DNA from: Paraspadella gotoi
Taxonomy: Eukaryota > Animalia > Chaetognatha
Assembly (NCBI GenBank): GCA_051294375.1
Contig: CM119267.1
Coordinates: 17,214,606-17,278,605 of the forward strand
DNA length: 64,000 nt
Direction of reading: 5' to 3'
Shown: piece after piece, positions 1 to 64,000 of the stretch
Layout of the letters: every line of letters starts with the position of its first letter
Position numbering within the stretch: the first letter of the stretch is position 1
Notes under the pieces: model-generated
Seen by the model: the letters and a program-made list of their open reading frames with translations, nothing else
What the model was told of the DNA's origin: nothing
Database searches by the model: none
Program-made: the position numbers and the translations under genes

Positions 1-135
1 TATCTTTTTGTGTTATTCTGTTGCCGACTTCATTTTTGATTTCGTATTCTTTAACATTTTTCATCCATTGTTTTTTTTTTTTATAATAAAGGCATAAAAG
101 CGTGACTTAATTTTTCTGGCGCTTGACCGAAAAAA

Positions 136-1241
136 ATGTTTCCGACGTGGAACAATTGGTATCCAGTGCCAAGGTTTGACGACGTAGACAATGACCACGA
201 CGAGGACCGCCTTTCTCGCGATCCGATACCTTGGTATTACGATGAGGCCTTTCGCCGATATTGGGAGCACTTTTATCAAGTGCAAATTTGGTTCCGAGCT
301 AACTCTATAGCCACCACCCAGGCCGATCAAGATGCTTTAGAGACCTGGTGCCACTTTCACCCGATGATGGGGACACCTTGTGGAGGTTCGTGAAAAGCGA
401 TTTAGCGGAAAATACAATATATACAAGACTACCCAATGTCGTAGATTATTTTCAAGTATTGCTACATAGTATTTAGGTGTTTATCCCTCTCCAGGACTGC
501 CAGGTGTATACGGTTTTCCCACATATGAGGCCTATCCTTTGAGCAACTTTTCCAAAGAACGAAGAAGAGAGATGAGACGAGAGAGAAAAAGGAAACAAAA
601 GAAGAGAAAAATAAAAAGGGAGGAAAGGAGAAAAAGGCAAATGGAGGAGGAGGAGGCAGAAGAAGAAGAAAAATATGAACATGACGCCGAATACGAAGAT
701 CAAAATGAAGAGATCGAAGCCTTCTACAGAGACTCCAATGCCAAAAATAACTTTTTTCAATTTTTGACTCAGAATAATGAATATAGGTGACGAATACGAT
801 TCAATTAGTGAATTACTGGGTTGCTTTCAGTCACTTATGATTGAGGCTCTTGTTTAGTAAACAATGCTAACGTCTACCTTTTCTGTGATTGTAGGAAAAA
901 ACGGGACGCTTATAAGCTAGCTGAGGAGGAATTGAAACGTAAGCGAGATGCCTGTCTGTCTCAAACGCCCAAACAACAAGTCAGTTTGATATTACTGTAC
1001 ATTGTACAAGGTTTATATATTTCCTCCCACATAAGGCTAAATATTTACGAATTGCAAAAAAATGTTGAAAACGTTTCAGGCTGGCCTCAAAAGAACGCAG
1101 GAAATGTATCAACTGTACGGAGGGGAATCCATTGTGATTCAATCTTTGGAGACGAACATTCAAATGAAGTTCGACGCTTTCATTGATAAGAATAAACCAC
1201 CACTTTGGCCTGATTTACCCCTCAATTTGAACTATCGATGA
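136..1241 (+). CDS. GEMIN8: Gemin8 (SMN complex component), spliced
   Basis: Exon 1 encodes PWYYDEAFRRYWEHFYQVQIWF, resembling the Gemin8 N-terminal WY...RYWQHY motif. The last exon (1080-1241) reads RTQEMYQLYGGESIVIQSLETNIQMKFDAFIDKNKPPLWPDLPLNLNYR*, matching the Gemin8 C-terminal signature (MxxLYG...IQAME..QL.FD....P..WP..PL). Confidence 0.85.
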
Positions 1242-1410
1242 TAACCTTATTTTTTAATCGTTGATTATTCAACGATTTTTTTGTTTTTATTTTAGAACCA
1301 TGTAACCATGTCAATTGAGAAGAAATGATTGCTCGAACATTAAAATGATCACTTTTTGATCAGTTATTTGAGCTTTCTGGACCCAACTGTGATAAAGCCC
1401 CTTCAGAACA

Positions 1411-4400
1411 ATGGTTGCTCAACAGGCCTTTCTATTCTGGTCTCTTCTCTTGTTTTACTGTGTTGGCCCTCGTGTTGCAACAGGTGAGCTCTTGTCAACA
1501 TTGGCGGATTAGGATGCGTAATGTTGCGAATGTTAAAATTATATGTTTTGTATGCGTATGTTAATTGCCTATGTTAAAATATGTAATCCTCCAGACGGTT
1601 TTTGGGGGTATTTTTATTTTCATGACGTTTTTAAATTCTTCTATCAGTTCCATCAGAACCTCCTTCTCTTTCTCGGCCACACTATATGCACCAAGACGAG
1701 TTGACGAAATGGTTGAATAACCTTGAGAAAACTTATCCCTCGTTGGCCAGGACTCACGTCATCGGAACTTCCGTTCTCGGAAGAAAACTATGGGCTTTGC
1801 AGATGACCAAAAATGTCGGTTGGTTCTTAAGGGAATTTTACGAAAATTGGGTTCGATTTTAACCATTTTCAGGATGTCACTTTTTCCTCAATAAAAACCA
1901 ACTTTTCATCCAGATACCCGCGAAGCGGGGAAACCGATGATGAAGTGGGTCGGCAACATGCACGGCAACGAAGCTTTGGGTCGCCAGATGCTCGTCTACT
2001 ACGTCGAATTCCTGTTGACGAATTACGGCAAAGATGAACGCGTTTCGAAAATCCTTAACACGACAAATATTTTTGTCATGGTCTCTATGAATCCAGATGG
2101 ATTTGAAAAGGCCGTCGAAGGTTTGTACTCTTGACTTGGCTCGCTTTGTGTACCTGTATAGATTTCAAACATGACAATTGATTTATGAAATATGTGGTGT
2201 TTGTTTACTGCTTAGTTTTTTGATGTGTAAATTGTACAATTCTTATCATAGGAAATTGCGAGGGACGTGGACGATCGAACGCCAAAGACGTTGATCTGAA
2301 CCGAGACTTTCCCGACCAATTTATACCTAAATCAAAAACGGCCGCTCATCAAAAAGAAGTTAGTTGAAATTACAGGGAGATCCAGCTCTTTTAGGACTAA
2401 ATTAAAAGAAATTGTTTGGATGGGTCAATAAAAAAATGATATGAAAATCGGTATACATGTAAAAAATTGTAAAGATAATACAATTAGATATATTCACTTT
2501 CAACAACCATGACCTATTCCAAGTGTACAGCCAAGGTGGCATATGCTTTTGTGACCGCACCCATTGGGAATACTGCTATTTCTGCCACTATTGCAGTTCG
2601 AAATATCCTATATTTTCATTATTTGAGGAGATTGCAGTCAGAAAAATTACATGGTCAAAAGTCAAAACTTATCCTTCATCTTGCTTTTCACTTAAAATTC
2701 CCAAATTTTTGTTAAGAACCGGCGCTAAAAAAAAAAAAAATTATTCAAAAAGCATTAATTACCAAAGTTGCCGCTAGATTCTTTAGACATTATTGATATT
2801 GATTGAAAGAGAAATTCGCTTAGTTTTCAAATATAATCCTTTTTTTCTTTTACCATAAACCGTTTTTGTTCTGTAAGCGCTGGACCTACCTGTACTTAGT
2901 GACGGTTGCGGTTATCTCATTCCGTTCCACCTCCAGACTCTCGCTCTGATGGATTGGATTAAGAAGGAGCCATTCGTGTTGTCGGCCAACCTTCACGGCG
3001 GATCCCTCGTCGCTTCGTATCCCTATGATGACTCCGCCGATCATTCCTCCAAGACCTCCCGCGCGCCGGACAATGCCGTCTTTGTTCATCTCGCGACGGT
3101 AAAGAGATAGGCCCTGTGAACTGTTTTTAGCTTACAATGCCAATTTAAATTTTTTTGTATCAGGTTTATGCGGCCAATCATTTGACTATGGGTAAAAAAA
3201 GTTGTCCCGGTAGGTATTTTTTTATTACGTTTAAAAGCTAGAACCCTGGAAAATTCTTTAGTGACGTTTAACGGCTTAATTTGGCAATCTTTAGGGGACA
3301 AATTTCCTAACGGTATTACCAACGGTGCTGCCTGGTATGATGTTCCAGGCGGAATGGAAGATTTCAACTATTTGCAAGGTGGGGATTGAACCGATTAATG
3401 GAATTCGGTTTATAACTATAAGTATTGGAAGCAATGGAACGAACCAAATATTAATTCAAATTAAAACCTGTGAATTTTCAACAGGGACAGCGTTTGAGAT
3501 CACTTTGGAATTAAGTTGTTGCAAATATCCGGCCGCCAAAACACTTGCCCAAGAGTGGAAAAACAACAAAGAAGCCATGTTGAAATACACCGAAGAAATT
3601 CATAAAGGAGTGAAAGGCTTCGTTCTGGATCAGGATGGAGAGGCCATTACAAGTATTTTTTCGCAAATTGTTTTTTGTTTAATTTGCTTTTAATGAAAGT
3701 GTTTTGAAACTTATATCTCAGATGCGACTATTCAAGTCGGTGGCATTTCTCACAATGTGCCGTCGGCGTCACCATTCGGCGATTACTGGCGCCTCTTGGT
3801 TCCCGACGTCTACGATCTCACGGCATCCAAACCTGGATATGCAAATGTCACGAAGAAAGGGATTCGAGTTACTGCGGGGGAGGCTGTCTTGGTCAATTTC
3901 ACTCTGGTCGGTATTTCTTACACTTTGCTGGGGTTTATGATGTTGTTGTTGTTGATTGATTTATTGTTAATTCTTTTTGTAGGTCAAAGATGATGGATAT
4001 GTTCAAGAACACAGGTAAAAATTCAAAATAAATTATGCAATTCAATTCAATTTAAATCAAGTATATTTTCCCTTTTTTACAGCTTCCAGTGAGATCCTGA
4101 AAATCTTTTCTGAGAAAAGTAGTCTGATCAGAAAAAAGATTAGGGGTTTGATACTTCTCATAAGCATAATAAACTTTTTTCCATTTGTTGAATGGATATG
4201 AGGCAACATTGCAAAAATCTTCATTATTTATATTTTTCACCCTTTGTATGCCTCTTATTTTTTTTTCCGGCAGCATTGAAAAAGGAAACTTGATATCACC
4301 GCTTCCAAGTGGAAATGATTTTGATACCACCTTTAAATTTTTGAACTGGATTAACGATCTTACGGATTCGGAAACACGTAAAAAGATTTTCCGGACTTTT

Positions 4401-6636
4401 AAACAGCCGCTGATATTCAAGTTAGTGGGGCGAGTTTAAAACCTCCTGGAGTCTTGATCTTATTAATTTTATAATCTATTTTATAATCAGGCACCATTCG
4501 CACCAGGAGTTGACAGAGTTTCTTAAAAATATCAACAAGCAATGCCCGGACATCACGTATCTCTATTCGATTGGCAAATCTGTGCAAGGTATGACGGGAA
4601 AACAGGATATTTCATCGCTAGATTTGGCTCTGGTGTGTGTGATTACTTTATGTTCTCCTCCAGGCCGAGAGTTGTGGGTGATGGCGTTGAGCGACAATCC
4701 CCGCAAGCACGAGCCGGGCGAACCCGAGTTCCAGTACATTGGCAACATGCACGGCAACGAGGTTGTTGGCCGAGAGATGCTTTTGCTTCTTATTCAATTC
4801 CTCTGCGAGAATCACGTCTCTTCCGGTCTGCCTCGAACCAAACCAGAACCCGCCGCCGCCAGGATGATTCACTGGCTTCTTACACAGACCAGGTGAATTG
4901 GTTATCTGTGAGAAATTTATTTACATTTAGTAGTTGTACGACGTACGTGTTTTAGTGACTTTTTCCTTCCGTTCATAGGATTCACATCATGCCCACGATG
5001 AATCCTGATGGCTACTCCATTTCTCACGAGGGGGACGCTCAGTCTGTTTACGGTCGCAACAACGCCAATCGAAAGGACCTGAACCGCAACTTTCCAGACA
5101 GGTGGGTATGGGGAAACTGGAAGATGAGGTTTGCAGAATTAAAGATGAGATTCCTTTCCCGCCTCGATAGATTTGGTGGTCATCCTCCATCGCAACCCGA
5201 AACTTTGGCAGTCATCAATTGGATGAAGTCTTCCAATTTCGTGCTTGCAGCTAATTTGCATGGCGGGGCTTTGGTGGCCAACTACCCTTATGACGCGAGC
5301 CCAAGTGGTAATCTCTTTTTCCACAATTCGATATCTAAAAAAAAATTAATTAAAACGCTATTTTACATTTATTTACAAATTTCCACAAAGGAGTTGCCGC
5401 ATTCACTCCCTCACCCGACGAAAGGATCTTCGAACAACTTGCCTTGGCCTATTCCTCGGCTCATCCAGCCATGGCATCGGGAACACGTTGTCCCGATTTC
5501 CCCGATAATTTTCCCCACGGCATAACCAACGGCGCAGCCTGGTACAGTGTCAAAGGCGGCATGCAAGATTGGGCTTATCTCAACACCAACGCCTTCGAGA
5601 TCACGGTCGAGTTGGGCTGCGTCAAATTTCCTATGAGGAGGGAGTTAAAAAGACTGTGGTCCGCGAATCTCGCCCCGCTTCTCTCCTATATGGCTCAAAT
5701 CCACCGAGGACTTTACGGATTCGTCTCGGACGCAGCCAGCGGCGCGCCAGTCGCTGGCGCCAGGATTCGCGTTGCGGGTAACCCGCATCTAGTCACTTCC
5801 GGCGCCGACGGCGACTTTTGGCGTTTCCTCGTTTCCGGTCGGTACGAGATCTCCGTCGAAGCGAACGGCTACCAGTCCTGGACTAAACCCGTCGTAGTTG
5901 TTGAGGGACCCGCGAGGAGGGTGAGTCTCCAATTAAAATTTATCTTAACCGTTTTAAAATTTATTTTTTACAATGTTTAAATTCTTTTAGGTGGATTTTC
6001 GTCTCGCCAAGAGTAGGGCCGGATCCGTTCTCGAATCAAAAGGTTTAACTGTTGAAAAATGGAATCAATTACTAATGTTTTAATGTAGTTGATCCACTGA
6101 ATAATGATCTTTGACTTTCAGACGCAACTCGTCTTAACGAAGCTGGAAACTTGCGTTTAGATCAAGCAAGTAAATCGTCGTCTTCCTCGTCTTCCTCTTC
6201 CTCCTCGTCTTCATCTTCCTCCTCGTCTTCCTCTCCCTCCTACTCCTCCCTCCCTCTCGAACTCTTCGGTTTTTCCACGACGACTCTCTTGGGCCTTGCC
6301 GCCCTCTTCGTCGGCGTCTTCTTCATCACCCTCGCCACAATGTGCATCTGCCACGCGAGAACGAAGCGACGGACGTTGACTCAGATGGCGGGGTTCAGCC
6401 GTTTCCGGTTGGACGAGGACGACGATTACGGTCTCGAAGATCGCCGCAAACCTCCCGCCGTCGAGTTTACCGACTTGAAAAACTCGTTGAGGAAGGCCGC
6501 CGGACGGGGTGGCAGCGGCGGCGAAGGCGACGACGATCGAAAGGCGCTCTTGTCGGGCTCGGGTAACGTCGTCGCATACAGAGACTACTCTGACTCGGAC
6601 GAAGAGGACGATATTTTTTTCGAGAGGTCGACCTGA
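1411..6636 (+). CDS. CPD: Carboxypeptidase D-like (M14B): two catalytic domains, TM segment and acidic tail; multi-exon
   Basis: Signal-peptide exon at 1411. Two repeats each carry GNMHGNE, DLNR(D/N)FPD, ANLHGG.LVA.YPYD, GGM(E/Q)D and EIT(L/V)EL.C.K(Y/F)P, followed by transthyretin-like segments ([18 protein letters not shown]). [19 protein letters not shown]; tail KALLS...[12 protein letters not shown]. Confidence 0.93.
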
Positions 6637-7445
6637 ATCTGAAATCGCTTCTGAGAGACTCGATTGAGCTCGTTGTATCATCACGCTTAAGTCCCAAAGA
6701 ATCTCTTGTACAAGTGCAACCAAAGAGAGATCCGTTCCATCGAGATACCACTAATTTTCCCTGGTGGAAATGGTCGTTCTCAATCTAAAATTTGCTGATT
6801 GGAATTCGGAATACTTACGTATTTAGAGTACAGTTTCGGGAGATGGGTTTTCACTATGATGTTTGTAGCATTAATGTCCAGCTTATCGGTTTATACTTTA
6901 TGGTAATATCATTGAAATCCAACAATTGTTTTTCTAGATTGTGGTATAGCTTCCATCAAAATAAATATGCAAAATTATGCAATAAAAGTGGACTTTTGGG
7001 AACCTTGAAATTCAACAATTGTAATACAACAGTTAAAGCATTTTTAAAAAGGTAAGATTTTCTCGAGCTTCTCTCAAGCTTCATTTCCTATTTTTCAATT
7101 TCTTAACTTTTCAACTTTTTTCTTTTTGCTGCAGTCACTCACAAAAAAACTTTCTGTCACCCTTGTTTTTCTCTTTCGACAAACCAACTCAACTATTAAA
7201 ACTTTACTCTTTATGTATCTCTTTCCGTGTGCAACCAATGTAATTGTATAACTGTATTTATGAACGACAAAAAACTTCCTTTCTGCCCTCACCGCTTTGA
7301 ACCTACTGTATAATATCACCAAAAAAATTCATTATTCACGCTTAACACCAAGAAAAGAAAAAAAAAAAAAACAAACGAGAGAAAAAAAAATTTGCGTATT
7401 GGAAATAAAAAATCCTCCCACCGTAAGAAAGAAAAGATTAAAGCC

Positions 7446-9060
7446 ATGATCTTTTCGCCATTGCGTATCCGGCCGACGAGACGCCACTCGTTGGCTCTTT
7501 CCTCCGTTTCACCACAGCCCCATCGGCACCACCCTCTGCACCCGGTTCACCCCTTTCACCCTTTTCATCCCTTTCGTCTTCTCTTTATTCTCTGTCTCAT
7601 CCTCCTTTCTCGCGCGCGCGTTCGACCCTTTCAATCGCCAAATCACGAATCCGTAACGAGTCAAAGGGATTTTTTTGAAGAGAACCGTTCCGTGGCGAAT
7701 CGCGCCGTCGGTCTCCAACCGAACCGCGGGACCGGCGACGGGGAGGACGAGGAAGAAGACGATGAGGACGATGAAGACGCGGACGACGACGCCGTCGCAA
7801 AGCGATTGCTGCTTCTCCTTTCCTCCGGCCGGAATCGAGTCAAAAGAGCCGTCACTCAAGCATTGTGCCCAATCAAACAGGGTCAGTTTTCGATTCAAAA
7901 AAGCTTGTTTAACTGTTATCTCGATTACACTATGACAGCATACGTATCCGCAAAGTTTCCGTTATCCCATGGAAATCTCATGGTTAAATTCTGTTACTCA
8001 AGAATCCCGACGTTTTACTCAGGTAAACATGGAGATGACGAGATCGCGCAACTCACTAAAAGCACGTGCACCCAAACTCTGCACCAAAGCATGTGCGAAG
8101 AGGACGAGAGGATGGAAGTCAGGCGCGGCGAGATCAGGCCTTTGGGTGAGAATTTTATACTACCAGATTGGTATGGAACGAATTGTTCTATTATTAATTT
8201 AATAATGCTTTTGATCTCCGTTAGGCGAGAGTCGCAGCGCCGCCGTCTATTACGGTCACGACCTTTGCTTTTCGTTCTTCTCTCGCGGAGGCCACACCAA
8301 AACCGATGGATGCATGAGCATGTGCATGCGAAAAGATAGGGAGTACGAAGTCTCACTCGATGTCTCTGGTGAGTGAGTTATGCTGGCGGTCGGTTTATTG
8401 TTTATTATCATATCTGTGATATGAATATAGAGAGAAGATAACCTAATTTTTTTTCGCTCAGGTTACACCCGCACGTATTGGATCCTGAAGTTCACGGGCG
8501 ATTGCTACTTTTGCGGCTATTCGCAGCCCATTGTCGTAACTGTCTGCGTGTTTCTCGGTTTCGTCGTCGTCGCCGCCACCTGCTGCGTCTGCTGCCGTCA
8601 CGACCCATCGCGACAGATGGCGTCCATGCATCAACACGTGCAGCAACAAATGCAGCAGATTCTGAGGAGCAGGTTAGACTTCTCGCAAAGAAAAATGTGA
8701 ATTGAAAAGTCATCGATTTTGGTTTTTATATCCTCCGTGAGGTCTCCACCGGACGAAGAAAAAAACCAACCGGTTGCTGGAGAAGAAGACCTCCCAAATG
8801 ACCCTTTAGGGGAGACGCAGGGCGACATCACACAGGGCGACATTACGCAGGGCGACATCACGCAAGGCGATCTCACGCAGGGTGATGTCACTCAGGGGGA
8901 TATCACAATGGACGACGACAACCTCAACGTCACAAGGGACACTCGTTCCCGGGGATCTCCTTCCATGCAGTCCAGATCCGAAGTCATAACCCCATCCGCT
9001 CCCCCGGGGGACAGAAGCGTTTTCGACGAAAGCAAAGACTGGACTGACAGAGAGTGTTGA
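7446..9060 (+). CDS. Uncharacterised type I membrane protein (furin-type site, Cys-containing ectodomain, TQGD repeats in tail)
   Basis: Hydrophobic LLFILCLILL, an acidic stretch and RVKR. Spliced Cys-containing exons lead to TM IVVTVCVFLGFVVVVATCCVCC and a last exon 8742-9060. The frame is kept across GT-AG introns. No family recognised. Confidence 0.65.
8815..8907 (+). repeat. Coding 15-bp tandem repeat, 6 units (TQGD[I/L/V])
   Basis: acgcagggcgacatc-like units that differ mainly at synonymous positions. Confidence 0.9.
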
Positions 9061-11035
9061 TTCTTATTGGGGTTTCATATATGCATTGATTCTTGAATAA
9101 TTAGCGGATGCTTAGAGGGGAAGCTCTTAGTTTTTCTTTCAAAGTAAAAGGCAGAGCTTTGGATTTTGTGTTGTAGATCATTTGTAGATCAAGATGGGGA
9201 AGAAAGGGGAAAATGTTAAGTAGTCAATTAGTCACCGCATCTTCGCACAAACACAATATCATCTTATCGACTAAACAGGCCGATAGTAACTGCTTAAACA
9301 ATGTTATTGATATGTACTGACTACTGATAACATTGGCCACAAACCAAATTTACTGTTTAAAGTTATATATGTGATACATTGGGTTAAAGAAATTTTATTA
9401 TTAAATTTTTTTGTAGATGACTGTAATTTATTTACCAGGTATTACTTCTGATTTATAATTATTATTATGGCCTTAGTTCAATACCAAATATTATTTTTGA
9501 TAAATTTGGTTAATTGAAAATTTACGTAGGTGGTTCGTGGTCTTTCTTGTCTTCCTTTATATCAATTGACATAGCGTTAGATTTAACAAAAACGGGGCAT
9601 TATATTTAGAAATTTATGAAAGTTATAAATTTACTGCACTCGTGGATTTGTTTGTGGACGTTAGAATGCTTATCCATTAAGATATAGAGTGTCGATTCTT
9701 CCCTACTGCCTAACAAATCTAGATTTATATTTTTTGCATGAATGTTGTTCACGCTTTGCACTTGAATAATCATCCTCTCAGATTGGTTTTTATCCTGTTA
9801 CCACTTTAGCCATGCTACCCGTTTCCTATAATGTGATAGAGGGGAATAAATCGGGTCTATTAGTTGCCTCCTTGCAAATATGTATTAAGTAATAGATCAA
9901 ATTTTAGACAACACCCTCATTTAATGCCCATAATGGTAGCAGTAGTTTTCATCTTACACAGTCATGCATCAACCCTAATAATAATGTTTTGCCCCTTGAT
10001 GTTTTTAACTGATTTTAAATTAAAAAAAAAAACCAGAATTCCACGTAAGCTCATTAAGAAAAACAATAAAGCCTATCTTATTAAACCCACAACTATCCGA
10101 CCGTTGAAAGGGAAAGCATGAAAACCGTAAAATAATGGTTTTTAAGCTTTTTAGCTGCCTGGGATATTCTTGCCTCTACTAAAATTCAATATTACATAAA
10201 AGCAATGACAATCCCCTCTATTTTGATAGATTAAACCGGTATATTTTTTTTAATTAACAATTGTGCAGGCTGAAATTAGTTTTTATCGTTGGTACAGGAG
10301 AATGTTATTTTACGTACAGATCCGGCGTTTCCTTGTTATGATTAAGCTGTCTCCCTGCGAATGTTATATTTTTTTTTAAAAAACCTTTAAGAAAATTTGT
10401 TTCTGAAAAATGTTCTAATCGAAGATTTTCAGAGCAATGATCTTACCCTCATTATATTCGTTGTTTTTGTTCGTTGGCCGTTGTTCTGTTTATATTTTAC
10501 CAACATTAATAAGATTTTACGCTTATCGGATTAATATTTTTTGTTCCCGGCGAAATAGTGTTCACGTTATAATTTGGATAAAACTTAATTAGGTTCATTA
10601 CAGTAGTCACAGAGTATCACGTGTTTCCAGAAATAATCAATACAAATTCGATGGAAATGACTGTAAATCTATTCCTTTTAAATTCGAAATGGAACGATCC
10701 TAAACAGTAAATGTTCCGTTACAAAACAGTCATTGCACCCAAACGATGACTAAACTTACAGCTCAACCAAAAAACATTCCCGAATTACTGAATATTATCT
10801 ATTTTACTAGTCAATTAATCATTTACGAATAATCATAACTTTGCCTCTTTCGTGACCATTTCGCCGGGGCGGTTTTTTTTTTTTTTTTTCGAGATTCGTC
10901 CCCGTTCAGATAATTCGACAAATCCTAACACGTAGTCTTTATGGTCGGATATGTTATTTTACAGCCATTTTCGGTAGAAAGGAGTCGAGTAGAAAAAAAC
11001 TCCGTTCGATTTATGATAAACAATTTTGGCCGACG

Positions 11036-12985
11036 ATGGCGTCCTCGTCTTCCTTGTTGGGGCTCGTCGATCAGCTGCAGGGATTGGAGACGCAGTTTTC
11101 TCTCGTTTTGATGGAAGCTGCAATGAAAATTGCTTATTTCACAGGTGTGATACTTAAAAAAACTATTTCATTATTTACTTTTTTTAAAAAGTATATTATG
11201 CGTGTACTATTTTCCAGACATCAATTTGTTTCTTGTCATCGAGAACGCGGAGGGAAGATCGTGGGTGGGGCGGAACAGTTTAAAGGTAATGAGATTTCAT
11301 TTTATTACCCGTGTCTGTGGGGGAAAAAAAATTGTTAGTTTATATTCTAAATTATTTTGTCGAATGATTTTCTGTAACCTAAGGAGGAATTCGTGACGTC
11401 GGGACTCAGGGTGGGATTGAATGACATCCACTACGAAGTTGACCCGACCGTGACTGGGCTCGTGGCGCAGCCTTCGCTCGCCGCTCAAGGAACGAGCCTC
11501 GTCAGTCCCACGCCATTAAATGTCCAGAGCAACGGGCGAAAGGTCGGTATCGTCAGAGACAGGAGATTGTGGAAACGCTCCGCCGGATCAACGTTTAACG
11601 GTTAGTTTTATATCTCGTTATGTGTGTGTCTCTGTGTGTGTGTATCTACGTTATATGATGAAATACAATGTATAAAAATCAAACGCGTTGCCCTATGAGT
11701 ACTCGCGGAGCAAGTCACATATCTGTCTGTCGGCCGCTTGGTGTTTCATAACTGTCTATCACGTGATTATGTACAAAAGTGTGTACTAAGGTCAATGCGA
11801 CGCTATATATTGAAATTATCGTTTCTTTTTATGGAATTATAAAGACGACAGCCTGAGCAAACGGGCTCGATTGAGCGACGCGTCGCCCGAGTTTCCTCGT
11901 GGCGATCACTTGGACGACCCCGACACCTCGCCGCAAACCATCACCATCGATTGGGTTTTGGGAGAGGAAGACGCCGGGGATGGCGGCGGCCGTGGCGGCG
12001 CCAACGCCGGCGGATCCGACGTCGAGGAAATCGGCTACGACATCAAACCGGAAACTGAGTCGGCGTCGACGCGCGACGAAACGGCGCGGCTCCAATCGAC
12101 GGAGCGATTCGCTTCGGTCAACGAACTCATTCTCGTCAGTCGAGAGAAGCTCGACGTCATTCAAGGATTCGACTCGATAGATCTGACGGACAAAAGCTCC
12201 TTCATCTACAAACTCGTCAGCTCCGCTGGATACGACCTGGCCAAGCTCTTGGCGAACGTCTGTCCTTATCAGGTGAGAGGGCTATAATATGATTGAAAGC
12301 TTGCAGAAACCTGCTATGTTATTATCTGTAAGTGTGATGGAGGCCTTAAACCACCAAAGCCTGTCCAAAGTAGGGACAAGATAGCTTATGTATTAAATGA
12401 ATGGATAATTTTTATATTGGTTGTACCAATTTCATAAAATTCAGCTCCTTGTATTTTGATGCTCGTGCGGAGTACAATATAGTATTCCCGATCTAATACT
12501 TAAGGGAGTGGCTTTTCATACAATTGAAACATTCTTTGAAATATTATACCACTTCATTGATAGGGAAGCCAGGTTCACTGGGAGTGAATAAATAAGACTG
12601 TAGGAGAGTCTTGATTGAAAGCTTGCAGAAACCTGCTATGTCATTATCTTGTAAGTATGATGGAGGCCTTAAACCACCAAAACTGTCCAAAGTCAGGGAC
12701 AAGATAGCTTTTTATTAAATGAATGGATAATTTTTATATTGGTTGTACCAATTTCATGAAAAAAATATTGTAGATTTAACAGAATCTTTTTCTCTTTTCC
12801 AGGGCGAATATAAGGGTCCATCGGTTAACAAATGGATGAACGAGATGCTCGAAGAGTGGATTCAAAACTTTCCTAATCTAATCAAACACAAAACAATAAT
12901 TAAAAATCTTTTTGTCGGGAAGAACTTTCGAAAAGCCCGTCTACGAGTGCTTCGGAAAGAAGGGTACAAAATCGATATGGATTAA
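11036..12985 (+). CDS. Uncharacterised protein, ~5 exons, probably nuclear
   Basis: Exons ~11036-11144, 11218-11285, 11384-11600, 11845-12272 and 12803-12985 join in frame. Contains SKRARL (NLS-like) and a basic C-terminal helix (GKNFRKARLRVLRK). Confidence 0.65.
12290..12757. repeat. ~320-bp repeat family, ~1.5 tandem units in an intron
   Basis: 12290-12435 recurs at ~12612-12757 (period ~322 nt). The same unit occurs at 57998-58295. Confidence 0.9.
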
Positions 12986-13405
12986 ACGCGAAAATCGTCC
13001 TTTCCTCCCCCCCTCCCCCCAAACCTTTTATCCCCCCCTCGCTTATTTTTTTTTTTCGGACAGGTGGTGTATTTTTCGAACGTCTTGGGGATTATTTTTA
13101 TTACATTCTAGAAATTTTATGTTATTGTTGGTATTGTGATGGTTGTTATCGCTAGATGCGCCTCCCGTTTCAGATGCTGGATAGAAAACCGGACTCGAAC
13201 TCGTCCGGCGGAACTCGATATCCATAACGCCTGAACTGTGGGGCCTGTTGGCCCTACAGACGGCCAGGCGATGCAACTGTCAGACAATCAAGTCTTTAAT
13301 CTAGTCGCTCTCTCTTTACTTGTGCCTGGAAATTGCTAAAAAAAAAACCACAAAATTTATTCAACCTGCTATTTATGTATTGAACGCATCCCTTGAGATT
13401 AAGTC

Positions 13406-16400
13406 ATGGATATAGAAACTAAGATCATCTATCATATAGGTAAGCTTTGCGACGATTACGTTTAGACTCCCAAGCAAGATTCCTTTTTAAATATATTCTC
13501 GATGAAATGTTTTTTTTTTTCCGTTTCGCCGAAGATGACGAGGACACACCGTATTTGGTCAAAGTCGGCGTACCCCCGGATGTGGTGACGCTGGGTGATT
13601 TGAAAAATGTGCTCAACAAACCCGGATACAAATACTTTTTCAAATCGATGGACGATGATTTCGGAATCGTCAAGGAGGAGATCACCGACGACGCCGCCAG
13701 GCTGCCTTTTTTCAACGGCAGAGTCATTAGCTGGTGCGTGGTGAGGGCGTGTCAGGGAATAAATCACGTTAGGGGATATATATATTTCCGACCAGCAACG
13801 AGCTATATAGAATATACTGTATAATTTATTAAAAATTATCTTCCAAGTCTAAAATCGATAGATCCCATCTTCGCCTCCCGACCGGAAACATCCAAGGTCT
13901 TCTTTCTCTTTTTACTTTAGCCACAGCCGTTTCGATCCTCTTGTTTAAACATATGTTTCGTCGATTGATTATCCGAGAATACTTTTTCTCGATACATCTT
14001 CCTCCCTCGACCCCCGCCCCTTCCTCCTCCCCCCCTCTTGTAATGGACTCGCGTTCTCTACTTTAGAACGGACTCCCGAAGAAGAGAAAAGGGCCAAGGT
14101 TGAGACAAGAGAACAGTCGAAAAATAGTCCTGCCTCTTTAACTCTTTTTTTTTTTCTCTCTCTCTCTCTCTTCCTTTTCGTTCTCGTCTTCACCTCATTC
14201 GTAACTCAAGTCGGTCCTCTTCCTCCTCCGTCTCTTCCTCCTCTCCTCCTCCTCGCCTTCTCCAACCAGCTCTGAGTCACCGCTTTCCAACCCTTTTGCT
14301 AATTCTAATCTGTCCTTATCATCTGCCGAGCAATCCATCTGTCCTCATGAATGCAACCTCTCCCTCTCTAATTTTCTTTTCATATTCTTTTCATCATTTC
14401 AGCGTCGCTTCAGTTCAGATCCGGGAACATTTTCTTTCCTAGTTATAATATGTTATTTTTAATTTTTGCCTTTTTGAATTTTTCTGTAAATTCGCAAAAA
14501 TATACATTTTAACGAGCTCATCTTTGTAAGGGAAAAAACCAAATTAAAATAAAACACAGAAGAATAAAAAAAAACCCGAACTGGCTACTTCTTCGGAATC
14601 TGCACGAAACGCTCTTAGTCTTACTAAGAGCAGCTCACCGCCTACGCAATCGCCGTCGTCGTCGTCGTCGTCATTTTTCTGTTCTTAGAGGATTTTTGCT
14701 CCGAGATAAAAATCAGTGAATTTCGAGGGAAAAAATTGAGTCTTTCTTCGCGCACGAATTTTTTTTTCCGGTCGGCAAAAATTTTTTCTTGTTTTCTTCT
14801 ATTTTTTATACCTTTCTGCGTTCCTTTCCACAAACTTTAAATATTTTGCCTACGTCATCCCATCTATTAGTTCTCGATTTTTAAAAAAAAAAATTTTTGC
14901 CCATCATTTTATTATCAGGTTGGTGACGGCTGATGGATCCGACGTTGGTTCCAACGCCTCCGACGCCGTCTCTCAAAAAGGCAGCGACGGTCTCCCTTTT
15001 CGACCCGGAGAGGGAAGACTCGGTCCCGGCGGTGAGAAACGTTCATTCGTAAATAAGTTGTTTTAGAAAGGGAAACTAATTTTGTTTTCCTTTTATTTCT
15101 TTTTAGCCGGAGATGCAGAGACGGAGACAGAGTCGACCATGTCGTCTCGACGAGGTGGTCGACACCCGCACCAACCAAAGCCCAACGCCGTCTCGAGACA
15201 CGAGTTTGGTGAGATTTCTCTTTTCGGGAATTTCTATGAAAATAATTTTATTGTTATTCTGATACTTAATTTTGGTCAGGACCCCGGTTAAACGGACACG
15301 GGCCGCAAGTTGGGAAAACTGGTGCCTTGGGGGCGCGTCACCATCACCACCTTTACCAAGAAACGACAAATTCCAGGTGGAAACATATTTTACCCTTGAT
15401 TGCGCATTCTTTGCTTATTGTCAAGTTTGAGCGTCTCGAACGATCAACTTCACTTTTCAGCATGATGTCGTCTGATTTGGAGACGACGTCGTATTGGGAT
15501 TCCGAAGATGATTTGACCTGCAGCCGATTCTCGGCAACCACCGAAACCACTTCCAGATCCAGGGGCTCCAGATTCAAGAAGGTAATCGCTGGTTCAGAGC
15601 AATGCCCAGTTTTTTTTTCCCTCAAAATTAGTACCAACGATGTTACTTTAATTAAAAAAGCTGTAAGGTTTTCATTACTTCAGAGGAATTATTGATAAAA
15701 TTGTATTATACCAACTGTGTTCCGGTTGTCCTTTATTGCTGTGAAGTAAAAACTTTTTCCGTACGTAATATGAACAGACTTAATGTAGCTGTAAATGATG
15801 GTGTCCGGAAGATGGGAAAGTGTGAGAGAACTTAGGAGTAAGTTGGATACCACGACCTATTTACAATTTTTAATAATCATAAGAAAACCTTTATCTCAAA
15901 GATCTATACAATGAAAGAAACTTGTTCAGTTTTTTACAACATAAGAATTAATTAGTTAATTTTATTTAATTAACTGTTTTTGTTTTTTTTTCTCTTTATT
16001 TTATTATGATTTTTGTTTTCATAGACTTAGTCTATGTATGTTTGTTTGTTGAGGATGACTGTACTGAATCAACCTTGTTGTATTCGAATAAAATCGCATA
16101 TGTTCTGTTTATAGCGTCGTCGAAAGCACAGACTTCCTCCGCCAATGGAACGGGCGTCGTCTTTTTCTTCCATCACCGATTCCACTTTGAGTCTCAACAT
16201 CATCACCGTCACTCTTAACATGGACACCGTCAACTTCCTCGGGATTTCCATCGTGGGACAAAGTAACAAGGTTGGCCACGCGTTTCTCTTCAAGCGTTTA
16301 TTTCGCCGATTCTTATCATTTTCAATCCTACGATTTGTCTCCAGGGTGGTGACGGCGGGATTTACGTGGGGTCCATTATGAAGGGTGGAGCGGTCGCTCA

Positions 16401-18728
16401 AGACGGTCGGATTGAACCCGGTGATATGATTCTTCAAGGTGAGCTAATTGAGTCGAAGGCTTGCTTCTCGACTCTTTTTTTTAATATTTTCTGATGCGAC
16501 TTTTCAGTGAACGAAGTCTCCCTGGAAAACATGTCCAACGACGAAGCTGTAGGGGTTTTGCGAGATGCCGTGCAAAAACCGGGACCCATAAAACTCGTCG
16601 TCGCCAAGTGTTGGGACCCATCGCCCCGAGGTCGCATCTTACTTCTTCCTTACTGCCTTTCTTTCCCGTTTTTATATGGTTTCTGTATTGGTTTAGGTTA
16701 TTTTACTGTTCCGAGACAAGAACCCGTGAGGCCGATTGATCCTTCGGCCTGGGTAGCGCATACGGAGGCAGTAAGGCTTCAGCAGCATTTCGATTATGGT
16801 TCGCTGGGGCCGGTTCCACCGGGTGAGGCTCGTTTTTCTTTAATTAACGATATTTTTTTCAGCGTGTGGTTTTTTTTTTGGCTGGCTTGGTTAATTGCTT
16901 TCATTCTATTCGGCGATTCAGGAGCGCCGATAGGGAATCTAGCCGGCGGCTCCATGATGGGCGTGCCTTTAGGGGTTGGGCCAGGATCCACCGTAGGCGG
17001 CGCCATGCCAATGCCGCGGATGGGACCGGCCGGTGAGCATGATTGCGCTTTTATCTTTGAATTCAACTTTTCGCTTTTCTTTTAAAATCAACTTATATTT
17101 CTTCCTGGACGAAACCTTTCCTCATTTCTCTATTATTTAATCGCTCTCTTTTTATCAGCGGGATGCTTGGCTCCGCCCGGAGTCTACCCACCCCGCCCCG
17201 GGCCCCTCTCCCCGTCGCTGACGGATTTAACTTCGACATCGAGTTCCTTCCATTCGGCGCCGGAAACGGAGCGCGTATACGAAGACCTGAATCTCACCGT
17301 TGGGACGGACATGACGATCGTGGCCAAGGCTATGGCCATGCCGGACTCTGGGTTGGAAATAAGGTCCAGTTTTTTGGTCTTTTGATCGGCCGAAGCGTGA
17401 AAAGTTAATAATTAATTTGATGATTCTATTATCATTGAAGTCAATTTGTCATCTTCCATCCAGGGATCGAATGTGGCTTAAGATCGCGATTCCCAACGCG
17501 TTCATCGGCGCCGATCTTGTCGATTGGCTTTACAACCACGTGACGGGATTCGGCGACCGACGCGACGCCCGGAAATACGCCGCCCAGATGCTCAAGCAGG
17601 GCCTAGTCCGCCACACCGTCAACAAGTCTTCCTTCTCGGAGCAATGCTACTACGCGATGGCGCCGCACGTCCTCGAACTCTGCGGCAATCTCTCTTCGCT
17701 TCACCTTGAGGACAACCTTGACTCCGTGAGCGAGCGTGAAGCCAACTGCGGCGGCGCTCCCTCCAACGCCCATCGTCCCGTCGGCGTTCATCCGGTGATC
17801 TCGGGACCCGGCGGAACGACGCTACCCGTCGCCGCCTACTACCAGGGGCCGCCCTATATGCTCGGCGGGGCAGGCGGAATCCCTTACCAACCGCCACCGA
17901 TGGGCTACACGCCTCTGCCTTACGCGTTGGGGCCTCCAGTTTTTGAAGGAGGAGGCGGCGAGGCGGCCGGAAGCCAAGTCAGCGTCGCTAGTCGAAACTC
18001 GGCCAGCACCAACTCAGTGGACTCCGTGTGCCTAGCGGTCAACGGAAGGAGGGAGTCGAAGACTGAGGCCGGGGATGGTGAGAACTCGGAAAGAATTCCA
18101 TTCTTATTCATTGAATTTGTATTTTTGGATGGAAATTATAAACGATATTTTTATTTATTATTATTAACTAATTATTAATTAATAACTAATTATTAACTAA
18201 TTATTATTAACTAATTAAGATATTATTGTTATATCTGCTAATTGTTAAAGATCCGCTTCAAGAATTTCTTTTGACTTAACAGGCGCGCGATTTCCCCAAA
18301 AATTGACGCCGACAGCGCCGACGCGTGATTTTCTTGACGATGCCGCCGGAGCCACGACGACGCAGCCTCACGCTCAGCATTACCACGTTCCTTTCGACGC
18401 CGCCACTCCGTCGCCGGGCGGCGGGAGCGGCGTCACTCCCACCGATTATCACCAAGCCCCTCTCCACGCTATCCACGCTCTCAAGGCTAACGTGCCCCCC
18501 GCTCCTCGTCCTCCCACTGGGGGTGGGGTGGGTGAATCGGCGTCGTCTCCGTCGTCTCCCTCGCCCCCGCCCTCTGTTCCCGGGTCATCCGCTTCGGGGC
18601 AATGTCGATTCGCCCCTCAGCCGCCGCTGCCCCCGCTGCCGCCACAAAAATCCGGGGGCGTCATTTCGCCCTCAGGGGCCGCCGGTCCGCCTTCCTACAA
18701 CGACGTTGTCGCTTCGACCTCAGCGTGA
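13406..18728 (+). CDS. DVL: Dishevelled (DIX-PDZ-DEP)
   Basis: [11 protein letters not shown]|[10 protein letters not shown]...[19 protein letters not shown] (DIX); [14 protein letters not shown]...[28 protein letters not shown] (PDZ); [22 protein letters not shown]...FSEQCYY (DEP). Confidence 0.97.
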
Positions 18729-20106
18729 CGAGCCCGAAAGATTGGAAAGAGAATATCGTGCGATCGGGAAGAAAACGAGTCCAAGTTCTGGACGTACTAT
18801 GTTGGCCAATGCTTCGAGGCCTAATCTTTGTTCCATCAGTTCGTTATAAATCTTCAGCTAAACGTTTGGAGCAGAGATCGGATAATCTCGATCTAATGTG
18901 ATAAGATAAATGTTATGGGTCGGTATTAAATTATAGTAATAGTATAACTATACCTAGTCTATGAATAATTGAATATCCTGATCGAATCACCTGGACCTTT
19001 TGCCTATGTCAGATGGGAAAAACGTTTGATTTTAAATCTATCCAGTTTGTATTCAATTAAGTCGTTTTAATGCGATTACCCTTATTAAATTTACTACCGT
19101 TTTTTTACTGAAGACGTTATTTATTGTTGCAATATTAATGTCGAGACAAATAAGTAATAATTATAAACTAGAATAAAGATTCAATCGAAAAATTTTGAGT
19201 GAAATTCGCTCTAAAACATTATTTATATTCCCCGATTTTTAGTATTAAGGTGCAGTGGGTGCGCCCTAGTCCTTGGACTAGTAAAAACGTCTGAATACAA
19301 ATTAAACATTGTAATCCGTTTATCTGGTCTGCATTTCTAGTCCGATACATATATTTTTTTCTTTTTTAGGCGTTCTTTGAAACGTCCACTCTTGCATTAT
19401 TTTAAAAATTCTTGTAACTTGCGTTGTATTGAGATAGTTTAGCTTTTTTGTTTTGCATGAAAAGGCAACTTCATTTCCAAATGTTAAGCTTAGTAGGGAT
19501 TACGAATTAAACGCTTTAAATTAAAATAGCAGAAATTTCACGAAAATGAATTGATTCACGCTTTTCTTTCGTGTATTAATGAAGCTATCTGGATATTATT
19601 ACGAGTATTCTATCCTCACCCACTGCGGAGGGAAAAATAAAAATGATGACATGATACAAGCTAAATAGGTATTGTTATAATTTATCTCGGATCGCTTGAT
19701 CTTCGACAAAAAGGTGTTACGATAGCCGTTTTGTAATTAATTTCGGTCTTTCAATTTTATTTTTCTTTGCAATTAATTGTTTTGTTAATGTTTTGTGGTT
19801 TATTTCCCCCAATCAAAAGCTATTTTGAAAATATGGCACGATTTTTGAAACTTGGCATCGAAAAAAAACGAGGCATAAAACTTAATCTACATCTTGAGTT
19901 TTAATATTGATTTACGACTGAGGAACTATTGAATTCGCATCTTTACCAAAATGACTTTCACTTTGCCATAAACCCGCCCGAGATAATTACTACACCATGA
20001 AAAAACATATGAAAATAAAGTATCCCGCATAATCCAACAATAATTAGGGATGCCTTAGTCGATAATTTCAACAGAAGATCAGCATAAACAACGAACTAAG
20101 CGGAGA

Positions 20107-30094
<9,988 letters not shown>

Positions 30095-31582
30095 GAGATG
30101 GGTCGATCGCGACCACGAATTCCCGCCTATTCGAGTTTTTGTCCGAAACGAAAGAGCCAAAAGTTACTTTAGTAAAAGATCGGCATTCGGCGCTTAGGTT
30201 TTGCGGTCGCTGAGACGACGAATATGACGGCGACGATGAATGACGGCGACGAAAAAAAAGGAAAAAGATTCATCCTCAATTCCCACCTGAAATTTGTTTT
30301 TTTTTTACATGTGACTTTTTGTTTTTTGTCTTCCACTCGGGTCATTTATGTGGTAACTCTTGTGTGTAAATAGGTCCGAATCAGTGAAAGAAAATCTTCT
30401 AAGAAATCTTCTCATCATTAAATTAGGATAACCGCAAGCTTATGTTAACATATATCAACTCTAATTCCCCTAATAAATATTGCAGCCATTTTAGTTCCCG
30501 TACTTGAAAACAAATTTGTTAAGCTTGATAACCGGAAACTAGTAGACAACTCAAAATAACTGTTTTACTAATATTCTCTCTACCGAAACATTCCTTTAAT
30601 AATTAGCCCAAAGGTCTTTTAAAAATATTCGCTCGTTTTTTATAATCGTAGTTGATAAAAAACGAAAAAAGAAATAGAACAGTGCAGCTCTGCTACCGTA
30701 GATATTTTTACAGTGAATAAATTGTCGGTAATACGCGGTTTCTCGCTTTAAGGTTTTTAAAAATCTAACCCTCATTGACATAATTCAAATTAGTAAATAT
30801 TTTGGCTCAATACTTACCACCGAAGACCGTGCCGTGCTATACGAAATGAACAGAATGTATCCCTGTGTTGTCTTTCCCTTCAATTTATCTCAAAATATTT
30901 ATACTTCATTATATGTATACCTCTTTCAACGCAAAATAACTCCGTTAGGGATGTAGGTCTTTTAGCGACAAAATATAAGATGTTAAATTCTTAAAATATA
31001 AATTATTATGATAAGGCAGAACATTCAACTTCAAGTTTTAAGAACTTTTTTAAAGCTGTGTATAGTAGTTACAGGTAATGGTGGCTGCTAAAGAATCAAA
31101 AGTTATTACATTAGCTACGCGCGCTAAATGCTTACCAGTTATTTCGCTAATGTAAACTTAAAAAGCAATAAGACTTTACATATCCACAAGTGTCAATAAA
31201 GCTACAAAACATATGTAGTGCACCGAACCAATTTTTGTACCTGTTAGATTAGTCTACAGTTGAACCAATTTATTAATATTATTTGCTCTATATTTTACAT
31301 GCTCCTTGTGTGTCATAAAGGTAACGGCTAAGAATGAAAATGAAATGAAACTTCCGATGATATGGTGATCTTGTATTGTCTGTTTTCTATTTATCCAGCG
31401 TATTTAATGACGATTAAAAAAAAATTCCTAGTTATTATGAATCACTGTCCGTAATGCCTTTGTAAGTAAATTTTTCGCTTTTTTTGATTTGATTTAGATT
31501 AAAACATTTGAACATCAATGGCGGGTACAAAGGTTTGGATAAAAATTGAACGTTGATAAAGCTTTTCTCGGCAAATTTTGGG

Positions 31583-34500
31583 ATGTCAGAGGAAGCGGTT
31601 AGTAGGCAGCCCGAGTCAGAATGGCGCCTTACATGCGACGAAGCCACTGGACATTTTAAACCGCAAACCCTTGCCGATTCTTTGGAACTTGAGATGGACG
31701 ATATTCCGTTGGACACTCCGGCTGAGAGGCTGGCACCGGTTCGTCAATATATTTAAAAATATGTATTTATGGACTGTTCTTTGAACTTAATTGCTTACTT
31801 TCCTGGCAGGTCGGCGCTGCTGCTGAACATGATGACGACGATGATGACGATAACAATGACGACGAAGACGACGATATCTCCATCTTCAAGAGTCACTTTG
31901 GTCGGCAAAATTCTTTCGACGACCTCGCCAGGGAGAGGCTTCATAATCTTGAAGGTAAAACAAGATCCAGCCTACGACCACGATCCATTAAGCCTTTTTC
32001 TTCCTTTCTCATGGATCTCTGAAAACACGTGATTTTTTTTCACCATAATTCTTTTTTCCCCTGACGAAATTTACTTTCTAATTTCACGGAACAGTCTCCA
32101 AAAATATGGAGTCAGGACTCTAACTGTCGCACATTTACGAATTTTATCTCGTTTCCTTTTTGTGTTATCAATTATTTATGTATTTAATCATCCCTTTTTT
32201 TTTCCTGCCGTTTATGTTAAACAGAGGAACAGGAGCAGCTTAACGCCTCCCTCCTGGCGTTGACAACTCATTTCGCGCAAGTCCAGTTCAAACTGACTCA
32301 AGTCACTCAGGCGCCGGCGCAGGACAAGGAGGATCTCCTCAAACAGGTTCGGAGAAAAATCATCGCGTTAAACGCGCAGCAGGATGATAAATTTTTTTCT
32401 TCAAATGAATGAATTCAACAGTTAGAAGACTTTGCCTTCCGCGGATGTCCCGACCTTCGCGCCTATCAAACCGGAAGCAGCTTTAAAACGCCCTCTATCA
32501 GCGACGGAAAACTCTCCTCCGCCTCCATGATTTCGGAAAGGTTGGGTTCCTGGCTCTTTTACGTTCAGTTTTTCCTTTCGGTTTCGTAACATCATGTGTT
32601 TCCTGTTTTATTTAGCTCTTCTCGCGGACGCCAACCAAGCGGCGGCGGCGGCTTTAGATTCGGCGATGGGATCGAGGAAGATCACGAAAAAATAATTCAA
32701 ATGCAGCGAGAAAAGCAGCAGGAACTCATTTTGCAGCTCAAGGTGAAACTAATGGATAAAGAGTTACTTTCGATAAAAATAAAAACACAAATTCTTTACT
32801 AAAAAGTCATTGTATTCGATAGTAGTTCTTTTTTTATTACTCATCCCCGAGCATTTCCTTTTGTGTTAACGCAGCAACAATTGGAGGAATTGGAATCGTA
32901 CGCTTACGAGTGCGGCGCCGACATAACACCCCACACGCTGCTCGTCGAAAAACAAAAGATCATCATCGACGAGTTGAGGTCAAAGGTCAATCTCGACCTC
33001 AACGACATGAATAGGATGTCGACGGAGGAACTCAAGGGGAAGGTCGACAACGCCATCTGTCAGGTGATCGGGGGCGAGGATAAGATTCTTTCTTGTCTTG
33101 GAGGCGATGATAAGCGAATTTATATCGAGTTTCTGTTTTCTTTACTGTACTACTTGAAATGTTAAACGCGCTTGTTCCTTAGATAACGCAACCGGCAAAG
33201 GCGAGGGAACAACTGGTGAATCAGTTGAAGACTCAGATCGTCGACTTGGAGAGATTTATCGAGTATTTGCAGCGGGAAGGCCTCGAGACGGAAGCCTTGA
33301 CCAAACGTGAGTGCCTCTGCGCGACATTGTAAAGAATGCTTGTTGCTTAGCGACCCGTGTTGTTAAATCAATCTCCATTTGAACTTGCAAACTTTAATTG
33401 TATTTTCCAGAACTGGATTTTCCTTCGTCTCAACTACTCAATCACGGCTGCACCTGTAATTGCCCCATGCACGGGCGGGGAAAACGCGCGGGTTGGTTTT
33501 CTACTTGGATTCGAATGTTGCATTCGTCCTCGTCAGATGATCGAATTTTCTTCGTTTATTCATTCTCAGTTGGCGACGGTCAATCCGACGGGGAGAGCGA
33601 GCAAAAACGGACCGCGGAGGCCGAGCGTCGAGCGGCGTCGCGGCGGGCGGGGACTTCGCCGTCCTCGACCTCGCCCTCGAAGAGAAAAGACAAGAAGACG
33701 AATCCACGAAGAGGCGATCCCGAGACGAGAGAGGACGCGAGGAAAAGAACTCTCTTGGCAGCGAGGAGAACCTTACAGGTTGGCTTTTTTGCGGCTCCTT
33801 TATTTAGACCCAAGTCGGATTTGGCTTTTGGATTTTTTGTTATAACCTTTATAATTATATTTCATTGTCAGATGCTTCAGATGTTTACCGTCGCGCAATT
33901 AGGATGCGGTACAGGTAGATTTTTTCACAAATATATTATTTATCAATGATATTCATTAGTCAAAATACATTCTTAATGTTGTTCGTTTCAGGAACGGCGG
34001 CAGATATCCGAGCATCTAAAACCGCCCCTTCTTCGCGAGGAGAGAATCTGACTCCTATGATTATGAGACTGTCCAAAGTTGTGGAACAAATTATCGATGC
34101 GATGTCTCTCGGTAATAATTCCTTAGAATTAACCGTACCAGATAAGTCCAGAATCACACTTTGGGTGCAGTGTTTTGATCTCAAGTCTTATTATTACTCC
34201 AGGTCGGCCTCGTCAGAATTCCAAATCTGAAGAAATGGCGGAGCCTGTCTCAACCGCTTCGCCTGATCGTGGATCGGAACTCGTCATTAATCTCGTTCGC
34301 CGCGAATTCTTTCGTTCGCTTGTTGAAATTCTTCAACACGGGCTCATTGATGGCCCTCAAACAAAAGGTACTACGTAGTTCCCAAAATTCATTTTGAAAT
34401 TGCGCTTGATGTCTTGCGTGTCTTGTCTGTTAAATACGACATATAAGGAATGGATGCCTATTTCCTGTCCAGCCGCGTCGAGTATGCCGTCAAACTCCAA

Positions 34501-37500
34501 GTCTACCATTCCTTGGTCCTTATGGGGCTGCCTCTCGATATCTGGATCTGGGTTGTACTATTCCTCCAGTTCCAGTAAGTTCTAATATGTATGTGGTTTC
34601 CATTTTTTATATCACACTAATAGTCTCAAGTTTCCTCATGAAAGATTATTAATGTATTTTTTTTAGGACTACCGAAGGATGGAGTCGATTCGCATCCAAC
34701 TCCCCTCAGTTTTCATCCTTGGTTATTGTTCGTTAAATACTACGAACTTAAGGTAGTTGTTATGAAGAAAGTAATGCATCATGAAAAATTCATGATTTTT
34801 CTTATGGGGGGTAAGTTTTAAGTCCGAACCCTGTATACAATGTATTCATATATATTAGACACATTTAAATCCGATTCTTTTTAAGATAGAAATCTCAGGA
34901 AAACGCCATTCTTTTCCTTTTTTTCCGTTCTATCTGAATATATGACTTTTTGTTAGACTTTTTAAAATTCTTGGCCTCCCCAGGAGCGCCAAAAGTGCCA
35001 CGAGCGTCAAAAATCACAAATATTCGTAGATTTTTTGACAAGTTCTATTTAAATTTAATTTTTTAATATAATTAGTTCATTCCTGACTAGAATATTGCAT
35101 TGCAAGTTAGTTAATATATTATAAAAATAGTTTTAGGTGCTTATTTGTTTGAAAACTATTTTTACAAACCGGAAGTCACCAAAACAGCAAAAAAATTTGT
35201 TCCAAAGATACAACTAATTTTATAAATTTGCTAGATATGTTATATGTTCTTTTTTATTATTTATTTCAAAAGTATAATTTAAATATTTTATTTAATTATT
35301 AGATATTGTTTAATTATGCAGACGCACAAGCCTTTTTACCTTAACTTTGACGTTTAAAATGGCTGATGAACTTTCATTGTATTTTATGTCAGATACCTAA
35401 ATCAATAATACCAATATATATTGTTATAATAGAGAAATATGGTCTAAAGACATTACAAAAAAAAAATTAAATGTAATCGTTGTTGTAAAAGACTTCATCT
35501 TTATTTCAAAACTCAATTTAAAAACCCAAAAAAAAAAAAAATATGCAAAGACAAACAATGAAAAAAAAGAGAAACAAAAAGTCAATCTCTTGAACCTTCT
35601 CTAAAATTGTGGTGTGGATGATCCCGACCACCACGGTCGCACAATGACTCCCCCGTCTCTACTCGCCGAGGCAGAGGGAGACCTCTGGAAAAGCAATAAG
35701 CAACCAATGCCCTCTAATCACCTGTAGCAACCAAATTTTAAAATCAGCATGGACAGGCCCTGGCCTACCTTACCTGAAAAGAGGGCAACTGGCAGGTATT
35801 TAAAGTCAAATTGAGTCGCACTAGATCTGTTCCTCACGGAAACATTACCTGACCCAGTGACCCACATATAACAGTTTAGTCGGTAAAGAAACTGAGGTTG
35901 ACTTGACCCTCTCATGACCCATTCTTATCGGTACTACCTTTTATTTGTCCACGTAGGGGTGGCTATCTTTATGTTGAGCTCTCTTTATTAATTTTATGTC
36001 TTATTATTTCCCTTCTATCTCTTATCTATTCTTATCTATCCTTTTATTTTTAATACAAAAATTTTTTGTATTAAATGAAATTGATTTAGTTAATGTTAGT
36101 TACTATTACAGTTTTTATAATTTTTTCAAGTTAATATTTTCTACATTTATATTTAATAAAATAGTTCTATTTTAAACAATTAACTGAACCTAAACATTCT
36201 TTTTCCTTCATTTCCTATTCACTCTCTCTCAATCTCAGTATTCCTGATAGTAATATACATCTTGAGATAAAAAGCTGCCTGTCCCAGAAATCAGGAATCC
36301 AGTATATCAAAAGTGACATATAGATAGAGCAATAAAAAATGAATCAAATGGTGGTCACCTATGATTTGTAGCTTTAAAGCTAGTTAAGAAAAATGTGTTT
36401 ATTGTCCGTGCTGATTTTAAATGAGGACTTGAGCTTTCCCCTTTATTCATCTGAAGCTGTCATTTGGGTTGACAACTTCTCTGAGGAGAGTCATAGTTGC
36501 GACAGGTGATTAGAGGGCATTGGTTGCTTATTGCCTTTCCAGAGGTCTCCCTCTGTCTCAGCGAGCGGAGACGGGGGAGTCATTGTGCGGCCATGGTGGT
36601 TGGGATCATCCACCACCATGATTTAGGGAAGGTTCAAAGGTTCAAGAGATTTACTTTTTCTTTATTCACTTTTTTATTTTTTTTGTTTTTAAATTGAGTT
36701 TGAAATAAAGATGAAGATGAACAACGATTACATTTAATGTTTTTTTTATAATGTCTTTACACCATATTTCTCTATTATAACAATATATATTGGTATTATT
36801 GATTTAGGTATCTGACATAAAATACAATGAAAGTTCATCAGCCATTTTAAACATCAAAGTTAAAGTAAAAAAGCTTGCGCGTCTGCATAATTAAACAATA
36901 TCTAATAACTAAATAAAATATTTAAATTATACTTTGAAATAAATGATAAAAAGAACATGTAACATATCTAACGAATTTATAAAAGTAGTTCGTAGCTTTA
37001 GAACTAATTTTTTGCTGTTTTTGATAACCTCCGGTTTGTAAAAATAGTTTTCAAACATAATAAGCACCTAAAACTATTTTTTAATATATTAACTAACTTG
37101 CAATGCAATATTCTAGTCAGGAATGAACTAATTATATTAGAAAATTAAATTTAAATAGAACTTGTTCAAGAAATCTACGAATATATGTGAATTTTGATGC
37201 TCGTGGCACTTTGGCGCTCCTGGGAAGGCCAAGAATTTTAAAAAGTCTAACAAAAGTCATATATTCAGATAGAACGGGAAAAAAGGAAAAGAATGTCGTT
37301 TTCCTGAGATTTCTATCTCAAAAAGAATCGGATTTAAATGTGTCTAATATATATACACTTTTTAAGGGCGGAAAAGAGTACAACGAATCCCCAGCTCGAA
37401 AACTTAGCGACTCTTACGGATTGGACATTGTCGCTGGTCATTCCATCACCGCGAAACATATTCTCCTATCGGGTAAGGTGGCGATGACAACTGTAAGAAA

Positions 37501-37889
37501 AGCGAAACTATCTTTAACTATCTCCAATTCGATTCTTTTTTCAGCAATCCACCAAATTTTGTCGACTCACGCGCCTTTGAAACGAAGTTTGGACTCTCAG
37601 TTCAAGGCCTTCATCTGCTTGGCGTTAAATCAAAAGGTGAGCATTTCTGAGTCTTTCTTTGAATGAGTTTAAAACTTTCTTCAATAATTGACAGAAATTG
37701 ACGTCTTGGATTCGCCTGGTGATGCGGACTCCTCAAATCGTGGACAAGCACTTCGCTGCTTGGAGCTTTATGCTTAAAACCGAGGGCGCGGAACTTTACA
37801 AAAACCTGGACAAATTGAAACCCTTGGACTTCAATCTTCCGGTCGATTTGGCCGTTAGATCTTTCCACAACATCATGGACGCCTTTTAA
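31583..37889 (+). CDS. RUNDC1: RUN domain-containing protein 1
   Basis: ERLAP|VGA, EQEQLNASLLALTTHFAQVQFKL, QLKTQIVDLERFIEYLQ, HPWLLFVKYYELK|GGKEYNESPARKLS, DSQFKAFICLALNQ, LKPLDFNLPVDLAVR...DAF*. Confidence 0.93.
34848..37354. mobile_element. Foldback-type element: ~870-bp inverted arms with ~760-bp spacer, non-coding
   Basis: 34848-35731 is the reverse complement, with scattered mismatches, of 36496-37354 (e.g. atatattagacacatttaaatccgattc vs gaatcggatttaaatgtgtctaatatat). Both ends lie in TA-rich sequence. It sits in RUNDC1 intron 34753-37366. Confidence 0.85.
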
Positions 37890-38565
37890 AATCAAAATAT
37901 TTAACAGAGATTTCAGAAATTAGGGGAAAATGGTTTGAATCGCACACTCCTCCGCTCTTGGTTTGACCTTTTGGAAAAAGAATATACTAGTCATGTTAAA
38001 AACAAACCGATTAACAAGTCTTATAAAAATTTGACAAAACGTTTTTACGAGCTAAGAGTTCTGGAATGCTTTTTGAGCCTTTCCTTCTTTCAGATAGCTT
38101 TTGGACCTGGTTTAATACATATTTTCTAGTTTTACACAAAACCTTTTATATTGTAACTACATTCCCAATTGTACGGCCAGGAAAGAATTTACGGTTTCAT
38201 TTTTACTGGTAAATGGTCGGCCGGTCTTGTTTTGTTACGTACGAAATTCGGATTTATATAGATGTTGATTCTGTTAAGTGTGTTAACGTTTTGTAAAATT
38301 CGCTTTGTGATGTCATTTTGTTACTTTTTTAATTCTAGTCATGTTGATTAACATCTCTGCAGTATTCTTTTTAATGACCAATGTCTATTTATGATAAAAA
38401 CAAATCAATTTTCTGTTACTATTTTAGTTTTTTCCCACTCATTTTTAAATTGCCGTAAACGTTATTTTTTAAATAGAACGAACTTTTATTATTTCGATTG
38501 TCTTGTTTATTTCAGCTTCTGTTCCATTTGAAAATAGGGGTCTGTTTCAACCAACATTTTTAAAA

Positions 38566-39966
38566 ATGGCACTTGAAAAGGTTTCCTCCGTCAAAATGTA
38601 CGACGGGTTTCAGAAAGTGTTCAGTCATCTCAGCTCTGAGACGAAAACGAAAATGTCGTTTGGTATTTATCTTCCCCCACAAGTAGAAAAAGGTAGGCGG
38701 AGCATCGAATACTGAAAATTAAAGCTAGTCATTTGAATAAAAATATATTCTGATATAATTCTACAATCGTTCAGTGGCTTGATTGGCTAAGCGAATCGGA
38801 TTTTCCTTCTTTTTTTCGAAGGTCCGTGTCCTGTCGTTTATTACTTGTCCGGGTTAACATGTACGGAGCAAAACTTTGTCACTAAAGCCAACGCCCAAAA
38901 GTACGCCAGCGAATTGGGTTTGGTTATAGTTGCGCCTGATACGAGCCCAAGAGGAGCAGGTAAGGCTGGTTATGAACTTGTAGCAAAAAATTAGAATCGG
39001 AGGATGAGATTAAGTGTGACCCACCGATTTCGTTTTGTTAATTTCCGGTTTTGCGTTGAGGTGTGGACGGGGAGGACGAGTCATGGGATTTCGGAACGGG
39101 GGCGGGCTTTTACGTGGACGCCACGCACCCCAAATGGGCCGTCAACTATCGCATGTATTCTTACGTGACGAAGGAGCTCCCGGCGCTAGTCGAGTCCAAC
39201 TTCAACGTTAGCGCCAAAGCCTCTATTATGGGTCATAGGTTAGGATTTTGAATTTTTTTAGCGCGGTTATTTTAACATTAATTAGTTGTTAGATTGCCTA
39301 GAAACATTTTACGTTCGTGTCATTCTTACTAAACGAAACCAAAAAAATAAAATTATTCGTAAATCTTAGCATGGGCGGACACGGAGCCTTGATTTGCTTC
39401 TTAAAGAATCCCCAACTCTATGAAAGCGTTTCTGCATTCGCACCTATTTGCAATCCGGTCAACTGCCCATGGGGACAAAAGGCTTTCACCGGGTAGGTTT
39501 TTCCTTTCCCGTTTGTTGGAATTAAAAGCGTTTCATCTGGATTCTTCCCTATCTATTATAAGAATGTTTTCATCACTGAACTCGCCTTTTCTGTACTTAG
39601 TTACTTTTCCGATCCTGAAACTGGAAAAGAATATGACGCTTGCGAACTTTTGAAGACTAATTCGGTCGCCTCTAAACTGCCGATCCTCTGCGATCAAGGG
39701 ACAGCCGATGGGTTCTTACCGCAAGGACAGCTTCTACCCGGAAAGTAAATCGTGGTTACGTTTTCTTGGATCAAAAAGTCTGACCTATCCCTCTAAAATT
39801 GAAATGTTATTCGACTTTTTTCAATCTCAGCTTAGTGGAAGCTTGCGGATTGGCCGGAGTGCCGTTGAGCATGAGGATGCAACCGGGATACGATCACTCC
39901 TACTACTTCATCGCCACCTTCATGGAAGATCACATTCGTCACCATGCGAAAGCGCTAGGGTGCTGA
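38566..39966 (+). CDS. ESD: S-formylglutathione hydrolase (esterase D)
   Basis: [36 protein letters not shown]|SMGGHGA nucleophile elbow, [17 protein letters not shown]. Confidence 0.97.
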
Positions 39967-40253
39967 TCAGTCGGCGTGCCCTTTTTGGAACCGTTACCAC
40001 GCCTCGCGATGTCGTCGAATGTCTAACGTGATCAGTTTTCACGCCCCTGGACTTGGTTTGGTCCAACGCTTCAAAAACGCTAATCGATTAGTTTGAATTA
40101 TCGTTGTTAATCCGATTCCCTTTACGGCCAAGTTTATGATTTGCAGTTTTGAACCTAGTATTTCTATTTTTATACAACAAAAAATCTTTCCGACGATTTT
40201 CAATTTTTTGTTTGGTTTTTTTTAAGCGACAGTTGAAAAGACTAAAAATAGAT

Positions 40254-40872
40254 ATGCGGGTGGAAATTAGGTTTCTTCTTTGCGCGGTTTTCGTCGCGTT
40301 TTGTCTCGCGCCGACTCGAAGCGAAGAGGAGAAAGATTTGGCGCGTGGATGGGGAGAAAGAATCCGCTGGGTGTCGCTCTCCGACAGCTATGAACTTTCC
40401 AAACGCCTCAACGCTCCCATTATGGTGATTGCGGGGCGAGTGGGAATGATCGAGCGATTTGGGTCGATATCATCATTCGTTTTCATATCAGGTCATCATT
40501 CACAAAACCTGGTGCGGCGCCTGTCGGTCGCTAAAGAAACTATTCGCTGAGGCCAAGGACATCGAGGCGTTCAGCTCTAGTTTGGTCATGGTCAACCTGG
40601 AGGACAATGAGGTCGTTCACTACCTCTTGGTTTTCCTTCCTTTGCTTTAATTTGCTTCATTCTCTCCGCAGGAACCAAACGACCCTTCGTTCTCCCCCGA
40701 CGGCGCCTACGTTCCCCGCATCTTCTTTATCTCCCCTTCGACGCTCAAGGTCGACGCCACGTTGCTCAACGAAGAAGGAAACAAAGACTACAAATATTTT
40801 TACTATTCGACCGATCACGTGCTGGCCTCGATGAAGAGGGCCGTCGCCGCGGCGACCAAAACGGAACTGTGA
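40254..40872 (+). CDS. TXNDC12: Thioredoxin domain-containing protein 12 (ERp18)
   Basis: Signal peptide, LARGWGERIRW, HKTWCGAC active site, PDGAYVPRIFF and a C-terminal KTEL ER-retrieval signal. Confidence 0.92.
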
Positions 40873-41302
40873 TCTCTGTCGATTCATTTTTTTTTTACCG
40901 CGGTCCGCCTGGATACTAAAGGGTTTTATTATTCCGCTTCACTGGTTATTATTTGTTACTATATGACTATTTATTTTTAATATTTTCCAATCATGATTAT
41001 TCTCATAATTTTATTTTATCTTGTGCCGAATACGGAATGTGGCTAATAATATATTTGATACACTCGCGATTATACGTTGTACGATAGGCGCTTTTGTTAT
41101 TAGTACATACTTATCATTATAATCACTAATTTTAAAATCATTTTTGTTACGCCAACGAATTTTTTTTTAGATCTGAACGCCCATCGCAAGATCGTGGCGG
41201 GCGCGTTCAAACTTGTCTATCAGAGATTCCATTCAGCGGCCCGCGTTTGACGAATCCGGTTGGATAAAAATCCCCTTCTCAGCTCCTTCGTCCACACCCC
41301 TC

Positions 41303-43084
41303 ATGGCGACGTCGGAATCGCCCGTCGTCGTCATTGACGGCGCCAGACTCGAGGGCGGCGGGCAAATTCTTCGCAACGCCGTCGCATACTCTTGCTTGAC
41401 TCGGAAACCGATTCGAATCCACAACATCAGGGCGGGACGCAGCACGCCGGGATTACGTCCGCAGCATCTTACCGGGATGCAGATGTTGGCCGATATATCG
41501 GGGGGAAAGTTGATCGACGCCAATGTTGGCTCGACGGAGGTTCGTTCTCGAACTTTGAATATAGAAATTTTACCGAAACGCAGCTGAAACGACTAAATAT
41601 AATCATTACTACTTCATACTAATACTTAAAATTATGTTTAAAAGGTAACCTTTTTCCCCGGCGAGTTCAAGGGAGGTGGGGTCTACGAAGGAGACACTAA
41701 AACCGCGGGCAGTGTCGCTCTCTTGCTCCAAGCCGCCCTTCCTTGCCTTCTTCTCAACAGCGCTTCTGAATCGACTCTCATTCTCAAAGGTGGGTGGAAT
41801 CCAATAGGCGGACCTGATGATTTAGAAATAAAATGGAATCTTCTTTGCAGTTAATAGATAATGGATTTCAGGGGGCACCAACGCGGAAATGGCGCCTCAA
41901 ATAGATTTCTTCACTTTCGTCATGGCGCCCGTCGTGGAACGATTCGGCGTCAAGTTTGAGCTCGACGTCATCAGACGAGGATATTACCCCAAAGGCAACT
42001 AGACGATTTCGAGATCTGTAAACCTAATCCTCATTTTACATTTTATTTTTATTTCACCCGTCACCAGGTGGCGGCGAGGTTCGCGTCAAAATTCCGCCTC
42101 TCAAATCTTTGACTTCCGCGAATCTCTTGACGCGAGGCGAAGTGTCCAAAGTCTTTTGCCGGAGTTTCGTCGCCGGCGTTCTTCCTCTGAGATTGGCGGA
42201 GGAGGTCAACACGGCGGCAGAGCAAGGTAGTTGATCTGCAAGAGCGGCTTTGATTTGATCTTTAGTTACGTTTAAGTTTAGCTGTGCATGTTTCTTACGA
42301 TCTTTCCAGTAATTCGCTCACACGTTGGTGCCTCCGTCCCGATAACGACGACCCCCGTCAAGGAAGCCAACGCCGTCGGCAACGGGTGCGGCGTCACACT
42401 CGTCGCCACCACAACTTCCGGTTGCGTCATTGGCGCCGATAAACTCGGCAAAAGGGGCGTCGACGCGGCCACCGTCGGACGCGAGGCTGCTGAGGCTTTG
42501 TCGAAAGAATTAAGGAGCGACGCCTGCGTCGACGAACACATGCAAGATCAGCTCATAGTCTTCATGGCTCTCGGTAATTTAAAACGATTTGAGCGGTTGC
42601 TTTTTTTGTTAGTCGGACTTTTAAATTTATTTAGAATGGATTTATTATTTGTGTAATTAAACGAATTTTACCCCAAACAGCCTCCGGATCCTCATCGGTC
42701 AAAGTGGGAAAAATATCTTTGCACACTCAAACGGCGATTTGGGTGGCTGAATTGATGACTGGCGTCAAATTTACCACAAAGACTCAATCGGACGGCACCA
42801 ACGTCATCGAATGCCAGGGAGTGGGTGAGTTCTATTTTGTCATCCCTCACTTTTTTTGTCCTTAAATATAATCTTCCTTTGTCTTTAAAGGATACGAAAA
42901 CCCCAACCTCTCTGGCAAATTGGCGAGCGTTTACGGTAAAGACTGGTACACGCAAAAGGTGGAAGTTGGAAGCCACAAAAGGCAGCGAGTCGGCGAGGGC
43001 GACCGTCTCGCTTCCGGGTGGGAAGATTCCGGTCAAGACAAGTCTAACAAACTCAAGGACGTTTTTGAAAGTTCTGCCTGGTGA
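41303..43084 (+). CDS. RTCA: RNA 3'-terminal phosphate cyclase
   Basis: [36 protein letters not shown]|[22 protein letters not shown] (adenylated His), ECQGV|GYENPNL. Confidence 0.95.
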
Positions 43085-43253
43085 TTTTTTTTCTAGTTTA
43101 TTCACAAATGTTTTTTGTCTGTTAATTTAAAAATTTTTTTGGTGAATTTTTTCCGACATTTTCTTTAGATTGAAACCTTTGAAAAAGTTGTTATGCACTC
43201 TACCCCGCCATTGCTTTGATCTCATTTTTAAATGAGCGGAAAGGAGAGACGAA

Positions 43254-45334
43254 ATGGAATTCCAGACTACAGAAGCTGGCTCTGCCTTTTGGCAGGAACT
43301 TATTTCTTCCAGCAAGTTTCCCGCTCAGTGCAATCTTTCCGTCCATTGTCAAGGTAAGTTTAAAACAGATGGTGAGTTTTTATGCCTTTAAATATTTTTT
43401 AACACTTACAGATGAGTTAAAGGAATTGATGCGGCAAATCGATATTCTCATCAAAGAAAAACGAACCGCTTGGGAGAAATGTTTAATCGTCACTAAATCC
43501 CAATTAGAAAAGTCCCGCAATGAAATTGATTCGTGCAAAGCAGGTTGGCGCTTTAATTTCGATTCCCAATGCCATCGCCCTTTTGACGAATTGTTTGTTA
43601 ATCCTATCTTCAGTCTTGGAAAGAAAAAACGAAGAAGTCGAATCTTATCGCAAGAGGGCAAAGGCTTTAGAAGCTGAGAATCGTGAATCCGTCGCGATGT
43701 ACGAGACAAAGATCGGACGCGCCGACGAACAGCTTCAGCTCCTTCAACGAAACTACGAGAAGCTGCAAAAGAAGCTGAAGCGGCAGGCAGCTTTGACCAA
43801 AGAACGGAACGCGGCTCAAAACAAGGAGCAATACGAATCTATGACCAAAGAGAAAGAACGACTCGCGACGGAGTTGGCTCGCGTTAACCAGGAATCCGAA
43901 AAACATCGGTAATAAGGAGATTCGTGCTGTGGGTTAAATTTGAAATACTCATTTCTAATTGATAATCAATACTAACTCTAACTGCGATTAATTAATTTGG
44001 TTTGAAGGAAGAAACTGGCGGAAAGCGTTTCGTCGCTGGCTCAAGCCGACGCTCGCATCTCGAGTCTCGAAACTCGGTTGGTGACCAAAGATGAAGAGAT
44101 TAAATCCTTAAAGGAACATACGAGGCGTTCCGAAGTCGTTGAACAGATAAAAGAAGCCAACAAGAAACTCAGGTGCAGTCGAGGATTGATACGCTGATAT
44201 CAAATTGGCTACTAAATTTAATTTAAAATTTATTTTAACAGGTTAAACGTGGACGAACTTTTAGCGGAGAAAATTCAATTGGAGCGAAGGTTGACTGAAG
44301 CCAAAGCAGAAGAAGGAAAACGTTCGGCCGAGATTAAAACCTTGGAAACGCGCTTGGCTTCTCTCGCTGAAACTAATAAGACTCTCGAAGGCGACGTCTT
44401 TGAGTCGAGAGCGAAGTTGAGCGATAAGGGCAAGAGGGAGATAATAACGAGGATGGAGAGAGGAGATGGGGATTGCGCCGATCGTGGGTCGTTGAGTCTC
44501 GGCGCGGAAAAGGTTCCGAGCGTCGAAAATGATCCGGAAGAGCAATTCCTGTCCTCTCCGCTCTCGGCGCGTGAGAAGCGACTCCTCGACGCTCAACTCT
44601 CGGCGCTGAGACTCGAGAACAAACTCCTCAAACAGGCCGAGGACGACGAAGAGAGGACGAATCGTCTACGGCGAAAGACGAACGATCGGCGGCGAAGCGT
44701 GGAGGAAAAAATGAGAGGCTTGGAGGACGAATTGAGGAGGACGAAGGAAGAGTTGATGATCTCGGAGGAGCAGCGGGAGAAAATGGCGGAGACCCTACGA
44801 AGGTTGACTGCGGAAAAACTGAGGATCGAATCTGACAAAGGAGCGACGGAGGTAACGACGAAAAAGACACTCGAGGACGAATTAAGTAGAGTTCGTCGCG
44901 AAAATCGACTCATGGCCGAATACATCAGAGATTTCGAGGCTACGATATCGTCACAAGTTGCGGAAGAAAAAAAGACGGTTTCGGAAAGCGAAAAGACGTT
45001 TCAAGCGGCGCTGCCCAAAGGCCATAAAACATCGACCCCCGAACGTTGTTGGGAAATTTCGACTGAACCGTTACGAGTCGCGCCGCCGCCGGTTTTGAGA
45101 ACTTCTTTAGAGCAGCGTGATATTCAAACTGATCGCTTAGAAGCGAAGACTGCTATGCTAGCGGAAGCTGCGGAAATGGTGCCACCTGAAGTGTCAAAAG
45201 AAAAATCGCGTATACTTTCAAATTCTGACGAAATACTTGTTTCGTTGGACGAAAGGCTCAATCTTCATGTGGAGGAATTGAAAGCGGCGGCCAAGGCGAC
45301 GATTGATAAATATAGCGGCACTACTTTTAGCTGA
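43254..45334 (+). CDS. CEP63: CEP63/DEUP1-family centrosomal coiled-coil protein
   Basis: CQ|DELKELMRQIDILIKEKRTAWE and LQRNYEKLQKK match the CEP63/DEUP1 N-terminal region. The protein continues as a long coiled coil ending LDERLNLHVEELK...IDKYS. Confidence 0.8.
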
Positions 45335-46514
45335 TAGTTGCATATGTCTTCAACGTAAGTGTCTTTTAATTTTCTTTTAAAAAAGAGAGAAATGTAAATT
45401 TAACGAAAAAAATATTTTATTTTTTTAGATCGACGATAACCACCTGAAACTAATTCGAATTAACACCCAGTAAATGCAATGGATATATCCCCATAGAACT
45501 GAAATCGCTGTAAAATTTATCTAATACATGTTTCGTTTTTGTCACATTAACCTTTGAAATTTAGCCCTTGACTTCTTTACGTAGTTCATGCAAGTGCTCT
45601 TCTTATATTCGACATTTCGCCGTCAAATTTGTGAAAAAAATTATTATTTTACATTTCATGAAATAAAATATAATGTATGAATCTCGTTTATCTATTTTAA
45701 AAGAGCCTCTTAGAATAAATAGTAGCTACTCGCTGTGTCTAGCTATGAAGTAGCTATTAAGTAGATTATGGACTTCAGGGGTAACAAAAGAAACAAAAGT
45801 TCATAATAAGAATACCTGCAGCCTGCTGTATGATCGAAATACAAATACAATCCTGCTAATAGCACGCCAAAAAAAAAAAAGTTAAGAAATAAATTCAGGA
45901 GAGGGAAGATTTGTAGTTTGTAGTCCTCATCTGACAGTTCAAAAAATTTCAAAACACGCAACTTACAAGTTTGCTTTGCCGTAAATAGTGCTGTCTATTT
46001 TACTGTCAGAATATCATTTAAGTTGCCGAAACAAAGATTCTTTGTCAACAAGTCTCGTCAATAAACCGGTTTTCTCAGTAATTCTTTGGGGGCGTTTTGA
46101 AAAACTGTCGGTAATCGAGCATGGATCCACTGCGAAGCTAAGGTATAACCTTGGCTAATGTTCTTAGTACTTTATTTCAATGATAGGCTGCAGTCAGTTA
46201 AGCAGGAAACTTAGTAGATAACAAACCGTTAATAAGAAAGAGAAAGAAATTAATACCCTAAACAATGTCAAAACAACACTGCAAACTTTCGACGCCCTGA
46301 AACGCCCTATAGAAGTTTCACTGAGAGACAAGAAGACGACGACGACCAAATAAAAAAAATGACGACGACACCAACAAGCCGTCGAACCTGACCGCGAGGG
46401 ATTTTGAATTCGACTAAATAAAAACAACTGATTTCTGAGTCGATCTTTTTAAGACGCCAGTTGACTTCAACCCGATGATTCGCTAAAAATACTCGCCGAC
46501 GATCTATTTTCGAG

Positions 46515-49500
46515 ATGGCGTTGATCGTCCGTCTCCGTCGCCTCGATTTGTTCGAAGCAGCGTCTGCTTCTTTTATCAAAGTCAAATTCCGCGGTACCGA
46601 GCAAATCTCCCGGATGTTAACGGCGCCGTCCTCGTCCGAAACCGGGATTGACGTAGACGAGGAGTTGCGATGGTCGTTGGATGGTCGCCCTTTGGAGGTG
46701 CGCATGGACTGTGGAGGCTGTACCTTTGCTTCGCTCTATATTAAAAAAAATATATTAAAATAAGATTAAATAATATAATTATAACCTTTAGAAAGAAACC
46801 CTGACGGTGACTGTGGTACAAGAGAGGAAGTTTTTAATGCGTAAGACCTTGGGACGTCATGTGCGGTACATCACCGCTGGCGAATTGGAAGGGTAAGTCT
46901 TTCTTGGGGCAATTCACAAGAAACGGAATTTATCGGTACCTCCCTCGATGTTGTCCTTTTTTACGTTTGTAAAATGTGGTAGATGCTTATACCACATGCA
47001 TCGTTTAGTACGCAAAAGCTTTAATTTAAATTTGGGTGACTTTTACTTTCGCCGACCGGAGTTAGGGAGGGGTTAGGGTTAAGAGTGGATTAGGGTTAGG
47101 GGTGGTTAAGGTTAAGGGTTAAGGTAATTAGGTAATTTTTTTTAAAAAAATACGTATTTTTAAGTAGTTTTTTAAAATCCGCCAAAACCGCGGTGGGCGA
47201 AAGTAAAAATTTAGCCTTGAATTTCTCTACATGCATTTTCAAAAAAATCACCATAATCAACGGTAAATTTCCCCCTGCCCCTAGCGGCGTTGAGGTGGCG
47301 GAAAAACTTCGCGACTCAGATGACGACGTTCTTCCGTCTACGATTTCTTATGGATTAGGTTTAGAAGAGGGAGCGAAAGATGGCGCTCCGACAGAGCGGT
47401 GAGTCTATCAAGGAACAAAAGACGTCGAAAAGGATTAAATAACTGACCGGTGGCGAAATCAAAGAGTCTTATAAAATGCATTATGGAATATAAAACTGTT
47501 CAAAACCTTATATACTGTTTTTCTGATTATTGAATATTTAATAAAGACCTAAACTTCGGCTAAAAGGAATTCTATGGCTCCACGCTCATCGGGTAACTCT
47601 ACCCTCGTACAAGAAGAGCGCATTCGCCCTTCCTCCTCTTCCAATGCCGCTTCTCCGGGCGACACCGAATCGTCATTAGACCCCGCCGGTGCCGCCGAGG
47701 CATTCAACGAAGGATCTCCTCTTCGTGGACGGAGTTTTAAACTCGAAGTGATCATTGTCGCTTGTCGTGATTTAAGGTTGTTATTCATTAATATTTATTG
47801 GACGTCTGGTGTGGTTAAATCTTTATTTACTTTATTTATTTCTTATTTTCCTTCTTGCCGTTCCGGTTTCTTTCTTTCATCTTTATGCTCTTGCTTCTTT
47901 CTTTCTTTCTTCTTTTTTCTTGCATTATTTCTATCTTTCTCAGACTTCTTCGCGCGTCTTCATCTGGAGACCTAAACCCCCAAGGCTTTGTGAGCCTGGC
48001 CGGAATCCGGAAAACGACTTCGACGGTGAAGTCGTCGACTTCGCCGAGATTCGCGGAGGAACCGATCGCTTTCGATCTCACGATGCCCTTTCGATCCTTG
48101 CTCGATCGAGTCGTCGAGGTGCGGGGGTGTGGGAGAGAAGAAATAGGAAGACAACGAGACAAGAAGATTGAAACAAAAAAAAATATATACCTATGACATA
48201 GGCTATGAAAAGATATGAAAACAGAGAATGAGGATCATGTTTAAAAAAATTTTTATTCGTCCGATGTCCCGAAAGTTTTTTTCCACGACGACCAAAAATG
48301 AGCTAGAAAGTTGTTTACGAGTTTTAACACGGTCTTCCGTAATATTCAAGGTTGGAATCGTCCATAAAGCGGAGGGAGTTTTGACGAAGGAGGAGACGAT
48401 CGGAATTTGCAAGATTGACATCGGGACTGTGGTAGAGGCAAAGGTCAGTTTTATGGCAACAGCCGGGTTACCTGTGATGCCCCTTGGGATGGGGCATCTC
48501 ACTGTTGGCTTTGCGGGCTTTCGACCCTCAGTGACGCCTCCAGTCACTGGCGCGGTTACCCTAGGACGTTCTCGCTTTGCCAACGCAGAGGGAAGTCATT
48601 AGGACTGTGGATGGAACACTACGCCTGGGATGGTGTGTTCCCCCACTGAGCCAATGGATTTGGCTGAAGGATGGAGGACGTGAGGCCTGGTGAATATACC
48701 GCCACAGATTCATCATAAGCTCTCGGGCTCGCGATTTTGAAGAAGCTCGATTAATTCTTGAAAATAAAAACATTTGTTAAAAATATGCATTTTTACGATC
48801 TATATCATTTCCAACGCTTCCGAAAGGGTCACGCGTTTCGGCGCAAGTGGATTATCCTTCATAAACCTACTGAAATGACCGCGGGACCCACTGGGTTCGC
48901 CAAAATAGGTCAGTTGAAACATCTCGGTGAGCCGCATTTGAAAAAATTGTCGAGAAAATGTGGCAATTCTATTTCGTTAGACATTTGCGTGAGCGGGTTC
49001 GGTTTGGAGCTCGCCGTGAGAGACGACAACGTCAGCGACCCCGACGACGACGATCACGACGACGACGATATTGAGGGCAATCTATTGATGCCACCTGGTC
49101 GCTTCTTCTCGCCCTCGCAACGCCCCGCCAAATACGTCGTCCGCATCTTCAGAGCGGACGGATTACCGAGGATGGACGCCGGGTGGGATTTGGGGGGGGG
49201 GGAGTTGAAAATTTGTTCATAGTTTGGGGAGGATCACGTTTGACTTTGGCGCTAGAGGGGGTAATACAAAATGTCGGCGAAACTGTCGATCACTCAGTGA
49301 AACACTACCATCTCCCCTTTTCAATTCATCCTCCTCAAAAGCCTCACCACTGGAGTGACGCGCGTCTTCACCGGGAAACAGGCCGACCTCGTGGATCCTT
49401 TCGTAGAAGTCTCCTTCGCCGGGGAGACGAGACTCACCTCCACGAAGGAAGGAACCTTCCGTCCGGAGTGGAACGAGCAGCTCGTTTTCGACGATTTGTT

Positions 49501-50496
49501 TCCTTCGCTGTGTCAAAGGATCAAGTTCCAGGTTTGGTGCGACCTTGTTTTGGAAGAGTGAATCAGTGATTCATTGAGACCTTTCACAATTCAGTTATTC
49601 GACGCTGACACCGGCGGAGATAGCGAATGCATCGGGACCCATTATCTCGTCATCGACGAAATAATGAACAATCGGTGATATTTCTTCTTAATATATATAA
49701 TATATAATATAATATATAATATATATAACAATCGACGAAATAATGAACAATCGGTGATATTTCTTCTTAATATGAGTTAAAAATTAAAGGCTCAGAGCTA
49801 ATTTATAACTTTTTTTTCGCTCCCAAGTTTCAACGGTTGGTTGCCCACCTTCGGCCCGGCTTTCGTCAATCTCTACGGATCCACGAGAGAGTTTTCCTTC
49901 AGCGAAGACGAAAACGTCTACCTCAACTTTGGCTTCGGAGAGGGTGTAGCTTATAGGGGAAGACTCTTGATTCAGGTCTGGATCGATGGGAGGAAACTGG
50001 AGTTATGATTTTGATGTAGAAGCCTCGTCAGAACTGGTTGTCGCCCCATATCGTTGCTTTTCGTTATGAATTCAAGGTGGACGTGATGGACAGCGGCGCG
50101 TTGGGCTCCTCTTCTTCCTCCTCTCCTCGAGAACCATGTTCCGCACCGAACCGCGATGTGATCGGAGAGAAGCAGTTCTTGTTGCAGGTGAACAATAACA
50201 AATAACGAAATATTTTGACAAAACTTTTTAAAATAATTTGGCCAAGTATACAGTATGAATTCTTGTAAAAAACTTTTTCGACATCACGGACAAATCATTG
50301 GCGACACTTTTGTATTTAAGATTTTTCAAAAAGTAGAAACAGAATTTTTGAATGAGGTAGGCAAAGCAAACAACCACTATCACAACAACAACAACAACAA
50401 CTTCTTTATTCAGGGCGTGTTCTTTGACGCTTCTATGATCCACCGAAGTCACGAGGGCAAAAAAGTCTCTTTCGAGATCAGCATCGGCGATGAGGG

Positions 50497-50544
<48 letters not shown>

Positions 50545-51860
50545 CCACTCGACCTCTCCTCTCTAGATACAAGGACGGCGACGAGTCCGACGCCAAGAAG
50601 AAAGCCGCCACGAGCGCCACCTCCCCCGTCGCTTTGACGTCTACCGACGACGTTCATTACGCGGCCCCTTGGCGTCGCTCCAAACCCTGCGTCTCCGTGA
50701 GATTCTCTCGCGAGGATCAGACGCGAAGACTACGAATCGCCAACGCCCTCCAGCGGTTGTTGGAAGAGTTTCGAACGGCGCTGCGGGAAGAAGAGGATAT
50801 GTCGTCGGTTTCATCCTCCTCTTCCTCCTCCTCTTCTTCCTCCTCTTCCAAATTCCTCTCACTCGCCTCCAGCTGCCGACGCGCCGCCGACGCCGCCGAC
50901 GCGCGTCCCGAAAAAGGCGCGACGCCGCTCGACATTCACCGCCAAAAGTTCGTGGGCGAGCAACTCCGCAACACCGCCAAGCTCGCCGAGGAAATGGCCG
51001 GAGGCCCGCGCGGTGGATCGACCGGATCAAAGCTTGTCCCGGTGCCGGAAGAAGGCGAGGACGACGACGATTCGACTTCAAAATCCGGCGCCAAATCCAA
51101 AAAAATCGTCAACTCCCCCGAGATAAAATCCCAGCGTCTCTCTCGCCTGAAGGAGATTCTGGAACGACTCTCGACGATCCTCCCCGATCCTCAACACTCT
51201 CTGCCCGATGTCTTCGTCTGGATGTTGGCCGACGGAGAACGCGTCGCCTTCGCTCGTCTGCCCGCGCGTTCAATTCTCGACGCGGACGCCGAGATGGAAC
51301 GCGGGCGGCGCTGCGGTCGCGTGCAGACGCTTCTGCTGCGGCTGCCTGGTCTTGGCGGGCTGGCGGAGGACGGCCGAGCCGCGCAGGCGAGGGTTCGACT
51401 TTATCTGTGGCTGGGATTAGAAGAAAAGAGTCGACGCTGCTTGGCCGGGCTACCCGCCGGGTACAAGAGCCTCTCCTCGGGTGAAGACGAATTTCGGCCG
51501 CCGGAATCCATCGAGTACGTGGAGTTCCGAGATTACGAGCTACGAGCCTACGTTTATCAGGCGCGCAACCTGGCGGCCATGGACGAAAACGGCCTGTCCG
51601 ACCCTTACTGCCGGGTCAGCCTCGGTCAAGTAACCCGGTCGACCGAGTTCGTTCGCGAGAATCTCAACCCGATATTCAATCAATTCCTGCGGCTGAGGAG
51701 GGTGGAGCTCTGCGGCTCGGAGCAGGCCGTCGCCGCGGAGCCGCCCCTCGTCGTCACGGAGGTCATGGACCACGACAATATCGGGGCGGACGACTATTTG
51801 GGCAGGGTGAGTAAAAACAACTTTTCTGCGTGAAGAATCGAAGAATATCCTTCCTCTCTC

Positions 51861-51946
<86 letters not shown>

Positions 51947-52436
51947 CAGGTCGTCTGCGTTCCCACCGTCGGCGCCAAGCCCGAGCTCAAATGGCATCCC
52001 GTCAAGCGATGCGGCGTCGCTCGAGGCGACATCTTGGCGGCCTTCGAACTCGTCGTCGCCGACGACGCCGGCTTAGACGAGGTCGACGGCGCCGGAAAGA
52101 CGCCGCTGCCCGACTTTATCCACCCTCGCACCTCGTGGCATCGACTGGAGATCATGATGTGGGGAATTCGCGACCTCAAGACTTCGATGCTCTCCGCCTT
52201 CGTGAAGCCCAACATCGTCGTCGAGATCGGGGGACAGGCCGTCCGGTCGGAGACGCTGAGGTGTTGAGGGGGGGGTGGTGGGGATGACGGGGTATTGGGG
52301 AAGGAATTAAAAAGAAAGGGGAAGAAGAGAAAAGAAAAGAAAAGAAAGAAAAGCAAAGAAAAAAAGAAAAATTAAAGAAAAGAGAAGAAAGAAAAGAAAA
52401 GAAAATTAAAGAAAAGAAAAGAAAAGAGAAAAAACC

Positions 52437-52468
<32 letters not shown>

Positions 52469-52841
52469 TTCCCCCCCCCCACCAAAGAAACATCGCCAAA
52501 AACCCCAACTTTGAGCGGAACGGTCTCGTGCGCTGCCTCGACATTTCCCTCCCCGAAGACTCCTTCCTCCGTCCGCCTCTGACCATAAAGTGCGTCGACC
52601 AAAAGTCCTTCGGTCGCTACGACATCCTGGGAAGTCACGTGATCCCCTCGGTCGCCGAGTTCGACGTCGACTTGAAGGACGAGTTGACGGAGAGAGAGTT
52701 CGCCGCCGTCAAGGAAGCTTGGATGAAGCTCAAAGGGGGTAAGGCCTCTCTTTTCATTTTTCTCTCTTTCTTTTCCGGTCACAGCTGGTGCCACGCGGTC
52801 ACAGCCTTACAGAATCGCGGAAATAAGAAACTCGTTTTTTT

Positions 52842-52937
<96 letters not shown>

Positions 52938-55900
52938 GGAAAAACATTCCCTTTTCTCCACTGCAGTCTCTTCTAATCTCAACGCCGCCACCGGCATCAC
53001 CTTCGCCGGAAAAACGCGATATTCGGTGAAAAGGAAATCCATGCGGCGCCGCGCCGCTCCGAGTTTCGGCTCCAAAGCGGCGCCGGTCGATGAGGAACTC
53101 GAGGATCTCGATTGGTGGTCAAAATATTACGCGTCGGTTCGAGCAGAGCGCGACGACAAGAGGGACGCCGCCCATGATGACGACGACCAGGACGATGACG
53201 ACGACGAAGACAACATCGTGGAGCGGATCGCCGACAAGCTTCCGGATTCGCCGATCAAGTCTCTTGAGCATAGCGTGGATTTGGGATTTTTGAACGAAGG
53301 TTGGGGTTCGACGGGTTCCTTGTTTTTCCTTTTTTTTATTTTTATTTATTTTTTTTCGAAATCGACCATTATATTACGAGTTATTTTAAAATTACCTATT
53401 TTTTTTTACTTGATTTTACTCGCATCCAACGCCCTCACGCGACGCTAACAGCATAAATACACCGTATAATCCAATTAAGATATTTTAACTATAAAATTGT
53501 TACTTATTTATCGCACAATCAAATAACTATTAGATATGATTATTGATTGATTAGAAATAATAGTGTTAAACGTTTACAGTAAAATAATGGTAAATATATT
53601 AATAATTATTCCAAAAAAAACTACAATATGCAAATAAGATTGGTCGGTTAAATCTATTTTTTGTAAACACAGAGGTTGGTTTTATCCTTCCTTCCAGGAT
53701 TCGAAGACGACGAGAGTGACGCGGACGTCGACGCCGTCTCCGTCCGCCAACGCCTCTGCCGCCTCAAAATCTTCAAGAGCGAGTTGGAGAAGCAGCCAGA
53801 GTTCGGCGCCTTCCAAGACCTCGTCCGCGCCTTCGACCTGCGAAAGGGAAAGGGCGACGCCGATGACGACGACGACGCCTCGCGAGTCTGCGGCGTCTTC
53901 AAAGGCAACTTCAAACTCTACCGCATCCCCGAAGAGCTCGTCGGGTGGGGGGAAGGCCCCGACGGCGCCTCCACCACGTCCGCCTTGTCAAAGACTGGTC
54001 CCTTCGTTCTCCGCCCGGGCGAGAACCTGCCAGTCAACGATCCCCGCAGGGTCGTTGCCTTCGTCTACGTCCTGCGGGCGGTCGGGCTGCACGCGGCCGA
54101 CTCGTCGGGCAAGTGCGACGCCTACCCGGTAGTGCGTCTCGGGCCCGACACGCGTGACGACTCGGAAAAGGACGATTACGTCCCGAAATCGAACAATCCC
54201 ATTTTCGGGAGGCGGTTTCGATTCGAGGCGTCGCTGCCGAGAGAAGCCAAGCTGACCGTGCAGGTGAATCAAATAATTCTTCGTTGTAAGAAGTTGGTTC
54301 TATTGGTGAGATTTTTAAGTTTTTACGCTGCATTAGAATTTAGACCCAATTCATTTAATTTACACAATTCGGAATTGATTTATTGACGAAATAGACCAAA
54401 AAAACCAAAAAAAAACCAAAAAACACCGAAAAACATCCAAGTCGAACGCAAAAGCCTAACGTATCCTCGGTGTTAAACCAAAGCACACCATTGGACAACC
54501 TTTGGTACTTATCACCTTATCACCATTCAGTGAACGAGATCGTCGAAGAACGCTACGTCACATTCATCACAATGAAAGAAAGTTTAACGTCCTCGATGGT
54601 GTAGACAGTATTAGGTGCATTATGCAGAGCTTACCGCACCGCATCTACCAATGGGGCACTTCTTATTCCACCTTTCAACGGTCAGGAAGACATTCGTGAT
54701 AGGGCCTCACCAATTCTGCAACGAGTAGGACGAAATGGGATATTTTTTGTTTTCAAACGGGAAGATTTGTCTTAAATATTTACCGTTTTGTCGTATTCGG
54801 TAGCAGGTGGCCGGACAGTACCGGTTCAAAATGCCTTCGATGTCGCTACAGGGTTTGATGTAGCGTCCACTGAAAGTGTACCTTCTCCATACTTTGCTCA
54901 CGCAGTAACTCTTTAGGTCATTAAGATCGTCTGAAAAATAATTATTTTTAGCTTAGGAAACGTGAACCTTTTTTAGTGTTAACATTTTATAAATTAAAAA
55001 AAAAACTTACTGGGCGGATTGACGTACATCGAGTCGATAAATATTTGATTGAGCTCATCGATGTTGTTCGTTGCCAAGGAGACGAAGTCTTCAACGCCAA
55101 CCGACAGTGAAGAAGCCACTGTGAGAAGAGAGTGGTCTCTGCGTTACGCAACATTCTTAAACAAATTTTTATTTTAAGTTCGAACGATTTGTAAAACGAA
55201 CCTGCAACGACGATTGAACTTACGATTGCTGTTTTCCACATTATTTTTTTGGAGAAGACGTTCACCTTTTGAGTTTTAAATCGAATTCGTTTTGTGACTA
55301 GTTTTTGCCGCTTCGTGACTTACCCTAGTTATTCCAGGCCGAGTTTCGATTCTTAAGACCGGTTTTTTATATTCAGATTAAGCTATCCTCTCTCAAAACG
55401 GGACGAAAAAGGATAATTATGTTGTCCTGCCTCCTGCTGCTTCGACTGAGCACGAGTAACTCATTTTTGTCGGTCGGAACTGTATTGTTGTCTTTAAATG
55501 GATTTGCTGGTTGAACTTTGGAGCTTAGGAATTTAGGAGTAGATTAATTCAATTAGCCTATTAGGATGTACTTTTCTTGATTTGTGCAATATCGATTCGA
55601 AGAAAAATAAAAGGCTTAAACTTAATACGCGTCATTATTAAGGAAGGGGGAAAATAGTTTATTTACAGACGAAATTGAATCAAAAGTGAAACTTGAATCT
55701 CGAATTACAATGAGGGATTTATGTCGTCATCAAATGTGGTTTTTACATGTGGCACTGTAGTAGAATAATTTGTTGTTCATTACAAATGAGATAGGGTTCT
55801 TCAATCTCATTTACATAATGTAGTAGTTTAGACCATTTCTCATATCTTTTAAATTTGCCCTAAAAATGAAGAGAATGATGACGAATGATGACGAATGATG

Positions 55901-58900
55901 CGACTTTCAATTATAATATTTCAATGCAGTAAAACTGTTGCACTTCCACATCCTTTCCACATCGCCCGAACCCTCTTCTCAACACTCCCCTACCGACAGA
56001 TCTTCGATCGCAACTCTATGGTTGAGTCGGACCGTCTCGTCGGCGAAACCACTCTGGATCTCGAGGCGCGTCGCTTCACGCGCCATCGCGCCTCTTGCGG
56101 CCTCGCGCGGAAGTTCGATCTCACGGGTTACAACGCCTGGAGAGACGCCGAGCTGCCCTCGGAGATCTTGGCACGGATGTGCGATTCGCTGGGGATTGTC
56201 CCGCCGGTCTTCACGGCGGGGACGTTAAAAGTACGAAGCGTACAGAATTGTCAATAATATGAGATTATAAATATAAGATTCATTGATGTATTTACTTGCC
56301 AGTAAAATAATAATTATCAGAAATAACATAATTCTGGTAAAACTAAAAGCTCTATTTTTCCAAGACTTCTGCCTTCCCCAAAGGCGCAACGAAAGAAAAA
56401 GATTGAAAAGTAATAATTTTCACGATTTCAAAGTTATACTTTTGATTTTTTAAAAAATTATTTATTTTTAAATTTGTTCATTTATTTTTATATTAAATTA
56501 TCTATATATATTTATCTATTTATTTTTTCTTATTTATTTATTTCTCAGTTTTTTTTTTCATTTGTTTTTCTAATTTTGCCTGTTCTCTCCAGATCGGCCT
56601 CTTCTCCGTCGATTCCTCCGCCCTCTTTCCTCTCTACGGCGCTGAACGGCCCCAGCACCTCGAGGAGGATCGCCTGGCGTTGGAGGCGCTACACTCGTGG
56701 AGCGACGAGCGGCTGGGAGGGTTCCAACTCGTCCCGGAACACGTGGAGAGTCGCCCTCTTTATTTGCCTTCCAAGCCTGGGATCGAGCGCGGAAGATTGG
56801 AAATGTGGGTAAGTTCATATGTTGTTCGTTTGTTGTCACCGGGGGATTAGCTCAAATGGTAGAGCGCTCGCTTAGCATGCGAGAACTACTGGGATCGATA
56901 CCCAGATTCTCCATTGTCTTTTAATCTCTTTTGAAACGAATTGGCAGAATAGAGATAAGCATAAATCATTATGAGAATGACGTGGGATTAGCTCAAATGT
57001 TTGAGCGTTTTTTGAAAATTTATTAGAAGTTCCAAATCTTATCGAAAGATTAAAGATTAAAGTAATAAATTGTCCTATTGTTGAGTTTCCGCTATAGTAG
57101 TAAACGCTTGGTAAATGCACATTTTTTTTTTCCGGTTCGTCCAAGGTTGATACCTTCGACGCGGATCTCGGCCCGCCTCCGCCTCCGGTAGACGTGAAGC
57201 CCCGCAAACCGAAATCCTACGAGTTGAGATGCGTCGTTCTCAAAACTGAGGAGGTCGAGTTGACCGACAGCAATTTCGCGACTGGGGAGCAATCGGCCGA
57301 CATTTATGTCAAGGTGGGTCCTCGGCCCTTCATAACATTAGGGACAGGTATTTATATTTTTATCGTCGGGAAAAGATTGAAACTGAAAAAATGAATATGA
57401 TGAGGATCTTGGGGGATTAAATCTCTACCGAGTAACCTCTCGCCGATAATTTTCACATAATTAATTTCTTTCGATCGAGAAAAACTGCGACAAAACAACA
57501 ACTGACAATACGAAAGGAACCACACAGTATGTATGTATATTTGTATAACCAAAAACGAATAAGAAAAAAACCAAAAAACAACAAAAACTGAAAAAGAAAA
57601 AAACTTCTAAACCACAATAAAACAATGAAAAAAGAACAACAACACGAACAACAACAACAACAGCACAGCAACAACGACAAAACAACAGCCACGCCCACAT
57701 CCATCACCCCCTCCGCCTCCATCCAGGGATGGGTGATCGAAGACGACGTCCAATCGACGGACGTCCACTTCGCGTCCTTGACGGGCGAGGGCGACTTCAA
57801 CTGGAGATTCAAGTTTCGCTTCGATTATTCCGAGGCGGAGGAACGCGTCGTCGTCAAGAGGAAAGCGTCCGTCTTCGATCTGGACGAGACCGAGTTCAAA
57901 ACTCCCCCGCGACTCGTTTTGCAGGCAAGAGAGATTTTAACGATTTTCTCAGAGTAACATTTTTTTTATTTCTGAAATAAGATAGAAATAAGATAGATCC
58001 TTGTATTTTGATGCTAGTATTCCCCGATCTAATACTTCAGGGAGTGGTCTTTTCATACAATTGAAACATTCTTTGAATATTATACCACTTCATTGATAGG
58101 GAAGCCAGGTACTTTGGGAGTGAATAAACGAGACTCTGAGAGAGTCTTGATTGAAAGCTTGCAGGGACCTGCTATGTCATTATCTTGTAAGAGTGATGGA
58201 GGCCTTAAACCACCAAAGCCTGTCCAAAGTCAGGGGCAAGATAGCTTATTTATTAAATGAATGGATAATTTTTATATTGGTTGTACCAATTTCATAGAAT
58301 TAATTTTTTGTACTTTTTGCATTTATTTACATTAAAGATATCAAATCACAGGAAATGATCCTCATCCTTGCACTTTTTCGACTTCTCACTACTTCTCCTC
58401 TAACTCCTTTTTTTAAAAAAAAATATTTCTCTCCATCCTTTTTCTTCACGTTTTTTTTTCTGTCGTTCTCCTTCTCTCCTCGTTCCTTCTTCTCCTCCTC
58501 CTCCTCCTCCTCCTCCTTTCCAAGGTCTGGGATCTCGACGTCCTCACCGACGACTTCGTCGGCTCCGTCTCCCTCGACCTCAAACGCCTGCCGCGCCCGG
58601 CGCGGTCGGCGCGGCGCTGCGGACCGGAAATCCTCGACGGCGAGGACGCCGCCTTTGTCAATCTTTTCAAGACGCGGAGAGCGAGAGGATGGTGGCCTTT
58701 CATGGCGCCGGTAGTCGGATCGGCGCCCCGAACGGGGGCCGATTCGGTGCCGGGGACCGAGTCGGCGCCGGAAACCCCGACGGCGCCGTCGGCCAACGAA
58801 AACGGCGCTCGACGACGCCTCGTCGGAAAGATCGAAGCCGAGATCCACCTGCTCGACCTGGACGAGGCAGAACGCGGCCCAGTGGGTCTTCGGCGCGAGG

Positions 58901-59118
58901 CTCCCGAGCCCTTGGAAAAGCCCGTCAGGCCGGACATCTCCTACGCCTGGTGCATCTCGCCGCTGCGGTCTTGCGTCAAAGTGTTTTGGCCGAGATTCAA
59001 GGTTCAAATCATCGTCGGCGTCATCGTCTTCCTATTGGCCTTCTTTTTATTCCTATTCGTTTATCATTTGCCGAGGTCGTTGGCGACCAGAGCGGTCTTG
59101 GGGAACCAGGTTGGGTAG
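46515..59118 (+). CDS. OTOF: Otoferlin-type ferlin (multi-C2, FerI/FerB, no DysF seen, C-terminal TM)
   Basis: MALIVRLRRL...IKVKFRG (C2A); DDIEGNLLMP (FerI); RADGLPRMD...LVDPFVEVSFAG; PQHSLPDVFVWML (FerB); YQARNLAAMDENGLSDPY; DWWSKYYAS; TDVHFASLTGEGDFNWRF; TM IIVGVIVFLLAFFLFLFVY. Confidence 0.88.
47041..47208. mobile_element. MITE-like element with 18-bp inverted repeats around degenerate TTAGGG-like repeats
   Basis: ttttactttcgccgaccg (47041-58) vs cggtgggcgaaagtaaaa (47191-208), 17/18 complementary. The interior reads gttagggaggggttagggttaagagtggattagggttagggg. Confidence 0.6.
48504..48584 (-). ncRNA. Twister-ribozyme-like motif (type P5 permutation), possibly degenerate
   Basis: The minus strand reads GUUGGC AAA GCGA GA ACG UCCUAGGG UAA CCGC GC [CAGUGAC UGGAGGC GUCACUG] A GGG U CGA AA GC CCG CAA A GCCAAC. 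P5, P2, GA, UAA, the T2 GC/GC pair, the P3 hairpin and the L4 loop GGU-NNN-AA-GC-CC are all in the expected order. Three pairing mismatches. Confidence 0.6.
50502..50538. repeat. (CT)n microsatellite in a short ferlin intron
   Basis: Direct reading. Confidence 0.9.
51853..51946. repeat. (CT)n-rich tract running up to a ferlin 3' splice site
   Basis: Direct reading; the acceptor cag ends at 51949. Confidence 0.9.
52843..52937. repeat. (TTTC)n microsatellite in ferlin intron
   Basis: Direct reading. Confidence 0.95.
54675..55241 (-). CDS. Nested antisense gene: secreted 111-aa ShKT-like cysteine peptide
   Basis: Exons 55241-55202, 55118-55011, 54930-54784 and 54715-54675 are joined by three phase-1 GT-AG introns (83, 80, 68 nt). 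Product: MWKTAIVSSIVVAVASSLSVGVEDFVSLATNNIDELNQIFIDSMYVNPPNDLNDLKSYCVSKVWRRYTFSGRYIKPCSDIEGILNRYCPATCYRIRQNELVRPYHECLPDR*. Confidence 0.75.
56841..56913 (+). tRNA. tRNA-Ala(AGC), intronic
   Basis: GGGGGATTAGCTCAAATGGTAGAGCGCTCGCTTAGCATGCGAGAACTACTGGGATCGATACCCAGATTCTCCA folds as a cloverleaf with the G3:U70 Ala identity pair and an AGC anticodon. TTTT follows ~6 nt downstream. Confidence 0.88.
56984..57007 (+). pseudogene. Degenerate tRNA-Ala 5' fragment
   Basis: gggattagctcaaatgtttgagcg resembles the first third of the adjacent tRNA. Confidence 0.55.
57998..58295. repeat. Full unit of the ~320-bp repeat family, in a ferlin intron
   Basis: Colinear with 12446-12757 (tccttgtattttgatgct...ttggttgtaccaatttcat). 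Confidence 0.9.
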
Positions 59119-60666
59119 AAATAAAGAGAAAGAAGTGGGCTTGGCCTCGGTAGAAGGAAAGGCTTTGCTTTGCGTTTCGATACTTATATTATATTGTATT
59201 ATATCGTTTTTATGTTGTGTTAATTTTCATCGTCGGTGTGTTAATTATCTGTAAACTGTTTATTACGTTTTTATTTCCATTACTCAAAAAAGTAAGTTAG
59301 ACCAGAAATTCAATTTAGAACGAAAACAACGTCAATGAGTACGATAGGTATCTAATCATCGAGGTACGTAGGGCGGATCTGGGAATTTTTAAATTGTTTA
59401 AGAGCGTTTTGTCGGAGCGAAAAAGGGCTGACAGATGCTATCTCATCTGTTATTTCGTATTCGACATTCCAAATGGAAACTCTTCGCTTTATCCAAATGT
59501 TAGGACACAAAAAACCGTTCATGATCGAAAAGCTAAAGTGGCGCAGGTTTGGCGAAATCCGAAAAGGGAAATGTCACGAACGTTCGATGAGGCTCAACGC
59601 GATAACATTCTTTCTCTCTCTCTCTCTCTCATTCTCTCGATCTTTCCTTCTCTCATTCTCTCTCTTTGTCGCTCGATTTACTGCTATCACTTATGTCTCT
59701 TCTTCAATAGATGGAAAAATAATTTTAAAAACATGAATTTTTTTCAGGTGAGTTTTTTCCTTTCGTATTTGTTCAAAGAAATTCGAGCACAAATTAAAAA
59801 AACAAAACAATTGTAGATACTCCTACAAAGATGCTTATAGATAAGAAAGAATGGTTGCTTTTTTTTTAATTGAAATAAATAGGGAAATTTGAAATCATTC
59901 ATCGATCAATCATTATTGCTAATTACAAATCACAATAAAATTCAAACTGGCTAGATTTCCATAAATTTAAATTAAAATTAATTTTCTTGTTTTATTTTTC
60001 ATTTTCTTAAAGTCGCAAGCTTTGATTGGCTTGCTCTGGATCTCGGGAGCTATATCTAAAGAGGTAAATACTTTTTATTACATTAAATTGGATTTGTCAT
60101 TTGATTCACCATTGAGGATGTGGACAGGCGCCTAGTGGGCTGAAGATGACTATCCGCAACTTCTTTAACCCCTCGAGCAGCCATGGAATCGATCCTGAGG
60201 TTGGAACCAGACTTGAGGGTTTTCCATGCCCACCTACTGGCGTCCTCACGCTTCCCACAGTGTAGCCCGGTACCTAGTAGTCATGAGCTGATGGCTTTAG
60301 TCAATGAGCCACCGGGTGACGACTGTCATGCTTATCGGCGGGGTGAACTGAGGCAAAGCCCGACTACATGCCCCCTCGATTGTAACCCACCCTTCCAGTG
60401 AAGGGAGGGGAGCAATCTTCAGCAAGTCCAGGGCCTGAACAGCTGATTGCTGATGGCTAAACCTATGAGTTGTTCCTTTGTTTTAGAAACAAATAACAAA
60501 GTATAAACTACAAATACAATAGACGTTAATTAAATTAGTAAATTATTCTAAATTATTCAACATCTTCGAAGTGGCGATTCTGGTTTAGCCTCCATTCGTG
60601 GACAAGGAGCTCCAGGGATCAAACCCACAAGGTTTTCTGGACTCTTTTTTTTTTTTATGATCCAAG

Positions 60667-61326
60667 ATGGAAAGTGATATCCTCACCCTCAACCCCGCCG
60701 ACATCGACGAAGCGTGTCGCTACGGAAACGTGGAACACCTCGTCAAGTTGATCGACGACTTCGGGGTGCATATAGTGGCGTCGACGAGATTATCTTTGGG
60801 CGATAACGATTACAGCGTGTGTCTCTGTGTCGCGGCCGAATCCGGAACCCTCGAGGTAATTCGATGATGTTTCGTTTGACTTTTTGAGACGAAATGAAGG
60901 ATTTTAAGTGCCCAATTTATATTAAAAGTTTGAATGAAAAAAAAATTATTAAATAGATGCTGCTTCTCTTAATTTAAAAAAAACAACAAAAAAAACAAAC
61001 AATGAAACAAACAACGCTAGGTGGCGCGCCTTCTCCTCAAACACGGCGCCGACGCCAACGAGCCCCAAGCTGACGGAGTGACGCCGCTACACCTGGCCGC
61101 CGCCTACGGAAAGGCGGACGTGGCGCGTCTCCTTCTGCAAAACGGCGCCGATATCTTCTCCCGGCGCCGTCCGGACCGCGTCGTGCCGCTGCACCTGGCG
61201 GCGAGGGAGGACGAGGAGGTGTTGAGGGTGATGCTGAGGAAGATTCGGGATAACAAAGTCGGCGGGCTGGAGGAGGAAGACGCGAGGGGGTGGAAGCCTT
61301 TGACTTTCGCTATCGATGGGAGGAAA

Positions 61327-61416
<90 letters not shown>

Positions 61417-62429
61417 ATGATCAGTTAGCTATCGAGGGTAGGAAAGGTAAGATAAGTTACTTTATAGAATGTGCCTTACTCATGATTTTTCTCCTCATTT
61501 TGCTTCACAGTTTTATTTCCTGTTGCTCTTTGGTTCTTGTTTTTACATATACTTGATTACATTGCATCGCAATGCCGCCCAAAATCGGGGGCAGCGGTCG
61601 CGATAAATGATTAAAATGAGCGATGCTTCCTTGACGCCTCATTCTCTCGCTCAACTCGGCACTAAAACTCTCGGCTCCGTGGAAATAGCGCCGAGGAAAC
61701 GAGGCCGCCGGTGCTGAGGCTCAATGACGACGACGACGACGACGTTTCTAAGCAGACCCGAGACCCAGACGACGGAGATTTGCCCAGACGACGAGGTCAC
61801 ATTGTGAGGTAGAAAATAATTAGAAGTCTGGGCATAAAAAAAATTATAACTAATAAGCATTAATTTCATAATAATCTCTGAAGCCAGCATATATTATAAG
61901 TGTTCTTTTTCAAAAACCGCCAACTCTCATCAATTCATGAAAATAACTGATTTTTTAAACTACAAAAAATGTGCATAAATAGTTCTAAAAAAGCCAATCT
62001 GAAAGTTCAAAGGCCACGTTGATTCCACTTTGATAATTGGGAATCTACAATGAACCCACAATGATATCACTAACTTACCAATACCTAAGGAAGTGAGCGG
62101 ATATTGAGGCAGAGCACAACTGACAAAAGAGCATCGCTAATTATATAAAGAAATCCTTAGATTCCGGTGAGGCATTAGTCATATTTTCGAAACATACATT
62201 TTACATGACCATGAGAGGCTTTGATATTCTGTGCTGATATTTCGAGGTGACTCTGTCTTATCACTAATTGTGTATGACATTGGCCGGACTATTGGCCTTC
62301 CGCATACTACTACGAAACGACGCCGCCCGAACACCCGGAAACCGACACGGCCTCATCGGCGGCGCCGTGGGTGGCGTTGGTGGCGGCGAGCGTCTGGGCG
62401 GCGGCTATGGCGATTGGTAGAGGGAGAAT

Positions 62430-62467
<38 letters not shown>

Positions 62468-62874
62468 AGAAGAGAGAGAGAAAGAGACAGACAAAAGGTC
62501 ACTGGAATTCTATCGCCAATGACCAAAGACCTTTAGTTTAAAGGCTAAATGCGATGATGACGATGACGATGGAAACGAAGAGAAGTCAACGTTAATTATT
62601 CTTGTTGCTTATAAGTTAATCCTGAAACGATGACCTCAAACCGTTACTTACATCTTTCTTTCATTCATTCATCATTCTCTTTCTTTTCTTTCTTTCTTTC
62701 TTCTTTCTTTTCTTCTTTCTTTCTTTCTTTTTCTTTTTCTCTTTTCTTTCTTCTTTCTTTCTTTCTTTCTTTTTTCCTTTCTTTCTCTCTTCTCTCTCTT
62801 TTTTTTCTTTCTTTAATAATTTATTCTTTTTATTCATTTTCTTGTCTTTCTTTCTTCTCTTTCTTTCTTTCTTT

Positions 62875-62910
<36 letters not shown>

Positions 62911-64000: not shown

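Follow-up and report, generated by a model that had tools for sequence, protein, structure and literature searches.

An intron of a ferlin gene in the chaetognath Paraspadella gotoi holds a compact, stem-rich insert in which the elements of a twister ribozyme can be traced on the strand opposite to the gene. The locus raises the question of whether this resemblance reflects a conserved fold or an accident of one sequence, and of what kind of mobile element the insert is a copy. The window analysed was a stretch of 64,000 nt (contig CM119267.1, positions 17,214,606 to 17,278,605), and the features found in it are listed in Table 1.

Table 1. Positions of the features in the window, with the basis of each assignment.
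Feature	Position	Strand	Basis
Ferlin exon upstream of host intron	48351..48443	+	Coverage in run X9 equal to that of the next exon
Possible 4-bp target-site duplication, left copy	48448..48451	+	3/4 match, chance 0.068
Likely solo LTR (repeat copy of 255 nt) with imperfect inverted termini of 5-6 bases	48452..48706	-	Contig loose ends in three runs; termini from sequence
Hairpin 3' of ribozyme	48473..48501	.	One majority difference at 48483
Twister fold, type-P5 order, closed by P5 (6 bp)	48504..48584	-	24/27 pairs in this copy, 26/27 with majority letters
P3 hairpin, 7 bp	48529..48549	-	Both bases of one pair changed in one contig
Predicted cut site U^A	48557..48558	-	Homology to twister L1 (PMC8501958)
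P1 region, 8-base palindrome: hairpin of at most 2 bp + tetraloop; 8 bp between two copies	48559..48566	-	
Pol III box B-like motif, one mismatch	48609..48617	-	Sequence pattern
Pol III box A-like motif	48642..48653	-	Sequence pattern
Possible 4-bp target-site duplication, right copy	48707..48710	+	3/4 match to left copy
Ferlin exon downstream of host intron	48827..48904	+	Sequence and run X9 coverage
Second repeat family in tandem (period ~322), two P5 twister motifs, sense in intron	12290..12761	+	Self-comparison, descriptor, Rfam
Second repeat family, P5 twister motif at 58191-58234 with loopless P1 palindrome, same orientation as ferlin	57998..58296	+	Rfam Twister-P5

Host intron, insert limits and repeat family

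The host gene was on the + strand, and the host intron (48444-48826, 383 nt, phase 0) began with GT at 48444 and ended with AG at 48825-48826. A Pfam search of eight coding pieces gave a meaningful match for three, one of them DIX, from another gene. In a protein search with a dishevelled piece, the best named matches among the 120 listed had 74-79% identity, as for an animal that lacks a close named relative. The coding pieces downstream of the intron matched C2 (E 8e-07) and Ferlin_C (E 2.4e-15), and the two short exons flanking the insert had no Pfam match. The insert began 8 bases into the intron with its twister strand antisense to the gene, in agreement with the antisense placement in a ferlin intron proposed by the first-pass annotation. 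In run X9, which was guessed to be RNA, contigs lay on the repeat and on the exons, whereas the unique intron sequence was uncovered; coverage of this kind cannot reveal a unit-length RNA, its strand or its level.

The GC content of the insert was 57%, compared with 33% in the remaining intron. The island richer in GC that had been described was therefore present, but not over the ~280 nt to 48730 first assigned to it, as the insert was 255 nt long (48452-48706). An extension to 48730 was rejected, the depth being near flank level at 48710-48734.

Ten sequencing runs (nine of organism A; four studies in all) contained the stretch wholly or partly, and four of them were compared with the insert at 80% likeness: X2, X5, X9 and X10 (organism B). 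The matching contigs numbered 5393 in X2, 1867 in X5, 326 in X9, and 1 in X10. In X2, a run that may have the same source as the window, the summed depth was 1.0-2.0 million across 48460-48684 compared with 230-755 on the flanks, figures that do not equal copy number. Among the 19 of 534 rows listed, loose contig ends were found at 48451/48452 (60 + 48 contigs in X2, 44 + 59 in X5, 19 + 9 in X9) and at 48706 (23, 21, and 9 contigs, respectively), and the flank agreement at these ends was 0.42-0.51. Because the ends were clustered and the flanks diverse, the unit is about 255 nt long, has fixed ends, and lies at many different loci. Every listed joint (15 of 38) was a skip within a single contig. 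No head-to-tail joint of the insert family was found among these joints and the 12 of 29 variant-table rows listed, no 5' decay of depth was seen, and self-comparison of the 64 kb revealed no second copy in the window. The repeat family represented by the insert is non-coding and very abundant, and its copies have fixed ends. Pattern scans of viral contigs gave 0 matches in one scan and 16 in another, which extended at most 20 bases and were taken as chance; scans of metagenome contigs gave 0 matches in one and 1 in another, inside a bacterial reading frame, likewise taken as chance.

Several signs of subfamilies were visible in the contigs. Those ending at 48452 (48 in X2, 59 in X5) had a common flank majority containing G, unexpected for random AT-rich flanks, which may mark an inner-region junction or a subfamily end. 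The loose-end majorities behind 48617 (16 and 11 contigs; window positions 48613-48641) suggest a subfamily changed on both sides of a 7-bp stem joining the two promoter-like regions. A further subfamily had a short insertion near 48686.

Twister fold of the insert and its family

On the minus strand, from 48584 to 48504, the insert contained P5, P2', GA, T1', P1, U^AA, P2, T2, P3, P4, T1, T2', P4', and P5. The helices P5 (6/6 pairs), P3 (7/7), and T2 (2/2) were complete, and P2, T1, and P4 had one mismatch each. The named stems, the twister elements, the three mismatches, and U^AA at 48558/48557 were thus all where the first-pass annotation had placed them, although the stem that it listed separately at 48529-48549 was the ribozyme's own P3. 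The U^AA of L1 opposite GA and the L4 pattern were present, and no variant at or above 5% was listed there. The predicted cut lies 149 nt inside the 255-nt non-coding unit.

The order of elements was the same as in the type-P5 twister (Rfam RF02684, clan CL00120), i.e., P5-P2'-GA-T1'-P1-UAA-P2-T2-P4-T1-T2'-P4-P5, with the conserved GA, UAA, and L4 pattern. The insert differed from this model in having a P3, a mismatched inner P2 pair, and a score under the cut-off; moreover, P1 is a closed stem-loop in the model, whereas in the twisters of the window it is a palindrome with a loop of 0-2 nt.

A significant Rfam covariance score, one of the checks proposed earlier, was not obtained for the insert copy. 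The search, which scored window copies only, matched part of the twister-P1 model at 17 bits, where the cut-off is 67.2; E was 8.6 when 5001 bases were searched, 0.67 with 391 bases, and 0.17 with 101 bases. The P5 model was not reported for the insert copy, no twister reached the gathering level in the window, and no hammerhead matched the insert at E up to 10. The folding z of the insert was -2.06 and -2.13 on the two strands. A twister descriptor matched the insert copy with 3 mismatches, a level that shuffled sequences reached 9 times per 64 kb; with a tighter descriptor, written after the motif had been seen, shuffles gave 1.3 matches at 3 mismatches per 64 kb. Taken alone, the fold of the insert copy is not beyond chance.

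Variation within the family was more informative. Sixteen places varied at 5% of depth or more, and the family majority differed from the insert copy at seven of them (77-100%). Three of these, 48514, 48521, and 48569, belonged to the mismatched pairs of P4 and T1; with the letters of the majority, Watson-Crick pairs formed there, so that T1 rose from 2/3 to 3/3 pairs and P4 to 3/3. The remaining four differences were outside the ribozyme, and none of the seven broke a pair. When seven changes were drawn at random 2,000,000 times, 1274 of the draws had a net gain of 2 pairs. None of the nine minor-variant places fell in the 66-base core (P 0.048). The inner P2 pair was mismatched in the family majority too, leaving P2 at 3/4 pairs in both. 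One X2 contig (joint 48516-48583) was changed on both sides of one P3 pair. The variants are unlinked counts, and the covariation comes from variant tables.

Related copies with restored pairing were thus found, two of the three mismatched pairs being restored by the majority. Because the mismatches had been named before other copies were examined, the restoration amounts to a blind test that the fold passed. The insert family conserves a type-P5 twister fold, and the twister is very probably active in the family. The insert copy itself, having lost a T1 and a P4 pair and having no partner, is probably weak or inactive and removed whenever the intron is spliced; as a decayed passenger it carries little weight by itself.

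It is also conceivable that a young burst of repeats copied a twister-like sequence unable to cut, in which case the conservation would reflect recent amplification and not selection. The Rfam scores under the cut-off and the fixed P2 mismatch fit such a relic or mimic, as does the fact that within-family covariation came from one contig while most positions of the family, which is young, are near-invariant anyway. Against it, the double pseudoknot was fully paired in the majority as predicted blind, and a second family in the window had other letters in the same helices. We regard this explanation as very improbable.

LTR-type features and proposed mode of movement

The insert started with TG. 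Its 3' end was TA in the register of the possible duplication, and a CA end at 48454 would leave no duplication; the contig comparison hides differences near alignment ends. A flank match of at least 3/4 has a chance of 0.068, and other registers also nearly matched. In X2 and X5, the flank majorities gave a weak signal of the same four letters on both sides in the duplication register. The single X10 contig, from a run labelled as another organism, ran 2 nt beyond the 3' end into a GC-rich stretch whose start resembles a tRNA primer site. Among the contigs, we saw neither a copy with two LTRs nor an inner region or a polypurine tract.

Two motifs of the insert, both upstream of the ribozyme, matched the patterns of box A and box B, the latter with one mismatch, and the twister strand had no run of four T. 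An A box and a B-like box 30-60 nt apart occurred in 16 of 3000 shuffles and in 3 of 250 window tiles. No tRNA was called on the insert by ARAGORN or Rfam, and its alignment to the tRNA-Ala gene of the window was no better than that of shuffles (150 of 300 scored as well). This tRNA-Ala (AGC) gene was located at 56841-56913 on the + strand (52.6 bits), between ferlin coding pieces.

Elements with comparable parts are known from plants and animals. Helenus TRIMs (TRIMp3), small LTR elements of animals, carry tRNA-like A and B boxes inside the LTR; they are flanked by 4-bp duplications and also occur as solo LTRs (PMC10886601). The insert resembled them in the boxes within an LTR-like unit and in the possible 4-bp duplication, but its tRNA likeness was weaker, and the exact Helenus box B motif was absent. 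No ribozyme was described in the accessible part of the Helenus paper, where the word occurred once, in a reference title, and six short motifs from the window twisters were absent from one of its supplement files. Plant LTR retrozymes likewise have solo LTRs and 4-bp duplications, also in J. curcas (PMC4918200). The insert resembled these in having a ribozyme fold within what is likely a solo LTR from a small non-coding element, and in its possible 4-bp duplication; the primer site behind the LTR is only hinted at here. In contrast to the type III hammerhead and the LTR of ~330-350 nt in plants, the insert had an animal host, a twister, a length of 255 nt, and Pol III-like boxes; circular RNA has been shown for the plant elements (PMC4918200) and is a prediction for the insert family.

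The insert family is probably of LTR origin. Given the fixed ends and the absence of a head-to-tail joint among those listed, a solo LTR is indicated rather than a free-standing short mobile RNA. Of the short non-autonomous ribozyme-bearing mobile RNA envisaged at first, the short, non-coding, and abundant mobile family was borne out, but not its free-standing nature. The twister-bearing repeat was probably left as a solo LTR by an LTR retrozyme resembling Helenus.

The explanation to which we give somewhat better than an even chance is that the insert is the solo LTR of a mini LTR retrotransposon with a ribozyme in each LTR. Cleavage by the two would release an RNA of unit length, predicted to be circularised and copied by a helper. 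The full element would consist of an LTR, a short inner part, and an LTR; Pol III would start at the boxes of the first LTR and read on, as four consecutive T do not occur on the twister strand. Both LTR twisters would cut at U^A. The palindromic P1 barely closes as a hairpin, so that the two copies would likely pair with each other, full elements cutting well and lone LTRs poorly. As the cut RNA would lack a terminal repeat, ligation would turn it into a circle. A tRNA at the site behind the first LTR would serve as primer, and a Gypsy-type integrase would insert the copy with a 4-base duplication. This course follows the model put forward for plant retrozymes (PMC4918200). Solo LTRs would arise by recombination or from short cDNA. 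The circular RNA intermediate, taken by itself, is slightly favoured.

Second twister family in the window

Self-comparison of the window revealed blocks of a second repeat family at 12290-12761, 58015-58301, and 63729-63799, without real similarity to the insert (best E 2.2). Rfam Twister-P5 matched it at 58192 (25.8 bits, E 0.00044, cut-off 37.6) and at 12333 (15.3 bits, E 1.6). A descriptor for a P5 twister with a short palindromic P1 had four matches in the window, all in the two families, with 1, 2, 2, and 3 mismatches; it was written after both motifs had been seen, and ten shuffles gave 0, 0.2, and 1.3 matches per 64 kb at 1, 2, and 3 mismatches. The letters differed from those of the insert in P1, P2, T1, T2, P4, and P5, while the layout was the same and P2 was again mismatched. 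The twister at 58191-58234 had a majority-type core, with no variant listed in 58193-58235.

The second family was likewise very abundant and had 36% GC, a unit of ~322 nt, a fixed 3' end at 58295/58296, and a depth declining toward the 5' end. The contigs matching it numbered 25754, 7415, 1430, and 1 in the four runs. Head-to-tail joints were found in 6 of the 12 rows listed, of 220. An LTR nature was rejected for this family because of the 5' decay, the head-to-tail joints, and the missing primer-site-like start; it looks like a twister-based non-LTR retrozyme. On the twister strand, the same four terminal letters occurred in both families (48452-48455 on the - strand and 58293-58296 on the + strand), either from shared machinery or by chance.

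The earlier suggestion that the insert was tolerated because it is antisense found no support, since the second-family twister at 58191-58234 had the orientation of the ferlin gene itself, between whose coding pieces it lay. Two further ones were in sense in an intron at 12273-12800, and a single antisense copy cannot show orientation bias.

Animal non-LTR retrozymes are likewise 200-350 nt long and of high copy number, and their ribozyme has a stunted palindromic helix and cuts better when paired (PMC7229834, PMC7761336). They carry type I hammerheads and have no LTR, primer site or purine tract. The second family was tandem as they are, whereas the insert family had no tandem joints among those listed.

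The behaviour of the second family bears on a different origin of the insert, as a full-length non-LTR element (a tRNA-headed SINE or a Penelope-mobilised retrozyme) target-primed from circular or multimeric RNA. Such an element would behave as the second family does, and would agree with the four terminal letters and AT-rich flanks common to both families and with the X2 contigs, 108 of which stopped at the 3' end compared with 23 at the 5' end among the rows listed. Penelope-like enzymes are described as starting inside their own RNA and preferring AT-rich targets (PMC11167929). However, about 45 nt precede the A box of the insert, its 5' end is fixed, it lacked an A-tail and 5' decay, and none of the joints listed was head-to-tail; the X10 contig had a junction like a primer site, and a cut in the middle of the unit would destroy a monomeric SINE RNA. 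A non-LTR origin of the insert is therefore considered unlikely, and the solo LTR is retained as the preferred reading.

P1 palindrome and possible pairing of copies

For the insert P1, the hairpin was calculated at +2.1 kcal/mol and the duplex of 10-mers at -11.2 kcal/mol. For P1 of the second family, a 6-base palindrome without a loop, the values were +4.9 and -13.1 kcal/mol. No variant at or above 5% was listed in the P1 palindrome of the insert family. Axolotl retrozyme hammerheads with a helix of 1-2 bp and a palindromic tetraloop cut poorly alone and better as dimers (PMC7229834), and minimal Penelope hammerheads are likewise said to cut well in pairs (PMC7761336). Twister cleavage without P1 is possible (PMC6154101), though inefficient according to PMC8501958. 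As a twister can cut without P1, the pairing of two copies may not be needed; by analogy with the hammerheads, the chances that the twister depends on such pairing appear about evenly balanced.

If pairing is dispensable, the insert could still be the LTR of a mini-retrotransposon whose monomeric twister would only trim linear RNA, ending read-through or making a primer, with no circle and no pairing of copies. P1 has been reported as dispensable or tolerant, 2 bp and a tetraloop can be drawn for the insert P1, and Helenus is said, in the part of the paper seen, to move by ordinary LTR steps without a ribozyme (PMC10886601). On the other hand, the palindrome is conserved in the insert family, an independent loopless palindrome occurs in the second, and a doubly cut RNA would have no R repeat for strand transfer (an argument made in PMC4918200). 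We consider this variant improbable compared with the LTR element that passes through a circle.

A broader proposal is that one animal genome holds two twister-retrozyme architectures, a Pol III LTR type and a tandem non-LTR type, in both of which the ribozyme would be an obligate dimer with a P1 formed only between copies. This remains tentative, and we lean against it. If true, the P1 palindrome would be a safety catch: single copies would sit in introns of either orientation, and only two-copy transcripts would be cut and circularised.

Retrozymes have been described with hammerheads, as LTR forms in plants and tandem forms in animals (PMC4918200, PMC7229834). Twisters have been reported at the 5' end of RTE-type LINEs (PMC8501958; PMC7761336). 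Those of Schistosoma Perere-3 (PMC8501958) are likewise tied to an animal retroelement and have a weak P1; they differ in being of type P1, at the 5' end of an autonomous LINE, with P1 supplied by the target duplication, whereas the insert has the P5 form in the middle of a non-coding repeat. Neither a twister within an LTR nor a twister-based retrozyme or a dimeric twister was found in searches of open literature by title and start of abstract, or in passages of PMC6765202, PMC10085705, and PMC13725137; animal P5 twisters in repeats may be listed in the alignments of the 2014 discovery paper or in bioRxiv supplements. Among the papers listed for chaetognaths and ribozymes, none dealt with twister repeats by title or start of abstract.

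What this analysis adds is the blind test of pairing restoration for the insert family, together with a second family that is tandem, non-LTR, and in sense orientation. If one animal genome does hold a twister both in an LTR and in a tandem repeat unrelated to it, the retrozyme life cycle would be independent of ribozyme class, P5 twisters would gain a biological role, and Helenus-type elements with tRNA promoters would be linked to retrozymes. A twister needing a partner copy would be the first natural one, none having been found in the literature search.

Two other repeats were observed in the window. An inverted duplication of ~880 bases (34848-35731 / 36496-37354), 90% identical and with its arms 765 bases apart, is possibly a foldback element or a DNA transposon, and a perfect 43-base direct repeat was located within 49652-49773.
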